DNA from: a virus
Direction: 5' to 3' (one strand)
Virus record (IMG/VR): IMGVR_UViG_3300014202_000270
Length of the DNA stretch: 64,000 nt
The notes beneath the pieces were generated by a model, which was not told where the DNA came from, did no database searches, and worked only from the letters and a program-made list of their open reading frames with translations. Position numbers and translations under genes: made by a program. Positions 1 to 64,000 of the stretch are shown piece after piece (positions within the stretch are counted from its first letter, which is position 1; the number at the start of each line of letters is the position of its first letter).

Positions 1-1749
1 GGCGATTGTGGTCGCAATACCGAGAATGATTTCACGCTGCTGCGCTGTTTCCAGTTCATCAAAGTTCTCGTTTTCTTCGTAGGCTTGGTTGATAATAGTA
101 ACGAAACTATTGTGCAGAATAACCTCGGCCTCGGTTGCCGTACTGCCCAACATACCCCGAACGGTTAGGTCATCTTTTGACCAAAGCCTGTCAAGTTTAA
201 TTTGCAGTTTAATCATTCGCTCAACCTTTGGCGATGCGTTGAACCTTGTGCCGACATACTGATAAAGCAATGATGCTACTGCGCTGTCGGGTAGCGATTG
301 TTCTTTAGCCGTGCCGATTTCACTTGTGATATCCTCGTAGCTTCTAAAGTTGAAAGAAGTTGGTACTTGAATGCTTGGCTTTTCAAAGGCATCGCCATAG
401 CGCATAAAGCCAATGGCCTCGATTGCCATATCCATTAACGCAAACAACTCGCGGGCGAACTGCACCATAAAGGTCTGCCACTCTTCCTTCTCAATCTGCT
501 TACCTGTGGCCGTTGCCGAATTCGCTTGTTCGGGTTCAAAGAACATACCGAACGCTGACCGCCGCCTTGCTTCGATTTGGTCGCTGGTGTACTTTAGAAT
601 CTCACTTGGTGGTGCAGCGAACTGAACGGGCGGGGACATGGCCAAGGTGTTTGCTTCGCCCATTCGGGTTGTGGCGGCTACTTCGTATATCCCCGTTGGA
701 CTGTGATTTAGGTTCTTGCCCGATCCGTTACATTTGCCGCAGGCAGAATAGCCGTTTGATTCGTTGTTCCAAACCTGACCGCCATCGCAGCCAGCAGCAT
801 CGCACCTGTCAACTACGGCAATAATTATCGGGAAAGCCAAACGATACGTCGACATCATTAGGTTGCTTTCCAGCCGAATGACCGTGTTAAGGTGTGGGAT
901 TGCATCGGCAAAGGCAGACCGATATAACACCTCGCCATCCTTCATTTCGGGCTTGCCGCCTAACTTCCATGCTGGCAAATATCCCCAGCCGTGCCGAAAC
1001 ACTTCAACCACTTCAAAGGTCAAGTTACCTTTGGCATCTTTGCCGTTAACGTATGCCTCGTAAATCGCCATACTATCAACGTACTTAAAGCCCATTTTAT
1101 CGCCATCTTTGCCGTTCCAAAGTAAGGCATACTCCCCAGCCTTGTAACCTGCAACGTACTTCTCCTCGTAGATTTTGGCTACTGGCGAAATCAACTCCGA
1201 CTGGTCAACCACTTCGTATTCGTTGCCTTCTTCATCAATAGCGGCCTTCATCGGCAAGTATTCAGGGCAAACCAAAAGCAATTGGTTAGGGTAGTTTATC
1301 TTGCGCTCCCGAACGATGTCAAAAAAGTAGGCTTCGATGCTGTAGTATTCGGGATAAAGCCCATAGAAATACTCCTTCTGTTCATCATTCGGCCACTCAA
1401 TAGAATAGTTTTGGCTATTGGCAACGGCCTTGGTTCTGTTCAGGGCCCTGTTCCATTCGGTGTTGGTTGTTGGTTCATAAAGCCCCTTTTGGTATTCCCA
1501 TTCTTCGGGCTGCTGGTTCGGTGCTTTTGACCGCAATATTTCGTAGGGGAATTGGTTGGCCTCGGCATGCACACAAACCGCATTGTGTTCACGAATCGTG
1601 TACTCGTATATTTCTGTGAACTCCGGTAAACTTTCGTAATATGCCTCGGTTTGAAAGGTCTTGTCGTACTTGCTGGGCATGCCAACAATGTTTCGTTTTT
1701 TACGAATTTCTTTTGCGGCGTGGTCAATTAGGGCGAAGATGTCTGCCAT
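1..1749 (-). CDS. Portal-like protein (SPP1 gp6-like) with internal Cys-rich zinc-finger insertion; runs off the window edge
   Basis: Open frame from ATG at 1749 to position 1 (583 codons; missing from the ORF track because no stop lies in the window). Hand translation: MADIFALIDHAAKEIRKK...FRHGWGYLPAWKLGG...SAFADAIPHLN...LAFPIII..CDAAGCDGG..CGKCNGSG...SATATGKQIEKEE. Size and motif order recall Bacteroidota phage portals. Confidence 0.6.
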   Translation of the reverse strand, partial: MADIFALIDHAAKEIRKKRNIVGMPSKYDKTFQTEAYYESLPEFTEIYEYTIREHNAVCVHAEANQFPYEILRSKAPNQQPEEWEYQKGLYEPTTNTEWNRALNRTKAVANSQNYSIEWPNDEQKEYFYGLYPEYYSIEAYFFDIVRERKINYPNQLLLVCPEYLPMKAAIDEEGNEYEVVDQSELISPVAKIYEEKYVAGYKAGEYALLWNGKDGDKMGFKYVDSMAIYEAYVNGKDAKGNLTFEVVEVFRHGWGYLPAWKLGGKPEMKDGEVLYRSAFADAIPHLNTVIRLESNLMMSTYRLAFPIIIAVVDRCDAAGCDGGQVWNNESNGYSACGKCNGSGKNLNHSPTGIYEVAATTRMGEANTLAMSPPVQFAAPPSEILKYTSDQIEARRRSAFGMFFEPEQANSATATGKQIEKEEWQTFMVQFARELFALMDMAIEAIGFMRYGDAFEKPSIQVPTSFNFRSYEDITSEIGTAKEQSLPDSAVASLLYQYVGTRFNASPKVERMIKLQIKLDRLWSKDDLTVRGMLGSTATEAEVILHNSFVTIINQAYEENENFDELETAQQREIILGIATTIA

Positions 1750-1779
1750 GTGGCTGGTTTTTTCATAAAAATACGTAAT

Positions 1780-3534
1780 CTACTTTATATGCTTCAAAAG
1801 TTCTTTTAGCGGCAAGCGAATAACAGCATCGGTGTAATCGTGATGTCCCGCCAAAATAAGGCAATTGCCATCGGCATCAATCTCTAAATGGCTGGGAAAG
1901 GTAACGAAATCCAGCATCGGCTTGCGCCAAGTATGGGGGGCCGGGGGTATATCCTTGCCCTCCACAAAGGTCGCTTTCCAAATCGGGGTTCTTGACCACC
2001 GAAAAGCCCTGAACGGGGGCTTTGACTCCAACTCCATAAGCCCGGACCAGTACAAATTGATAGCGTTTACCTTTTGCCGCACGTGAAAAATCGTGTAAAG
2101 TTTGCCGCCGTGCTGAACTAATTGCGTACCGCCCCTGATATGCCCCCGTGCTAATGTCGGGGCTTCGGTTTTGTATTCTGTGGTCGGTTGGTCAAGGTCA
2201 TACTCAACAACATGGCCCGGCGCATAAAGAACATAAACCTTGTTATCATAAACAAACGGCGACCAATTCTTTTCTCGGCCATCGTGGTCTATTGGCCTAC
2301 TTGCCGGGGGTTTCATTAGCCAACATTCTTGGGTGTCGATATAACCAAAGTACATCTTACCCCCATCGTTGAATACCAAAGCTGGCCGCCCGTTGAATTC
2401 AAAACATCGGGGGTCTTCGGCGTGCCCGTTTTCGGTCTTGAAATTTAGAAGCTGCGGTGTTGAAAGGTTGCCGCCCTGCCAATCCATTACGGCCAATTTG
2501 CGGTTGGCAAAGAACTTCGGTTTGTCAAGCCTTACAACGTACTTGCCTTGAACAATTGAACCGTTGAAAGCGTTAGTGAATGGCCTAGGTGCTGCCTTGC
2601 CGTATGGTAATAATTGCATTTCGGGTGTTAGTGCCGGTACAACAGAATCGTAGTTAGTCTTTCGGACATCGGCTGGGGACTTTTTGCCGGGCTTGCTAAC
2701 CGCAAACTTGGCTTTCATTAAGTGGTGCGACTTGCTGGCGTTTGAACTGCCGTAAAGCTGTTTTTCAACGTATGCCACAATCCGGTCGTACATATCATAG
2801 GTGTATCGGGCCTCGGTGCTGAACTGCCCGTAGCACCCAACGAAGTAATGGCTTTTACGAAGTTCGCCCATATCGGGCCGCCTAGCCTTGAATTGCACAG
2901 GCAGCATACCAAGGTCGGCGTTTATTTGCGTCTGGGCCAAGGCTACATTAAAAGCCAATTCATCTGGGAAACTATGCCCCCAATGTTTGGTTGCCAAATG
3001 CTCCCGGTAATTGTCCTTTGCGTTCGCCCAAAACTGCGCCGCCTTGTCGGTCTTGCGCCAGTAGATAAACGAAGAATTGATTTCAGGTATTTCGCCTTCG
3101 CTTGGTAAGTTGTATTCGGCCTTGACCTCGGGCAGCGGCAACCAAAGGCAGGGCCACTTGTCGGCAGTTAGCGGCGACTTGCTAACCACTTGCGTAGCAA
3201 TATCAAAACCAGCGCAAGCCTGCCATAAGGTGTGCAGTTCTTGTACAGCCACCCCATCAATATCAATGTACATCGTTTCATCATACGGCGAATAAAGGTC
3301 AAGGTGAAGTTTAAATTTGCCGGGTGCAATTCGGCCAGTCGCATCGTTCAAATGGTCGGTGTCAATCGGCACAACCTTGTCAATATACTTTCTTTCGCGT
3401 TCGGGCAGCAGGTTAATATCACCAACAATTGAAATAGGTACGTCGGGTGAAAAATGCGCCAGCGAATTGACCATATTTTTCGCCCATTGGCCGTAGCTTG
3501 AATTGCCTGATAAGAAAATAAGGTAGCCTTTCAT
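1780..3534 (-). CDS. Two-domain protein: N-terminal nucleotide-diphospho-sugar glycosyltransferase (GT-A, DxD) fused to C-terminal beta-propeller glycoside hydrolase-like domain (GH130/GH43-like)
   Basis: YSPYDETMYIDIDG (DxD) in the N-half; EDPRCF, REKNWSPF and RGGT motifs typical of five-bladed propeller GH-like proteins in the C-half. Confidence 0.6.
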   Translation of the reverse strand: MKGYLIFLSGNSSYGQWAKNMVNSLAHFSPDVPISIVGDINLLPERERKYIDKVVPIDTDHLNDATGRIAPGKFKLHLDLYSPYDETMYIDIDGVAVQELHTLWQACAGFDIATQVVSKSPLTADKWPCLWLPLPEVKAEYNLPSEGEIPEINSSFIYWRKTDKAAQFWANAKDNYREHLATKHWGHSFPDELAFNVALAQTQINADLGMLPVQFKARRPDMGELRKSHYFVGCYGQFSTEARYTYDMYDRIVAYVEKQLYGSSNASKSHHLMKAKFAVSKPGKKSPADVRKTNYDSVVPALTPEMQLLPYGKAAPRPFTNAFNGSIVQGKYVVRLDKPKFFANRKLAVMDWQGGNLSTPQLLNFKTENGHAEDPRCFEFNGRPALVFNDGGKMYFGYIDTQECWLMKPPASRPIDHDGREKNWSPFVYDNKVYVLYAPGHVVEYDLDQPTTEYKTEAPTLARGHIRGGTQLVQHGGKLYTIFHVRQKVNAINLYWSGLMELESKPPFRAFRWSRTPIWKATFVEGKDIPPAPHTWRKPMLDFVTFPSHLEIDADGNCLILAGHHDYTDAVIRLPLKELLKHIK

Positions 3535-3549
3535 GGCTTAAAGGTAAAG

Positions 3550-3570
3550 AAAAAGCCCCATCGCTGGGGC
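3550..3570 (-). terminator. Intrinsic terminator
   Basis: gcccca-tcgc-tggggc hairpin followed by a U-tract on the minus strand. Confidence 0.6.
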
Positions 3571-3664
3571 TGATTCGGGTTTTTAACGGAAACGAAATTT
3601 ATACCCTATCGGTAGTTGGATGCTTTACTTTTAATGCAGCCGTACCCTATCGGGGGTTGTTTGG

Positions 3665-4020
3665 CTATACATTAGTTAGCGAAAATCTTCCCACCAAAGT
3701 TTCCATAGCTCACCTGTATCTTTCCAATTATCTTTGTTTCTTTGGTCAGCATATTTGTGAACCCAAACTTCATGCAATCGTACATAGTTGTAAGCTACCC
3801 ATTCAGAGAACTTCCATGTATCTAAAATTGAATGTTTAAAACTTCCGCTAACATTGGTTTTGCGTAATGCCGACTGCTCTCCAGCATCAGCAAATTTTTG
3901 TTTCATTCGTATTCTTTGTTCTTCGTTCATAATTTAATTGTTAAAAGGTAACTATAAAACTTTACTTTTCAGTCATTTTGTAAAGGTGTTGGTTGACTGT
4001 TGCGCCTATACATTAGTTAG
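3665..4020. repeat. 15-bp direct repeat CTATACATTAGTTAG at 3665-3679 and 4006-4020 bracketing a small ORF
   Basis: Exact match read from the sequence. Confidence 0.85.
3676..3930 (-). CDS. Hypothetical protein (84 aa)
   Basis: ORF track; AT-rich leader. Confidence 0.6.
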   Translation of the reverse strand: MNEEQRIRMKQKFADAGEQSALRKTNVSGSFKHSILDTWKFSEWVAYNYVRLHEVWVHKYADQRNKDNWKDTGELWKLWWEDFR

Positions 4021-4025
4021 GTAAA

Positions 4026-4108
4026 GTGGGCGACAGGATTCAAACCTGCGTTCATCGTGTCTAACTTAATAGAGCCTCGTGCATTCATCATCTGTCTGCC
4101 ACGCCCAC
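4026..4108 (-). tRNA. Degenerate tRNA-like element (83 nt, Leu/Ser-type D arm, no clean anticodon arm)
   Basis: Acceptor stem GTGGGCG/CGCCCAC; TGGCAGA...ATGC D arm; CAGG-TTTGAAT-CCTG T arm; anticodon stem does not pair canonically; no CCA. Confidence 0.55.
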
Positions 4109-4250
4109 CTATCCCATAACATGGGCTAAAACGCAATAGCTTCAATTGGTTTCCCATCTTTTGCAGGTCTTTACACTATCTCAGATTTTCGCCCTACTCA
4201 TAGTTTATTATACCGCTACTGCGTTTAGCCCAATTCCGTTATTCACACCC

Positions 4251-4258
4251 CAAACTTA
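4251..4258 (-). promoter_or_regulatory. Bacteroidota-type -7 promoter element TAAGTTTG
   Basis: Matches TAnnTTTG; lies just downstream of a terminator and upstream of the hairpin/tRNA-like unit. Confidence 0.4.
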
Positions 4259-4268
4259 CAAAAAATGT

Positions 4269-4292
4269 AAAAGCCGGGGTGTTACCCCCGGC
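4269..4292 (-). terminator. Intrinsic terminator
   Basis: gccgggg/ccccggc stem, GTAACA loop, U-tract on the minus strand. Confidence 0.7.
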
Positions 4293-4322
4293 CTCTACTG
4301 CTTACCACTAAACCCAAAAGGG

Positions 4323-4727
4323 TTATTTTTGACTCGCTGAGGAGTCTGATAAAATCTCAGCTATTATAACTTTAATCTCTTCAGGATTTACGCTGTGAAG
4401 GTCGATTAAATTCATAATGGCTGTTTTATCATCAATATAGTATTCTTGGAAAGTCTCAATTGTTTTACGCTCTTCCATTACTGTTTTGCCACTAGGACGC
4501 TTGGTTACTTTAAGCATTCTAGGGTCACCGTTATCATCTAATCTTGGTAGCATATGTAAAGTTTGTTTAGAAACTTTAGAGATAACTACCATGATTTTGC
4601 TTTCTGGGTCCATTATACATTCTACATAAGGGCACTCGTTGCTTATAGGTATAAGCTTTGCTGTTTGCTTGCCATTCCACGTTGATTTGATAGCAAGCAT
4701 TGTTGGTTTAATACTGTTGTTTTTCAT
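4323..4727 (-). CDS. Conserved hypothetical phage protein
   Basis: 134-aa ORF in an operon-like array. Confidence 0.7.
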   Translation of the reverse strand: MKNNSIKPTMLAIKSTWNGKQTAKLIPISNECPYVECIMDPESKIMVVISKVSKQTLHMLPRLDDNGDPRMLKVTKRPSGKTVMEERKTIETFQEYYIDDKTAIMNLIDLHSVNPEEIKVIIAEILSDSSASQK

Positions 4728-4744
4728 TTAATTTTTGGGTAAAG

Positions 4745-5311
4745 TTAGCTAATTAACGCTTTTCTATCAAAATCTTCCACTAAAGATACTAGTGATTCCT
4801 TTTCTAAATCCGGCACAGAGCACAGCTCGCCAACGCTTTCTAAAAGCTCTTTAGGAACATCTAGTAGTTTCGCATAGATTTCAAAATATTTTTTTGGATT
4901 CAAGAAACTGTCTATGTAGACAGAACTTGAAGAATTATCACCAAAGAATTTTAAGATGATATTCTTTTGATTATTACTAAACTTTGAATATTTACCGCTT
5001 AGAAGGTAATACCAGTCAGATTTATGCTTAGACATATCAAATATGTAAAGTCCTGTTTTATCATCTACAAGATGAAATCTTTCAAAGTATTTAGAGCTTC
5101 GTAAGTGTATCTTTTCAAAGTTTATAAATTCTGCATCCTCACGCATATGATATTTGCATATCAAACGCATGTCTTCAGGAACAAGGTGCCCCACCCATGA
5201 AACATAAGTTTCAATGGGTGTGACACTGCTTCCTCGTTTAACACCTAAAACCGGATACATAAAGGCTTTAGATTTTTGGAAATAATCCGTGTACAAAGAT
5301 TCGATAACCAT
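4745..5311 (-). CDS. Conserved hypothetical phage protein
   Basis: 188-aa ORF in an operon-like array. Confidence 0.7.
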   Translation of the reverse strand: MVIESLYTDYFQKSKAFMYPVLGVKRGSSVTPIETYVSWVGHLVPEDMRLICKYHMREDAEFINFEKIHLRSSKYFERFHLVDDKTGLYIFDMSKHKSDWYYLLSGKYSKFSNNQKNIILKFFGDNSSSSVYIDSFLNPKKYFEIYAKLLDVPKELLESVGELCSVPDLEKESLVSLVEDFDRKALIS

Positions 5312-5316
5312 GGGGT

Positions 5317-6354
5317 TTACAGTTTTACATTACCAACTAAGAACTCATAGGGAAGACTAAATGAGCGATTTGAGTAATGATAACTTGCTTTGTTGAGTAC
5401 ATCTGTAAGACGTTCTTGCCAAACATTCATAGTTTCGTCTGTAACATCGAAAACATAGCACATGTTGAACTTATCAACTACCACAAAGTGAAAGTTGATT
5501 TTCCACATATTAGCGTCTGGTTTACTGAGAACTAACTCGTGGTGAACCATTCTGACGTAGAGTGCTGCCTGTAACCAATAATTATAGAACTCTATTGTTG
5601 TTGGAAACTCGCTGAGTGTTTTACCACTTGTCTTAAGGTCACATATTGTTATAACCTTCTTAGAGTGGTCAATGGTTATATTATCAATTATACCCTTTAA
5701 ACCAAAAGGGTAAACTGGTCTATAATCCCTTGATATAAACATCTCATTGTATACTTCTTGTAACTCAAACTGTGCCTCTGTGTTTAAAAGCTCATAAGCC
5801 CGCTTATTTTGCTTTACTGCTACAACGGCCTCTTCACAAATTCTCAGTGTCTCTTCGTCGATTAAATCTTTACCTAAGCTTGATTTGAGGTACGAGAAGT
5901 ATTGTTTGGATTGGTCTGTGATAATCTTTTCGAGTCGCTTCTTATCACCTGTCAAATGTACATCTTTTTTGTCATCTACCAAACTTTGATAGAGATTTAT
6001 TTCTTGCATGTGTGCAAGTATCTCTTTATCATAGTCTTCTAGATTTTTCTCAAATTCTTCTTGTTTTAGAAAGTGTTCTTTGAAAATGTAATCTACAATT
6101 CTCCGTATGCTATCCCCGGGAAGATTCGTGGGAACAACCACAAAGAAATCGTCAAAGCGTCCTTTATCAAGAAGAAGAGTATGTATAACCTTACCTGTAA
6201 TCAAATAAGATTCTACTTTGTCTTCTCTTTCATTTAGGATGTAATGCTTATAAAAAGCTGACGGCGAATACAGTAATTTGTTTAGTGAGGAGTAGCTAAA
6301 GTAAAAATCTGTAGCGTAGAATTCTCCTTCTAGTGCAAGTTCATCAAAGTTCAT
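5317..6354 (-). CDS. PD-(D/E)XK exonuclease (RecE/ExoVIII/Cas4-like fold)
   Basis: FSYSSL start, GKVIH, LKGIIDNI...DLKTSG, YWLQAALY motifs. Confidence 0.8.
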   Translation of the reverse strand: MNFDELALEGEFYATDFYFSYSSLNKLLYSPSAFYKHYILNEREDKVESYLITGKVIHTLLLDKGRFDDFFVVVPTNLPGDSIRRIVDYIFKEHFLKQEEFEKNLEDYDKEILAHMQEINLYQSLVDDKKDVHLTGDKKRLEKIITDQSKQYFSYLKSSLGKDLIDEETLRICEEAVVAVKQNKRAYELLNTEAQFELQEVYNEMFISRDYRPVYPFGLKGIIDNITIDHSKKVITICDLKTSGKTLSEFPTTIEFYNYWLQAALYVRMVHHELVLSKPDANMWKINFHFVVVDKFNMCYVFDVTDETMNVWQERLTDVLNKASYHYSNRSFSLPYEFLVGNVKL

Positions 6355-7582
6355 TTTGTTCTTTACGTTTATCGTTTATTTCTATTTGTTCAAGAACAGA
6401 CTCAGCAATTAAAAATTCTGTGTCTATGAAATCGCATTTTACTTTATGCTCAGAGAACATATATTTTTCAATTATCCACTTGTGTTCAGAAAACATATAT
6501 CCTGATTCTAGCAGATGTTTAGAGTCGTTTTCAACAGCTCTTTGACCACCCATAGCACCACGAAATCTATGTGGTGTACTCATCTCTCCTTTATTTAACT
6601 TTGTTCTAACAAACTGCACAACAGCTTGAAAGTTAACATGTTTAAAGTAATCAGAAGAGGCAACACTTTGATAGTTAAGATTCATCAGTAACACTATATA
6701 AAATAGAGATTCTTCAAAATCACAAGAAGCTATTATTTCTAGAGCTGTATCATTATTAGACTGGTCTTGGCTTTCTAACATGTTGTTTAATGACTCAAAC
6801 AACTCTTTATCAATAACTGTTACATTGATTAGCTTAGTAACCTCTGAAGAGTTAATGATTTTCATGTTGTTCTGCAGTGCATAAAGTAAAGCCTGTAATT
6901 TTTCATTGTTTAACTCTACATAGTGACGTAAGTCTATACATATTACATCACCATCTTCATCCTTTTCACGTGTAGGATTAGTGAGAAAATTTACTGTTAA
7001 AGGATCAGGTGCATTTGATAAATTATTAAAATAGATGCGTCTTTGAGTAGAGTCTGGTTCAGATAGCATTCTTCTAAGGTCATAATCTACTCTAACCATA
7101 AGTTTGGTTATAGAATGAGCTTTACATAGTTCTACAATTTTTGCAAACTCTAATTTTATATTTTCTTTTCCTTCATCGCTGTATCCTTGTCTATGCTGTA
7201 AATCAAACTTTACCCAGTTGTGAAGTTCATCTAGATAGATTAATTCATGAGCCCAGGTATACTCAATCATGTTGTCTATGTAACTATCTTTGTTAATAAC
7301 TAAGTAATCAGCTTTTTGAATATCTCTTTTTACCTGTAGAGTTTTATTGTCTTTAAGGGCGCCGAGTTTAGCTCTTGGAATTTTACAGGACTTATCTATG
7401 AATATACTAGGAAAGTTACTAGTGTCAAAAGTAGATAAGTTTAAATGACGCTCTATGTGTCTTTTAAGATGATCTTTATCATCATCTGCTATAATCAACG
7501 GATTTTCAGATAGTGTAATTGTTTTGAAACCTACCTCTTTATTAAAGATTACATTAACAGCTATATGTGTTGGCTTAAGCAT
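6344..7582 (-). CDS. Hypothetical protein (412 aa) downstream of the AAA+/VWA pair
   Basis: Long ORF; no motif recognised. Confidence 0.7.
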   Translation of the reverse strand: MLKPTHIAVNVIFNKEVGFKTITLSENPLIIADDDKDHLKRHIERHLNLSTFDTSNFPSIFIDKSCKIPRAKLGALKDNKTLQVKRDIQKADYLVINKDSYIDNMIEYTWAHELIYLDELHNWVKFDLQHRQGYSDEGKENIKLEFAKIVELCKAHSITKLMVRVDYDLRRMLSEPDSTQRRIYFNNLSNAPDPLTVNFLTNPTREKDEDGDVICIDLRHYVELNNEKLQALLYALQNNMKIINSSEVTKLINVTVIDKELFESLNNMLESQDQSNNDTALEIIASCDFEESLFYIVLLMNLNYQSVASSDYFKHVNFQAVVQFVRTKLNKGEMSTPHRFRGAMGGQRAVENDSKHLLESGYMFSEHKWIIEKYMFSEHKVKCDFIDTEFLIAESVLEQIEINDKRKEQNEL

Positions 7583-7687
7583 AATAGTTTGTTTTTAGCG
7601 GGATGGTTGTTACGCCATCCCGCTGAGTTAAACATTGATTAATTATTCCTTTGTGTTTCTTTACATTTGAAAAGACTGGAAGCTGAA

Positions 7688-9911
7688 TTAGCTCGCAGCC
7701 ATCTTTACTAATTCTGGATTAGTCATAATTTTCTGGAACTTCTGTTTGTTACCAGATAATAATGCACGTACAATAAAGTACTTAATATCCTTAGTAAAGA
7801 TTTCCTCATCTGTAGAAACAGTAATGATTCTTTGAATCATATCTGGGGTAACAGGATTGTTTTCCGCATGCATTAATGCATAGTTTACAATCCGAGTGCC
7901 CATTACACTAGCAATGTCTGCTCTGTAATTATCTCCTCTACCAATGTTGGTGCGTAAAGCGCCTACAATGTATGACATATCTTTGCTGAAGATATCTTTT
8001 GGAGACAATAGTTTATCAAGTTTGTTGTTGATAAACATGGTAAACATACTAGCAAATTCATTACCAACAGAACCTTCACCAATCATTTGAATTAAACCTA
8101 GTGAATCATCAAAAGATTCAATACAAGAGATTGAGTTGAAGAAAGTAGTAATGCTACGAGGGTTGAGTGTGTCAGTAACTAACTCTGGATTCAACAACAA
8201 AAAGTTGATGCATCGAGTGTCAATATTAACTTTCTCTGCCCAGCGGGCCCATACATCAATGTCAAATTTAGTTTCAACAGTGATGAAACGAGTCTTTTGA
8301 GCATTGTCAAGAGATGTAACTTGATAGTTACCATTGTCTGGGTTAGTGGTTAATACAACGTGCCAGTTCTTTGGTAAACGCCAAGAAATATATTCTTGCC
8401 GGTCAATGATTTCCATACAAGCTTGCATAAAGCGGTGCATTTGTGTTAACTCATAGGCTCTTTATCCTATGATTCTGTAGTTTCTTTTAGATTATATCTA
8501 CAGGTCAGACTATATCATCACATATTTCTATGTGTCATGCGCTCGTGGTGTTTTACTGTCTGTTCTAGACTCCATACACTAGTCGTTGCACCTTCCTTAT
8601 ATCCCTATAAGGCTTGGCTCAGGATTGTCCATCTCTGGAGTTTCCCTGAATTCACATGATTTATTGCGGACCACCCGCTTTATGCTTTTTTCCATCTATA
8701 ACCACCAGCAGTTAAGTTCTTAGATATTGCTCTATTAATATTAGAAATACCAAGTTCTTTACTTGCTTGTTTTATAGATTCCCATTTTTTGATAAAAATA
8801 TTATCAATAGTAAATTGTAATACTGGTTCCAGCTTATATTTTTTATCTCTAGAAAAAACTAGATCTACTTTATTATAAGACCAGATATATCCACCTGCAG
8901 AAGTTGAATTACTCATACAAACTGCTTTTATGCCATTAATACTTTTGGCATTAATAGATTTAGCTGCAGCTGTAAGAGATTCATAACTTTCTAAATACTC
9001 ACCTGTATCAAGTGAATACTTATGTACCGCTTTAAGATTATGAGGTTTTAAACCATTTGCAAAAGCTTTTTTTCTAGATATGCTAATCCTTTCTCTATAT
9101 ACAGAATCTCTTACTAAACTTTGTGGGTCTAGTATGTGATTTATATAAGGATTAATCTCTCTAATGTGATAAGCTTCTCTTTCAATTAATACATCTTCAG
9201 TACAAACTTCTAAAACTTCAAAATAGATGTTATTAGCACCATATTTGTTGTATAGATTTTGCATTGTTCTGTTATGATGTTTTAAGTTTTTAAGAGACCA
9301 CAAATGGTGTTTTAACCTATGACCAATATTACAAGAGCTACCAATGTACTCTTTATCATTAATTTTAATTTTATAGATTCCTATACCCTTTAATGCTGTC
9401 TTAAGAGTTTGTGTGTTTAATTTTTCCATACCATAAAGATAATTAAATTATTCACACAAATACTTCTTGACTGCATATTTTGTTAATCCGCGCGGGTATA
9501 ATCATCTAAAATTAAGAAGCCACCTTCACCACGGCCCTGAATCCACTCTGGAGCAGCATGCGTCATACGCTTTGCCCCGGTGGGTTTATATTTAGCTTGA
9601 ATATACATTGACATTACTGAATCTTGAATCCAAACTTTTTTACCGTCATCTTTTACCATCTCAAATTCTTTGACGGGAAAACCAACAAGGTCACCTAATT
9701 CCTCAATCTGAGATAAACTTAGTTTTACAATTTGCATATTAAGCTCTTCAGCTAATTGAAGTAGAGATGAAGTCTTACCAAGACCTGCCTCGCCTTCGAT
9801 ATTCACTGCTACAGGAATCTTTCCTTCTCCTTGAATATGTTGATTGTTTTTTACAATGTGACGTAAGAACTCTTTTAGTTCGTCAAGATTTAGTTTTACT
9901 ACGTTGTTCAT
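7688..9911 (-). CDS. MoxR-like AAA+ ATPase split by a group I intron (exon 1 9486-9911, exon 2 7688-8437; 391 aa spliced)
   Basis: Walker A GEAGLGKT and Walker B LILDD in exon 1; splicing restores DDYTRAD|HRFMQACME; adjacent VWA gene. Confidence 0.9.
8438..9485 (-). mobile_element. Group I intron (1048 nt) carrying a homing endonuclease ORF in loop L1
   Basis: 5' exon ends in U, intron ends in G. Core motifs AATTCAGGGAAAC, GACAATCCTGAGCCAAG, GGTGCAACGACTA, GATATAGTCTG. IGS GCGGGTG-GTCCGC (8666-8678) pairs with 5' exon GCGGAU (U.G at the splice site) and with 3' exon CACCGC. Confidence 0.92.
8680..9429 (-). CDS. Intron-encoded GIY-YIG homing endonuclease with NUMOD1-type repeats
   Basis: GIYKI...YIGSS...RLKHH; C-terminal VHKYSLDTGEYLESYESL and VLQFTIDNIFIKKWESI repeats. 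Confidence 0.9.
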   Translation of the reverse strand: MEKLNTQTLKTALKGIGIYKIKINDKEYIGSSCNIGHRLKHHLWSLKNLKHHNRTMQNLYNKYGANNIYFEVLEVCTEDVLIEREAYHIREINPYINHILDPQSLVRDSVYRERISISRKKAFANGLKPHNLKAVHKYSLDTGEYLESYESLTAAAKSINAKSINGIKAVCMSNSTSAGGYIWSYNKVDLVFSRDKKYKLEPVLQFTIDNIFIKKWESIKQASKELGISNINRAISKNLTAGGYRWKKA

Positions 9912-9921
9912 GTTGATTTAA

Positions 9922-11124
9922 TTAATTGTTTGTTTCTTTTTCTTCTAATTTAACTACTTGTCCAGGTAAGTGATCAAAGTGTGTGGACACTGATGATACT
10001 ACCCATAATACTTTACCTTTTACATCAATTGGTGCAGGTGCTTCTCCATCTGTAAAGAAGATTAGCGCCGTGTACTTTTTAAGATTCTCTCTGTAATAAT
10101 CAATAATAGGTTGAAAATTGGTGCCGCCACGACCATGAATAGTAAACTCTTTTTTTCTAGGATTGAATTCCTCAATAGAAGAGATTGCCGCGTCAGTTTG
10201 TGCAACAGTGATTTTACCACCAGTTTTGTGGATATGAACTAGTTCATTCACAAATTCCTCGAGCTCATCCTTATTAACAGACCCAGATGTATCAATAGCA
10301 ACAAGCAAATGCTTGTGATACTTAATCTTTAAACCAGGGTTATCTTCATAACGTTTGTTATACTTACGTCTTAGCTTCTTTGTGTATGGTATATTAGACC
10401 CACCACTAAAGCGACGTAAATACTGGCGCCAATCAAACTTTGGAGGAATGTCTTGTAGTAGTTCTAAGAGCTCTGCTACTTTACCGGGCATAGTACCTCG
10501 TGTTTTAACTGCAGATTCAGCTTCTTTAAGTAAATGTACAGTTTGTCTTTTAAGAAGCTGTTTGTCAGCATCTGATAAACCTTCAAACTCTTTCCATGTT
10601 GGGTGATCACAAGGAAGCTCCCCACCATTTTCCATTTTTTCAAAAAGTTCATCTGCAGCTTGACAGCCACAACTACCTTTTTTCTGATATTCTTCCTGAG
10701 CGTTTTGTAAAGCTTTGTAATAATAGTCGCTGCCTGCTTTCAGTTCTAGATTTAGTTCAGCATAGTTTTCTATGAAAATACCTTCTTTGGGTAAATCTTC
10801 ACGGTCAATATACTGGTTAATTTCCATGTCAGCGGCTACATTAAAGAGCTCTTTATCACTATAACCATCGTGCAAGTAAAGGTGAAAGAAAGCAATGTGC
10901 ATAAGCTCGTGTTTCAAAATACCTTCTTTGACATTAGGTTGTAAACTATCCCAGAATTCTGGATTTATGCATAGTTTATAGTTAATGCCCATTTTTGCAA
11001 CACCTGCGGTGGGTACTTTATCCTTGTTAAACTCTTTACTAAGAGACAAGGCGAATATCCCATAAAAGGGTTCTTTTAGCATAAGATTTTTTACTGTCTT
11101 TGCTAGGTTTTCATGTCTGTTCAT
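9922..11124 (-). CDS. Metallopeptidase-like (HExxH) plus VWA domain protein (DUF2201-type)
   Basis: LKHELMH; MIDAS motif AIDTSGS, GRGGT, FFTDG. Confidence 0.85.
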   Translation of the reverse strand: MNRHENLAKTVKNLMLKEPFYGIFALSLSKEFNKDKVPTAGVAKMGINYKLCINPEFWDSLQPNVKEGILKHELMHIAFFHLYLHDGYSDKELFNVAADMEINQYIDREDLPKEGIFIENYAELNLELKAGSDYYYKALQNAQEEYQKKGSCGCQAADELFEKMENGGELPCDHPTWKEFEGLSDADKQLLKRQTVHLLKEAESAVKTRGTMPGKVAELLELLQDIPPKFDWRQYLRRFSGGSNIPYTKKLRRKYNKRYEDNPGLKIKYHKHLLVAIDTSGSVNKDELEEFVNELVHIHKTGGKITVAQTDAAISSIEEFNPRKKEFTIHGRGGTNFQPIIDYYRENLKKYTALIFFTDGEAPAPIDVKGKVLWVVSSVSTHFDHLPGQVVKLEEKETNN

Positions 11125-11486
11125 AATATTTGAAAGTTGAATTTTACGGTATAACCCATTGTTTTTAGATTTATTATTGTTTCTGCAGATCTTGACATCT
11201 CATAAAGAATTAATTCTAAAGGCCCTAAGTCATCACTATAGTTTATTATGTCTAAAACTTGAGTATAGGATGTTACTTCAGAATTAGAATTGTAGATTGT
11301 TGCCAAACTTGTAAAATTAGCCTCTTTAAATTCAATAGGTATCCCGCGAAGTTTAATTAGAACTAACCATAATTTAGCTACCATTATGTCTTGGCTATCA
11401 ATAATAAATTTAGCTACTAATTTATCATCGTTTCCTGCTTTTAATTGTTTACATACATTTTCAAATTCATCTATTAAATCACTCAT
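11121..11486 (-). CDS. Hypothetical protein
   Basis: 121-aa ORF, overlapping start/stop. Confidence 0.6.
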   Translation of the reverse strand: MSDLIDEFENVCKQLKAGNDDKLVAKFIIDSQDIMVAKLWLVLIKLRGIPIEFKEANFTSLATIYNSNSEVTSYTQVLDIINYSDDLGPLELILYEMSRSAETIINLKTMGYTVKFNFQIL

Positions 11487-11685
11487 TTTCTAAAGCATTT
11501 AGTTTTTCATATACGCGTTGCCACACTTCGTATTTTAACCTGTAATCTTTTAGGTTTAGTTTACCAAGTTCTTCTACTAGATATAATGCTTGTTTAGCAT
11601 TAATTATAGCATCACTAACAGAATACTTATCTAATAGCTCGTTTACTTTTTTGTCAGCCTTAAGTTCTACAAATTGTTTCGACAT
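11479..11685 (-). CDS. Hypothetical protein
   Basis: 68-aa ORF in array. Confidence 0.5.
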   Translation of the reverse strand: MSKQFVELKADKKVNELLDKYSVSDAIINAKQALYLVEELGKLNLKDYRLKYEVWQRVYEKLNALENE

Positions 11686-12179
11686 GCGAATTCAGATATA
11701 AGTAATGCATCAACTATTCCATCATGAGGTTTATTCTTAGGATTAGTTCTTAGCATTTCTGGATTAAACATTCTGTTAGCTGCTACTAAAGCCATTGCTT
11801 TAGTGTCGTTGGCGCTACTTTTTGCTTTAGATATCACCGGTATTCCTAGAAAGATATCTTTTTGCCAGGTTTTAGGTGGCACCAAAACATATTTGTAACC
11901 ATTAGCTACAGCACACATTTCTATAGCCCCAGATTGGTGACCCATTGAAAACGCGGTTGTTTTACTGGTACCGAAGATTACACCAACCTTTTCTATAACA
12001 AGAACTACGTCTGAGTTATCACCTGCTAGACTGGTTATAATTTTGTTTAGCGCGTGGTAGTCGAGCTCCTTCTTTATCAAGGGCATTGTGTGAATCTTTA
12101 TTTCGCTTTCAGGTAAGTTTTTGTCGCGGTACACAATAGCACCATTCTTACCGGGGTCAATAGCAATGTATTTACTCAT
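11667..12179 (-). CDS. RuvC-like Holliday junction resolvase
   Basis: YIAIDPGKNG, VIEKV, VPPKTWQK, HDGIVDALLI. Confidence 0.8.
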   Translation of the reverse strand: MSKYIAIDPGKNGAIVYRDKNLPESEIKIHTMPLIKKELDYHALNKIITSLAGDNSDVVLVIEKVGVIFGTSKTTAFSMGHQSGAIEMCAVANGYKYVLVPPKTWQKDIFLGIPVISKAKSSANDTKAMALVAANRMFNPEMLRTNPKNKPHDGIVDALLISEFACRNNL

Positions 12180-12385
12180 GGGTTTTTATTTATTTCTTTA
12201 ATAATCTGTTCTACTTCTGAGATGTATTCATAGATAGTTTCATCTACAGGGGCGCCATCATCAATTTCTTGACAACAGCTTAGATACAAAACAAGAAAAC
12301 TTTCACTCTCATCTGGAAACTCTTTAGCTTTACGTTTCATGTAATCTTCAAAGTCTTTTATAGATGTTTTTTTATGATTCTCCAT
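12176..12385 (-). CDS. Hypothetical protein
   Basis: 69-aa ORF in array. Confidence 0.5.
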   Translation of the reverse strand: MENHKKTSIKDFEDYMKRKAKEFPDESESFLVLYLSCCQEIDDGAPVDETIYEYISEVEQIIKEINKNP

Positions 12386-13343
12386 ATTTCTGTTTGTAAG
12401 AGGTTATTAACGCGTGTCTTGTTTTAGCTACGCCGTGGTTTTTTACACAATCTGCCAAATCTTTATCTAAAAGTATGTTTACACTTTTAACATTAAAAGT
12501 TTCTTCATATTTCTTTGAGGATTTCATACCCGCATCGTCATTATCAAATACAACGATTACGTCTTTAAACTTAGATTTTAGCTTGGTCATTGTTTTCTCT
12601 GGGATAGTGGTGTTTTCACTATCTGGTACAATTTGCGTAGCATTACCAAACTGCAGTAATGTAAATGCCATTAGGTCTTTTAGAGAAGCTAGTATAAACA
12701 GCAATTCTTTGTTGTAGTCTATCTGTTCTAAGCCTTGAATATAAGGCTTGACTTTCAAGAACTTAGCTGTTGTACTATAAGGTTGATAAATTTTGTAGAG
12801 AGATCCGTCTTCTTTAAAGTAACCATAGGTATAGTTCTTAGCAATCTTGGAGTATCTTATTTCCGTACCTTTGCTTTTAGAATACGTATAGCTTTCAAGG
12901 GGCTGAACATTATAATGCTTAAGTAGAGCACTACCAATCTGATATTTTTGCCAAAACTTTGCATCGTAGTCTGTCCAGTGCCGCATTGAGTAATCTTCAA
13001 TTTTAAAGATTTCTCTTTTGATGATTCTTGTTTCTGTATCACCGGTGTTGTTTTTAGAGAAGTCCTCCATGATTTTGTTAATTGCTTGAACTCTGGTTAT
13101 ACCAAACAGTTCAGCAACTAAATCTATGTGATCACCTTGGGTGCCGGTTGAAAAGTCTTTAAACTTATACCTACCTGTTGGATTAACATAGAGAAACATA
13201 GAAGGGTTTTTATCATTGGGATTAAATACAGATTTGATTTTTACATTTTGACCGGTAAGAACATCACAACAGAGATAGTGCTCAAAAACCCATGTAGCGG
13301 GCACACTGTCTATGTCAAATACTACATTTTTAGTTTTTAGCAT
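12372..13343 (-). CDS. DNA primase (Toprim domain, crAss-like type)
   Basis: SVFNPNDKNPSM/FKDFSTG degenerate zinc-binding region; VVFDNDDAG Toprim motif. Confidence 0.75.
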   Translation of the reverse strand: MLKTKNVVFDIDSVPATWVFEHYLCCDVLTGQNVKIKSVFNPNDKNPSMFLYVNPTGRYKFKDFSTGTQGDHIDLVAELFGITRVQAINKIMEDFSKNNTGDTETRIIKREIFKIEDYSMRHWTDYDAKFWQKYQIGSALLKHYNVQPLESYTYSKSKGTEIRYSKIAKNYTYGYFKEDGSLYKIYQPYSTTAKFLKVKPYIQGLEQIDYNKELLFILASLKDLMAFTLLQFGNATQIVPDSENTTIPEKTMTKLKSKFKDVIVVFDNDDAGMKSSKKYEETFNVKSVNILLDKDLADCVKNHGVAKTRHALITSYKQKYGES

Positions 13344-13364
13344 TGTTAGAGATATTTGTTAACT

Positions 13365-13389
13365 AAAAACCCCGGCTGTTACACCGGGG
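13365..13389 (-). terminator. Intrinsic terminator
   Basis: ccccgg/ccgggg stem, GTAACA-containing loop, U-tract on the minus strand. Confidence 0.7.
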
Positions 13390-13405
13390 CTTTAGTTACA
13401 TTTAG

Positions 13406-14134
13406 TTAAAGTTCAAAATCCCCTGTGGGAGAACCAAACGACTCTCCTGTATCAAAAGGAGGTAGATCATCAGAATCACCACCACCTGCAAAAGAAGAAA
13501 CTTCTTTAGCTCCAGGTTTCTTGGTGACATGTACGTTAGCATCAAAAGGCATCAATCTAGAAGATCCCTCTTCTACATCATTTCTTTCCATTGCTACTTG
13601 ACCTTTTCCTGTTCTTGGTAGGAACAAATCATATCTTGTGTAACCCTCGCGGCTCAGATACTCCTTACCACCAATACAGAAATTAATCAATGCACCACGG
13701 AAAGGTTTTTGAGCATTTAATGCATTAACAAAAGACTCAATAGTGTCATGCTTCTCATCTTGATCATTAAACCAAGATGTTGTATCGGTAGCTTCACAGA
13801 TAGTTTTAATTGCCCGCAAGATTTCTGTATCACGAGAAACTTCACGGCCAGTTTTAGTAACACCATCTACATAGGCATACTGACTCATTTTAACGCGTCC
13901 AACTTGACCTTTGTATTTAGGCCCATCTGGTTTGTCTTTGTTAATAGCAAAACCTTCAAATCCAGGAATCTCTTTAGTTTCTAACTCCAGGATAATATGG
14001 TAGGAGTTTTCTACAAAAGTGAAAGGTTCTAGTCTTACTTCAAGAATCTTTGCTGTTACATTTCCTGGCTCAATTGTTTTTGAGACATAACTACCACCAC
14101 CTTCAGTGGTTACTTTTTTTGTGCTTAGTGCCAT
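13406..14134 (-). CDS. Putative single-stranded DNA-binding protein
   Basis: Lies between primase and AAA_24 ATPase; acidic C-terminal tail ending GDFEL. Confidence 0.55.
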   Translation of the reverse strand: MALSTKKVTTEGGGSYVSKTIEPGNVTAKILEVRLEPFTFVENSYHIILELETKEIPGFEGFAINKDKPDGPKYKGQVGRVKMSQYAYVDGVTKTGREVSRDTEILRAIKTICEATDTTSWFNDQDEKHDTIESFVNALNAQKPFRGALINFCIGGKEYLSREGYTRYDLFLPRTGKGQVAMERNDVEEGSSRLMPFDANVHVTKKPGAKEVSSFAGGGDSDDLPPFDTGESFGSPTGDFEL

Positions 14135-14145
14135 TTTTGATTGAT

Positions 14146-15102
14146 TTAAAAGTTAATGATTGATTTACGTACTAGTTCTAGATCGTTAGGAATCTCATCT
14201 GATTCAAACATTTCGAGTGGTGCTTTACATGTGTTATCGCCACTGTTCTTTGTCTCAAAGACATATCTAAGATTATTGTCCTTGTCTTTCTTTACCTTGC
14301 CATATAGTACAATGGAAAATAAACCTTCGAGAGTAAGTTTCTCGTCAATCATTTTGCCGATTGTTTTAGCTTTGGTTTTACGAGCGCCAGCGCTATCATA
14401 AAAGTCTTCAGCATGTGTAAGGAAGAAGATTACAAGATCTTGTCTCAAATCTTTTGGTGTTTTAGCAACAGCTGCTATACCGGCACCAATCTGAGTAAAT
14501 TTCTCATCGTTAAACCTATATACTTTCATATATAGCCGGACTATATCATATTTGATTTTTTTTATAGCATAAATACTTTTATAAATCAAATCCACCTCTT
14601 TAGTCTCTGAACCTTCATCCTTTATAGGAAGCTTGGCTGCGGATTGTCCATTGTACATACTATAGCTTTTTACTATACTGTTGTGATTAGCAACACCCTT
14701 TATTATATTACTATATAAAGTTAGTACCATAGTCTTTAGGATATCCCCGCAATTTAAGTGGTTTTACAAGGGCATGATTTAATTCCACCCTTTTTCTAGA
14801 GCTCTATCAAAGAACTCAAAGCTTGACATATACTGCCAATCATCAATTACAATAGTTTTGATCTCTGGCCGGGATGTGGATACATATTCTAAAGCTTTGA
14901 TAACACCTCCAGGAGTAGATGTATTACTCATGTTACCCTGGGGATAGTCTTTGCTTACAAGTATGTACTTTTCTCGCCAGCCTTTAAAAGGCAAAGGTTT
15001 GTTTGCAACGTTGATAATAAACGTTGTTTCAGGATCTAAAGTGCGGATACTGGTAGACTTACCAGATCCAGACTCAGCAATGATTAAGCATGCTTCGGCC
15101 AT
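14146..15102 (-). CDS. AAA_24/Sak4-like ATPase split by a group I intron (exon 1 14787-15102, exon 2 14146-14507; 225 aa spliced)
   Basis: Walker A AESGSGKS, Walker B IVIDD; splicing joins GGG T|AT GAG to give ALEKG-Y-EKFTQIG in frame. Confidence 0.88.
14508..14786 (-). mobile_element. ORF-less group I intron (279 nt)
   Basis: Core motifs AATTGCGGGGATATCC, GGACAATCCGCAGCCAAG, AGGTTCAGAGACTA, ATGATATAGTCC. P1 exon AAGGGU pairs with intron GCCCUU (U.G at the site); P10 UCAU pairs with 3' exon AUGA; terminal G. Confidence 0.9.
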
Positions 15103-15632
15103 CTTTCTTTAATTAATTGGTTTAAAAATGATTTGTCGCTTACAGGAGACTGCCACAATATTGCAGCAAGGTCCTTAATAGTCATCTGATCAATGGGCGC
15201 ATCATTGTCAGGATCCATGATTTCAAAAGATTTACTCTTAGTCTTAAGACTTGGTAACTCTTTTGGTGCAGATTCAATTTTTGTATCTACAGTTACTTCA
15301 TGTAACTCATCAACAGGAATTAAATATCTCATATGTCCAGAGCTAGTAGGTATAGTGTCATACTCCTCAGCAAAATGAGGATTGTATTTCCATCTATAAA
15401 GTTTACGCTGTGGATCCTCGGGTTCTAAATTAGAACTCACATATTCTGTATAGACATCAGTGCCTCCGCTAAGTTCATTAGCAAAGAAGCCCATACAGTA
15501 ATAATCTTTGTCTTGAGGTTTCCAAGCTAACTTAGGAACAAAGTTAGCATCTGGGATTCCGAGTGCGTTAAATACTAGTTGATGATGTTCTTTTAATTCT
15601 TTGACGATTTCTGCTCTTGTTTTTGTTGACAT
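15084..15632 (-). CDS. Conserved hypothetical phage protein
   Basis: 182-aa ORF between DnaB and the ATPase. Confidence 0.7.
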   Translation of the reverse strand: MSTKTRAEIVKELKEHHQLVFNALGIPDANFVPKLAWKPQDKDYYCMGFFANELSGGTDVYTEYVSSNLEPEDPQRKLYRWKYNPHFAEEYDTIPTSSGHMRYLIPVDELHEVTVDTKIESAPKELPSLKTKSKSFEIMDPDNDAPIDQMTIKDLAAILWQSPVSDKSFLNQLIKERWPKHA

Positions 15633-15633
15633 G

Positions 15634-16632
15634 TTATGTGATTTTGGTTAATGTTCTTTTTTCTTGTGTGGGTGGAGTATCTGTTTCTACAATCTGCATC
15701 TTCTCAAACTCTGCTTTAAAGAAACTCATTCTGTTATCGCCGTTTCTACATTTTAGGAAGTGCATGACAAGAATTTTGTCATCTTCAATAATGTATCTAT
15801 CTGGGCCATAAAATCTAATCTTTTGTTTACCTGGCCGGTTTATACCAACTACCATGTCTGCATGTTGCAACAAAGCATCGGCACCAAAAAGATCAGATTC
15901 TAGAATGTAGTTTCCATATTTACCATCTTCACTGCGCTCTGGCGAGTCAATGTTTCTGTTAAGCTGGCTTAATATGATAAATGCTATAGGATACTTTCTT
16001 TTTAACTCAGTTATTGTTTCGCTTAAATTGTAAAGTGTTTCATATTTATCTTTTTCGTAAGTCTCTTTTTTAACCAGTAGTGAATGATCTAAGGTAATAA
16101 TTGTTTTTGTAAAAACCTTCTCTTCGTCAACTATTTCTGCGTGTTCTTCCATGTAAGTTTCTACGATCTTTTTGAACTCTTTTGTTGTGCAAGGTTCATC
16201 TACAACATCAATTGGATACTTTACTCTACTCTTTGCATAAGAATAGCATTTAGTTAAATCTTCTGTTGTAAGTTGACCATCCGCGCTACATAGATACTTG
16301 TAAGATTTACCTAGATAACTGCTGTATTCACGAATGGCAGAGACACGAGCAAGCATCTCAAACTGAAACTGTAATACTCTAAACTTTTGCCCTTTATTAA
16401 GAGAATAAGCGCTTCGTATTATCTGGGCCGCAATAAGAGTTTTACCACTGCCTGGTCTTCCACCAATAACAGTCATAGAGTTCCACTCAATACCATCTGT
16501 AGATGCGTCATTAAATTTTACCCAGGGTGTTCTGATGCTTTTAATCAAGCCTTCTTGCCTACCTTTTAGGTAGTTAAGAGAATCAACAAACCCTTCCTTT
16601 TGGCTTTTCCAAGCCTGTTTACCTTTCAACAT
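15634..16632 (-). CDS. dnaB: Replicative DNA helicase (DnaB-like ATPase domain)
   Basis: GGRPGSGKT, ITLDH, ILSQLNR, SDLFGADALLQHAD, KCRNG. Confidence 0.88.
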   Translation of the reverse strand: MLKGKQAWKSQKEGFVDSLNYLKGRQEGLIKSIRTPWVKFNDASTDGIEWNSMTVIGGRPGSGKTLIAAQIIRSAYSLNKGQKFRVLQFQFEMLARVSAIREYSSYLGKSYKYLCSADGQLTTEDLTKCYSYAKSRVKYPIDVVDEPCTTKEFKKIVETYMEEHAEIVDEEKVFTKTIITLDHSLLVKKETYEKDKYETLYNLSETITELKRKYPIAFIILSQLNRNIDSPERSEDGKYGNYILESDLFGADALLQHADMVVGINRPGKQKIRFYGPDRYIIEDDKILVMHFLKCRNGDNRMSFFKAEFEKMQIVETDTPPTQEKRTLTKIT

Positions 16633-16646
16633 ATCTATCTATTTAA

Positions 16647-17282
16647 TTATACTACTCTTTCGCTGAAATGCTCGCTTCCAGGATCTTCGTAATTACCTGT
16701 TATAATCATCTCACAATAATTAGCTAGCTCAGACTCTGAGGTGCGATCAGGTAACGTTTTACGAATAAAGTACTGGGATGTACGCATGTAAAGATAGTTG
16801 CGTAGCCGGTACTCATTTATATAAAGCTCTGTTGCTTTAAGCACTGTTTCCCAAGAGTAATCAAAGCTTTTAAAGAACCATTTGAAAGCAGATTCTAGAT
16901 TTTTAGGATTTACTCTTGCTTGTTTACCGCTAGGTAACTTACCTCGAGGAAACAATAGATTATAGCTTCTAATGTGTTCTTCATACTCATTGCCAATAAT
17001 ACCCTTAGAAAGAGTTTCAACTGTCTTATCATATAAAGTCTCCATTTCTGCAAGCAGTAAATTACCTTTTTCAGTAACAAGAGTTTTTTCTTCTTCTTCA
17101 GAGTAAACAATGTAATCTTCAGATTTAAGCCTGCGCATCTCAAAATAAAGATTGATTTTAGTATGATCAATCATTATCTTCTCTTTAAAACATAAAAGAG
17201 CAAATAACTCATTCGGAGTTATCGACATTTTCAGAGTTTGCTGAAAAAGTGTTATAAGTTTGTTCTTGGGGCTTAAGCTCAT
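16647..17282 (-). CDS. Hypothetical protein upstream of dnaB (possible loader or DNA-binding protein)
   Basis: 211-aa ORF; positional inference only. Confidence 0.5.
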   Translation of the reverse strand: MSLSPKNKLITLFQQTLKMSITPNELFALLCFKEKIMIDHTKINLYFEMRRLKSEDYIVYSEEEEKTLVTEKGNLLLAEMETLYDKTVETLSKGIIGNEYEEHIRSYNLLFPRGKLPSGKQARVNPKNLESAFKWFFKSFDYSWETVLKATELYINEYRLRNYLYMRTSQYFIRKTLPDRTSESELANYCEMIITGNYEDPGSEHFSERVV

Positions 17283-17709
17283 GTAAACATTTATTATGGG
17301 TTAGAATAACGTTATAATCTTTAACTTCTATAAGATTTGTAATGGTTTTTATAGAATATATTACGGTGCCATGGTTTTTACCTAAATAAAAAGCAATCTG
17401 TAATTTTTTATGACCTAAATCATAAGCAATCTTACAAAATATTTGTCTGTATAAAGCACCTCCTCGTTTTAGTGTTTTGATTGTTTCACCGGGATATTGT
17501 ATTTGAACTATATTGTTTATTGCTTGCTCTATTGTTTCTAGGGGTAGCTTTGTAACAATGTCTATTTTTTCTAATGTTGAAACCTGTATAGTAACATCAT
17601 ATATTTTAGAAATACGTTTACAAAATCTGGAGATTTCTTGATGTAAATCGTGGTAATAATTTGGATTCATTACCATTGTATCTGGTTTTTCTGTATTTTC
17701 AGTAGACAT
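17209..17709 (-). CDS. Protein with a DnaA C-terminal-like helix-turn-helix
   Basis: YRQIFCKIA...LQIAFYLGKNHGTVIYSIKTITNLI resembles DnaA domain IV (IG..F..RDHTTV.HA). Confidence 0.6.
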   Translation of the reverse strand: MSTENTEKPDTMVMNPNYYHDLHQEISRFCKRISKIYDVTIQVSTLEKIDIVTKLPLETIEQAINNIVQIQYPGETIKTLKRGGALYRQIFCKIAYDLGHKKLQIAFYLGKNHGTVIYSIKTITNLIEVKDYNVILTHNKCLHELKPQEQTYNTFSANSENVDNSE

Positions 17710-18380
17710 TCGTTTATCTTGTTGAATACATCCCCGGAATCCCAGTTCTCAAGTTTGTTATGAGCAGCAGATGCGGGATGTGAAGTTACTAACTTTTTAT
17801 TGTTGTCTGATACAGAATCCTGCCATTCACTAGCTTTTTTACCCATGTAAACATAGATAGTTTGAGGCTTGTGCCAATTGAGCATATCAAAGAGATAAGC
17901 TAAAAATGGTTGCCAGATAAGATAGTGTTGGCCTACTTTATTTACTGTAGTAGTAAGAGCAATGTTTAGTAACAATACTCCTTGATTAGACCATCTTGAC
18001 AAATCTGGTTGAAAATTCTGTTTCTCTTTGTATACAGTTCGCTCTATCTCTTTGAAGATATACTTTAGCGATGGCGGCACATGCTTAGAATCATTACTCA
18101 CAGAAAAAGCTTTACCATCCGCTACCCCTACATAGGGATAAGGATCCTGTCCAATCATGACTACACTTAACTTGTCATAAGGACAATCATAAAAAGCACT
18201 AAACATTTTACTAAGAGAAGGAGTAAATCTTCTGCCCTCTTTAGTTTCTTGTTCTAGCTTTAATAGGATTTTGGTAAACTCATCACTGTAAATAAAGTGT
18301 CTAAGTACTGTTGCCCAACCAGACGGTTCTAATTTTGCGTGTAATTTGTCTCGTATAGAATCTATATCTATATTTGTCAT
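17670..18380 (-). CDS. ung: Uracil-DNA glycosylase (family 1)
   Basis: GQDPY, VPPSL, QGVLLLN, SHPAS. Confidence 0.92.
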   Translation of the reverse strand: MTNIDIDSIRDKLHAKLEPSGWATVLRHFIYSDEFTKILLKLEQETKEGRRFTPSLSKMFSAFYDCPYDKLSVVMIGQDPYPYVGVADGKAFSVSNDSKHVPPSLKYIFKEIERTVYKEKQNFQPDLSRWSNQGVLLLNIALTTTVNKVGQHYLIWQPFLAYLFDMLNWHKPQTIYVYMGKKASEWQDSVSDNNKKLVTSHPASAAHNKLENWDSGDVFNKINECLLKIQKNQIQW

Positions 18381-18400
18381 AAACTTTAAACATTTAAATT

Positions 18401-18724
18401 ATGGCTGTTACAGTTAAGGAACTTCAAGATGACCATTTGGTATCAATTAAAATCAGTGGATTTTTTTATAAGCGTGTAAAATCTATGCTTTTTCGTCAGT
18501 TAAATAAACTTGATCCAGAGATTGTAAAAGAGTTTTTGAATCCACAAGCATCAGAAAAGTCTCCTGAGTTTTACAACAGTAATCCAGAAGCTTTTGATAT
18601 TCAAACACTTTTCATTTTGCTCAGTGAAATTGAGAATGCTTCTGTAGAACAAAAGCAGTTTAATGAGAAAGAAATTCTAGAGCCAGGAGACGAGGGATAT
18701 GTAGAACCAACTAGTGAAGGCTAA
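18401..18724 (+). CDS. Hypothetical protein; lone plus-strand gene in the minus-strand arm
   Basis: 107-aa ORF divergent from ung; TATATTTG at 18369-18376. Confidence 0.65.
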   Translation: MAVTVKELQDDHLVSIKISGFFYKRVKSMLFRQLNKLDPEIVKEFLNPQASEKSPEFYNSNPEAFDIQTLFILLSEIENASVEQKQFNEKEILEPGDEGYVEPTSEG

Positions 18725-19097
18725 AACCTACTATATCTCCAATTTCTAGGCAGGCATTAATAGCCATACCGAGTTCTATTTTAGAACAGGCTGCAAAAGA
18801 TTTGCACACTTTTACTTGAGAGCCGTTTAGGTCTTTAACAAGACATAAACCGGCTTTTTCTTTTACCTCATATTTCATCTCCTCGAAAGTGTAACCCAGG
18901 AAATTTGCTAGTTCTCTTATCATAGCATGAACTTTAGCAAGCTGGGCTACACTCCCATCAGATTTAACGGCTTCTACATAGATTTCAATTGTGGCACCCT
19001 CGGGCAGGTTCTTTAAAAACAGATCATACTTTAATTTCTCAGCATGATCAGAGTATACAAGCTTTCCATTTTCTTTCTTAAGAACGCCGTGAAACAT
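18711..19097 (-). CDS. Hypothetical protein (possibly NinB-like)
   Basis: AQLAKVHAMIRELANFLGYTFEEMK. Confidence 0.5.
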   Translation of the reverse strand: MFHGVLKKENGKLVYSDHAEKLKYDLFLKNLPEGATIEIYVEAVKSDGSVAQLAKVHAMIRELANFLGYTFEEMKYEVKEKAGLCLVKDLNGSQVKVCKSFAACSKIELGMAINACLEIGDIVGFSLH

Positions 19098-19351
19098 TAT
19101 TTGTTAGGTTTATCTATTTTGTGATCTACAGTAATGATATTCAGAGTAAATCCTAACCAGCTGATCACAATCTCTCTTCTTTTTTCTAAGATTTGTGTGC
19201 AGAAAGGATCTTTACACTTTCTGGTATTGATGCATCCTTTCAGGCAGGATTCAACTTTACTAGGATTTTTACGCACGATCTGCGTATGTGGAATAAGATT
19301 AATGTGTTGGTAACTTTCTTTCCACCCGTTTACAAAAGTAATTGTAGTCAT
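19097..19351 (-). CDS. Hypothetical protein
   Basis: 84-aa ORF. Confidence 0.45.
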   Translation of the reverse strand: MTTITFVNGWKESYQHINLIPHTQIVRKNPSKVESCLKGCINTRKCKDPFCTQILEKRREIVISWLGFTLNIITVDHKIDKPNK

Positions 19352-19377
19352 AGTTTTTCTTCAAAGATATTAAGTTT

Positions 19378-20001
19378 TTAGTAAATGTATTTGCCTACCA
19401 AAACGGTTTGGCCTTGGGGGTTGGTTGTGGTTTTTGGTTCATCTTGATGAAACTCAGGCATTTGTTTTGTAGTCCATTCACACTCAAACCCAACAGGCAT
19501 CTTTGGTTGTTGTAGGGATTGGATGATTTCATCCTCATCTATAATAAGTTCACCATAAGATTCCTTTAGTTCTTTATTACAGACAAGTATTGTTTTATCA
19601 ATAGCCTTTCTCAAATCTTCCCCTGTGTACTTATACTTCTCTTTGGCTTTGTTGTAGCCCCAAGTCGCACCAAATTCAAACCCTACCAACTGCCCATCAT
19701 TATATTGACCATCATCAAGATGTTTCGTGTATGGTAGCTTTTCTAATTCGGCTAGAAGTCCTTGCTCCCACACTTCTTCATTATCATCTTCAAGTGGTGG
19801 CAAAAGGGGTACAAATTCAAGAACAGGTGAGTTGTTGAGCGGTAGGTGGGCTGTGATTTTTTTAGCTTCATTAACGGGTTTAACACTTATATACTCTGCA
19901 ATTATGTTAGCATCATTTAAGTAAAACCAATCATTTACTTTAATCTCTAAATCATTTACCACCAGCAGATAGTTTTCCGTTTTGATAATGTTGTGTGTCA
20001 T
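19378..20001 (-). CDS. Hypothetical modular phage protein
   Basis: 207-aa ORF. Confidence 0.65.
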   Translation of the reverse strand: MTHNIIKTENYLLVVNDLEIKVNDWFYLNDANIIAEYISVKPVNEAKKITAHLPLNNSPVLEFVPLLPPLEDDNEEVWEQGLLAELEKLPYTKHLDDGQYNDGQLVGFEFGATWGYNKAKEKYKYTGEDLRKAIDKTILVCNKELKESYGELIIDEDEIIQSLQQPKMPVGFECEWTTKQMPEFHQDEPKTTTNPQGQTVLVGKYIY

Positions 20002-20002
20002 A

Positions 20003-20917
20003 TTATTTCTTTTTAAATTGTTTAAACACTTTTCTAACTATTAAGTCAGTTGTATGAGTAATACAACATTCTTCTTTTTTATGATTAAGTGCTTCAAATA
20101 ACATATCTTTAACTTCTTCCTCACTATACATTCTTTCAGCTTGCTTGATAAGTTGTTCTGTTAATTCAGCTCTACCATAAAAACAATTATCACAACCACA
20201 CTTTGTTGGTTCCCTTGTTAAATCATCTTCATCATAAGGAAAGTAATCAGGATTCCTTTTATCATGTACACAGAGTCGTGATAAATCTATTTCAGCAGCT
20301 TCTTCAAGCGTTTCTTGTTTAGGTTCTTCATTTTTTATAAACCATTTATCACCTCTTTTTATAAAAAATAAATTAGGATTATAAATTATATCCCCATTGC
20401 CTAAATATTCGACATTTCCCATATTTAAAACATCAAGAATACTACTTGATTCAAAATCTTTTAGTTCTAATTCTTGTTTAGGTTCTTCTTGTGGGATTAT
20501 GATTTTGTAATCAAGAAAATTGTAACCCCAAGCAGTTCCATCTGCAAAACCTTTTTTTACCTCAACACTCTCACAACTTGGATTCTTGACAAACCATTCT
20601 AAAAACTCATCATCAATAGGTTGTACCCCTTCTGCGATTAGGTCTTGGTCTGTTGTTAGGATGATTTTTTTATATATAGTATGATAACCATTTAATAATA
20701 ATCCTTCTTTTTTAAAACATTTTAATACATTATTATTTTGAAAACAATAAAACCAATCTCCTTCTTTAATTTCTTCATCAGAAGTAATGTAGATATGTTG
20801 GTTTGTTATATGTTTACTACTATATCCTTCTATATCACTATAATTTAATTCATTACAAGAATTATCTATACATAATCTACTCGGTTTATCTGTTGGTAAT
20901 ATGTGTATGTTTTTCAT
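20003..20917 (-). CDS. Hypothetical modular phage protein with repeated EEPKQE module
   Basis: 304 aa; 18-bp direct repeat at 20312-20329 and 20471-20488. Confidence 0.7.
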   Translation of the reverse strand: MKNIHILPTDKPSRLCIDNSCNELNYSDIEGYSSKHITNQHIYITSDEEIKEGDWFYCFQNNNVLKCFKKEGLLLNGYHTIYKKIILTTDQDLIAEGVQPIDDEFLEWFVKNPSCESVEVKKGFADGTAWGYNFLDYKIIIPQEEPKQELELKDFESSSILDVLNMGNVEYLGNGDIIYNPNLFFIKRGDKWFIKNEEPKQETLEEAAEIDLSRLCVHDKRNPDYFPYDEDDLTREPTKCGCDNCFYGRAELTEQLIKQAERMYSEEEVKDMLFEALNHKKEECCITHTTDLIVRKVFKQFKKK

Positions 20918-21081
20918 AAGTTATTTGTTAAAGGTTTCATTGTAGTATTGTTCTGCTGACATGCATCAATAATAGGTTTAGGTGTACATACATGACCATC
21001 ACTCCATTTAATACCTGGAGGAGGTGTTAATTCTGGTGAGCTGTACTTGGTACCACACTCACTACATATAAATTTATTCAC
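20914..21081 (-). CDS. Small Cys-containing hypothetical protein (55 aa, GTG start)
   Basis: Hand translation MNKFICSECGTKYSSPELTPPPGIKWSDGHVC... Confidence 0.45.
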   Translation of the reverse strand: MNKFICSECGTKYSSPELTPPPGIKWSDGHVCTPKPIIDACQQNNTTMKPLTNNL

Positions 21082-21085
21082 TGTT

Positions 21086-21214
21086 TTATTTTTTAGTAAT
21101 CATTCTCCAAAAGTCTGGCACAGCTTTAAACCAGAATAGATAGAGCATTACAATTACACACGTAGCTACTGTTATACCTAGTATAACCAATAGTATTCCT
21201 CCTAATATTTTCAT
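21086..21214 (-). CDS. Small membrane protein (42 aa)
   Basis: Hand translation MKILGGILLVILGITVATCVIVMLYLFWFK... Confidence 0.5.
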   Translation of the reverse strand: MKILGGILLVILGITVATCVIVMLYLFWFKAVPDFWRMITKK

Positions 21215-21266
21215 AGTTTTTGTTGTTTAACAATTTTAATAAGGTTTTTAAGACATTCAAGTTCTG

Positions 21267-21917
21267 CTAAAGATATTTAAATATAAATCCATTTACATAT
21301 TTATAACATATTCCTCTACAACATTTTGATATAGAGCCAGTATCTATATTAAGTTCTCTAGATGCCTGTCTTAATGATTCAAATTCTTTTATTAGATTAT
21401 CATCTTTATCATATTGACCAACCTTTTTTCTAAGTTTTACAGAGTGCTTATATCTTTCATTTTCATCTTGGTATCTTTTTTTATGTGCTTCTGATATGGC
21501 CTTACCAGAGTTAGGTCTTTTTTTACCAATCATACTTTTTGATATGGTATCTTTTTCTTCTTGTGTTCTTTTTCTTCCAGTTAAAGAGTTTTTAATCTTA
21601 GTTTTAGTATATTCATTATGACCTACACCATCACCACCTTCTGATAGGTTACAAAGAGATTCTATACCATAAAAAGAAATCCAATACTTTTCTCTTTCAA
21701 CCCAATTATCTTCACATTCTTCTATAACTTCCATTATAGGAAGAAGATTGTTCGATAACAGCTTTAGTATCCAAGCCGCTAATTTTTTACTAGCAGTTTT
21801 TTCTAGACATTTTTTACTCTTATGTTGATGCCACCTTCTTTTTAAATTAGTTGTTTTACCAACATATTTAATCTCAAGTGTCTCAGGATGCTTTAATATG
21901 TATATGTATGTTTTCAT
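21267..21917 (-). CDS. Free-standing GIY-YIG homing endonuclease with NUMOD3/NUMOD1-like DNA-binding repeats
   Basis: YIYILK...KYVGKT..RW.QH; NLSEGGDG; KKVGQYDKDDNLIKEFESL. Confidence 0.85.
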   Translation of the reverse strand: MKTYIYILKHPETLEIKYVGKTTNLKRRWHQHKSKKCLEKTASKKLAAWILKLLSNNLLPIMEVIEECEDNWVEREKYWISFYGIESLCNLSEGGDGVGHNEYTKTKIKNSLTGRKRTQEEKDTISKSMIGKKRPNSGKAISEAHKKRYQDENERYKHSVKLRKKVGQYDKDDNLIKEFESLRQASRELNIDTGSISKCCRGICYKYVNGFIFKYL

Positions 21918-21936
21918 AAACTATATACCACAAAAA

Positions 21937-22254
21937 TCATACCAACGAGCATTTAGATGACAGTCTGTCTATTAATTCTTTTAGTAAAATAATCTGTGAT
22001 TCTTCATCTAGTGGCATCACTCCATTTATTTCAAGCTTCTGATATAACCATCTAAATGCTTGTTGGTAAAGTGGGGTTGAAATTACTGTTACGCTACACC
22101 ACTCAATAAATTCGTCAGGATGAGTTTGGAAGTTATAGATAAAACTATTGTTTTGTTCATCCACATAATACATGCAAGGTTCATCAAAACCAAGTTCTTT
22201 AAGTTCTAATGCTTGTTCGTAAGGCACAAAGTCCTTTTCATAGTTTTCAGTCAT
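21937..22254 (-). CDS. Hypothetical protein (FVPYEQALELKELGFDEPC type)
   Basis: 105-aa ORF. Confidence 0.65.
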   Translation of the reverse strand: MTENYEKDFVPYEQALELKELGFDEPCMYYVDEQNNSFIYNFQTHPDEFIEWCSVTVISTPLYQQAFRWLYQKLEINGVMPLDEESQIILLKELIDRLSSKCSLV

Positions 22255-22265
22255 AAGTTTTATTG

Positions 22266-22517
22266 TTAAGGATGAATGATTACTCCGTTTGGATAATAAC
22301 TTTGTTCTATTGAGGTTATATAATCACTTACTGATTCCCAACTTTCTTCAACAGGAAGTATTGTTGCTGATGATAGGATTTTTTTTAAACAATAAAGATG
22401 CCCCTGTATATTACCTTCAAGATGTAAATCTTGTGTAGCATAAGTATAATCTTCAAGTTCAGCTATTTTAGCTTCAATCTCTTGTTTACCTTCTTGTGTT
22501 AAATAGATTCCTTTCAT
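22266..22517 (-). CDS. Hypothetical protein
   Basis: 83-aa ORF. Confidence 0.6.
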   Translation of the reverse strand: MKGIYLTQEGKQEIEAKIAELEDYTYATQDLHLEGNIQGHLYCLKKILSSATILPVEESWESVSDYITSIEQSYYPNGVIIHP

Positions 22518-22840
22518 AATTCTTTGTTGTTATAAAGTTTAGCAAAATCAGATACAACTACAAAGACATCTTCAATATTACTATATAATGGATATCTTTC
22601 AATTGTAGTCCAATATCTGTCTTTACTTTCAAAGTCTTTCTTTAAAAATTGAATTGCTTCCATAAGCCAATCATAATTTACATGAAAACATAGCTGCTCT
22701 TGATGATGTCTTTCACTAACACCATATGTGAAGTTATTCCACATTTTATTTTTGAAAATATAACGTAAACTTTCTTCATCATATTTACATATCATTTTAG
22801 CGATTTCTATATTACGTTCTTGTATTTCTTGTTGTGTCAT
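22514..22840 (-). CDS. Hypothetical protein
   Basis: 108-aa ORF. Confidence 0.6.
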   Translation of the reverse strand: MTQQEIQERNIEIAKMICKYDEESLRYIFKNKMWNNFTYGVSERHHQEQLCFHVNYDWLMEAIQFLKKDFESKDRYWTTIERYPLYSNIEDVFVVVSDFAKLYNNKEL

Positions 22841-23007
22841 ATCAATTCAATCTTAACATTGGGTTTAGGATACTTAATTCTTATTGTAGAATCTGGATTT
22901 AATGTTCCTACTACAATCATATATTTCCCTTGTACATATGCTCCTTTGGCTTGATATTCTAAACCAAAAGGTGTGGGAAAATCTCCTTTGATTATTGTAA
23001 CTTTCAT
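22837..23007 (-). CDS. Small hypothetical protein (56 aa)
   Basis: Hand translation MKVTIIKGDFPTPFGLEY...; fills the gap with an ATGA overlap. Confidence 0.5.
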   Translation of the reverse strand: MKVTIIKGDFPTPFGLEYQAKGAYVQGKYMIVVGTLNPDSTIRIKYPKPNVKIELI

Positions 23008-23012
23008 TCCAT

Positions 23013-23396
23013 TCATAATATTTCTTTTAAAATGTAATCAAATGCTGCTGAGTACGCTTCTTGGGGTGTATTGAATATTTTAGAACTTGAGGTATATCCT
23101 ACACCGTTATAGTAGAAGTACAGCCATTTATTTTTTTGTTCTTCTTTGCAGTAAATCCAAATACCATATTTAACTCTTAGCCATTCAACCACTTGCCATT
23201 CTTCAGGTCTTGAAAACAATTCAACTTCATCCATGTGATCTTCTATTCTTTTATTCCAATTTGTCCCGGGAATATCTGAACCAATAGAGATATGATTATT
23301 TACTAATCCGTAATGATATGTACACTCTACATCAAATCCTTTTTCTTTAAGAAGTTTAGCTTGTTCAAAGGTTACATATGTTGGTACTATACTCAT
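23013..23396 (-). CDS. Hypothetical protein, tandem paralogue of 23393-23779
   Basis: Shared PTYVT.EQAK.LKEK.F, PE.WQVVEWLRV..GIWI and FN.PQEAYSAAFDYIL. Confidence 0.75.
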   Translation of the reverse strand: MSIVPTYVTFEQAKLLKEKGFDVECTYHYGLVNNHISIGSDIPGTNWNKRIEDHMDEVELFSRPEEWQVVEWLRVKYGIWIYCKEEQKNKWLYFYYNGVGYTSSSKIFNTPQEAYSAAFDYILKEIL

Positions 23397-23779
23397 AATT
23401 TTGCTAAAATGTAATCAAATGCTGCTGAATATGCTTCTTGTGGTGAGTTAAAATCACCATCTTTAAGCCTTGTATTATCTTTTCTCTTAATTTGAAAGAA
23501 GTATTTTTGGAATAAATCTGTTTCAATAACTTCAATCCAAATACCATGATTAACTCTTAACCATTCAACTACTTGCCATTGTTCAGGTGCTGAAATGTAT
23601 CCAATTAACATTTTATGCATTGGAGTATCCCCAATTGTAGTTTGAGAATGGTTTTTATACTCTCCTGTATAAAAGTTTAACCCACTATAATAAGCATAAG
23701 TAGGTAAATCAAATTCTTTCTCTTTAAGCCATTTAGCTTGTTCACGGGTGACGTATGTTGGTTTTATTTCTTGTGTCAT
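23393..23779 (-). CDS. Hypothetical protein, tandem paralogue of 23013-23396
   Basis: Same shared motifs. Confidence 0.75.
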   Translation of the reverse strand: MTQEIKPTYVTREQAKWLKEKEFDLPTYAYYSGLNFYTGEYKNHSQTTIGDTPMHKMLIGYISAPEQWQVVEWLRVNHGIWIEVIETDLFQKYFFQIKRKDNTRLKDGDFNSPQEAYSAAFDYILAKL

Positions 23780-24321
23780 AACTTATTTTTAAAGTATAGT
23801 TTTGAGTAATAAAAACTTCTTGGTTCATATGTTTCACTACCGCCAACTTGAAAGTGTTCTGTCTTTTCTTTAGCTATTGTGTAATAAGCATCTTGGCTGG
23901 TGATAGGACACACCGCGGGACAGATCTCTATCTTTGTGGCATAGGGTAAAATCTCTTTTATCTCATCAAAAGGCTCACCTTCTGCTGATAATTGAATACT
24001 ACTTACGTATATAGTCTTACCTTGTTTGAACAGCGTTAATAACGCTTGAGATAAACCTTGGATTAGAAATGCTTCATCTACAGCAATGATGTCATAATCT
24101 TTGCTGTTAGTTAAGATGTCATCTCCGGTAACAACGGTTTTACATTCCCAGGATAAACCACTATGGGTTAATACATGATCTAGAGAGTATCTAGAATCTA
24201 TCTTGGGTTTGTAAAGAATAATCTTTTTCTTTTGGTATCGCGCTCTTTCTAGCACGGATAATAACCTAGTGGTTTTACCGCCAAACATGGGGCCGGTAAA
24301 TATTACAAATTCAGGAAACAT
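23776..24321 (-). CDS. tdk: Thymidine kinase
   Basis: GPMFGGKTT, KPKIDSRY, IAVDEAF, GGSETYEPR. Confidence 0.9.
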   Translation of the reverse strand: MFPEFVIFTGPMFGGKTTRLLSVLERARYQKKKIILYKPKIDSRYSLDHVLTHSGLSWECKTVVTGDDILTNSKDYDIIAVDEAFLIQGLSQALLTLFKQGKTIYVSSIQLSAEGEPFDEIKEILPYATKIEICPAVCPITSQDAYYTIAKEKTEHFQVGGSETYEPRSFYYSKLYFKNKL

Positions 24322-24371
24322 AAGCTTTGGGTTAATGCGCCCTCCTTATAAACAGGAGGGCGCTAATTAAA

Positions 24372-24728
24372 TTACCAGGAAATCTTCCACAAACCCCAGA
24401 AGATACTAATGGTTCTTTTTGTTGGAGTAATTCCTTTTTTAGTATTTCTACTTTTTTTCATAGTTCTTGATTTAGCATTTTCAACGTCAATGTAACTTTG
24501 ATAAGTCCTTGCTAAAGCAATAGATGGTGTAGAGTTTCTACCAATCACAATCTTATCATTTTCTTTCTTGATAAGGTTGTTTTTAAATAGAAAGCCTATT
24601 AATCTAGAATCGCATTTCATCTCGGCTCTAAGATCTTTAGCATTTTTTACATCATTTTGCTCAATGTGCTCGTAAATTCTCTTGATTAGCTCAAGTTTCT
24701 TTTTTGTTGCTTTAACGTCTGTTGTCAT
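24372..24728 (-). CDS. Hypothetical basic protein
   Basis: 118-aa ORF. Confidence 0.6.
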   Translation of the reverse strand: MTTDVKATKKKLELIKRIYEHIEQNDVKNAKDLRAEMKCDSRLIGFLFKNNLIKKENDKIVIGRNSTPSIALARTYQSYIDVENAKSRTMKKSRNTKKGITPTKRTISIFWGLWKISW

Positions 24729-25141
24729 GGTTTTTGGTTTAAGAGATAAATAAAATAATCGTAGTCTTCAGATAAATCACCGTCTAGTGGTAGATCATCT
24801 AGTAAGTTATCAAACTTTAGTTTTTCAAGATTTGGTGAGTACCTTACCTTATCAATAAAGAGTTCAACCATGTTAAGTTCTTTATCTGTTTTTGCATTTT
24901 TGGCTCGCCCATAGAAATAAGCTATGAGTAAACCATGTAACATGTAAAAAGATGTTTTGGCTAGTTTTCCATATGTTAAAGGCTCCGTTTGAGTAATATA
25001 TTGTCCCCTTGCTGTAGTGACTACTTCATCAACGGTTACATCATACTTATGGAGCTTTTTAAAAAGCTTTTTTAATTTTATTAGCTCTTTAGGTGTACAG
25101 CTTAAAACACTAACTAGTATGTCTTTATTCTTTATCATCAT
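24725..25141 (-). CDS. Hypothetical protein
   Basis: 138-aa ORF. Confidence 0.6.
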   Translation of the reverse strand: MMIKNKDILVSVLSCTPKELIKLKKLFKKLHKYDVTVDEVVTTARGQYITQTEPLTYGKLAKTSFYMLHGLLIAYFYGRAKNAKTDKELNMVELFIDKVRYSPNLEKLKFDNLLDDLPLDGDLSEDYDYFIYLLNQKP

Positions 25142-25361
25142 TGTCGTAGCGATATTCTTGTATACATGTTGGACACAGTTTTAATCCAGAAATTTCATCT
25201 TGAGACATCTCTGAAATGATTTCAGAATCACAATTAGGACAAAGATTTCTTTCAAAGTCTTTATCTGAGGTCCCCGGTGGTAAATTTGGTGAGTACATAG
25301 TTAAACAGTTATGATTTCTACTTTTGTTAAATCTAGGTGAGAAATGGCTTCGTTTACCCAC
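25125..25361 (-). CDS. Small zinc-ribbon protein (real start probably internal, MYSPN...)
   Basis: CPNC...CPTC. Confidence 0.45.
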   Translation of the reverse strand: MGKRSHFSPRFNKSRNHNCLTMYSPNLPPGTSDKDFERNLCPNCDSEIISEMSQDEISGLKLCPTCIQEYRYDNDDKE

Positions 25362-26389
25362 TTTTCATCTATGGTGTTAGCGTAACACAAAATGTGTATA
25401 GTTGCTGTTTGATCTGCAGATAGGCGTAACAATCGACCTATGCGCTGGCTAGATTTGCGCTCGTTACCATATGCATGCATAATAATCCCTTCTTTAAGAT
25501 TAGGGATATTAACACCTTCATTAAGCTGTAAGACACAAGATAACTTAGTTATATATCCATTCTTAAAATCTTCCAGGTTCTCTTCAGATTGGGGATTGTT
25601 AGAATGATAACTGTGGCTACACATCTTATCGGCCTGCTTTTGTGTGTTGGTAAAGAGAATGCATTTCTCCTGGCTGGCATTAAACAGCTTTTGAGCATAT
25701 TGTTCTTTGCTCGGGAACTCCATTAACGCCTTCATGCGCATTATACGCATGATCTGTTGTTGTTTAGGAGAATTAGCTGTGATTGTTGCCTGGGTCCAGT
25801 AATTATACTCTGCTAGTTCGCTAGTGTACCAAGATCGGCGGCCATCCTTGCTTGTCTTACAAACAGACTTATTAGGATTAAGCTTAAGCATATGAACTTT
25901 GATTCTATAATCGTTAAGAATCTCGTCTTTAACAGCGTCATCAGTAATATACCGATATATAATCGGGCAATAGCGTTCAACCATAATACCTTTCTCTGAA
26001 GATTTGTATTTAGGTGGTGTGCCTGTTAAGCCAATTACGGCGCCGGTATAGTTTGCTAACCAATCTTGGTGTGAAAATAACAAAGAGTGACACTCATCTA
26101 GGTAAACTACATCGTAATAAATACTCTGTTTATTCAAAGATAAGTATGTCGTAAAGCTTATGTGCTCAAGTAAATGCTCGAGGTTATGTTTTTTAGCTTC
26201 ATCTTTCCAAGATTGGAAAATACTCTTCTTTGGGGCAACTACTAAAACCGTTAGGTTCTCTGTATAAAGAGAATTTATGTGTTTTAACGCAATCAGTGTT
26301 TTACCTACGCCAACGCTTACAGCTAAACCAGCTTTCTTTTTTCCTTTTAAAGCTACCAGCGCTTCTTCTTGTATCTGATCTCGTGTCAT
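25301..26389 (-). CDS. Superfamily 2 helicase
   Basis: SVGVGKT, YLDECH, GLTGT, LNEGVNIP, QRIGRLLR. Confidence 0.88.
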   Translation of the reverse strand: MTRDQIQEEALVALKGKKKAGLAVSVGVGKTLIALKHINSLYTENLTVLVVAPKKSIFQSWKDEAKKHNLEHLLEHISFTTYLSLNKQSIYYDVVYLDECHSLLFSHQDWLANYTGAVIGLTGTPPKYKSSEKGIMVERYCPIIYRYITDDAVKDEILNDYRIKVHMLKLNPNKSVCKTSKDGRRSWYTSELAEYNYWTQATITANSPKQQQIMRIMRMKALMEFPSKEQYAQKLFNASQEKCILFTNTQKQADKMCSHSYHSNNPQSEENLEDFKNGYITKLSCVLQLNEGVNIPNLKEGIIMHAYGNERKSSQRIGRLLRLSADQTATIHILCYANTIDEKWVNEAISHLDLTKVEIITV

Positions 26390-26485
26390 TTAAACTATTT
26401 GTTATTGTAATAAGTGTAAATAAAAATGTTGCTAATACTACTAGTAAGTATATCAGTGAAAATACTATGTCATAGGTTGTGTAAT

Positions 26486-26887
26486 TCATCGTGTTCTAAG
26501 ATTTAGAGTTACGGCGTCCTCCATGCTAAGTGTGTCATGAATATAATTATGACAGGTTCTGCATACAGGCAGCCAGGTTGATTCTTTTAAATGATTATCG
26601 CCAGTGCGACCAGCTTTATGATGCACATCTGTAGCATTCAGCGTACATCCTGGAAGATTAGCTTTACACAATGGATTTTTATCCATGAATACTTTTCTGA
26701 GTTTTGTGTATAGAGCATCATCTAAAACCCTCTTAGGAGAGCGGGGGCGTATTGGTTTTTTAGTCTGCAATTCTTGACTAGGTTTTTGGCAACTCCAGCA
26801 TGATTTACAATACTTTTCACGCCCCACGCTCTTCCATATGAGGGACTCCCTTTTACAAGACGAACATATTTTCTTTTTAGCTTTCAC
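26486..26887 (-). CDS. HNH endonuclease with zinc-binding Cys pairs
   Basis: DVHHKAGR...VCRTCHNYIH. Confidence 0.8.
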   Translation of the reverse strand: MKAKKKICSSCKRESLIWKSVGREKYCKSCWSCQKPSQELQTKKPIRPRSPKRVLDDALYTKLRKVFMDKNPLCKANLPGCTLNATDVHHKAGRTGDNHLKESTWLPVCRTCHNYIHDTLSMEDAVTLNLRTR

Positions 26888-27374
26888 AAGCTTTTAGTCG
26901 AGGTAGAAAATTAGGATCTTGTTCAAGTTGATAGAAGTTTGGTGGTAAAATACGCTCTTTAATAAATCTCTCAACTAAATCTTTCTTAGAAATGTTGAGG
27001 TCTTTAAAAGAAGAGGTGTTTACTACTTCTAAGGAGGGTTCTTGTTCAGCAAGTAACTCTTGCACGAGGCTGCTTTTAGGGAACAATACGGTAAATAACC
27101 GGTTTGTGCGATCCATTACAACTTCGTGTTTCATTAGATTTACGACTTGCTGTGCTCTCTTATGCACTTTAAAGATACGAGATTTTTTCTGTTTGCTCAT
27201 AACTTTAAGTTCTGTTTCTTCATACACTTTTAAGCCATATATAGCTCTGTGATAAAGAAAGTTTTGGTACTGCGAGAATTCATCTTTTTCATAATTCATT
27301 ACTCGCTTGGGAGAGACTTGGTACTCTTGCATTTTGCCAGAGTACATTGGTTTTGAATAAGGTTTTTGTGACAT
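26877..27374 (-). CDS. Conserved hypothetical phage protein
   Basis: 165-aa ORF. Confidence 0.65.
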   Translation of the reverse strand: MSQKPYSKPMYSGKMQEYQVSPKRVMNYEKDEFSQYQNFLYHRAIYGLKVYEETELKVMSKQKKSRIFKVHKRAQQVVNLMKHEVVMDRTNRLFTVLFPKSSLVQELLAEQEPSLEVVNTSSFKDLNISKKDLVERFIKERILPPNFYQLEQDPNFLPRLKACES

Positions 27375-27449
27375 AATTGATAGATAGATTTAATTTACAA
27401 TTTTGATATTGGGGGCCCACTAGGAGCCCCCGTTATCGTTAATACATAA

Positions 27450-27986
27450 TTACAGATCAAATGTGCCTTGGATGGCGTCATCACTGTCATCATCACCGGC
27501 GAACACTTCTTCCTCTTCTTCAACTTCCTCTTCTTCAAAAGTAGGTTGAACACGAGTAGATACTAAGCTTGCTTGATAAGCAGCTTTGATATCATCTGTG
27601 TTATTGTGCTGAATAGTTTCATCTTGTGCATTGATGTCTTCACGGAAGAATGTTTTGCGGTAGATGGGTTGACCATCAACGCAACAAATAACACCGGTAG
27701 CACCAGCAACTTTGTAATCGCGTGCCGGTTCTTTAGTGTTAAATGGCTCTAAAGACTCGATTACGACGATTTTACCAGGCAACTTTTGGCCTTTGAAGAA
27801 TCCCATTTCTGTGAGATCTTCCATTTTACCATGAATAAGAGCGCTCATTTTAGATTTGCGCAAGAATCCTTTGTCATCAATTTGTACTCGGGTTTGTTCT
27901 ACCCTGACGTGTCCCCATTCAGCGTTATTCTCGCTAGGGATGATTACATTTCCAAGTTGGTCTGCTGTTACTACAACTGGGTTCAT
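27450..27986 (-). CDS. Hypothetical protein with acidic tail (SSB-like?)
   Basis: C-terminus EEEEVEEEEEVFAGDDDSDDAIQGTFDL. Confidence 0.55.
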   Translation of the reverse strand: MNPVVVTADQLGNVIIPSENNAEWGHVRVEQTRVQIDDKGFLRKSKMSALIHGKMEDLTEMGFFKGQKLPGKIVVIESLEPFNTKEPARDYKVAGATGVICCVDGQPIYRKTFFREDINAQDETIQHNNTDDIKAAYQASLVSTRVQPTFEEEEVEEEEEVFAGDDDSDDAIQGTFDL

Positions 27987-28081
27987 AAAAAATGATTGAA
28001 TTGGTTAAGCCCAAAATTAAAAAACTCCACTGCGCACGGGCCTTTATGCACAGTAGAGTATCACAACTTCGTGTTGCAATA

Positions 28082-28396
28082 TTATTCGAGAGGATCTATG
28101 TCCTCTAATAAGTCAGTATCATCAACAATTATATCTTCAACAGATTCTATATCTTCATTATCATCTACAACCTCATCAAGGTCTGGATCATAGTATCTTT
28201 GAGATTTATTAATTGAGGACCCACTAAATGGGTTGTGAATTATGCTGCCACAATCAAGAGAAATTAAGAATTGTATCTCCTCATGATCTAACTGAAGGTA
28301 TTGCTCAAGTGACATTGAGATTACTTTTCCGTTTGGTAATTGATACAGCACGAGCAAAGTTAAATAAATAAAATTTATAAATGGGGGGCCTCTCAC
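28082..28396 (-). CDS. Hypothetical acidic protein
   Basis: 104-aa ORF; start uncertain. Confidence 0.5.
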   Translation of the reverse strand: MRGPPFINFIYLTLLVLYQLPNGKVISMSLEQYLQLDHEEIQFLISLDCGSIIHNPFSGSSINKSQRYYDPDLDEVVDDNEDIESVEDIIVDDTDLLEDIDPLE

Positions 28397-28425
28397 CCCC
28401 CATATATAAACAATCTACCTCTCTG

Positions 28426-28854
28426 TCAATCTTTTTCTAACAAGGGATTCTTACAGTATTCTGACATTTTTATCAGTTCAATTTCAGTAAACCTTTTTAT
28501 ATCAGATTCTTTTTCAGGATCACGGTTATCAGCAAAATAGGTTTTAACCTCATAAGATTTTTGATGATAAATAGAAAAGTCTGTGATTATGCCCATCACA
28601 TAAGTAGCGTTGTCAATGAAAAATATAAGATCTTTCTTTAGAGAATTTTCTTCGCTGTAATTGTAGCCTAAGTTTTTTGTATGAACATATACATACTCAC
28701 CAACTTTAAATTTAGGCTGCGGCAACTTTTCCTTACTAAAAAGCTCTAGATACATTGCATACAAATAGTCTTTTTCAAAACCTTGATAGGTGTTTCTTTC
28801 CAAAAGTTCTAAGATGTCTTTTACAAAATCTTTAGGTGTTTGTGGAATCTTCAT
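28426..28854 (-). CDS. Hypothetical protein
   Basis: 142-aa ORF. Confidence 0.6.
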   Translation of the reverse strand: MKIPQTPKDFVKDILELLERNTYQGFEKDYLYAMYLELFSKEKLPQPKFKVGEYVYVHTKNLGYNYSEENSLKKDLIFFIDNATYVMGIITDFSIYHQKSYEVKTYFADNRDPEKESDIKRFTEIELIKMSEYCKNPLLEKD

Positions 28855-29210
28855 TTGAGGTCACATTTATAAAATTTAGGGTACATTAGATTACTAACCT
28901 TTATCCAGTAGTTAAATGTAGTGGGTTTAAGGTGGCCACTAGGACCACCATTCCACTTTCTAGCAATTACCTCTGGATTAGTATAGTTCTTGATTTCAAC
29001 CCATTTCTCAAATGCTTCTACAGATTTTGTTCTAGAGTATCTGTCATCAAGACTAAACTCTATTCCTAATCTATTAAGTTCAGCAACCATAATTGGCCTG
29101 ATTTGTAGTACACCTACGGCATCTTCTTTAGGGTTAAATGCATTAGGGTTACCACCACTCTCTACCATTATCATAGCAGATATGAGTTTGAATAAGATTA
29201 ATCCTTTCAT
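28851..29210 (-). CDS. Lysozyme-fold (SLT/lytic transglycosylase-like) protein
   Basis: MIMVESGGNPNA...AVGVLQI...ARKWNGG. Confidence 0.75.
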   Translation of the reverse strand: MKGLILFKLISAMIMVESGGNPNAFNPKEDAVGVLQIRPIMVAELNRLGIEFSLDDRYSRTKSVEAFEKWVEIKNYTNPEVIARKWNGGPSGHLKPTTFNYWIKVSNLMYPKFYKCDLK

Positions 29211-29344
29211 AGTTCTTGTTTTTTAGAGATTTCTGAAATGTGTTCTATAATGACACTCATGAAAGGAGTAAAATCCAATCCATAATATGCCTCGGTTGTG
29301 TCTCTCCAACCTAATTCTTGAAACTTTTTATCTAATTCTTCCAT
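29207..29344 (-). CDS. Small hypothetical protein (45 aa, MEELDKK...)
   Basis: Start re-placed downstream of the tRNA-like element. Confidence 0.5.
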   Translation of the reverse strand: MEELDKKFQELGWRDTTEAYYGLDFTPFMSVIIEHISEISKKQEL

Positions 29345-29359
29345 TTGTTTTAAATTAGT

Positions 29360-29431
29360 AGTCAGGGCGGGATTTGAAATTGCATTTGTCACAATATTTT
29401 GTTTAGCGTCTACCAATTCCGCCACCTGACT
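29360..29431 (-). tRNA. Degenerate tRNA-like element (72 nt)
   Basis: Acceptor AGTCAGG/CCTGACT; canonical D arm TGGCGGAATTGGTAGACGC; TTCAAATCCCGC T-loop remnant; anticodon and T stems decayed. Confidence 0.7.
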
Positions 29432-29436
29432 GTACT

Positions 29437-29574
29437 TTATATATAAATCTGAATGATTAAGAAAGGAATTTCTAATGAAATATATCTACGATTTGGTATA
29501 GTAGAAGTCCCCCATGTTATCATCAATCCTATTTGATTGAAAGTCATCAGTCTTCCCCATTTATATTCTTTCAT
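29437..29574 (-). CDS. Small hypothetical protein (45 aa)
   Basis: Hand translation MKEYKWGRLMTFNQIGLMITWGTSTIPNRRYISLEIPFLIIQIYI. Confidence 0.55.
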   Translation of the reverse strand: MKEYKWGRLMTFNQIGLMITWGTSTIPNRRYISLEIPFLIIQIYI

Positions 29575-29590
29575 ACTTTTTTTAAGTTAA

Positions 29591-29625
29591 TTTGTAGTCA
29601 GGACAGGATTCCGCCACCTGACTAT
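29591..29625 (-). repeat. 35-bp tRNA-derived mini-hairpin repeat, copy 1
   Basis: tttgtagtcaggacaggattccgccacctgactat, identical to 29941-29975. Confidence 0.9.
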
Positions 29626-29627
29626 TT

Positions 29628-29921
29628 TTAATCTGTTACGTAATTCAAATTGTGTTTTTGTGCAACTTCTATAAACTTATCCTTAACAAAGTCGTCTATC
29701 GATTTATATTCTCCACTATCCTTGGCCATTTCCCACCACCAACCTCTAATCTCGTCTAATTGTGAGATATCATTGATGAATGGATAATGTAAATCCCTAT
29801 TGTGTAAGTCAATCAGCATCACTGAATAATTTTCAATATCAGTTCCTGCACTTAAATCGTTACCATAGACTTCACATTCTACAATAGTTTGATTTCTTTG
29901 ATTCCTTAAAAAATGTATCAT
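29628..29921 (-). CDS. Hypothetical protein flanked by the 35-bp repeats
   Basis: 97-aa ORF. Confidence 0.7.
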   Translation of the reverse strand: MIHFLRNQRNQTIVECEVYGNDLSAGTDIENYSVMLIDLHNRDLHYPFINDISQLDEIRGWWWEMAKDSGEYKSIDDFVKDKFIEVAQKHNLNYVTD

Positions 29922-29940
29922 TTTGTTTGTTTTTATTTAG

Positions 29941-29975
29941 TTTGTAGTCAGGACAGGATTCCGCCACCTGACTAT
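29941..29975 (-). repeat. 35-bp tRNA-derived mini-hairpin repeat, copy 2
   Basis: Identical to 29591-29625. Confidence 0.9.
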
Positions 29976-29981
29976 GTTTAT

Positions 29982-30389
29982 CTATTCTCTAGTCCAGAGA
30001 ATATAAAACTTGTCTTTACTCGTAGTTTCTATAGATGCGTGGTATGAGTTACCTTTTGTATAAACTCTCCACGATTTATTACTTAAAACTACAAAATGTT
30101 TGTTATAATCTTGAATTGCGGCGTTAAACTTAAATGCATCGTTATAAAAGATAGCGTTTGTTATACATTCGCCATTTTTGTAAAACAATAGAGCAACTCT
30201 TTCCGGGTGCTCATGAGATAATAGAGTAACTACCACTTGACCTTTATAGTCTTCTTCTTTGTCAATGTAGTTCCCGTCTTCTGTTAGGGACTCTTTCATT
30301 GCTTTGTAAGTGTGATCTATATAGATCATGTTTTGAGCGTTTGCAGCGCTTCCTATAAACAGTAATAAGAGAAATAATAGATTTTTCAT
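29982..30389 (-). CDS. Secreted hypothetical protein (signal peptide)
   Basis: MKNLLFLLLLFIGSAANA|Q. Confidence 0.7.
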   Translation of the reverse strand: MKNLLFLLLLFIGSAANAQNMIYIDHTYKAMKESLTEDGNYIDKEEDYKGQVVVTLLSHEHPERVALLFYKNGECITNAIFYNDAFKFNAAIQDYNKHFVVLSNKSWRVYTKGNSYHASIETTSKDKFYILWTRE

Positions 30390-30406
30390 AATTGATTGTG
30401 TATAAA

Positions 30407-30432
30407 GGGCGGGGATTAGTTTCCCCGCCCAT
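30407..30432. terminator. GC-rich hairpin, probable terminator or processing site
   Basis: gggcgggga/tccccgccc inverted repeat. Confidence 0.5.
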
Positions 30433-30446
30433 GGTTCAAAAATAGT

Positions 30447-30740
30447 TTAATCAAACATTTTCTTGAATGATTGAATCAAGTTCATCATGACTTTTGGGTC
30501 ACTGGCAACCCGGAGTTTCATGACTTCGCAGCCTACCATGTAGCCAACTGCTAGAAGTCTACGTTCATACAATGAGAGTTCAATACCGTTAATATTAAAC
30601 TCATCACTTTTAACGTGATTTCCAGAACTTTCAAGACAGCTTGCTACTGTTGAATCATCTTCTCTGACAACTTTGTCTACAAATTTGTCATCTTGTTCCC
30701 ACAAATTTTGTGGAATGTTTAAAGCTTCATTTACGGTCAT
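30447..30740 (-). CDS. Hypothetical protein
   Basis: 97 aa; N-terminal NEALNI shared with 30776-31000. Confidence 0.6.
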   Translation of the reverse strand: MTVNEALNIPQNLWEQDDKFVDKVVREDDSTVASCLESSGNHVKSDEFNINGIELSLYERRLLAVGYMVGCEVMKLRVASDPKVMMNLIQSFKKMFD

Positions 30741-30775
30741 AAAAAATGGATTTAGTGGTTAATTGATTAAATGAT

Positions 30776-31000
30776 TTAGGATTGACGAATAGTGGACATA
30801 TAGTGGCCCAAGGCAAAGATTGAGAAGATCGCTTCTTTTTCTTCTGTAGTAAGATCTTCTTTGCCTGTAATTCCAGAATACAAACTTGTTAAAGCCTGAT
30901 CAAGCGTTTCACTTGCTTTAAGGGTTTCTACAGATTTTCCTGCAAGCTCTTCTGCTCTTTCTTCTGAGATGTTTAGAGCTTCATTTAAGGATTGTGACAT
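30776..31000 (-). CDS. Hypothetical protein
   Basis: 74-aa ORF. Confidence 0.6.
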   Translation of the reverse strand: MSQSLNEALNISEERAEELAGKSVETLKASETLDQALTSLYSGITGKEDLTTEEKEAIFSIFALGHYMSTIRQS

Positions 31001-31116
31001 AAAATTGAGATAAATGTTTGTAAGTTTATAAAGGTATACTTACGACCACCTATAAGTTTGGCGGGCCCCCCAAGTTGGGATGGAGTTAGGAAACGTTGTG
31101 GGAGACCCGCCGTAGT

Positions 31117-31398
31117 TTACTGTTCGTTGTTTAACATATAGATTGCGTAATCTATGTTGTTGCGATAAGCTTGTAGGCGTGTGGTTAACACAGAATCTTC
31201 TTCTACATATTCTAAATCTTCATTAACCCAATCACGCATATCTTCCAGGGCGTTGATAGCTTGGATTTTCTCGTAAGAAAGTTGTTTTAGCGGCGGCGCC
31301 GGTTCTTTATCAAGAGTCTCAATAGTAAAAGCACTAATGAATATACCGGTAAGAACCACAGCAATGGCTAATAGAATGTTTTGAAATCTTTGTTTCAC
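31117..31398 (-). CDS. Hypothetical membrane-anchored protein
   Basis: N-terminal hydrophobic helix. Confidence 0.6.
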   Translation of the reverse strand: MKQRFQNILLAIAVVLTGIFISAFTIETLDKEPAPPLKQLSYEKIQAINALEDMRDWVNEDLEYVEEDSVLTTRLQAYRNNIDYAIYMLNNEQ

Positions 31399-31590
31399 GG
31401 TTTTTGGTTTTTAAAAGAGGTTATTCATCCACTAGAGTAGGATGATTCACTGTGTTTTACACCTAAAACTTTGATAAAGGTTTAACAAACCTATAAAGTA
31501 CTGCAGCACATTTTGTGTTATTCTGCATTGTTCTTAAATCAAAGAAAAACTGGTGCCCTCAACAACTTGGGAAGTTATTAAGTTTTTTAC

Positions 31591-31703
31591 CCCTCTGCAC
31601 TCAGTTGTAGTCCCACACTTTCGACTATCCATAGAAACCTATTTATGGTGACTACACCGCCTATGGTAGTATGTGGTTTACGTGTCTCTACTACTACAAC
31701 TGA
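31591..31703 (-). ncRNA. Candidate structured RNA element A
   Basis: 19-nt flank ccctctgcactcagttgta shared with element B; 11-bp closing helix 31601-31611/31693-31703. Confidence 0.5.
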
Positions 31704-31718
31704 AATGCATTAGGAATA

Positions 31719-31859
31719 TCATAATTTTACTAATAAGTTTAGCTCAACTGTATATTTTTTTTTATGACCGTCTACTACAGTAGCTATGTTTTCTTCAACA
31801 TTGTGTATTTCATAGACATGAGAATCGCCTTTTACTTTTACAAAATCACCTTTTTTCAT
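31719..31859 (-). CDS. Small hypothetical protein (46 aa, KOW/SH3-like start)
   Basis: Hand translation MKKGDFVKVKGDSHVYEIHNVEENIATVVDGHKKKYTVELNLLVKL. Confidence 0.55.
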   Translation of the reverse strand: MKKGDFVKVKGDSHVYEIHNVEENIATVVDGHKKKYTVELNLLVKL

Positions 31860-31896
31860 AATGTTTATTTTTAAAATGATTGATAATTAATTAGTT

Positions 31897-31998
31897 ATCC
31901 CTCTGCACTCAGTTGTAATAGTTTTAGTCCTATTGTTCCAATAACTACTAAGGTGAGACTCTACAATACTCACATTACAACTGCTCACCCCTTGGGAG
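31897..31998 (-). ncRNA. Candidate structured RNA element B
   Basis: Same 19-nt flank at 31899-31917; 10-bp helix 31910-31919/31974-31983; internal hairpins tattg/caata and gtgag/ctcac. Confidence 0.5.
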
Positions 31999-32254
31999 CT
32001 GATTAAAACGCTGACTGGTATATTATATCTTTACCTAAAAAGGATTATCCAGATATAACGATAGTCTATTAATCAGGTAGTTTCACATCTTATCACGAGT
32101 ATTCAAATAAGCTTTACGTGTTTAAGAAGTCTTACCTCTCCTAGGATGAATGTGCATCGGGGATAATGAAGCCAGCACTATTTAGCACACTATTTCTGGT
32201 TACAAGGAAACATTTGTCATAAGACCGCCGAGTTTCTTAGTGCTGGCTTTAATA

Positions 32255-32602
32255 CTAATAGTATTCTTCATCTTGGTCAGCATATCCTATATCAGGAGAT
32301 ACATATCTCAGTCCTTCCTGATTAACATGGTGAACAATAGAATGATCATAACCAAATTGAAGATACATTTGCTCGTTATCTAACTTGTTGTTAGCAATGG
32401 TGTAATCATGAGATAAATTCTCATAATTATTAAACTTCTCCACTATGCGAGCAATGGCACCTTTTTCAGACCTTAAAGCATCACCCACCTTAAAATATTT
32501 CTCTTTATGAGATTTAAGGTGAGTGAGCTTATGGTCTTTGAGGAATTGTTCATACTCTTCTTCTGAATAATTCCAAGACATTTCAAATGTGTACTTAGCC
32601 AT
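32255..32602 (-). CDS. Hypothetical protein
   Basis: 115-aa ORF. Confidence 0.6.
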   Translation of the reverse strand: MAKYTFEMSWNYSEEEYEQFLKDHKLTHLKSHKEKYFKVGDALRSEKGAIARIVEKFNNYENLSHDYTIANNKLDNEQMYLQFGYDHSIVHHVNQEGLRYVSPDIGYADQDEEYY

Positions 32603-33120
32603 AAAATATAGGTCGTTCAGATTATCCTGCTAATAGACCACAGCAGCTTGTTGAGGACTCGCAATCTTTGGTAGATCACTTACAAGGTTAGTATTTTCCC
32701 CCTGTCGGTTGTTATTTCTCATATAAATAGGATTCAACAGATTACCAGTCTGCATCATGTGGCTTAACACATATACTCCTAAATTAATATGGTTCGTCAC
32801 AAACCATTAAGCATCTACCTCTGTGACTTTCTTGAGATAGAGATAAGCGTCAACAAAGAATAAATTCTTTATAATACTTCTAAAGTTATATAACTTCCAC
32901 AACATATCAAGTTGCTTATAACTGCATGGTTTTTAAGTCTGCACAAACGCTTAATCATAGAGATTATATCTCATATGATACCATTACACTCTGCAAAAGT
33001 GTTTGATACTATCTATTTTACTTGCAGTAATAGATAGAATGGTGTCGTTGCCCCACATGCTTGTCAAGGTTTATCAACCTTAAAGAAAAATTTGGAAGCT
33101 TACGGTTTACCAACCTTGGT

Positions 33121-33447
33121 CTACCAACCAGTCAAGCCATCAGGATACTTTTTATCGTATTCTTTCTTTAGCTCTTCTAGTTTCGCCGGGAAATCAAGAA
33201 TGCTTAGACCCTTAAGCCCACGCATATCATTAGTTTCCTTAAGCCAGTAGATAAAACCAATAGTACAATGTACTTTGATTTTAGAAATGTCTTGATTGTC
33301 AATCATGGTGATTAGGTATTTGAGTTGTTTATGGTCGTGTGTAAAAAGTTCTGTGCTATTACCCCCGCGGCGGATTCTCTTTATCAACAAATCAAATCCC
33401 TTATATAAGAGAAGAGAAAAAGACAATAGATAAGATAAGAGTAGCAA
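33121..33447 (-). CDS. Hypothetical protein (real start probably internal, MIDNQ...)
   Basis: ORF track; the 5' part looks non-coding. Confidence 0.4.
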   Translation of the reverse strand: MLLLSYLLSFSLLLYKGFDLLIKRIRRGGNSTELFTHDHKQLKYLITMIDNQDISKIKVHCTIGFIYWLKETNDMRGLKGLSILDFPAKLEELKKEYDKKYPDGLTGW

Positions 33448-33927
33448 CGCTAGGTATTCTCCGTGCTATATCTCCCAAATGTTATCTGGTGCCTGGCCTA
33501 AATTAGTTTGATTATCAAGTTACTAAGAATAGGGGGTATATGGCCACCCACTCACTGATACTCAAGCACTTACGTCGTGTTACTTAAAGTAAAACTGCTG
33601 TATTTATGTTGTTGTTGTGAGTGATAAGCGACCCCCACCAGTGATATCGTAAACAATCGCCTTTTCGCGAGTTTATCCACGCGGTGGGAAAGTGAGACTA
33701 ACTGCTTGATTATCAATACTAACTTCATCGTAAACAATTTTAGTTTTTAGCGTCTAGAGATGAGCGACACCCCGAGTGCAATTTTACTCGAGGTACTTGA
33801 TAATGAGAAGGTTAGGCTTATAACTCATAACCCGGCAGGCCCCGCTTGTTTCTGCGGGTGGATTTGAGGGTGGGCTTAACGAAGCAAAAGAATGTAAATT
33901 TGGCACACACTGAAAAAAAAGGTAATT

Positions 33928-33965
33928 AAAAAACAGGGTTACCCGCAAATGCGAGCAACCCTGTT
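33928..33965 (-). terminator. Intrinsic terminator
   Basis: aacagggtt/aaccctgtt stem with U-tract on the minus strand. Confidence 0.7.
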
Positions 33966-33980
33966 GTGTGCGAGATTAGG

Positions 33981-34505
33981 TTAGATATCGCCTAAACCTG
34001 CGTCTTCGGGTGTGGCCTGTACAGGCTCCTTAGACTTACGCTTTGGCGTCTCTTGCTGTGGTTCTTCATTGATAATATCATCAATGGCTTCCACGATAGG
34101 TTCCTGTGCAGGGGTTGGCGCGACAATACCGCTTGTTCCTGCGCGTAGGCCACGGCGGCGGGCAAGGATTTCCTCTGCGACCTGTTGTGCGACAGCTTGG
34201 CCTACAACACCGGGTAATGAGGCAGCGAATTCAGCGTCGTCGTAAGCTGTGTCAAAGCACATTTCGTAGCCATCACGACGATAATTGGGCTCAATCATCA
34301 TCACGCTAGGATAGGGTTTGCCTTGTGCGTCGTTTTCGCTGCGAAAGAACAGGGGTCTACCTTTGTCGTCTGCGACATAGTTGTTACCCTGAATTTCTTT
34401 GTACTCGGCGAGAGCGTCTTTGCTGCCGGTGACAACATAACGCTTGGTCAAGTTGCCTTTTTTGTTGGTGTATTTACCAACAAGACTTGCTTTTAATTGA
34501 GACAT
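33981..34505 (-). CDS. Hypothetical early protein
   Basis: 174-aa ORF. Confidence 0.7.
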   Translation of the reverse strand: MSQLKASLVGKYTNKKGNLTKRYVVTGSKDALAEYKEIQGNNYVADDKGRPLFFRSENDAQGKPYPSVMMIEPNYRRDGYEMCFDTAYDDAEFAASLPGVVGQAVAQQVAEEILARRRGLRAGTSGIVAPTPAQEPIVEAIDDIINEEPQQETPKRKSKEPVQATPEDAGLGDI

Positions 34506-34631
34506 AGTTTTTGGATTTAGTGGTTGTGTTGCAAAATTGCATTATGTCTTAACGGATTAAATGAATGTAAATTTGGCATAAACAGAAGCAAAAGCAACCG
34601 TGGCTCGAGGCCACGGCTACTTGTTCAGGTA

Positions 34632-35072
34632 CTACTCGGCTAGCCCTAAGCACTCAACGAGCTCAATGGGAATAAGGTGCGAATCGCGGCAATTAGTCTT
34701 TTTGCCAGGAATTGTTTCACCTGTAACTGCGTCTATCTGCGGGTGTTTCTGCACCTCATAGCGGTAGCGCTCATTGAATGGGTTAACACCAATCACCACG
34801 CATTCGCCATATTCAACGTAGGTACCATCTTCAGCACCTTCTGGTTTGTGATAATGGGTGTCTGTGCAGTACACCATGTCACCAACAGCAAACTTGGGCT
34901 CCTCGAAGGTACCTAATAGCACGTGCATCAGAGCTTCTTTGTTGCCGCATGTTTCTACAATGCAGTCAACGAGTAGATTGTTTACACCGTCGAGTTTTCT
35001 AGCGAGTTGTCGCTTAAGAAAATCTACTGGCAAATCTACACGCACAGTTTCGTTTTGAGATGTTTGTTTCAT
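34632..35072 (-). CDS. Hypothetical early protein
   Basis: 146-aa ORF. Confidence 0.7.
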   Translation of the reverse strand: MKQTSQNETVRVDLPVDFLKRQLARKLDGVNNLLVDCIVETCGNKEALMHVLLGTFEEPKFAVGDMVYCTDTHYHKPEGAEDGTYVEYGECVVIGVNPFNERYRYEVQKHPQIDAVTGETIPGKKTNCRDSHLIPIELVECLGLAE

Positions 35073-35181
35073 AATGTAAAAGGATTTAGTTAATTAACCA
35101 AGTGAATGTAAATTTGGCACACACACATACAAAAGGAATAACGAGGCTTGCGCCCCGTTATCCTAACCAAATACACCTTAT

Positions 35182-35385
35182 TCAAGGCTTGCCTACCACG
35201 CTAATAGGTGCGGGTAAATTTCTTACTACAGCGAGAATCATGTTGGTTTTCATGCACCATTTCCTTACTGTCATAGTCTTGGTGCGATGATAAATCACAC
35301 GCTCAACACGAACAGGAATGGGTTCTTCACTGTGAGATAGACATACGTCTAAATAGATTTCTTTTGTGACATTTTCATTAGTCAT
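35182..35385 (-). CDS. Hypothetical early protein
   Basis: 67-aa ORF. Confidence 0.55.
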   Translation of the reverse strand: MTNENVTKEIYLDVCLSHSEEPIPVRVERVIYHRTKTMTVRKWCMKTNMILAVVRNLPAPISVVGKP

Positions 35386-35538
35386 AATTGATAAGTGTTT
35401 ATGGTTAATGAATCAAATGAATGTATTACCGCGTCGAGGCAAAGACTACGAGTTAAGGTACTTGGGCCCGCGAGCGGTGCCCTGCACTACCCTACAAACA
35501 GTAAAGCCCCGCATCACTGCGAGGCTTTACAACTGTTG

Positions 35539-35748
35539 TTACAACTTATCTTCTTCTGCTGTGCCGAAGAGCACAAGCATTAGAATCATCGCGAATGTGG
35601 CGAATATCCAGAATGAGCCATGACTTGTAACCTGCAAGAACCCAATATCTGTGAATACAGAGATTAGAAATGCAATGCTCAACAGTGGAACAAAGGTTGC
35701 TACTAATGCAGAGAACCATACGCGTAGGAAAAGAACTAATAGTTTCAT
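35539..35748 (-). CDS. Small two-helix membrane protein
   Basis: 69 aa, two hydrophobic segments. Confidence 0.6.
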   Translation of the reverse strand: MKLLVLFLRVWFSALVATFVPLLSIAFLISVFTDIGFLQVTSHGSFWIFATFAMILMLVLFGTAEEDKL

Positions 35749-35806
35749 AAGATAAAGTGTTTAGTTAAGGGATTAAATGAATGTATCGCCGAGAAAATAC
35801 TGGTGC

Positions 35807-35995
35807 TTATGCAGCACCAGTATCTTTCTTGCGAAGAACGCGGAACAAGAGCGTATCACCGCAGGCGGTAACGTCAAACTTCAACAGAGAACCTGCGGTA
35901 ATCCATTGATTCAAACGCGTTTGCATTTGCGTAAGCTCTTGGCTGTTGTCGTTCTTTACAAAGAACAAATCAACACGATGATTAGAGTTGCTCAT
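35807..35995 (-). CDS. Small hypothetical early protein (62 aa, MSNSNHRV...)
   Basis: Start re-placed to the ATG just downstream of the 36026 motif. Confidence 0.6.
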   Translation of the reverse strand: MSNSNHRVDLFFVKNDNSQELTQMQTRLNQWITAGSLLKFDVTACGDTLLFRVLRKKDTGAA

Positions 35996-36039
35996 ATAAC
36001 AAGGGGTATTAGTTAAGTAATCAGATGAATGTACACATA

Positions 36040-36370
36040 GAACCTTCGTAGCAACACAATGCATGCACCGCATGCATGACATGACTAGCAACGCATGTGC
36101 ATGCACAGTATGCACAGCACAGCATGACAACAACAAAAGTTTTTCCCTTGGAAAAAAACTTTTGTTGGTGTGCGCGCTGGCTTGCGCCGTAGCACGCGCA
36201 GCATAGGGGGTGGCCACCCGCGCGTGCACGGCGGGGGCTCGTTTTGTGGGGCCCCCCTCACACTGTCTATTATCTTATATTGTATATCCCTCACACTGTT
36301 TAATGTATCAAGTTTTCTATTCCTAATATGGTGGGGGGTGGGTAAAAATGTGTAGGTACCCGGGGGTATT
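36040..36370. other. Strand-switch region with GCATG/ATGCA low-complexity repeats and G-tracts; candidate genome terminus, pac or ori
   Basis: Coding strand flips here; repeats and G-runs read directly. Confidence 0.45.
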
Positions 36371-36394
36371 GTTATTTTTATTTATATTAGTAAT

Positions 36395-36727
36395 ATGAAA
36401 AGTGAAGATGCTTATTATTTAGATGGTGAGGGTGATGGTATGCGCGGGGTTAAGTTTGACTCCGAGAATTTTGAGGATGTGATGATATCTGTTGGTTATA
36501 ATAATACCAGGAAGATATTGTTTGGTGTTATTAGTTATGAGGAGTTATTAGAGCGTGCGCGGAAGGAGAACATGGTGTTGTTTTTAGGGCACGACCCTGA
36601 TGAGGGTATTACTGACGAGATTATTCAGGACATGTTGGGATATTATGAGTATACTGAGGAGTATGAGATTTGTGTAGAGATCCGCGACTTTTTATTGAAG
36701 CGTGATGGTGGGAGTTTGGATAAGTAG
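36395..36727 (+). CDS. Hypothetical acidic protein
   Basis: 110-aa ORF. Confidence 0.65.
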   Translation: MKSEDAYYLDGEGDGMRGVKFDSENFEDVMISVGYNNTRKILFGVISYEELLERARKENMVLFLGHDPDEGITDEIIQDMLGYYEYTEEYEICVEIRDFLLKRDGGSLDK

Positions 36728-36765
36728 GGAATAATGGTTATATTAAGAGGTATAATTGTACAAAA

Positions 36766-36906
36766 ATGGCAGCGAAAAAAGAGAATTCTGGTGTAAAGCG
36801 GGTTGATGTTAAGATTAGCCGTCCTGGTGTGCATTCAAAGAAGAAGTCTAGTGGATTAAAGACTAGCAAGAATTATAAGAAGCGGTATAATCGTCAAGGC
36901 AGGTAA
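36766..36906 (+). CDS. Small basic protein (46 aa)
   Basis: Hand translation MAAKKENSGVKRVDVKISRPGVHSKKKSSGLKTSKNYKKRYNRQGR. Confidence 0.6.
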   Translation: MAAKKENSGVKRVDVKISRPGVHSKKKSSGLKTSKNYKKRYNRQGR

Positions 36907-36908
36907 GC

Positions 36909-37598
36909 ATGTTAAACAATTTATTGAATTTATTCAATTTGATTAGGATAAGGGCCCAGCGCACTGTGCCCGAGGCTTCTGATCTTTTCATGCTTGGTGT
37001 TAGAAATGATAAGTATGATGGTGATTATAGACCAGCTATTATTACAGTGCAGGATTTCATGGCATATATAAACTTCAATGTTGCTACTGGTGGGGGATTG
37101 TTTAGTCAAACTGTGAATGGTCCCACTGTTACGAATACTACTACCGAGACAAATATTTTGGGTACCGGTGTTGGTAGCTTGAGTGTGCCGGCGAATGTGT
37201 TTATGGTTGGTGATAGCTTTCATATAACAGTTATTGGCCATTTATCCTCTAAAAACAATGACGATCTGCGTATAAGGGTGAAATCTGGGGGTGTAGTATT
37301 GGTTGATACAGGCAACATAAACATGCCTGGGTTGACTAATCAACATTTTGAACTAAACCTTGACTTCACTATTCGCGCTATTGGTCCCGCTGGGGTGGCT
37401 AGCATTGCTAGTGGTGGCCAGTTTACATATATAAAAGATGCCTCTTCTGCTTTTGAGGGGGTAGATTTTAGTGTTATTAACAACACAACTTTTGATACAA
37501 CGGTGCTTAACACACTGACTATCACCGCACAATGGGATGCTGCTAATCCATTAAACTCTATTTACACTGAAATTGTAACTTTAACTAAAACATATTAA
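36909..37598 (+). CDS. Putative virion structural/fibre protein
   Basis: 229 aa, Thr/Gly-rich beta-type sequence. Confidence 0.55.
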   Translation: MLNNLLNLFNLIRIRAQRTVPEASDLFMLGVRNDKYDGDYRPAIITVQDFMAYINFNVATGGGLFSQTVNGPTVTNTTTETNILGTGVGSLSVPANVFMVGDSFHITVIGHLSSKNNDDLRIRVKSGGVVLVDTGNINMPGLTNQHFELNLDFTIRAIGPAGVASIASGGQFTYIKDASSAFEGVDFSVINNTTFDTTVLNTLTITAQWDAANPLNSIYTEIVTLTKTY

Positions 37599-37600
37599 CC

Positions 37601-37966
37601 ATGTCTGCAGGTAATATAAAAACATATGGTCAAAAGGGTAGTAATATGCCCTACCAGCTCAAGGTACTTGAGGGGTTGCAAGCTTTATTTACGTCACTAT
37701 CTACACTTGTTAGTAATACAGGTAGTTCTACTGGTGCTTTGTTGTCGTCAACGGGTGCTGGTACTATTGCTGTAGCCACTAAGTCTGTATCTATTTATAA
37801 TGCTGGTGCCGCGCCGGGCACTGTGAATGTGAATGGTGGGGGCAATGTTAGTCTCCCTGCGGGTGTAACTTTGAACTTTGATGCTGGCACCGCCTCTAAA
37901 TATCCGGCTGGTCATTTTGCATACAACGCTTCTGGTACAACCTTTATTATTACCTATACCTACTAA
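37601..37966 (+). CDS. Putative virion structural protein
   Basis: 121 aa, Gly/Ser/Thr-rich. Confidence 0.5.
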   Translation: MSAGNIKTYGQKGSNMPYQLKVLEGLQALFTSLSTLVSNTGSSTGALLSSTGAGTIAVATKSVSIYNAGAAPGTVNVNGGGNVSLPAGVTLNFDAGTASKYPAGHFAYNASGTTFIITYTY

Positions 37967-38895
37967 TGGGCAATAGCATTAACATAAGCAAGTATCTTGG
38001 CTCCAAGGTAAGGGGTATTGAACCGCCAATTGTAACAGGTTCTCCTTTATTTTTGGATGATTATCCTGGAGCTGGGGTAGCGTATTCGTTTCGTAAGCAA
38101 AGACTTGCTTATGGAGGAAATGCTGTTCGTGTGCGTAGGAGCAGTGATAATGCTGAGTTAGATATACCTTTTGCTGGTGGAGTGCTTAGTACAGCAACAT
38201 TAAGTTCTTTCTGTGCTGGAACAAACGGTTTTGTAACAACTGTATATGGTCAAGATCTTTCACTTAACAATGCTAGACAGTCTGTGTTATTGTTTCAACC
38301 AAAAATATACGATTCTGTAGGTGGCGTTATAACTCAAAATGGTAAGCCTGCTATGTTGTTTGATGGTATTGATGATCATTTAGTTATAGATACAGCTTTA
38401 CCTTTGACTAGTCATACTATATTTGATGTAGTTAGTGTAAGCGGTGTAACAGCATCATCATCACCAAGAATTAAATATGGAGGATCACCAAGCGGCCCAT
38501 CTTTTTCTGAGATGTTATATGGTTATGGTGCAGTTACTGGCACCTTAACTAACGAAACTGAGTTTTTCATTTCTTTCCTTGCAGGTCAAGTGTATGGTTA
38601 TGGTAATACTGTAAGCCCTCTTAATGGTCAGCTTTTGAACTCATTGGTGTATATTAGTAATTCTTCTTTTACAGCTAGAAGAAACAATACACTGTTGTCA
38701 TTAAATACAGCTACAACCGGTGGTTTTAATAGTGTTAGAGAGCCAGATGATATAAAATACATAGGTGCAAGAAACGACGGCACTTTGAATTTTAGTGGAT
38801 ATATGCAAGAGATAACAGTATATCCAAGTGATCAAACATCTATTGTTAATGCTGCAACGTTAGATATAAATACATATTACAATGTCTACCCTTAA
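37966..38895 (+). CDS. ConA-like lectin / arabinofuranosidase-B-like domain protein
   Basis: AYSFRKQRLAYGGNAVRVRRSSDNAELDI; NGKPAMLFDG; FSGYMQEITVY. Confidence 0.65.
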   Translation: MGNSINISKYLGSKVRGIEPPIVTGSPLFLDDYPGAGVAYSFRKQRLAYGGNAVRVRRSSDNAELDIPFAGGVLSTATLSSFCAGTNGFVTTVYGQDLSLNNARQSVLLFQPKIYDSVGGVITQNGKPAMLFDGIDDHLVIDTALPLTSHTIFDVVSVSGVTASSSPRIKYGGSPSGPSFSEMLYGYGAVTGTLTNETEFFISFLAGQVYGYGNTVSPLNGQLLNSLVYISNSSFTARRNNTLLSLNTATTGGFNSVREPDDIKYIGARNDGTLNFSGYMQEITVYPSDQTSIVNAATLDINTYYNVYP

Positions 38896-39895
38896 CGGTT
38901 ATAAGTTTAACACACAGGCTGATGCCATTTTAGCAAAAAGTGCATGTGATGCATTTTATGGTATTCCTGTAGGACCATCTAGTATAACACAAAGTTATGT
39001 AGACTACCATTTTGCTGATAGGGATAATCCTGTATTCTGGTATATAAAGGGAGATCCTTCGCTAATACCAGTTTTAGGTTCACCAACAACATTTACAGTT
39101 AATGATAGTGTAGATCCTCCAGCTTTGCTTTTAGACTCATATCCAGGAGCATCAGTAGCTTATTCTCTTAGACTATTAAGTAGTAGTTATACAGGAGCAG
39201 CAGTTCGTGTTAGAAGATCTACGGATAATGCTGAACAAGATGTTAATTTTACAGCAGGGGTTTTAGATACTAATGCTCTATTAGCTTTTTGTGGAAGCGG
39301 TAATGGTTTTATATCAAGATGGTATGATCAAAGTGGGAATCTAAAAGATAATATACAATTGTCATTAGGAGCTCAACCAAGAATTGTATTGTCAGGAAGC
39401 CTGGAAACAGTAAATTTAAAACCTGCAGTAAACTACATATCTGGTACGTTTACAGCTACATCTTTAGAAAATGTAACTGCTCAAAGTATATTCACTGTAG
39501 GTCAAGTAGTTACATATAACCAACTTCAGTCACTTATTTCTTTTGATAGTGTATCAATAGGTTTTGGCCCATGGATTCGTTCTATAGCTCCTAATTATTG
39601 GAGAACACCTAGCACAAGTGCAACAGACGCTTTTGATTTTACACATTTAAGCAATATGTATTTTGATGGAAGTTTACATATAACAGCAAACAACTTCTTA
39701 AACCCACACATCTTATCTTCTTTTGCATCAGTAGCCCTTAATAATAGAAAGTTTGGTATAAGCGATGCAACCTATCTTGGAAGATGGTTTCTAGGTAAGA
39801 TGTCTGAATGTATTGTATATCCTACCAGTCAAGAGACTGGGTTCAGGTCAGGGATCGAATCAAATATGAGCACCAATTATTCAATTACAATATGA
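38882..39895 (+). CDS. ConA-like lectin domain protein with an extra N-terminal module
   Basis: AYSLRLLSSSYTGAAVRVRRSTDNAEQDV; paralogous to 37966-38895. Confidence 0.65.
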   Translation: MSTLNGYKFNTQADAILAKSACDAFYGIPVGPSSITQSYVDYHFADRDNPVFWYIKGDPSLIPVLGSPTTFTVNDSVDPPALLLDSYPGASVAYSLRLLSSSYTGAAVRVRRSTDNAEQDVNFTAGVLDTNALLAFCGSGNGFISRWYDQSGNLKDNIQLSLGAQPRIVLSGSLETVNLKPAVNYISGTFTATSLENVTAQSIFTVGQVVTYNQLQSLISFDSVSIGFGPWIRSIAPNYWRTPSTSATDAFDFTHLSNMYFDGSLHITANNFLNPHILSSFASVALNNRKFGISDATYLGRWFLGKMSECIVYPTSQETGFRSGIESNMSTNYSITI

Positions 39896-40125
39896 CCGTA
39901 TTAGGCTATAAATACTTAACTGAGGAAGATGCTCAACAGGCAAGGAAAGATTGCTCTGACTATTATGGCATTCCTGTTTCTCCAAATGATACTACCCGGT
40001 ACTGGGTTGATTATCAATGTGCAATGTTAGATGAACCAAAGTTTTGGTTTATACTATTTAATGATAGTCTAACTGTTGTGTTAGGAGAACCTACAGAATT
40101 TGAAGTAAACACAAATATATCTTAA
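39892..40125 (+). CDS. Stand-alone copy of the N-terminal module of 38882-39895
   Basis: GYKY.T..DA..A...C..YYGIPV..YWVDY vs GYKFNTQADA..A...CDAFYGIPV..YVDY; start re-placed to 39892. Confidence 0.6.
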   Translation: MTVLGYKYLTEEDAQQARKDCSDYYGIPVSPNDTTRYWVDYQCAMLDEPKFWFILFNDSLTVVLGEPTEFEVNTNIS

Positions 40126-40127
40126 CC

Positions 40128-40640
40128 ATGGACGCAGTAACACTAGGAAGAATCGAGCATTTACATCCTCAACTTAGAGATGAGGTACGCTCAATATACA
40201 TTGATAAGATAGTGCCCGCGCTATCTGGTCGCGCTACATGTCGTTTTGCTTATACTCTACGCACTTTCAAGGAGCAAGATGATCTCTATGCTAAAGGTAG
40301 AACTGTTTTGTTTGATAGTTTTGGTAATCGTATTGGTAAGGTAACCAATGCTAAAGGTGGCCAATCTTATCATAACTATGGCCTAGCTTTAGATATATGC
40401 CTTATTGTTGATAAGAGACACGCATCGTGGGACTATAAAACCGACTTTGACGGCGATAAAGTAAGTGACTGGATGGAGGTAGTAAAGATCTTCAAAGCTC
40501 ATGGTTGGGCATGGGGTGGTGATTGGAAGTTTATAGATAGACCTCACTTTGAAAAAACCTTTGGTTTATCTAACAAAGAATTGCTTCGTCGCTATAACGC
40601 TAAAGAGTTTATTCCGGGTACAGAGTACGTGAGATTGTGA
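40128..40640 (+). CDS. Endolysin, peptidase M15 family (L-Ala-D-Glu peptidase-like)
   Basis: RTFKEQDDLYAKGR, GQSYHNYGLALD, WGGDWKFIDRPHFE. Confidence 0.88.
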   Translation: MDAVTLGRIEHLHPQLRDEVRSIYIDKIVPALSGRATCRFAYTLRTFKEQDDLYAKGRTVLFDSFGNRIGKVTNAKGGQSYHNYGLALDICLIVDKRHASWDYKTDFDGDKVSDWMEVVKIFKAHGWAWGGDWKFIDRPHFEKTFGLSNKELLRRYNAKEFIPGTEYVRL

Positions 40641-41170
40641 AACAAACCTGGGCCAATAGAGTAAAAGAGCACGTTCATTTTAACTGGGATGTGTTAGAAA
40701 TTATCACTAAAGGTGGTAATGGAAATATGTATTTGGCCAATGATGGTACTTACAAACCTGTATCTGGTGGTGGTGGAGGCATTCCTGTAGTTGGTGAATA
40801 TCGCCATGACTGGGTTGCACCATATTCATATTGTGGCACCGCGCCCACGGGAGCACTAGACACAGATCCTGTATGGCAGATTGATAGACTAGAGATTACA
40901 AACACAGGAGACGTTATATTTTCGTCAGCTTATAATGTAGCTTGGACGAATAGATTAACGGCAACTTATTCCCCGGGTCAGCTTCTCTTACAAACAGAAA
41001 GTGACTGGGTAAGTCCCTATAGTTATTGCGGGGTGGCACCAATTGGTGTATCAACAAGCGATCCCTATTGGGATATACAACGAATACAGGTAAACAATGA
41101 TGGCTCAACAACTGTGTTGAGTGCTAACAATGTTGCCTGGGATAACAGATATAGTACTATATATAATTAA
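40637..41170 (+). CDS. Hypothetical virion-associated protein with internal duplication
   Basis: Two copies of W..PYSYCG.AP.G.....P.W.I.R....W.NR....Y. Confidence 0.6.
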   Translation: MKQTWANRVKEHVHFNWDVLEIITKGGNGNMYLANDGTYKPVSGGGGGIPVVGEYRHDWVAPYSYCGTAPTGALDTDPVWQIDRLEITNTGDVIFSSAYNVAWTNRLTATYSPGQLLLQTESDWVSPYSYCGVAPIGVSTSDPYWDIQRIQVNNDGSTTVLSANNVAWDNRYSTIYN

Positions 41171-41176
41171 ACAGAT

Positions 41177-41470
41177 ATGACAACAAATAAACCAATTACA
41201 ATCGATGGAGTTACTTATGATAAAGTAGCCGCCTCTTTATCTTCAATGCCTTTATTCAGGGAAACTGAAATTGGGCAAACTGTAGCTATTAGATTACAGT
41301 ATTATGCAAAGGACGAAAACGGAAACGTAATTAGACCTGAAGATCCATCTCAGTATGATGTACCCATTGTGTTTGGAGATGTAGTAACTTCTCAAGATAC
41401 TGATGCTTTAGTAGCATTTTCTAAAATTACTGAGGCAATTCAAGGATATATTAACGCAAAAGGTCTTTAA
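41177..41470 (+). CDS. Hypothetical protein (possible fibre chaperone)
   Basis: 97 aa directly upstream of the fibre gene. Confidence 0.45.
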   Translation: MTTNKPITIDGVTYDKVAASLSSMPLFRETEIGQTVAIRLQYYAKDENGNVIRPEDPSQYDVPIVFGDVVTSQDTDALVAFSKITEAIQGYINAKGL

Positions 41471-41472
41471 CC

Positions 41473-43140
41473 ATGGCTATTAGATTTGCAAAGCAAGCTG
41501 GTAACTGGAGTGACCCTTTAACTTGGGATGATGGATTAACCATTCCTACTACAGGTGATGAGGTTTATTTGAACGGTTACAATGTAACTGTTGACCAAGA
41601 TGTAACCACAGGTTTTATTTCCAACTCAATAACCCCTATTGGTGTTCCATTAGACCCAATACCTGACATGACTTCTAACACAAGTCCTGTTGGTGTAGGG
41701 CAAGCATTTGCTGCTTTAGGCCCAAATCTTGATGCTTGGAAACCATTTAGAAAAGGGATAACTACATTTTTGCCTACAACTGATGGTTGGCTAAGTACAG
41801 CAGCCAATGTTGGTCAAGTAGGATTTCAATTTAATTCAGCAAAAAGTATCCAAAGATATGCTTGGTATAGTAATCAACAAAGTACTAACTACAGACCTAG
41901 AGATTGGACATTCCAAGGTAGTAATGATGGGGTAACATGGGTTACGCTTCATACTGTTGTTACAGCAACAAATGCTGCTGCATATAATAGTCCAAACATT
42001 TCTAACCCATCTTCATATACATACTATAGGATAAATGTTACAGCTACACAAGGTGGGTGGCAAATATTTTTGAATGGCTTAAGCATGACTGAAAGTACCT
42101 CTTTTGGTAATGGGTATCTTAGTGGCGGAACAGCAACAATTGCAACATCAAGAACTGTTAACGCTAATTTATATAATGGATTTGGCACAAACCTAATTGT
42201 AATAAGTGCTGCATCTCCTAATGTAGTGAGTATAACAGGCAATATGCCTGGAACAAAAGCAGCATCAAGTAGTACAGTTATATCAGTTACAGGAAACTGT
42301 ACATTGAATTATGTAGGTAATGTTGCAGGAGCATTTGGGATAAGTGGACAGTTGCAAAATGCTCGTGGAATTGTTTTATCTGCTGCCGCTACAGTAAATG
42401 TTACAGGAGATGTATATGGTGGTTCAAATAGCCATGACAACTTTGGTGGGTCTGAAGATATAGGAATTCAATCTTCAACAGGTGCTATAATTAACGTAGT
42501 AGGAAATGTATCAGGAGGAACAGGTGCAGGTAATAGGGGAATACAAGGAAGTAATAATGATACAATAAATATTACAGGTAATGTAACAGGCGGAGCAGGA
42601 ACAAATTCAACTGTTATTCTAAGGGGAATATTACTTACAGGTACATCAACTGTGCCTTGTAGTATTGTAGGTAATGTGACCGGTAGTGTTAATTCTTTTG
42701 CTATACTATCAACATCAACATATCCTGTTAAAATTACAGGAAACATAGAAAATCATTCTAGCGGTAGAATGGCTATATCGGCAATTTTCTTATTCCTAGA
42801 AAGCACTAATATGAGTTGGCAGTTTAGAAAGTTTGACCTAACTACCAACACGCTCTACACCCCCGGTGTTGCAACTGGCCACCCAGCAGAGGCAAATGTA
42901 AGAACAGGTATTGTTTACGGCCCTACAAACAACCTAACAGGTACTTGTGCTGTGCCGCCTGCTGCTGCTGTTAGTATTGGTGTACCTGTTGATAATACAG
43001 TAGGTACTGGTTACTTAAATGCTACAGACATCTGGAATGTACCACTAGCAAGTATTACTACACCTAATAGTATTGGAGAGAGATTAAAAGATGCATCTAC
43101 TGTTCAAAGCACCGGCGCCCAGCTAGCTGCATTCTTGTAA
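41473..43140 (+). CDS. Tail fibre/spike-like protein with F5/8 type C (discoidin) domain and beta-helix-like repeats
   Basis: PRDWTFQGSNDGVTWVTL, YTYYRINVT; repeated INITGNVTGG units. Confidence 0.7.
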   Translation: MAIRFAKQAGNWSDPLTWDDGLTIPTTGDEVYLNGYNVTVDQDVTTGFISNSITPIGVPLDPIPDMTSNTSPVGVGQAFAALGPNLDAWKPFRKGITTFLPTTDGWLSTAANVGQVGFQFNSAKSIQRYAWYSNQQSTNYRPRDWTFQGSNDGVTWVTLHTVVTATNAAAYNSPNISNPSSYTYYRINVTATQGGWQIFLNGLSMTESTSFGNGYLSGGTATIATSRTVNANLYNGFGTNLIVISAASPNVVSITGNMPGTKAASSSTVISVTGNCTLNYVGNVAGAFGISGQLQNARGIVLSAAATVNVTGDVYGGSNSHDNFGGSEDIGIQSSTGAIINVVGNVSGGTGAGNRGIQGSNNDTINITGNVTGGAGTNSTVILRGILLTGTSTVPCSIVGNVTGSVNSFAILSTSTYPVKITGNIENHSSGRMAISAIFLFLESTNMSWQFRKFDLTTNTLYTPGVATGHPAEANVRTGIVYGPTNNLTGTCAVPPAAAVSIGVPVDNTVGTGYLNATDIWNVPLASITTPNSIGERLKDASTVQSTGAQLAAFL

Positions 43141-43182
43141 TACCCAACAATAATTTGTATATTATAAGATATCAAGAACAAA

Positions 43183-43659
43183 ATGGAAAAGCTAAATCTT
43201 AAAGTAACTCTACTTTCATATATATCAGTGGTAATAACATTCTTTACACCACTCGTACCACTACTACTTTTAGTATTCTTTGCTGTTGTAGCAGATACTT
43301 TTGCAGGAAGATGGTATGCGAAAAAACAAGGTGAAGAAGTACTTAGTGAAATCACAAGAAAAGGTTTTGTAAACAAGATGTTTACATACGGCGGAGGACT
43401 CACGTTTATTTTTATGTTAGATAGCTGGGTGCTTAATGATTTTGTAATGATGTACTTTCCTAAAGAATATCTATCTACATTATTTACTGCTTTGTTTATA
43501 ATCTGGATAGAGTACAGTTCTGTTGATGAAAAAGTGAGATGGGAAACCGGAAAAGGTATTACTGAAAGAATATTTGAGTTTGTTAAAAGCATTAAGAAAT
43601 CTATAGGTGTAATCATCAACATCAAAAAACATAAACATGATGAACCTGCAGACATTTGA
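43183..43659 (+). CDS. Putative holin
   Basis: Several hydrophobic helices, ADTFAG, RKGFVNK, basic C-terminus; followed by spanin-like genes. Confidence 0.65.
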   Translation: MEKLNLKVTLLSYISVVITFFTPLVPLLLLVFFAVVADTFAGRWYAKKQGEEVLSEITRKGFVNKMFTYGGGLTFIFMLDSWVLNDFVMMYFPKEYLSTLFTALFIIWIEYSSVDEKVRWETGKGITERIFEFVKSIKKSIGVIINIKKHKHDEPADI

Positions 43660-43999
43660 TAGATTTGTACGATATGCCAGTTTGGTTGGTATAGGTGTAA
43701 TCATATTCTTTATGTTTGATACATATTTAACTAAAGATGAAGAATTAATATCTACAACTAAGCTAGAACTTGATGTTTATAATCTTGGTAAGAAGATTGA
43801 TTCTACAAATTATCAGATTAAAACTTTAAATGTGCAAGCTGATAAAATCTCAAACCAGGTAAATGTTACTCTTACAAATGTCAAACAAATCAAAAAGCAG
43901 CGTGATGAAAAGATTAACTATGTTTCTAATCTTAATGATTCTGCATCCTTTGTGTTTTTCACAGGTTGGATATCCCAGGATTTTAGTACTGGAAGGTGA
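43637..43999 (+). CDS. Spanin-like membrane protein
   Basis: N-terminal transmembrane helix plus coiled coil. Confidence 0.45.
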   Translation: MMNLQTFDRFVRYASLVGIGVIIFFMFDTYLTKDEELISTTKLELDVYNLGKKIDSTNYQIKTLNVQADKISNQVNVTLTNVKQIKKQRDEKINYVSNLNDSASFVFFTGWISQDFSTGR

Positions 44000-44324
44000 T
44001 ACAGTTATTGCTATAACTAAACAGCAACAACGTAATCTAAACGTGCTTTATCTAAGGCACGAATATGCCCAGATACAAGTAGATAGTCTAGAAAAAGTTG
44101 GTACAGATTGCCAAGAATTAATACTGATTAACAAGAAGTTACAAACTACACTTGGTATCAAGGATTCTCTTATTGACAAAAAAGACGCTACTTACACAGA
44201 GATAATAAACGTCAAAGATCAAAACATTAACAAGCTTGAGAAAAAAATTAAAAAAAGAACTGTGATTAGTAGTGTGGTTGGTGGCCTACTAGTTGTTTTA
44301 ATTATTATATTTGGAGTCTCATAA
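43905..44324 (+). CDS. Spanin-like protein overlapping the previous gene
   Basis: Signal-like MKRLTMFLILMIL, coiled coil, C-terminal TM; Rz/Rz1-like overlap; no clear lipobox. Confidence 0.45.
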   Translation: MKRLTMFLILMILHPLCFSQVGYPRILVLEGDTVIAITKQQQRNLNVLYLRHEYAQIQVDSLEKVGTDCQELILINKKLQTTLGIKDSLIDKKDATYTEIINVKDQNINKLEKKIKKRTVISSVVGGLLVVLIIIFGVS

Positions 44325-44350
44325 AACGGTGTTTTTAATTGGTTACAGAG

Positions 44351-44380
44351 CCCCGTAGTTTTTACTACGGGGTTTTCTTT
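44351..44380 (+). terminator. Intrinsic terminator
   Basis: ccccgtagt/actacgggg stem followed by a T-tract. Confidence 0.8.
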
Positions 44381-44411
44381 TTGTACACTTTAAACATTTT
44401 ATGTATATTTG
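44380..44411 (+). promoter_or_regulatory. Bacteroidota primary-sigma promoter (TTTG-N20-TATATTTG)
   Basis: Exact match to the -33 TTTG / -7 TAnnTTTG consensus upstream of ATG 44428. Confidence 0.7.
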
Positions 44412-44427
44412 TGTAAACTTTAATGAT

Positions 44428-44682
44428 ATGGAAAACCAACAAGAAAACATTAGTCCTGAAGAACTAGTTCGCAGGCGTGAGGAGCTAAGTGCTCATTACA
44501 AGGAAACTATTCCCTTTTTAAAGAGGCAGCTAGAGTATGAAGAACTGCTCACAAAAATTGAGGAAGCTCGTGCTAACCGGTTTATGATTCAGGTTAAGGT
44601 GGCCCAATATATGGCGCCAGATCCTGAAGAAGAGCCTTTACCAGAAACTAGTTCTAAATCTCGTAACCTAAAAAAGTCTTAA
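44428..44682 (+). CDS. Hypothetical coiled-coil protein
   Basis: Start re-placed to MENQQEN. Confidence 0.65.
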   Translation: MENQQENISPEELVRRREELSAHYKETIPFLKRQLEYEELLTKIEEARANRFMIQVKVAQYMAPDPEEEPLPETSSKSRNLKKS

Positions 44683-44683
44683 G

Positions 44684-45046
44684 ATGGCCATAGTTAATCA
44701 AGTTCAAAAAAGAACTAGATTAAATTTGGCTGACATCATTAAGTATCAGTTTTGGCACCATTGCTTAGTTAATGGTATAAAAATTACTGAGACTGAGATT
44801 GATTGTTTATCACATCTTGCAGTTTTGGGGGAGTTTGAGTTGATCCCGTTTTGTGACCATATTGTCAATCACGAGATTCTCTCAAACCCCCAATCTGTAA
44901 GAAACCTGGTGGTAAAACTGCAGACAAAGAATCTAGTTCTTAAACGTAAGAAGTCTAGGACTATTTACGTGAATCCTGAAATAAAGGTTGTTATACAACA
45001 TCCTGTGTTTTTAGACATCAAAATGTTATCTAATGACCCCTCATAA
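44684..45046 (+). CDS. Hypothetical protein, possible winged helix
   Basis: NPQSVRNLVVKLQTKNLVLK. Confidence 0.5.
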   Translation: MAIVNQVQKRTRLNLADIIKYQFWHHCLVNGIKITETEIDCLSHLAVLGEFELIPFCDHIVNHEILSNPQSVRNLVVKLQTKNLVLKRKKSRTIYVNPEIKVVIQHPVFLDIKMLSNDPS

Positions 45047-45431
45047 GATTAAGTCATTTATACCAGAGATAGCTGCTGATATGGGTGTATCAGAAGCAGA
45101 TCTTACAAGAATAGTAGACTTTTACTATAAAGAGTTGCGTCAAGCTCTAACTGGTCTTAAGTACAAACAGATTATTGTAGAAGGTCTTGGTAAGTTTAAC
45201 TTAAAAGAAAACGCTGTAAGGAAGAAGATAGATACTCATAAGAACATCATTGAGCATTCCCGGCGTGATACCATGCAAAACTACAAGCTTGTAAAAATTT
45301 GTGAAGAAGAACTAGTAGATCTTGAGCGTGCTCTACAGCAGGTTATAGAAGATAAACAACGCATGAAAGCTTTTTACGATGAAAAAAACAGATATATTAA
45401 AGATTTGGAAGAACAAAAAAAAGATTCTTGA
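45033..45431 (+). CDS. HU/IHF-like DNA-binding protein
   Basis: IAADMGVSEADL..IVDFYY...IIVEGLGKFNL; an IHF-like gene is typical of crAss-like head modules. Confidence 0.65.
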   Translation: MTPHKIKSFIPEIAADMGVSEADLTRIVDFYYKELRQALTGLKYKQIIVEGLGKFNLKENAVRKKIDTHKNIIEHSRRDTMQNYKLVKICEEELVDLERALQQVIEDKQRMKAFYDEKNRYIKDLEEQKKDS

Positions 45432-45699
45432 GGGTATTAAGAACTCTATTATTACCAAAGAATCTATTGAGCAAGTAGCTGATGTACGCATGGCTATTTG
45501 TAACAAGTGTCCACACATTGATAATGCTGGGGCATCTTGTTTAATGCCCGGCACGCAACCTTGTTGTGGGTTATGTGGTTGTAATCTTAAATGGAAAACG
45601 CGTTCTTTGTCTAGTGCCTGCGATGATAATCGCTGGGATGCACTGACAGATGAAGAAACAGAAGAACAAGTTAAAAACGATCTTAATCTAGAATACTAA
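45379..45699 (+). CDS. Cys-rich hypothetical protein
   Basis: CNKCPH...C..C GLCGC..C. Confidence 0.6.
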   Translation: MKKTDILKIWKNKKKILEGIKNSIITKESIEQVADVRMAICNKCPHIDNAGASCLMPGTQPCCGLCGCNLKWKTRSLSSACDDNRWDALTDEETEEQVKNDLNLEY

Positions 45700-45920
45700 T
45701 GTCTTATCAAAAATGTCCTATTTGTAATGGTACAGGTTTATTTTCAAACCCTGTTTCATCAGATGTTATTTGCCCCACATGCAAAGGCACTCGCATAATC
45801 AGCGAGTTAAATGGTTTACCACCAATATATGTGGACTGTTTCAACTCAAACGACAACTCAATTAATCTTAATCATGGCAGTCAAATTTATCCCGGAGACA
45901 CACACCTACCTTTCGACTAA
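45699..45920 (+). CDS. Small zinc-finger protein
   Basis: CPICNGTG...CPTCKGT. Confidence 0.5.
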   Translation: MSYQKCPICNGTGLFSNPVSSDVICPTCKGTRIISELNGLPPIYVDCFNSNDNSINLNHGSQIYPGDTHLPFD

Positions 45921-46680
45921 TCAGAGTGAAAACATTCAATGGACTAGTGTAACATCAGTTATTAGCAAGTTCAAAGAGCCTTTTGATCCTGTATCTCAAG
46001 CAAAGAAGTCTTCTCAAAACAAGAGGTCTAAGTGGTATGGTATGGCGCCAGCCGAGATTCAACAGATTTGGAAAAATGAATCTGAGCGCGCGATGTCCAT
46101 GGGCACCTTCTACCACCAACAAAGAGAGAATGACCTATACGCATGTGAGAACATTACACTAGAGGGTAAACAACTACAGATTGTAAAGCCTATTGAGTTT
46201 GATGGTATCAAGCATGCACCTGATCAAAATCTTGTTGAGGGTATTTACCCAGAGCACTTTGTTTATCTTAAATCAGCAGGTATATGCGGCCAGGCTGATA
46301 GAATTGAGGTGGTTAACTCAAAGGTTAACATCATTGACTATAAGACAAACAAGGAGATTAAGCGCGAGGGTTTTAAAACCTGGGAGGGTGTAACTAAGAA
46401 GATGCAGAAACCTTTGGGTCATCTAGATGATTGTAACTTTAATCATTATGCATTACAGCTTAGTATTTACATGTATATTATCTTGAAGCATAATCCAAGA
46501 TACAAACCAGGTAACATGCAGATTCATCATATTGAGTTTGAACAGAAAGCTGAGGATAAGTATGGTAACCCAATTTATCATCAAGATGAGCGCGGAGACT
46601 TTATTGTCAAAAGAGTTAATGTAATAAATGTACCCTATTTGAAAAGAGAAGTTGTAGACATAATCAAACATCTATCATAA
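45874..46680 (+). CDS. PD-(D/E)XK nuclease
   Basis: WTSVTSVI, MGTFYH, ICGQADRI...IIDYKTN, YALQLSIY. Confidence 0.8.
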   Translation: MAVKFIPETHTYLSTNQSENIQWTSVTSVISKFKEPFDPVSQAKKSSQNKRSKWYGMAPAEIQQIWKNESERAMSMGTFYHQQRENDLYACENITLEGKQLQIVKPIEFDGIKHAPDQNLVEGIYPEHFVYLKSAGICGQADRIEVVNSKVNIIDYKTNKEIKREGFKTWEGVTKKMQKPLGHLDDCNFNHYALQLSIYMYIILKHNPRYKPGNMQIHHIEFEQKAEDKYGNPIYHQDERGDFIVKRVNVINVPYLKREVVDIIKHLS

Positions 46681-47319
46681 ATGGCTATTCTAAACGAAAA
46701 CATAGAACTGTTCAAATGTTATGTTAAAGCATCACATTTTACAAAAGATGATAAAGATTCTGATGACTATCATTTATGTTATGCATTTGCAATACAATCA
46801 GTAGCAGGAAAGATATTAACATTTCATGTTATGACTGAATATGGTATGCTCAGATCAAGAGTTCCTATATCAGAAATATATATGGATGAACCAACTAATG
46901 ATATCCCTTTTCATTTTAAACAGTTATGGGATTGTTTTAGCGAAAACGTATCAGTTATTACCTATGATTATCTGTATGAAAAGCGCTGTCAAGTCGTATT
47001 AAAAGATGGGTCTAAAGTATGGGCAACATATTTAATGACAGTAGATTGGTACAGAAATTCTTATTCTGATGAACCTTCTGATTATAAATGTGGACACATA
47101 TTAATTGCAGACGACGGTTATTTACTATGTCAACCAAACAATAGAATCTTCTGGAAAGATTCTAACTGGATAACAAAACCTTTTCCTATTGAGCCTTTAA
47201 AGCTTAAGGTAGATACAGATTTATTGTCTGTTGAAACCCAATCTGATAAATGGGTTTCAGAAAATGGAGATAGCTATTATTACGATATAAAACCTATTAA
47301 AGATGGTGAGAATATTTGA
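46681..47319 (+). CDS. Conserved hypothetical phage protein
   Basis: 212 aa; QLWDCFS, YLMTVDW, CQPNNRI. Confidence 0.65.
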   Translation: MAILNENIELFKCYVKASHFTKDDKDSDDYHLCYAFAIQSVAGKILTFHVMTEYGMLRSRVPISEIYMDEPTNDIPFHFKQLWDCFSENVSVITYDYLYEKRCQVVLKDGSKVWATYLMTVDWYRNSYSDEPSDYKCGHILIADDGYLLCQPNNRIFWKDSNWITKPFPIEPLKLKVDTDLLSVETQSDKWVSENGDSYYYDIKPIKDGENI

Positions 47320-47815
47320 TATTCAAAATGGTGCTGTGGTGCCTACTGAGCACTGTTACACTATGAAAAGTCTTAAGACTATTATGGAAGAATATCCTGA
47401 TAACCATCTTAAGATTTATCAGTACGTGTTTTACATGACCTGTATGAATCCGGATCTAAATCCTTTTTTTGATGTTCCAGATATTGATCGCGAAGAGCTT
47501 ATTCTTCAAGAAATAGATGCTGACTTTTCTACAGAGGATCCTTATATCATGCATGCATTAGATGTTGTTAAGAAACTGTATGAAACACCAACCTCGCGCG
47601 CGTACAAGGGAATCAAAACAATGCTTGATAGATTGGCGGATTACATGGAAAATACACCCATTGAGCATGGTAGAGATGGTAATATCAACTCTCTTGTTAA
47701 TGCTGCAGCTAAGTATCAACAGATTCGTGAAAGCTTTAAAGGTGCATACAGAGATCTTAAAGATGAACAACAATCCTCAGTTCGCGGGGGCCAAAACTTA
47801 GCATATGATCAGTAG
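47303..47815 (+). CDS. Putative terminase small subunit
   Basis: Helical 170-aa ORF overlapping terL; positional inference. Confidence 0.45.
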   Translation: MVRIFDIQNGAVVPTEHCYTMKSLKTIMEEYPDNHLKIYQYVFYMTCMNPDLNPFFDVPDIDREELILQEIDADFSTEDPYIMHALDVVKKLYETPTSRAYKGIKTMLDRLADYMENTPIEHGRDGNINSLVNAAAKYQQIRESFKGAYRDLKDEQQSSVRGGQNLAYDQ

Positions 47816-50009
47816 GAGTGGAGTAAAATACTATGAGCGTATACCAACGTGGCGTAACGGAAACTGGGAAGTTACAGAATTTGGTAATCGCGAAGAGTTT
47901 AAATCTTTTGTACTTGACCGGTTTAAAGAACCAGGTCAGTATGGCTTTAATGAAGACACTGCTATCTTTAAAGAACAGGCAACCATATTTAATGCACGCA
48001 ACTATTTTTGCCAGGCGCCTATTAAAAGCAAAGATTTTGTCAACTACTGGGATGATCAGAAAGTTAAAAACAGAAATGGTATAATCGTTATTTCTGGTGA
48101 TAGGACATGGTATGTATGCCGTGATTACTACATGTGGCTCAATTTCTTACCTATTTACGATAAGGAAGAGAGCTTGTTTGGTTTTGCAAAAGTTCGCGAT
48201 GCTCAGTATCATATGGCCCTTTATGAGTTACTAGCAGAGCTTCATTATAAACACAGCGCCATTCTTAAGAAACGTCAGATTGCTAGTTCATACTTTCACT
48301 CAGCAAAATTTATAAATCAGGTTTGGTTTGAAGAGGGTGTTACCTTAAAAATGGGTGCTAGTCTTAAAGATTACATCAATGAAAAAGGTACGTGGAAAAT
48401 GCTTGATGAATACGCTGCTTTCTTGAATGAGCATACTGCGTGGTATAGACCATTCAATCCTAGCAAGACATTAATGTGGCAACAGAAGATTGAGGTGCGT
48501 AAAGGCAATAGAAAAAGTGAGGTTGGTCTTAAAGGTACTATTCAAGGTATGTCATTTGAAAAAGATCCCACAAATGGTGTAGGTGGTCCATGTAAATACT
48601 TCTTTCATGAAGAAGCCGGTATTGCGCCAAAGATGAATGATACTTTTGAGTATATAAGACCTGCACTAAAATCTGGTTTTATAACTAGTGGTATGTTTAT
48701 AGCAGCAGGATCTGTAGGTGATCTTGATCAATGCGAACCTCTCAAAGAGATGATTCTAAAACCAGAGGTAAATGATATTTACGCGGTGGAATCAAACTTG
48801 ATTGACAAAGACGGCACCCATGGAAAATCTGGATTATTCATACCAGAGCAGTGGTCAATGCCACCCTTTATCGACAATTATGGCAATTCAAAAGTGGAAG
48901 AAGCCCTTGTAGCATTAGAAGAACAGTTTGCTACATGGAAGAAAGAGTTGCCTGCAGATAAGTATCAATTGCGTATATCACAGCATCCTAGAAATATAGA
49001 AGAGGCTTTCGCATTTAGAAAAGAGTCAAAGTTTCCACAACATCTTGTTAATGCACAAATTAGACGTATTTTGGATAAAGAAATTTCTATTGAATATGTT
49101 AATTTAATTCGTGATGAACATGATAAAGTTGTTATTAAAGAAACTCGTAAGCTCCCTATTAATGAATTTCCAGTCCCTAAAAATGCGGTTGATAAAGAAG
49201 GTGTTGTTGTTATATACGAGCGCCCTGTTAAGGATCCGTCTTTTGGTATGTACTACGCGTCTATTGACCCTGTGGGAGAGGGAAAAACTACAACGTCAGA
49301 TTCGTTGTGTTCGATATATGTGTATAAAGCTCCAACGGAAGTTACAAAGATTGAAGCTGATAGCGTAAATAGTTATGTAGAGGGAGACAAAATTGTTGCA
49401 TCCTGGTGTGGTCGGTTTGATGATATTAAGCAAACTCATGAGCGCCTGGAAAACATAATTGAATTGTATAATGCCTGGACTCTTGTAGAGAATAACGTTA
49501 GTTTGTTTATTCAATACATGATGATGAAGCGTAAGCAAAAGTATTTGGTGCCAAAAGATCAGATACTTTTCTTGAAAGAAATTACTTCTAACAAAGCTGT
49601 GTATGCAGATTATGGTTGGAAGAACACAGGCACCTTGTTTAAAAGCCATCTTCTATCTTATGCTATTGAGTATCTGCAAGAAAAACTAGATGAGGAGATA
49701 GATGAAGATGGTAAAATTGTACGTACAAAATTTGGTGTTGAACGTATACCTGATATAATGCTGTTGCGCGAAATGCAGGCTTATCAAGATGGTCTTAACG
49801 TGGATAGATTAGTTGCTTTTTCTGCTCTGGTAGCATTTGCTAAAATTCAGCAAACAAACAGGGGATATGTAAAGCGTGTAATTAGAGATGACGGTAAATT
49901 GGAAAAATCAGATAAATTGAGTAAATTTAATAATAGTCCGTTTAGACACATGGGTAAATCTGTATTACCAGTAGGTATGAAGAGGAGTCCATTTAAAAAC
50001 TTTAAATAA
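47805..50009 (+). CDS. terL: Terminase large subunit
   Basis: LKKRQIASSY Walker A variant, FFHEEAG Walker B, YASIDPV, MDRLVAF nuclease motifs. Confidence 0.92.
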   Translation: MISRSGVKYYERIPTWRNGNWEVTEFGNREEFKSFVLDRFKEPGQYGFNEDTAIFKEQATIFNARNYFCQAPIKSKDFVNYWDDQKVKNRNGIIVISGDRTWYVCRDYYMWLNFLPIYDKEESLFGFAKVRDAQYHMALYELLAELHYKHSAILKKRQIASSYFHSAKFINQVWFEEGVTLKMGASLKDYINEKGTWKMLDEYAAFLNEHTAWYRPFNPSKTLMWQQKIEVRKGNRKSEVGLKGTIQGMSFEKDPTNGVGGPCKYFFHEEAGIAPKMNDTFEYIRPALKSGFITSGMFIAAGSVGDLDQCEPLKEMILKPEVNDIYAVESNLIDKDGTHGKSGLFIPEQWSMPPFIDNYGNSKVEEALVALEEQFATWKKELPADKYQLRISQHPRNIEEAFAFRKESKFPQHLVNAQIRRILDKEISIEYVNLIRDEHDKVVIKETRKLPINEFPVPKNAVDKEGVVVIYERPVKDPSFGMYYASIDPVGEGKTTTSDSLCSIYVYKAPTEVTKIEADSVNSYVEGDKIVASWCGRFDDIKQTHERLENIIELYNAWTLVENNVSLFIQYMMMKRKQKYLVPKDQILFLKEITSNKAVYADYGWKNTGTLFKSHLLSYAIEYLQEKLDEEIDEDGKIVRTKFGVERIPDIMLLREMQAYQDGLNVDRLVAFSALVAFAKIQQTNRGYVKRVIRDDGKLEKSDKLSKFNNSPFRHMGKSVLPVGMKRSPFKNFK

Positions 50010-50010
50010 G

Positions 50011-52785
50011 ATGCAAATATATAATGCATTACAGCTCAAGAAAGGAGCAAAGGCAGATTACAACAGGTTGGGTAGTGTTACCCAACCTTTACAATTTATT
50101 CCTGACAAAGAAAAGACTGATGAGTGGGCAGCTTGGAATGTTGACTGGTTAGAGTGGAATGGTATAAAGCAGCTGCGTCGTAATGCGCGGCGCCTTATGA
50201 AGAACTACAAACTAGCAAAGGGTATCATTGATAAGACAGATTACATTGTTAGTGAAAACAATGAGATGTCAGATCTTGTTGAAACTCTTACACAAGAAGA
50301 CTATAGTGCACTAGAGCTTAAGTTCTACCCTATTATCCCAAATGTGATTAACGTTCTTGTATCTGAATTTGCTAAAAGAAATACTAAGATCGCTTTTAAA
50401 GCCATTGACGAATATTCATACAATGAGCTTCTTGAACAAAAGAAGTCAATGGTTGAAGAGTTTCTTTTAACTGATGCTCAAACTAAGATTACAAATAAGT
50501 TGCTCGAAATGGGCATAGATATTGAATCTGAAGAAGGTCAACAAGAATTATCACCCGAAAAGCTAAGGAGTTTACCAGAAATTGAAGATTACTTTAGAAC
50601 TAACTATAAGTCACAAGCAGAGCAGTGGGCTACGCACCTTATGCAGCATGACATGGAGCGTTTCAAAATTGAAGAGTTAGAGGAACGTGCTTTTCGTGAT
50701 ATGTTAATTACAGATAGAGAGTTCTGGCATTTTCATATGATGGAGGATGACTATGATGTAGAACTCTGGAATCCCGTTTTAACTTTCTATCATAAGTCAC
50801 CTGATATTCGTTATATCTCCCAGGGTAACTATGTTGGTAAAACAGATATGATGTCTGTATCAGATGTCATTGATAAATATGGTTATTTGATGACTGAAGA
50901 TGAACTTAAGTCATTAGAAGCTATTTACCCGGTGCGATCTGCAGGTTATCCTATTCAAGGATATCAAAATGACGGTACCTACTATGATGCTACCAAATCT
51001 CATGAGTGGAATACTAGCATGCCAAGTCTTGCATATCGTCAGTTTACATCTGTATATGACAACTGGATTTATAATGGTGGTGATATTGTAAACTGGATTC
51101 TTTCTGAGAGCGAGGATTACTTAGATGTCGGCGTGGCCCACTTACTAAGAGTAACAACTGTATATTGGAAGTCACAAAGACGCGTAGGTCATCTAACTAA
51201 AGTTGATGAACTAGGAAATGTAGAAACAGCTATTATTGGGGAAGATTATATTGTTACAGATAAGCCTGTATACGATACCACTCTTTTTAAGAACAAAAAC
51301 AAAGAAAATTTAATTTTTGGTGAGCACATAGACTGGATCTGGATTAATGATGTTTGGGGTGGCGTAAAGATTGGTCCTAATCACCCTTCTTTCTGGGGAA
51401 TGAATAACCCCGGTGGTATTAATCCTATTTACTTAGGTGTACAAAAGAATCGTCCAGGAAGACTACGCTACCAAATGAAAGGTGATACTACCCTGTATGG
51501 TTGCAAGTTACCTGTTGAGGGTTCTGTTTTCTCAGATCGTAATACTAGATCAACCTCGCTAGTTGATTTGATGAAACCTTTCCAAATTGGTTATAACATT
51601 GTTAATAACCAGATTGCTGATATTCTTGTTGACGAGCTTGGTACCGTAATTCTACTCGATCAAAATACTTTACCTCGCCACTCTGCAGGTGAAGATTGGG
51701 GTAGGAATAATCTAGCCAAGGCATATGTAGCAATGAAGAACTTTCAGATGCTACCTTTAGACACAAGTATTACTAATACTGAGAATGCGTTAAACTTTAA
51801 TCATTTCCAAAAACTAGATCTTTCTCAAACAGAAAGACTAATGTCTAGGATCCAGCTTGCTAATTACTTTAAGATGCAAGCCTTTGAAGTGGTTGGTGTA
51901 ACACCACAACGTATGGGTCAACAGATTGGTCAACAAACAGCTACTGCTATTGAGCAAGCTGTTGTTGGTTCATATGCTCAAACAGAACAATACTTTATAC
52001 AACACTGTGACTATCTAATGCCTCGCGTGCATCAAATGCGTACTGACATTGCACAATACTATTATTCTACTAAACCTTCATCTCGTTTACAATACATCTC
52101 TTCTAAAGACGAGATTGTTAACTTCCAGATGAATGGCACTGATCTGTTGTTAAGAGACATTGGTGTATATGCTACAACCAAAGCTAATCATAGAGCTATC
52201 TTAGATCAGATTAAACAACTAGCTGTTCAAAACAATACTGCCGGCGCAAGCATATATGATCTTGGTCAAATTATTGAGGCTGAATCTATGGCAGATGTTT
52301 CTGGTGTTCTTAAGAAGATTGAGGAGAAAACTACTGCTCAACGTCAAGAACAGTATCAACAAGAACAGCAACTTGCCCAACAAGCACAACAGGCTAAACA
52401 ACAAGAAGAGCAGATGAAACAACAATATGAGGCTGCAGAGAAAGAGAAAGATCGTCAAAAAGATATTCTTGTTGCTGAGATTAGAGCTGCCGGCTATGGT
52501 TCTATGATGGACATTAATAAAAACGAGCAATCTGATTATCAAGATGCTATGAAAGATATCAGAGAAACAGAACAGTATCAAGAGCAAACCAATCTTCAAA
52601 GAGAAAAAGAAACTAATAGAAAGCTTACAGAGGCTGAAAAACTAACTCTTCAAAGAGAAAAGTTACAAGTTGAACGAGAAAAAATAAATGCCCAGGTACA
52701 AATTGCTCGTGAAAACAAGAATCAGTATGACTTAAAGAGCATTAAAAAAGAGAAAGAAACAGAATCAAACAAGAAGAAAAAATAG
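50011..52785 (+). CDS. Portal protein (crAss-like)
   Basis: 924 aa after terL; FYPIIPNVINVL, SLVDLMKPFQ..YNIV, VTPQRMG; Gln-rich coiled-coil tail. Confidence 0.85.
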   Translation: MQIYNALQLKKGAKADYNRLGSVTQPLQFIPDKEKTDEWAAWNVDWLEWNGIKQLRRNARRLMKNYKLAKGIIDKTDYIVSENNEMSDLVETLTQEDYSALELKFYPIIPNVINVLVSEFAKRNTKIAFKAIDEYSYNELLEQKKSMVEEFLLTDAQTKITNKLLEMGIDIESEEGQQELSPEKLRSLPEIEDYFRTNYKSQAEQWATHLMQHDMERFKIEELEERAFRDMLITDREFWHFHMMEDDYDVELWNPVLTFYHKSPDIRYISQGNYVGKTDMMSVSDVIDKYGYLMTEDELKSLEAIYPVRSAGYPIQGYQNDGTYYDATKSHEWNTSMPSLAYRQFTSVYDNWIYNGGDIVNWILSESEDYLDVGVAHLLRVTTVYWKSQRRVGHLTKVDELGNVETAIIGEDYIVTDKPVYDTTLFKNKNKENLIFGEHIDWIWINDVWGGVKIGPNHPSFWGMNNPGGINPIYLGVQKNRPGRLRYQMKGDTTLYGCKLPVEGSVFSDRNTRSTSLVDLMKPFQIGYNIVNNQIADILVDELGTVILLDQNTLPRHSAGEDWGRNNLAKAYVAMKNFQMLPLDTSITNTENALNFNHFQKLDLSQTERLMSRIQLANYFKMQAFEVVGVTPQRMGQQIGQQTATAIEQAVVGSYAQTEQYFIQHCDYLMPRVHQMRTDIAQYYYSTKPSSRLQYISSKDEIVNFQMNGTDLLLRDIGVYATTKANHRAILDQIKQLAVQNNTAGASIYDLGQIIEAESMADVSGVLKKIEEKTTAQRQEQYQQEQQLAQQAQQAKQQEEQMKQQYEAAEKEKDRQKDILVAEIRAAGYGSMMDINKNEQSDYQDAMKDIRETEQYQEQTNLQREKETNRKLTEAEKLTLQREKLQVEREKINAQVQIARENKNQYDLKSIKKEKETESNKKKK

Positions 52786-52893
52786 TGCGTGCTATATAAT
52801 AAACTATTTTTCCTGATTACAACCTTAACTGTTTCAACTTTTTAAAGTTTATATAATAAATTTGTATATATTAATACCATAAACCAACAAACA

Positions 52894-54156
52894 ATGGCAG
52901 AAAATAAAAATGAAGAGGTAACGCAGGTTACACAAGCAGACATCAATATTGATGAATTGTTTGCTCTTCCCGGCGCCGAGAACATTATAGTTCAAGGTGA
53001 AGAGGAAGATGAAAAAAAACCTACTATCTTTTCGTCTACAGGTGTAGACACTTCGTTCCTTGACAATAAACCGCAACCAGCAAAACCTGCTGCAAAGGTT
53101 GAAACTTCAAATGATGATGATGAACCATTAAGTACTGAAGATGCTGAAGAAGCATTAAATGAACTTGATAGTTTAATCTCTCAACAAGAGGATACAACAG
53201 GTCGTGGTCGTAAAAAAGTTGATAAGAGTGGTCTCTTAGAACTTGCATCAAAAATGATTGAAGAAGGTGTTCTTTTTCCATTTGATGACGACAAGCCGTT
53301 AGAAGATTATTCTGCAAAAGATTTTCGTGAGCTTTTTGAAGCTAACATGAAAGAAAAAGAAGCAGAACTTTCACAAAAAATTCCTCAGCAGATTTTTCAA
53401 TCTATGCCTGGAGAAATGCAATACCTTATGGATTATATATCCAAAGGTGGAACAGATCTTAAAGGTATGATGCAACAACTGTCTCAAGTTAATGAGGCAA
53501 TGGAACTTGATCCTTCTGATCCTACAGATCAAGAAGTAATTGTTCGTCAATATTTATCTCTAAAAGGTGACATGTCACAAGAAGAGATTGAAGATGAGAT
53601 TGCAACATTTAAGGACATGGATCGTCTTGAGCAAAAAGCTAGTCAGTATAAACCTAAACTAGAAGCTGTTCGAGAAAAAGAAGTTGCCCGTCGCATTGCA
53701 GAGCAGGAAAAACAAAAAGAACAACAACAAGCTATCGCAGGTCAATTTGTAGATAGTGTATATGGAGTTCTTGAAAAAGGTGAACTTGGTGGTGTAAAGC
53801 TTGATCGTAAGACTCAAAATATGCTTTATACTGGATTAGTACAACCAGGATATCCATCTATTAGTGGTAAACCAACTAACTTGTTGGGGCACCTTTTAGA
53901 AAAGTATCAGTGGGTTGAACCTAATCATGAGTTAATTGCTGAAGCTCTATGGTTGTTAGCAGATCCTGAAGGATTTAAAACTAAAATTAAATCTCAAGGT
54001 AATCGCGTCGCAACTGAGCAAACTGTGCGCTCCTTAAAAACAGAACAAGCTCGTAGAGTAGGTTCTGCAGTAGTAGAGCGTGAAAGTGATACAGAAACTA
54101 ACAAATCCAGAAAAACTTTACAACGATCAAACAAAAATATTTTTCAACGTTTTTAA
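52894..54156 (+). CDS. Putative scaffolding/head assembly protein
   Basis: Acidic, coiled-coil, between portal and MCP. Confidence 0.6.
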   Translation: MAENKNEEVTQVTQADINIDELFALPGAENIIVQGEEEDEKKPTIFSSTGVDTSFLDNKPQPAKPAAKVETSNDDDEPLSTEDAEEALNELDSLISQQEDTTGRGRKKVDKSGLLELASKMIEEGVLFPFDDDKPLEDYSAKDFRELFEANMKEKEAELSQKIPQQIFQSMPGEMQYLMDYISKGGTDLKGMMQQLSQVNEAMELDPSDPTDQEVIVRQYLSLKGDMSQEEIEDEIATFKDMDRLEQKASQYKPKLEAVREKEVARRIAEQEKQKEQQQAIAGQFVDSVYGVLEKGELGGVKLDRKTQNMLYTGLVQPGYPSISGKPTNLLGHLLEKYQWVEPNHELIAEALWLLADPEGFKTKIKSQGNRVATEQTVRSLKTEQARRVGSAVVERESDTETNKSRKTLQRSNKNIFQRF

Positions 54157-54198
54157 CTTTTGACTTTTAACAATTAACCCTTAATCAAACAACAAAAC

Positions 54199-55815
54199 AT
54201 GGCAACTCCAGTTTTAAATAATGGTATATTCCTACGAGATACCAAGTATGCTGCCAGTTCTCACGTGGATTCTTACCACTTAGTGAACATGTTGAAAGAT
54301 GCAGAACCTATGGATATGGGCCCCGTTGACCTTTGGGCAATGGCTCAGAAAGTAGAAATGCCTCTCTATCAAATGTCCTCTTTCGGCGGTAAGAATGTTA
54401 TCCAAGTTGATAACGCTCGCGGTGAGTACAAATGGCAAACCCCAGTAAGCCTTGAGCTTCCTTACATCATTGAAGATATTGAGCCTAACAACCTTACTAA
54501 AGGTATTGATGGTCAAACCTTCAAAATCAAATTAAACAAGCGTGAGTTTGGTCATGGTGATATCATCACTTATGACAAATATAATGGCGCTGAATTGTAC
54601 ATCACTGCTGATGACATCCTACCTATTGGTGATGGATTTATCTACACTGTGCAGTTGGTGAACAATGACAACTACCGGTTCTTGGACAACAAGTATCTTG
54701 CTAATGGTACCCGTGTATTCCGTAAAGGTTCTGCACGTGGAGAATATGGAGAGCGTTTCTCTGATATTCAAACCGGTGCTGGATACCGTGAGTTCTACAA
54801 CTACGTTGGTGGTGCTGAAGCTCACGTTCACTATAGCATTTCTTCTCGCGCTGATCTTATGATCAAAGGTGGCATGAATGCTGACGGTACAGTTCCTGTA
54901 ACTGAGATCTGGCGTAACTTTGATAAGCGCATGGATCCTTCTATCACGTCTCTAGAAGACATGGTAAAAGTTATGGGTAAAGATGCTGTTAAGCGTGCCA
55001 TGCAAAATGGAGATTTGTCTCGCACTTTCTTGACCACAATGGAAGCTGCTCACTTGACCAAAATTGCTACTGATATCGAAACCTACTTGATGTGGGGACA
55101 CGGTGGACGTATCAAACAAGATGGTCCAGATGATTTGCGTTTGTCTGTAGGTCTATGGAAGCAGCTTGATAACTCTTTCAAGCGTGTTTACAACAAAAAC
55201 AACTTCAACCTTGACTTGTTCCGCTCTGAGATTTTCAACTTCTTCAATGGTAAAGTTGAATTCAAAGGCCCAGATCCACAACGTTCACTAGTTGTACAAA
55301 CTGGTATGGGTGGTATGCGCATGGTCAATGAGGCTATCAAACAAGAAGCTATCAGCTCTGGTTTGGTGATTCAAGCTGCTGATATTGGTGCTATCACCGG
55401 TAAAGGTATGGACTTGAACTTTGGATTTGCATACACTAGCTATGTGATTCCTTTCTTGGCCAACGTGAAGTTTGTATTGAACCCTGCGTTTGATAACGTA
55501 TATACTAACGACATTGAAAACCCAATCATTGATGGTTATCCTTTGTCTTCTTATAGCTTCATCATCTTTGATATCACTGACAATGTTAACGACAACATCT
55601 TCTTGTTGAAGTTATCTTGGGATAATCAGTTGAAGTGGTTCTACCAAAACGGTACCATGGATTACATGGGACGTTCTCAAGGATTTGCAAGCTCTGGTCA
55701 ATTCAACGGTTACCGTGTGTATATGACTCAGACTATGCCTGCAATCTGGGTAAAAGACCCCACCAAAGTTTTGAAGATTGTTATGCGTAACCCAATCACT
55801 GGAGGCTCATTCTAA
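54199..55815 (+). CDS. Major capsid protein (crAss-like, HK97 fold)
   Basis: 538 aa; YKWQ, IKLNKREFGHGDII, GLWKQLDN, IWVKDPTKVLKI pattern recognised as crAss-type MCP. Confidence 0.85.
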   Translation: MATPVLNNGIFLRDTKYAASSHVDSYHLVNMLKDAEPMDMGPVDLWAMAQKVEMPLYQMSSFGGKNVIQVDNARGEYKWQTPVSLELPYIIEDIEPNNLTKGIDGQTFKIKLNKREFGHGDIITYDKYNGAELYITADDILPIGDGFIYTVQLVNNDNYRFLDNKYLANGTRVFRKGSARGEYGERFSDIQTGAGYREFYNYVGGAEAHVHYSISSRADLMIKGGMNADGTVPVTEIWRNFDKRMDPSITSLEDMVKVMGKDAVKRAMQNGDLSRTFLTTMEAAHLTKIATDIETYLMWGHGGRIKQDGPDDLRLSVGLWKQLDNSFKRVYNKNNFNLDLFRSEIFNFFNGKVEFKGPDPQRSLVVQTGMGGMRMVNEAIKQEAISSGLVIQAADIGAITGKGMDLNFGFAYTSYVIPFLANVKFVLNPAFDNVYTNDIENPIIDGYPLSSYSFIIFDITDNVNDNIFLLKLSWDNQLKWFYQNGTMDYMGRSQGFASSGQFNGYRVYMTQTMPAIWVKDPTKVLKIVMRNPITGGSF

Positions 55816-55835
55816 TCATAAACTTGAGTAACAAA

Positions 55836-55866
55836 TGGGGAGGAGTCAAATCCTCCCCATTTTTAC
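55836..55866 (+). terminator. Intrinsic terminator after the MCP gene
   Basis: tggggagga/tcctcccca stem plus T-tract. Confidence 0.8.
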
Positions 55867-55885
55867 TTACTAAAAAAATATAACA

Positions 55886-56380
55886 ATGGAACTGATTAAT
55901 TTTTCATATTTAGTAGCAAACGAAATCGTTTCTACCACTATACCTGATAATGCATTACTATTGTTTGGTAATCCTGATTCTACTCGTGATGATGGTTATA
56001 AAACATGGAGTATTGAGTTTACTAGCTTTAAAAATGAGCTTGTTTCTGATTTGTATGATTCTTTCCTAGGAACTAATTCTACTGTTACTCAGCAAACAAA
56101 CTTATCAACAGCTGTAACTATTAATGCCGCATCTGGTAAAATCACAACCGTATCCTCAACTTTAGGATCAAATGGTGAACAACAATTTACAGTAAATAAC
56201 AACACCGTACTTACTACAAGTACTATTTTAGTTACTGTAGAATATCCTTCTGCTTCTGCTGGTTATCCACTAGCATCAATTAGTGCGGTTGCAAACGGTT
56301 CTTTTAGTGTTGATATTAAGAATATTTCTTCTTCAGCATTAAATGCAGCCATGAAAATTCACTTCTTAGTAATTAACTAA
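55886..56380 (+). CDS. Putative capsid decoration/structural protein
   Basis: 164 aa, Thr/Ser-rich, follows MCP. Confidence 0.5.
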   Translation: MELINFSYLVANEIVSTTIPDNALLLFGNPDSTRDDGYKTWSIEFTSFKNELVSDLYDSFLGTNSTVTQQTNLSTAVTINAASGKITTVSSTLGSNGEQQFTVNNNTVLTTSTILVTVEYPSASAGYPLASISAVANGSFSVDIKNISSSALNAAMKIHFLVIN

Positions 56381-56403
56381 TCCCTTTTTAAAACCAACAA
56401 ATC

Positions 56404-57408
56404 ATGACAATTGTCGAAACTTTAGATCCAAAGAAACTAACACCTGTTTCTGTAAGGCCATATTTTGATGGCAACATTTCTAACCTAGGTCTTGAAAAAT
56501 ACGGGCTTACGCTATATGATGGTGTTTACCATGAAGAGCAACTAGCTTGTGTAGAGATGAATGGTGTTACTCGTTACCTTACAGGTTTAAACGAGTTTGC
56601 TCCTGAAATTAAAAAACTAGACCCTGAAGTTCGTGAAGCTCGCATCCGTGAGATTCGTGTAGCTGTTGCTGAGTTAGAACGCGAGCTTGCAGCTAACATC
56701 ATTGAGCCAGAAGACAAAGATTTTTGGAATAAGGTTGAGTTGCTTCAACCTAACAACAAAACCTTCTGGAACAAGATTACGTTACGTTGTGGTAATGATC
56801 CTGTATACTTAGATCCTAGTGATCCATTTGATAGGATTAAGCTTTATGCTATTAACTCTGGAGGTTTTTCCATTGTTGCTAAAAGTTTAGATGACGCACG
56901 CGCACGCGCGGTACCACCTAAATTTTATCTTGATAGGGTAGAAGAAACCATGGTTACTAAGACCGAGGGTAAAAAACTACGCAACCGCGCACTATCTGAA
57001 CTGCAAAAACTTTATGATAAGAATAGCAGTAAGTTGTTCTATGTTGCTAAAGTTGTAGATGCAGCTAGCCAGATCTATAAAAAGAATACTCCTAATGACG
57101 TTATCTATGACGCCATGGATAGATTCATTAATGGTGAAGGTGTTGAGTCTAATAAAACCCGCGCGGCTAATCAGTTCTTGGATGCTACAAAGTTAGACAT
57201 GGAAACTTTGAAAATCCGGTCAATTGTTAAAGACTCTACTTTCTACAAGTTTATTTTGACTAAGGGAGATGGTTATATCTATCACACCGAGACAAATGTA
57301 TTGTTAGGAAGAAATGTTGCTGACATTGTAGAATATTTAAAGAATCCATTGCATGAGGATATTTTGCTTGACCTTACTAAAAAGGTTGAGCGTAACTGGA
57401 CACTTTAA
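56404..57408 (+). CDS. Conserved crAss-like head-module protein of unknown function
   Basis: 334 aa; LDPSDPFDRIKL; syntenic position after MCP. Confidence 0.55.
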   Translation: MTIVETLDPKKLTPVSVRPYFDGNISNLGLEKYGLTLYDGVYHEEQLACVEMNGVTRYLTGLNEFAPEIKKLDPEVREARIREIRVAVAELERELAANIIEPEDKDFWNKVELLQPNNKTFWNKITLRCGNDPVYLDPSDPFDRIKLYAINSGGFSIVAKSLDDARARAVPPKFYLDRVEETMVTKTEGKKLRNRALSELQKLYDKNSSKLFYVAKVVDAASQIYKKNTPNDVIYDAMDRFINGEGVESNKTRAANQFLDATKLDMETLKIRSIVKDSTFYKFILTKGDGYIYHTETNVLLGRNVADIVEYLKNPLHEDILLDLTKKVERNWTL

Positions 57409-57426
57409 CCCTTAATCCTTTATACA

Positions 57427-57636
57427 ATGAACGCTGTAAAACCCAAAATGAATACCATGAAAAAAGGTGGAGCTGCTAAAGCAAAACCTATGATGAAAAA
57501 AGGCGGATCTATGCCTATGGTAAAAAAAGATGGCAAAATGGTACCTGCATTTGCTGCTGATGGCAAAGGTAAAATGATGTACGGTGGTGCCAAGAAATCT
57601 ATGATGAAAAAAGGCGGCGCTGCTCGCAAAAAGTAA
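57427..57636 (+). CDS. Small Lys/Met-rich protein with MKKGG repeats
   Basis: 69 aa. Confidence 0.75.
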   Translation: MNAVKPKMNTMKKGGAAKAKPMMKKGGSMPMVKKDGKMVPAFAADGKGKMMYGGAKKSMMKKGGAARKK

Positions 57637-57836
57637 TGGCTGCTTCTAAGTCAAAAACTAAGTCTAAAGTAAATCAGGCTGGTGTTTACACCAAGCCTGG
57701 TTTACGTAAGACAATCTTCAATAGAGTCAAAGCTGGTTCTAAGGGAGGTGATCCTGGAGAATGGAGTGCGCGCAAAGCACAATTAATGGCCAAAGAGTAT
57801 AAAGCTGCTGGTGGTGGCTATAAGACTAAAAAGTAA
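57636..57836 (+). CDS. Small basic protein
   Basis: YTKPGLRK...GGDPGEWSARKAQL...GGGYK. Confidence 0.75.
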   Translation: MAASKSKTKSKVNQAGVYTKPGLRKTIFNRVKAGSKGGDPGEWSARKAQLMAKEYKAAGGGYKTKK

Positions 57837-58102
57837 TGGCTAAGGATCCACAACAAAGTTTACGTGACTGGACTAAGCAAGAGTGGATGACTTCTGGCAC
57901 CGCCGCTAATAAAAAGCGAGGGTCTTCTAAAGAAGTAAAATCTAAAGGTAAAAAGCGCTACTTACCCAAGGCCGCGTGGGATTCCTTATCAACAGGAGAG
58001 AAAGCCGCAACAAACAAAGCTAAAGCCGAGGGCAATAAGAGAGGTAAACAATTTGTACCTCAACCTAAAAGCGCTCGCGAAAAAGCTAAAAGATATCGTT
58101 AA
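57836..58102 (+). CDS. Small basic protein (DUF5872-like)
   Basis: SLRDWTKQEW...RYLPKAAWDSL. Confidence 0.7.
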   Translation: MAKDPQQSLRDWTKQEWMTSGTAANKKRGSSKEVKSKGKKRYLPKAAWDSLSTGEKAATNKAKAEGNKRGKQFVPQPKSAREKAKRYR

Positions 58103-58120
58103 TTTTTGTATATTAATCTT

Positions 58121-58267
58121 ATGAAAAAGACTAAACCCTTAAAGAAAAAAGCTTACGGTGGTGTACAAAGTGGCGCCGGCGTAGAAGAACTACAGCGCTT
58201 TAAAGCTGCTGGTAAAAAGAAACCTGCCTACAAACGTGGCGGAAATGTTAAACCAAAAACCAAATAA
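58121..58267 (+). CDS. Small basic protein (48 aa)
   Basis: Hand translation MKKTKPLKKKAYGG...YKRGGNVKPKTK. Confidence 0.65.
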   Translation: MKKTKPLKKKAYGGVQSGAGVEELQRFKAAGKKKPAYKRGGNVKPKTK

Positions 58268-58269
58268 TT

Positions 58270-58494
58270 ATGGCTAAGTCTAAAGCACTTTCTATTTCTG
58301 CAGATGAAAAAAAGTGGCGCACTGAGTCTGACTTATCAACTCTACAACGCGCTAAAGAAATCATGGCTGATAAATCTCGTATGTCAGCTGTACAGAGTCT
58401 TGCTAAACAGCAACTTTCTGCATTATCTACAATTGTTCAAAAGAACGCATCTAAACCTGCACAGAGTACACCTGTGCGCAAACTTAAAAAGTAA
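58270..58494 (+). CDS. Small basic protein
   Basis: 74 aa. Confidence 0.65.
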   Translation: MAKSKALSISADEKKWRTESDLSTLQRAKEIMADKSRMSAVQSLAKQQLSALSTIVQKNASKPAQSTPVRKLKK

Positions 58495-58664
58495 TGGCAA
58501 AGACAGAAATTAATTATTGGGAACTAGCAGATGAATATGCCTCCTCAAAACATAAAATGGAAACAGGCGATCATATTTCTAAGTATGAAAGATATGAAGA
58601 AGTAAAAGAAGCTTATGAAGCCGGGTTTTTGAAAGCTATGGAATTATTAAAAAGTGAAAACTGA
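58494..58664 (+). CDS. Small acidic protein (56 aa)
   Basis: Hand translation MAKTEINYWELADEYASSK...EAGFLKAMELLKSEN. Confidence 0.6.
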   Translation: MAKTEINYWELADEYASSKHKMETGDHISKYERYEEVKEAYEAGFLKAMELLKSEN

Positions 58665-59158
58665 TGGCAAAGACAGCTGCGTGGTTAAAATGTATTGATT
58701 GTGGTAAAGAAGGATATTCTAACAGTAAGCTGTTTAAAAAATCTGGTCATGGAAGATGTATTCGATGCAATAAAATAAAGTGGGAAAAAGATAATCCTGT
58801 AAAACTTAGAGCTCAAAGACTTCAAGGGAATACTACAAAGAGAGCTAAGCAAATGGGATGGCCAACACCAGACTTTAATACTGAATGGATCTATGAAAAA
58901 ATCAAGAAGGGACATTGTGAAGTAACTGGCATTCTATTTGATTTAGAAACAGAAGTTCGTTCATCAATACATGCTAAAAATCCTTGGGTACCATCAATTG
59001 ATAGAATAGATAGTTCCAAGCCGTATCTAAAAGATAATGTTCAAATTGTGGTGTACATGTATAACGTATGTAAATCAGAGTTTAATCATGAAGATGTTGT
59101 AACGTTTTGTAAATCATTAATTGATAACGAAAATGTCAAAAACATACAAGAGTCCTAG
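58664..59158 (+). CDS. Free-standing HNH-like endonuclease
   Basis: CIDC..CIRC zinc finger; PSIDRIDSSKPYLKDNVQIV..YN..K. Confidence 0.75.
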   Translation: MAKTAAWLKCIDCGKEGYSNSKLFKKSGHGRCIRCNKIKWEKDNPVKLRAQRLQGNTTKRAKQMGWPTPDFNTEWIYEKIKKGHCEVTGILFDLETEVRSSIHAKNPWVPSIDRIDSSKPYLKDNVQIVVYMYNVCKSEFNHEDVVTFCKSLIDNENVKNIQES

Positions 59159-59414
59159 TTGGCAACGTAAAGAAGGTAAGGATCCCAAAGGGGGTCTTAA
59201 TGCTAAAGGTGTAGCTTCTTATCGCCGGGAAAATCCTGGTAGTAAGTTACAAACGGCAGTTACAAAAAAACCTTCTGAGCTTAAACCAGGTAGTAAAGAT
59301 GCTAAAAGAAGAAAAAGTTTTTGTGCTAGAATGTCAGGTATGCCTGGGCCCATGAAAGATGAAAAAGGTAGACCTACTAGAAAAGCGCTTTCTTTAAGAA
59401 AATGGAACTGTTAA
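59133..59414 (+). CDS. Small basic protein (DUF6321-like)
   Basis: WQRKEGKDPKGGLNAKG...RRKSFCARMSG...SLRKWNC. Confidence 0.7.
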   Translation: MSKTYKSPSWQRKEGKDPKGGLNAKGVASYRRENPGSKLQTAVTKKPSELKPGSKDAKRRKSFCARMSGMPGPMKDEKGRPTRKALSLRKWNC

Positions 59415-59424
59415 TTTCTTAGTT

Positions 59425-59670
59425 ATGAAATGCATGAAATGCGGTGGTGCAATGACACCAACTAAACTTACTAAAATGGAAGCTGGTGGCAGCTGGATTA
59501 AGGGTGCCATTAAAAAACCTGGATCATTGCGTGCTACCGCTAAAGCAGCAGGAGCTATTACTCCTGAAGGTACTATTAAAAAATCATGGTTAAACGAGAA
59601 AGCTAAAGGTGCCGGTAAGACTGCTCAACGAGCTAGACTTGCTAAGACTCTTGGTAAGATGAAAAAATAA
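59425..59670 (+). CDS. Small basic protein
   Basis: WIKGAIKKPGSLRA...RARLAKTLGKM. Confidence 0.7.
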   Translation: MKCMKCGGAMTPTKLTKMEAGGSWIKGAIKKPGSLRATAKAAGAITPEGTIKKSWLNEKAKGAGKTAQRARLAKTLGKMKK

Positions 59671-59673
59671 TCA

Positions 59674-60372
59674 ATGCTAAATTCAACTATACAGCTTAAG
59701 ATCAAGCAACGCCTTAACAAACTAGATAGTCAGGATTATGATAATCTTGAGTGTTGGCATATTGTTGAGGCTTTTAATAAAGCGCAAGTCGAATGGTGCC
59801 GCCGTCAACTTCATGGTTTTAACCAATTTAAAGAAGGTGATGAGCAAAGCAATCGGCGCATTGATGACCTTCAAATTCTTTTAACCTCAGCAAACATTAT
59901 TCTTACTGACAAAGAAAACTACAGTTTTGGTCTAATACCTGCTGATTATTTTCAATGGAAGAGAATAACTGTACATGCTAAAAATGAATGCTGTCCTGCT
60001 AAGAGAATGGTAGTTTATCTTGTTGAAGAAGGTAACCTAGACATTATTCTTAAGGATACAAACAAACGTCCAAGTTTTGAGTGGGGTGAGACAGTAGCTA
60101 CACTACGTGACGGCAAACTTTTTGTTTATACTAACGAAGAGTTTGAAGTTACAAAAGGAGACTTTATCTATTACCGCCAACCTCGGCGTATTCAGATTAC
60201 CGGTTGTGTAGATCCTTATACAGGTTTTACATCAACAACAGATGTTACTAGTGAATTTAAAGATGATGTTGTAGAAGTCATGATTGACGAAGCAGCATCA
60301 ATTCTTGCTGGTGATATGGAGATCTTTACTCAATACCAGAGAGAACAACAACGCGTAGAACAAAACAATTAA
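59674..60372 (+). CDS. Putative head-tail connector (ring) protein
   Basis: 232 aa; syntenic position in the crAss-like head module. Confidence 0.5.
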   Translation: MLNSTIQLKIKQRLNKLDSQDYDNLECWHIVEAFNKAQVEWCRRQLHGFNQFKEGDEQSNRRIDDLQILLTSANIILTDKENYSFGLIPADYFQWKRITVHAKNECCPAKRMVVYLVEEGNLDIILKDTNKRPSFEWGETVATLRDGKLFVYTNEEFEVTKGDFIYYRQPRRIQITGCVDPYTGFTSTTDVTSEFKDDVVEVMIDEAASILAGDMEIFTQYQREQQRVEQNN

Positions 60373-60376
60373 TATC

Positions 60377-61003
60377 ATGTCTGAAAAACGAATTTTAAAA
60401 AGACCCGAGGTTATCAAAGTTCCAGAATCAATTGGTATTCCAAACATTGATAAACCCAGTATCGGTACAACAAAAGATGTACCTGACTTTAACACAATGA
60501 ACCCTTTAATTACTGAATCTGTAGTTGAGTATTTAAACTATAGAATTCAGCAAGAAGAGTATTCTTCTCGTATATACATGTCTATGACAATGTGGTTAGA
60601 CGAAAAAGGATTTAAAGGAGCCTCAGCTTTGTGGCGTAAATATTCAGATGAAGAATTAACTCATGCAGACATTGCACGTAAGTATCTTCTATCATTTGGT
60701 GTACAACCTGTTACTCCTAGATTAGATTCTCCACAACAAGATTTTCCAGGCAGCTTGCCAGAAATTGTAAAGCTCTCTTATAAACATGAGATTGAGGTTT
60801 CAACACAAATCAAAAAAATGGCTGATCATGCTCTTGGCACCAAAGATCATATTTTATATGAGCTATGCCTTTCTTATTTGAAAGAACAAGTCGAAGAGCA
60901 TGATAAAATGCAAACCTGGATGGATAAGCTAAAAACTTTTGGTACTGATCCATTAGCATTACGCTTATTAGATAATGATATGGGAGAAGTTGCAGGTGGA
61001 TAA
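60377..61003 (+). CDS. Ferritin (non-heme, FtnA-like)
   Basis: Ferroxidase ligands QQEEYSS, EELTHA, HEIEVS, EQVEEH. Confidence 0.85.
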   Translation: MSEKRILKRPEVIKVPESIGIPNIDKPSIGTTKDVPDFNTMNPLITESVVEYLNYRIQQEEYSSRIYMSMTMWLDEKGFKGASALWRKYSDEELTHADIARKYLLSFGVQPVTPRLDSPQQDFPGSLPEIVKLSYKHEIEVSTQIKKMADHALGTKDHILYELCLSYLKEQVEEHDKMQTWMDKLKTFGTDPLALRLLDNDMGEVAGG

Positions 61004-61076
61004 TTTTTTAGAATTTTGCATTTGAAAAACTTTTTCTTATATTATAGTATGTTTATAACCCTTTTAATCTAAAACA

Positions 61077-62711
61077 ATGGCTTATTTTAATCATTCTTTC
61101 CAGAAAGTGTTCGTAGGAACTGCTGGAAACCAAGTTGAGTCGCCAACGGCGGCAGGCTTGGATCAAGGTTATGTTACCAGTGTAGGTATGCCTATGGTAA
61201 ACCTTAATGGTACATTTGTTACTGGTCGCAGTATTGCTCCCACTAATCCAAAAGCAACTCCTGCTTATGGTCTTTTTTACAAAGATACTTATGCATCTGT
61301 AGGAACTGATACTTCATGGAGCGGTGCTAGTGCATGTTGCCCTTTGATCCTTGCTGGTTCATCTTTTTATGAAAATGACAAGATTGGTAAATTTCATGGT
61401 GGATACCAAGAGACCAACAAGTCTAAAGAGATCAATCCTAAATATGTTCAAAATTTCTACGTTGTTGAGCCATGTACTCCTCAACAAGCAATTGTGAACA
61501 TTGGTAAAACTCCGTTTAACACAGCAGTTAGTGGAGTATCTATTACTGCTCCTGGTACTACTTATGTAGGAGGTGTTGGTGAGACTACCACAACTGTTAC
61601 TGGTAACGGTAATGGTCTTACTGTTGATACAACTGATACTGGCGGTGCTATTACAGCTGTATCTATCAACAACCCAGGTTTTGGTTACAAAGTTGGGGAT
61701 GTTGTTGCAATTGATGGTGGTGATGGACTTGCTCAACTAACTATTACTTCTGTAAATGGAAGCAGTGTAGATGGTGAGTGTTGCTTTGAATTCCTTTGTG
61801 ATGAGACCTACTACTTGCGTCTTGACATCAAAGGTTCTCCTGCACTACGTTTCTTGAACCACCAAGTGTATAACACTTTGGATCACTATACCGGTTGCTG
61901 CGCTCCTGGTGTATTGGCACCTGCTCCTGTAGATTCTACCTTGGTTATGATTGGCTGGGCCTCTCAAATCATGGACACTACTCGTAACGTACCATACCTT
62001 GCAGATTTCATCTACCCTGTAGTAATTTCTGAAACTATTGCTGGTAACACATACTGGTTGTATCCTCCTGGAACTAACCTAAGCACTTTAGCTCCTGCTC
62101 CTGCTGGTGTAACTTATGCAACTTGGGATAATTATGTATCTCCTGGTCATACTGCTAATGAGTGTGCTGGTTTGGTATTATTTGGTGCATATGTAGATAC
62201 CACTTTTGGTAACTGCTCTTTCCAAGTATCTGACTTCTATGAAGTTGAGCCAATTCAGATCTATGCTTCTATGGTAGATTACACTGGAGATCCTTGTAAG
62301 TTTGAAGGCATCTGTGTAAACCGCACTGAGTGTCTTGGTTTACAAGGTAACGGATTTGGTGAGACTGTTTTGCGTGACTTGATTCTTTCTGAGAGCTATC
62401 GCCAAAACTTCTTTGCAACCGATATTCGTATCCGGGAAATCACTCAAGGTGATAACGTGTTCAATGTAATTAACCGTAGCACTCGTTACTATCGTTACTA
62501 CTTGTTGCACAGCGTACCTCGTTTCAACAATCCTACTGGAGTGTTTGATAATGACCGGTATATGTTGGAGATTATTACAAATGGTCGCTCTACTAGTTTT
62601 GAACAAACTGTAAACGCATGGCTTACTGCTTGCGCTCAGTGTCCAGAATTGGAAACGGTTGCTTGTACTCCTTGCAGCACTTCAGTAATTGATATTCCAA
62701 GCAATAGTTAA
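61077..62711 (+). CDS. Virion structural protein (crAss-like auxiliary capsid/tail protein)
   Basis: 544 aa, Thr/Gly/Cys-rich; conserved position. Confidence 0.55.
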   Translation: MAYFNHSFQKVFVGTAGNQVESPTAAGLDQGYVTSVGMPMVNLNGTFVTGRSIAPTNPKATPAYGLFYKDTYASVGTDTSWSGASACCPLILAGSSFYENDKIGKFHGGYQETNKSKEINPKYVQNFYVVEPCTPQQAIVNIGKTPFNTAVSGVSITAPGTTYVGGVGETTTTVTGNGNGLTVDTTDTGGAITAVSINNPGFGYKVGDVVAIDGGDGLAQLTITSVNGSSVDGECCFEFLCDETYYLRLDIKGSPALRFLNHQVYNTLDHYTGCCAPGVLAPAPVDSTLVMIGWASQIMDTTRNVPYLADFIYPVVISETIAGNTYWLYPPGTNLSTLAPAPAGVTYATWDNYVSPGHTANECAGLVLFGAYVDTTFGNCSFQVSDFYEVEPIQIYASMVDYTGDPCKFEGICVNRTECLGLQGNGFGETVLRDLILSESYRQNFFATDIRIREITQGDNVFNVINRSTRYYRYYLLHSVPRFNNPTGVFDNDRYMLEIITNGRSTSFEQTVNAWLTACAQCPELETVACTPCSTSVIDIPSNS

Positions 62712-62736
62712 TCATTTCTGAAATCTTAAGTTAAAG

Positions 62737-62770
62737 GGAGAGTGAGAGTTTATCTCTCCTCTCCCTTTTC
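62737..62770 (+). terminator. Probable intrinsic terminator
   Basis: gggagag/ctctccc stem plus T-tract. Confidence 0.6.
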
Positions 62771-62786
62771 TTATATATCTTAGCAT

Positions 62787-63329
62787 ATGGCAAATCACGT
62801 TTTAAGTCTTGATGTACCAACCATAATGACAGGTTGTGTTCTTAAAGTAGTAGATACTAGCGTTTATGCTACAGGTTTACCTATTACATGTCCTACACTG
62901 CATATAACATTACCAGGATATTCTTTTTCTAAAGAGTTAAGTGTAACAGAAAACTTTAATCTAAATATCACGGCCTGTGATTTAGGAACACAAACTAGTG
63001 GTTGTGGTACCACATATACAGACTTACCAGATGGAATATGGATTATTAAGTATAGTCTATCTCCCTCTGATCAGTTGTATGTAGAGTACAATCATCTGCG
63101 TATAACAGCAGCCCTCAAAAAATATGAGAAAGCTTTGTGCGCGTTAAACCTTGCAAACTGTGATCCAACCACCAAGGTTAAAGATAAACTGCGTCAGTTG
63201 CAATATATTCGTACACTATTAGATGCCGCTAAAGCTGCAGTTGAATACTGCCATGAGCCAACAAAAGGTATGGATATTTACAACTATGCTGTAAAACTTC
63301 TTGATAAAATCAATTGTGTGAACTGCTAA
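62787..63329 (+). CDS. Putative structural protein
   Basis: 180 aa; DLPDGIWIIKYS. Confidence 0.5.
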   Translation: MANHVLSLDVPTIMTGCVLKVVDTSVYATGLPITCPTLHITLPGYSFSKELSVTENFNLNITACDLGTQTSGCGTTYTDLPDGIWIIKYSLSPSDQLYVEYNHLRITAALKKYEKALCALNLANCDPTTKVKDKLRQLQYIRTLLDAAKAAVEYCHEPTKGMDIYNYAVKLLDKINCVNC

Positions 63330-63348
63330 CTATTTAAAACCAACAAAT

Positions 63349-63558
63349 ATGGCACAATGTTCAAATTGCAAAAGTAAACTAGGGTGTGGTTGTCAGCGTA
63401 AGACAGCTACTGATGGACGCTCAGTTTGTGTAAACTGCGCGGCGAAGTATGAGTACGATCTGTCTCTTATAAACAGAAACAAACTTGTACAACCAAATCC
63501 TACAAAATCTGATGCACCTGTTATTCAAAAAGTAAGTGTAAGATTAAGCGATGTTTAA
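63349..63558 (+). CDS. Small Cys-rich protein
   Basis: CSNC..CGC..CVNC. Confidence 0.55.
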   Translation: MAQCSNCKSKLGCGCQRKTATDGRSVCVNCAAKYEYDLSLINRNKLVQPNPTKSDAPVIQKVSVRLSDV

Positions 63559-64000
63559 AACATATGTTGTAGGAGACAATAGCCTTATAAAAAGGCTAGA
63601 TAATCACACTCTACCATGGGTAGATTTGACTAGCACTCTGTTCCCAAATTTACAGATGCTATCAATTCTAGATGTTATGTCTAGACCCGGTGTAGCTGAC
63701 TCAGCTATTATTGTTGGTAGGGTAGGTGGTGTGTCGACTATTAACAAAGGTATTCTTGTTACTAATAATGCAGGGCTTACATGGGGAACCCCTTCTGGTA
63801 ATTATCAAACTGTATGGAATGTAGGTTTTGCCTGGCATGAAGTATGGTGTATAGATAGTTCTAATATTGTAGTTGCTGGAAATAATGGAAGAGTTGCTAT
63901 TTCTAATGACCAGGGTAACTTCTTTAATCTTGCATTAGGACAAGTTCTTGATAGCGGATTAAATCCTGTTGATCTATACTCTATACATTTTATTACAACT
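63551..64000 (+). CDS. BNR/Asp-box (YCF48-like) beta-propeller protein, truncated by the window edge
   Basis: Hand translation MFKTYVVGDNSLIK...TNNAGLTW...SNDQGNFF; open to the end of the window. Confidence 0.6.
   Translation, partial: MFKTYVVGDNSLIKRLDNHTLPWVDLTSTLFPNLQMLSILDVMSRPGVADSAIIVGRVGGVSTINKGILVTNNAGLTWGTPSGNYQTVWNVGFAWHEVWCIDSSNIVVAGNNGRVAISNDQGNFFNLALGQVLDSGLNPVDLYSIHFITT

Follow-up and report, generated by a model that had tools for sequence, protein, structure and literature searches.

Twister-type RNA elements, probably no longer cutting, at the junctions of a tiny-gene cassette in a phage genome

Why should a 19-nt sequence, CCCTCTGCACTCAGTTGTA, occur exactly twice in 64,000 nt of viral DNA (hereafter the window, from IMG/VR record IMGVR_UViG_3300014202_000270), once on either side of a 46-aa gene, when shuffled sequences lead one to expect no copy at all? 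A preliminary description of the locus had taken the repeat for the conserved flank of two structured elements of about 110 nt, here B and A (Table 1), each closed by a helix with a compensatory base pair, and its basic observations are borne out: the two exact copies, the intervening gene (ORF46) and both helices are there. Every ORF near the two elements lies on the minus strand, and the elements are therefore read on that strand, where the motif UCCC-AAGGGGUGAG...AGUGCAGA-GGGA reported for B is likewise present. The MFE folds contain a 10-bp helix in each element: B has CAGUUGUAAU/AUUACAACUG and A has CAGUUGUAGU/ACUACAACUG, which differ at the ninth pair, A-U in the former and G-C in the latter. 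The fold z-scores are -3.3 and -4.0, respectively.

In a twister-type fold, the 19-mer forms the 3' strand and comprises the end of the P5 3' strand, an A, the P2 3' strand GUGCA, GA and GGG. We collected relatives by scanning viral contigs for the 14-mer CTGAGTGCAGAGGG, which yielded at least 120 loci, about 70% of which, among the matches listed, hold full copies (...UUACAACUGAGUGCAGAGGG plus a conserved 5' half). Read on the minus strand, the family consensus opens with UAAUGCACCA, followed by 4-5 bases and a 5-bp hairpin with the loop UUCCCAAGG. Expressed as modules, its 5' part runs N↓A-A (the arrow marking the cleavage position), P2 (UGCAC), CA, a linker, P4, the loop L4 just named and P4', and its 3' part runs P5 (CAGUUGUAAU...variable...AUUACAACUG), A, P2' (GUGCA), GA, GGG and a short P1. 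The variable interior of P5 spans 30-150 bases across the family and is replaceable by a 25-nt hairpin (L077:4763-4845).

A covariance model (R1) built from 30 copies (alignment A1) recovers 79 distinct full copies at 57-109 bits. In their alignment, pairing holds in 99.1% of cells, and compensatory changes, with both sides altered, are seen at 15 of 20 pairs; the covariation score is 0.354 versus 0.130 when shuffled, a value reached by none of 500 shuffles, and slid controls stay at or below 0.06. P2, P4, P5 and the CCC:GGG pseudoknot all covary among family copies. For example, P2 occurs in five covarying forms (UGCAC/GUGCA, UGUAC/GUACA, UGCGU/ACGCA, CACAC/GUGUG and CCUAU/AUAGG), and all five pairs of P4 covary beneath their loop. 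For the pseudoknot, a targeted scan for copies with a changed middle C of L4 returned eight family members, and all eight, with UUCACAAGG as L4, carry GAGUG on the 3' side, from which it follows that CCC:GGG covaries. The flanks, too, pair as a short P1, in which contiguous pairs average 2.49, shuffles giving 1.18.

The remaining core varies little. A-A follows the cleavage position in 79 of 79 copies and is preceded by U in 75, C follows P2 in 78, and GA stands before GGG in 78 to 79. In the pseudoknot PK1 (the 'NC' after P2 with G-N of L4), the C and G are near-invariant (78/79), hence there is no covariation to count, and copies with AAGA do not preserve the N:N' pair; a scan for variation at G34 of L4 returned decayed copies alone. 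Because the search patterns used to gather the sample prescribed parts of the core, ascertainment accounts in part for the invariance seen there.

The architecture is that of twister, a self-cleaving ribozyme reportedly described by Roth et al. in 2014. In twisters, P1, P2 and P4 are essential, P0, P3 and P5 are optional, and two pseudoknots engage conserved bases in L1 and L4 (PMC5408937), while descriptors of the class name N↓A, the 'NC' for PK1, a general-acid A and a general-base G (PMC11662667). A published twister reads GGTGCC-TAA-CACT-GCC-AATG-CCGG-TCCCAAGC-CCGG-ATAAA-AGTG-GA-GGG-GGCA (10.1101/2020.06.20.162982), and the P4/L4 of the rice twister is CCGG-UCCCAAGC-CCGG (PMC11662667). The family shares with these the order of modules (N↓A-A, P2, C, P4 with the loop U-CCC-AA-G-N, P2', GA-GGG, short P1), the L4 CCC:GGG pseudoknot and an optional long stem between P4 and P2'. 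Unlike them, it has a 5-bp P2, an L4 that ends in GG rather than GC and a P5 base conserved in sequence, and it is unmatched by the Rfam twister models: RF03160, RF02684 and RF03154 gave no match at E<=10 on the window, a canonical copy or the 83-nt minimal copy, nor did the twister-P1 model match the nearest relative compared (G001). It is thus by architecture, and not by a curated model, that the family is assigned to twister.

Elsewhere, Rfam returned only hatchet, group I introns, tRNA and tmRNA on 14 relatives, with nothing on the family elements; in the window it matched one hatchet ribozyme and two group I introns, with nothing on either element at the gathering score or at E<=10, and a tRNA scan of the window found none. 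Of the unknown non-coding RNA family that the preliminary description had proposed, the structure and the absence from Rfam stand, while the architecture proves to be that of a known class; its alternative idea of a ribozyme core was apt, since the conserved internal loop consists of twister L4, the P4 3' strand and the L1/pseudoknot strand. Integron attC sites, MITE terminal repeats, hammerhead and pistol were dropped because their core sequences do not fit. From these comparisons we infer that the family is a large, uncatalogued group of twister-type RNAs in crAss-like phages, predicted to be self-cleaving as the twister class is. Canonical relatives should cut at U↓A, and the downstream message would then carry the folded ribozyme at its 5' end. 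Our literature search found no paper linking twister with crAss-like phages.

The family divides into several forms. Class 1 is the plain consensus form. Class 2 carries two extra stems (GUGG-AUAUAAAGACUUCUUAG...CUAAGAUGUGAAA-CCAC and CUGAUUAA...UUAAUCAG), placed after the P4 5' strand and before the CCC of L4, which makes them an insertion inside L4 and not at the canonical P3 site of twister; both stems and P4 covary. In class 3, UAA and L4 are absent, a 5' C/U-run pairs with the GAGGG strand, and there is a small hairpin with a GNRA-type loop. The closing helix of this class covaries, with the 5' strands CCCC, CUCUC and UUUCUC forming CCCC/GGGG, CUCUC/GAGAG and UUUCUC/GAGAAA. A fourth form comprises hairpins without P4.

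Class 3 RNAs, three-way junctions observed at L020, L033, L041, L042:6532, L105:667, L122, L400 and L457, keep the twister P2, the P5 base and the 3' strand, and a covarying 5' strand substitutes for the L4 pseudoknot; the class is a pseudoknot-free relative of the ribozyme, without a cleavage site. Such closed forms resemble twister-sister (RF02681) in their succession of P1, internal loop, P2 and multi-helix junction with no pseudoknot. However, their loop measures 2-3 by 2 nt, unlike the twister-sister catalytic loop with strands of 5 and 6 nt and a C↓A site (PMC11620745), and that site lies on the strand opposite to twister's. A twister-sister identity was rejected on the loop sizes and the lack of an RF02681 match.

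Table 1. Features of the locus, in window coordinates (5' and 3' refer to the minus strand)
Feature	Position	Strand	Remark
Shared 506-bp block	31419-31924	-	B 3' module, leader, ORF46, A, motif
Conserved motif UAAAAAACUUAAUAACUUCCCAAGUUGUUGAGGGCACCAGUUUUUCUUU	31541-31590	-	independent; hairpin 31582-31558, loop UUCCCAA
Element A	31588-31718	-	P4-less module
19-mer copy 2	31591-31609	-	3' module of A
A P5	31702-31602	-	then A, GUGCA, GA, GGGG-UA
A P2 5' strand UGCAU	31709-31705	-	then UU
A closing strand UAUUCCU	31718-31712	-	then AA
ORF46, 46 aa	31719-31859	-	conserved small protein
Element B, whole	31895-32166	-	expanded twister homologue, class 2, 272 nt
B AUAA	31898-31895	-	
19-mer copy 1	31899-31917	-	3' module of B: end of P5 3' strand, A, GUGCA, GA, GGG
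B GGG	31901-31899	-	
B GA	31903-31902	-	
B P2 3' strand GUGCA	31908-31904	-	
B P5	31983-31910	-	
B P4 3' strand GGGUGA	31990-31985	-	
B L4, rest CUCCCAAG	31998-31991	-	
B extra stem b	32076-31999	-	
B extra stem a	32143-32077	-	
B P4 5' strand UCAUCC	32149-32144	-	
B P2 5' strand UGCAC	32156-32152	-	
B CGA	32159-32157	-	U↓AA in relatives
B closing strand UUAUCCC	32166-32160	-	
12-bp perfect hairpin AAGCCAGCACUA...UAGUGCUGGCUU	32169-32249	-	left flank of variable slot
Hatchet ribozyme	32924-33087	-	Rfam RF02678, 64.1 bits, gathering score 51

Within this family, both copies in the window count as ordinary degenerate members. Element B is about 2.5 times longer than first described, its 5' part being extended to 32166 by alignment with nine class-2 relatives; the original size of ~110 nt was wrong for it. 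Where all nine relatives have UAAUGCACCA, B has CGAUGCAC-A. Its scissile region reads C-G-A: the adenine expected 3' of the scissile bond has become G or, alternatively, one A has dropped out, and B is, unlike twister, without the catalytic A. The C after P2, the cytosine of PK1, is missing too. Retained are P2 (UGCAC/GUGCA), the GA before GGG, L4 CCCAAGG with 145 nt inserted, and P4 by way of a one-base register shift (UCAUCC/GGGUGA). Both strands of the L4 pseudoknot (CCC and GGG) exist, but a 5' CCC competes for GGG: the 5' UUAUCCC is complementary to GGGAUAA, and the resulting helix is used in the MFE fold. The covariance model gives B 47.4 bits, whereas the 79 full copies in the alignment score 57-109 bits. 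Three other assemblies contain an identical B, whose sequence is therefore not an assembly error. The CCC-AA...AU changes recur in another class-2 copy, L022, and could represent an alternative state under selection instead of decay; no match to B's unique 5' core was found in viral contigs. Inside stem b, UAAUAUACCA (32017-32028, minus strand) is identical to UAAUGCACCA at 8 of 10 positions, and the covariance model prefers this site as the 5' core of B; as RNA contigs run through it, we take it for chance or a recombination scar.

Element A departs from twister in having no P4/L4 between P2 and P5, a segment deleted in its alignment to the model (38.9 bits, against 57-109 for full copies). 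Its scissile region is U-A-A, as in the family consensus, P2 is UGCAU/GUGCA with one G-U pair, and GA is present before GGGG. The C after P2 is absent here as well, and the GGG strand is all that exists of the L4:GGG pseudoknot. The MFE fold is one long irregular hairpin closed by UAUUCCU/AGGGGUA, and in both A and B the MFE fold pairs the 5' C-run with GGG. In L453, an ORF46 homologue lies between two P4-less hairpins, and the P5 interior of A is 86% conserved beside it.

RNA evidence for the locus consists of assembled contigs, not reads, from four metatranscriptome runs of a single study. Over B, the contigs are 100% identical to the window and cover 31901-32237 (X1), 31902-32177 (X2), 31902-32156 (X3) and 31953-32186 (X4). 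Three of the four cross the expected cut of B at 32158/32157 and three stop at 31901/2, and X3 starts at 32156, 1 to 2 nt from that cut. The four runs give contig cover at B and zero on ORF46 and A, a gap that in contig data proves nothing. The contigs agree with B being a stable, largely uncut RNA, of which they are a weak hint, since they come from that one study.

The hatchet is the first of three ribozyme-type modules on the minus strand. Contigs at the hatchet end at 33082, 2 nt inside its expected C↓U site, and no linear contig passes its 5' cleavage site, a head-to-tail joint excepted. In two runs, at depths of 31 and 182, RNA contigs cover exactly the interval 32654-33082 (minus strand) and are joined head to tail from 33082 to 32654 with a 1-nt overlap. 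Either this RNA has a circular or tandem form of 429 nt, or the joint arose by template switching, as an artefact, where an abundant RNA ends. Conservation of the block 33090-32644, at 92% in G001 and 77% in L400, stops about 10 nt past the RNA end, a pattern that renders the small ORFs called inside the block doubtful. In L022, L045 and L002, a hatchet lies ~0.9-1 kb upstream of the first twister-type copy, as in the window, and hatchet plus twister-type copies form a recurrent ribozyme-rich module of small ORFs. The hatchet class (RF02678) shares GUGCAGA, a G-run and the intercistronic position with the elements and, like the twister class, cuts at its own 5' end; however, the elements were rejected as hatchet variants, their fold being different and the hatchet model not matching them.

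The DNA between the repeats has a history of its own. A 315-bp unit separates the two 19-mers and comprises the 3' module, a leader, ORF46 and the 5' part and P5 of A. ORF46 has homologues at 69-87% identity and, identical copies included, five homologue clusters at 69-100%, with no PHROG family match and no tblastn match in deposited phage genomes, and identical copies of it occur in phages with different neighbouring genes. By BLAST, the window is 99.8% identical to L457 and L461 over 31924-31419 in a different gene background; this identity begins at 31924, inside the P5 3' strand of B, and a class-3 element lies upstream there. With L400 the identity is 100% over 31609-31420, beginning at the 19-mer of A, where L400 has an intact class-2 twister ending in the same 3' strand, and no ORF. 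G001 keeps the upstream hairpin and the downstream motif, with two closed class-3 three-way elements between them. The variable slot is filled differently in L400, G001 and L457, and the 315-bp unit stands behind different upstream elements in other phages. Breakpoints 31924 and 31609 lie in the two copies of the 3' module, and these breakpoints identify the two 19-mers as duplicated junctions of a 315-bp cassette, presumably exchanged by recombination. The earlier suggestion of a cassette boundary fits, as identity with other phages starts exactly in the repeated 3' module; that of an exchangeable, guide-like payload does not hold, the variable interiors being optional P5 stems with chance 10-12-mer matches alone within the window. 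On the left flank of the slot, the upstream hairpin region (32169-32249) is 96% identical over 85 nt to G001/L122; it follows directly after a 115-aa ORF and may be a terminator or processing signal before the variable slot.

Comparable exchanges are known from T4-type phages, in which the conserved motifs of PeSL promoter/stem-loop cassettes bound exchanges of small ORFs (PMC2839356, PMC4122927). As with PeSLs, short stem-loop motifs recur between the small ORFs of a plastic region and delimit the insertions, deletions and replacements by which close relatives differ. Unlike PeSLs, the repeated motif is a ribozyme-derived RNA fold, not a promoter-terminator pair, and the phage lineage is another.

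A further sequence just beyond A (31541-31590) overlaps what had been described as a degenerate third 5' half of the elements (31540-31572). The sequence is real: it is 90% identical in ten Crassvirales genomes, occurs once in the window and recurs in at least 81 distinct contexts in viral contigs. It is, however, a separate motif and not part of the elements, for it lies behind a twister-like 3' strand in 3 of the 81. Its loop, UUCCCAA, resembles L4, yet the motif also follows complete twisters (L100, L400), and the idea that its hairpin is a displaced L4 of A is weakened by this independence, the twister strand being absent from 78 of 81 contexts. In crAss-like contigs this motif of ~45 nt reads AAAAACUYAAUAACUUCCCAAG-NNN-UUGAGGGCACCAGUUUCUU and often comes just after a terminator-like hairpin. 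The motif is possibly a phage promoter or regulatory hairpin; we found no description of it in the literature.

Taken together, we think it probable that both elements are altered members of the twister-type family, most likely non-cutting, and that the 19-mer is the junction of a recombined tiny-gene cassette. The elements would be modular intercistronic stem-loop RNAs of crAss-like phages, the complete form of which would be a twister-type ribozyme with a long P5. B would have lost cleavage through CGA for UAA, the missing C after P2 and the replacement of the pseudoknot by UUAUCCC/GGGAUAA, and would accumulate as a discrete stable RNA; A would have lost it with P4/L4 and would fold as a long irregular hairpin. 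Such RNAs may serve as structured leaders or insulators, and at the DNA level the conserved 3' module would act as a homology patch for cassette exchange. It seems unlikely to us that B still cleaves itself as a working twister, or that A does so with the UUCCCAAG hairpin downstream serving as a displaced L4, the message being cut before ORF46 and before the next gene. B does keep L4 CCCAAGG, P4, P2, GA and GGG, and one of its RNA contigs begins at 32156; A keeps UAA, P2, GA and GGGG, and a hairpin with a UUCCCAA loop lies 8 nt downstream, from which an H-type pseudoknot with GGGG is sterically conceivable. Natural twisters, moreover, tolerate many imperfections (PMC11662667). Mutating the general acid is nevertheless almost always detrimental and defects of PK1 are poorly tolerated (PMC11662667), and it is the adenine 3' of the scissile bond that in B is G or missing, and the C of PK1 that is absent from both elements. 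Three RNA contigs also bridge the site in B. For A, the downstream hairpin mostly occurs without a twister strand (78/81) and follows twisters that are already complete, and the homologue of A in L453 has neither GAGGG nor the hairpin.

The breakpoints lend themselves to another account, in which the repeats matter as DNA alone, as linkers promoting phage recombination, and the RNA structures are incidental relics. Near-identity does break exactly in the repeated module, the same slot has three different fillings in three relatives, and the base of P5 shows a sequence conservation for which a ribozyme has no need. We nonetheless hold this account to be improbable, given the strong family-wide covariation of helices, which includes the closing helix of the non-twister closed forms, and given that three runs show B as a discrete RNA sharing one end, the flanking ORFs not being represented in contigs. 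Very unlikely indeed is a new class of non-coding RNA unrelated to known ribozymes, with a ligand- or protein-binding loop and a guide-like exchangeable interior. The lack of an Rfam match and the high variability of the interiors speak for it, yet every nucleotide conserved in the internal loop has its place in a named twister module, the UCCC:GGGA pairing is that of the twister pseudoknot, whose covariation is proven, and the interiors show only chance matches in the window and can be stood in for by a 25-nt hairpin.

We tentatively raise one further possibility, namely that the family records a natural, selected conversion of twisters to non-cleaving structural RNAs that act as stable leaders and gene-moving homology linkers. 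The closed forms (B in the window, L022 and class 3 of G001, L400 and L457) would be its products: the 5' C-run would take GGG from L4, with the scissile U↓A and the PK1 cytosine lost together. The new closing helix of the closed forms itself covaries, and B, with its L4 still in place, could alternate between closed and twister folds as a two-state switch. If this conversion is true, ribozyme-off modules would be both stable leader RNAs and homology linkers that move tiny genes between phages.

Twister is a well-studied class whose biological roles are still largely obscure. The locus and its relatives add a large phage subfamily missed by current Rfam models, insertions at an unusual place within the catalytic loop L4, apparently non-cutting derivatives with the scaffold kept, and a double use of the ribozyme 3' strand as the junction for swaps of tiny-gene cassettes between phages. 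Questions about the purpose of such ribozymes, and about their decay or repurposing, become testable as a result.
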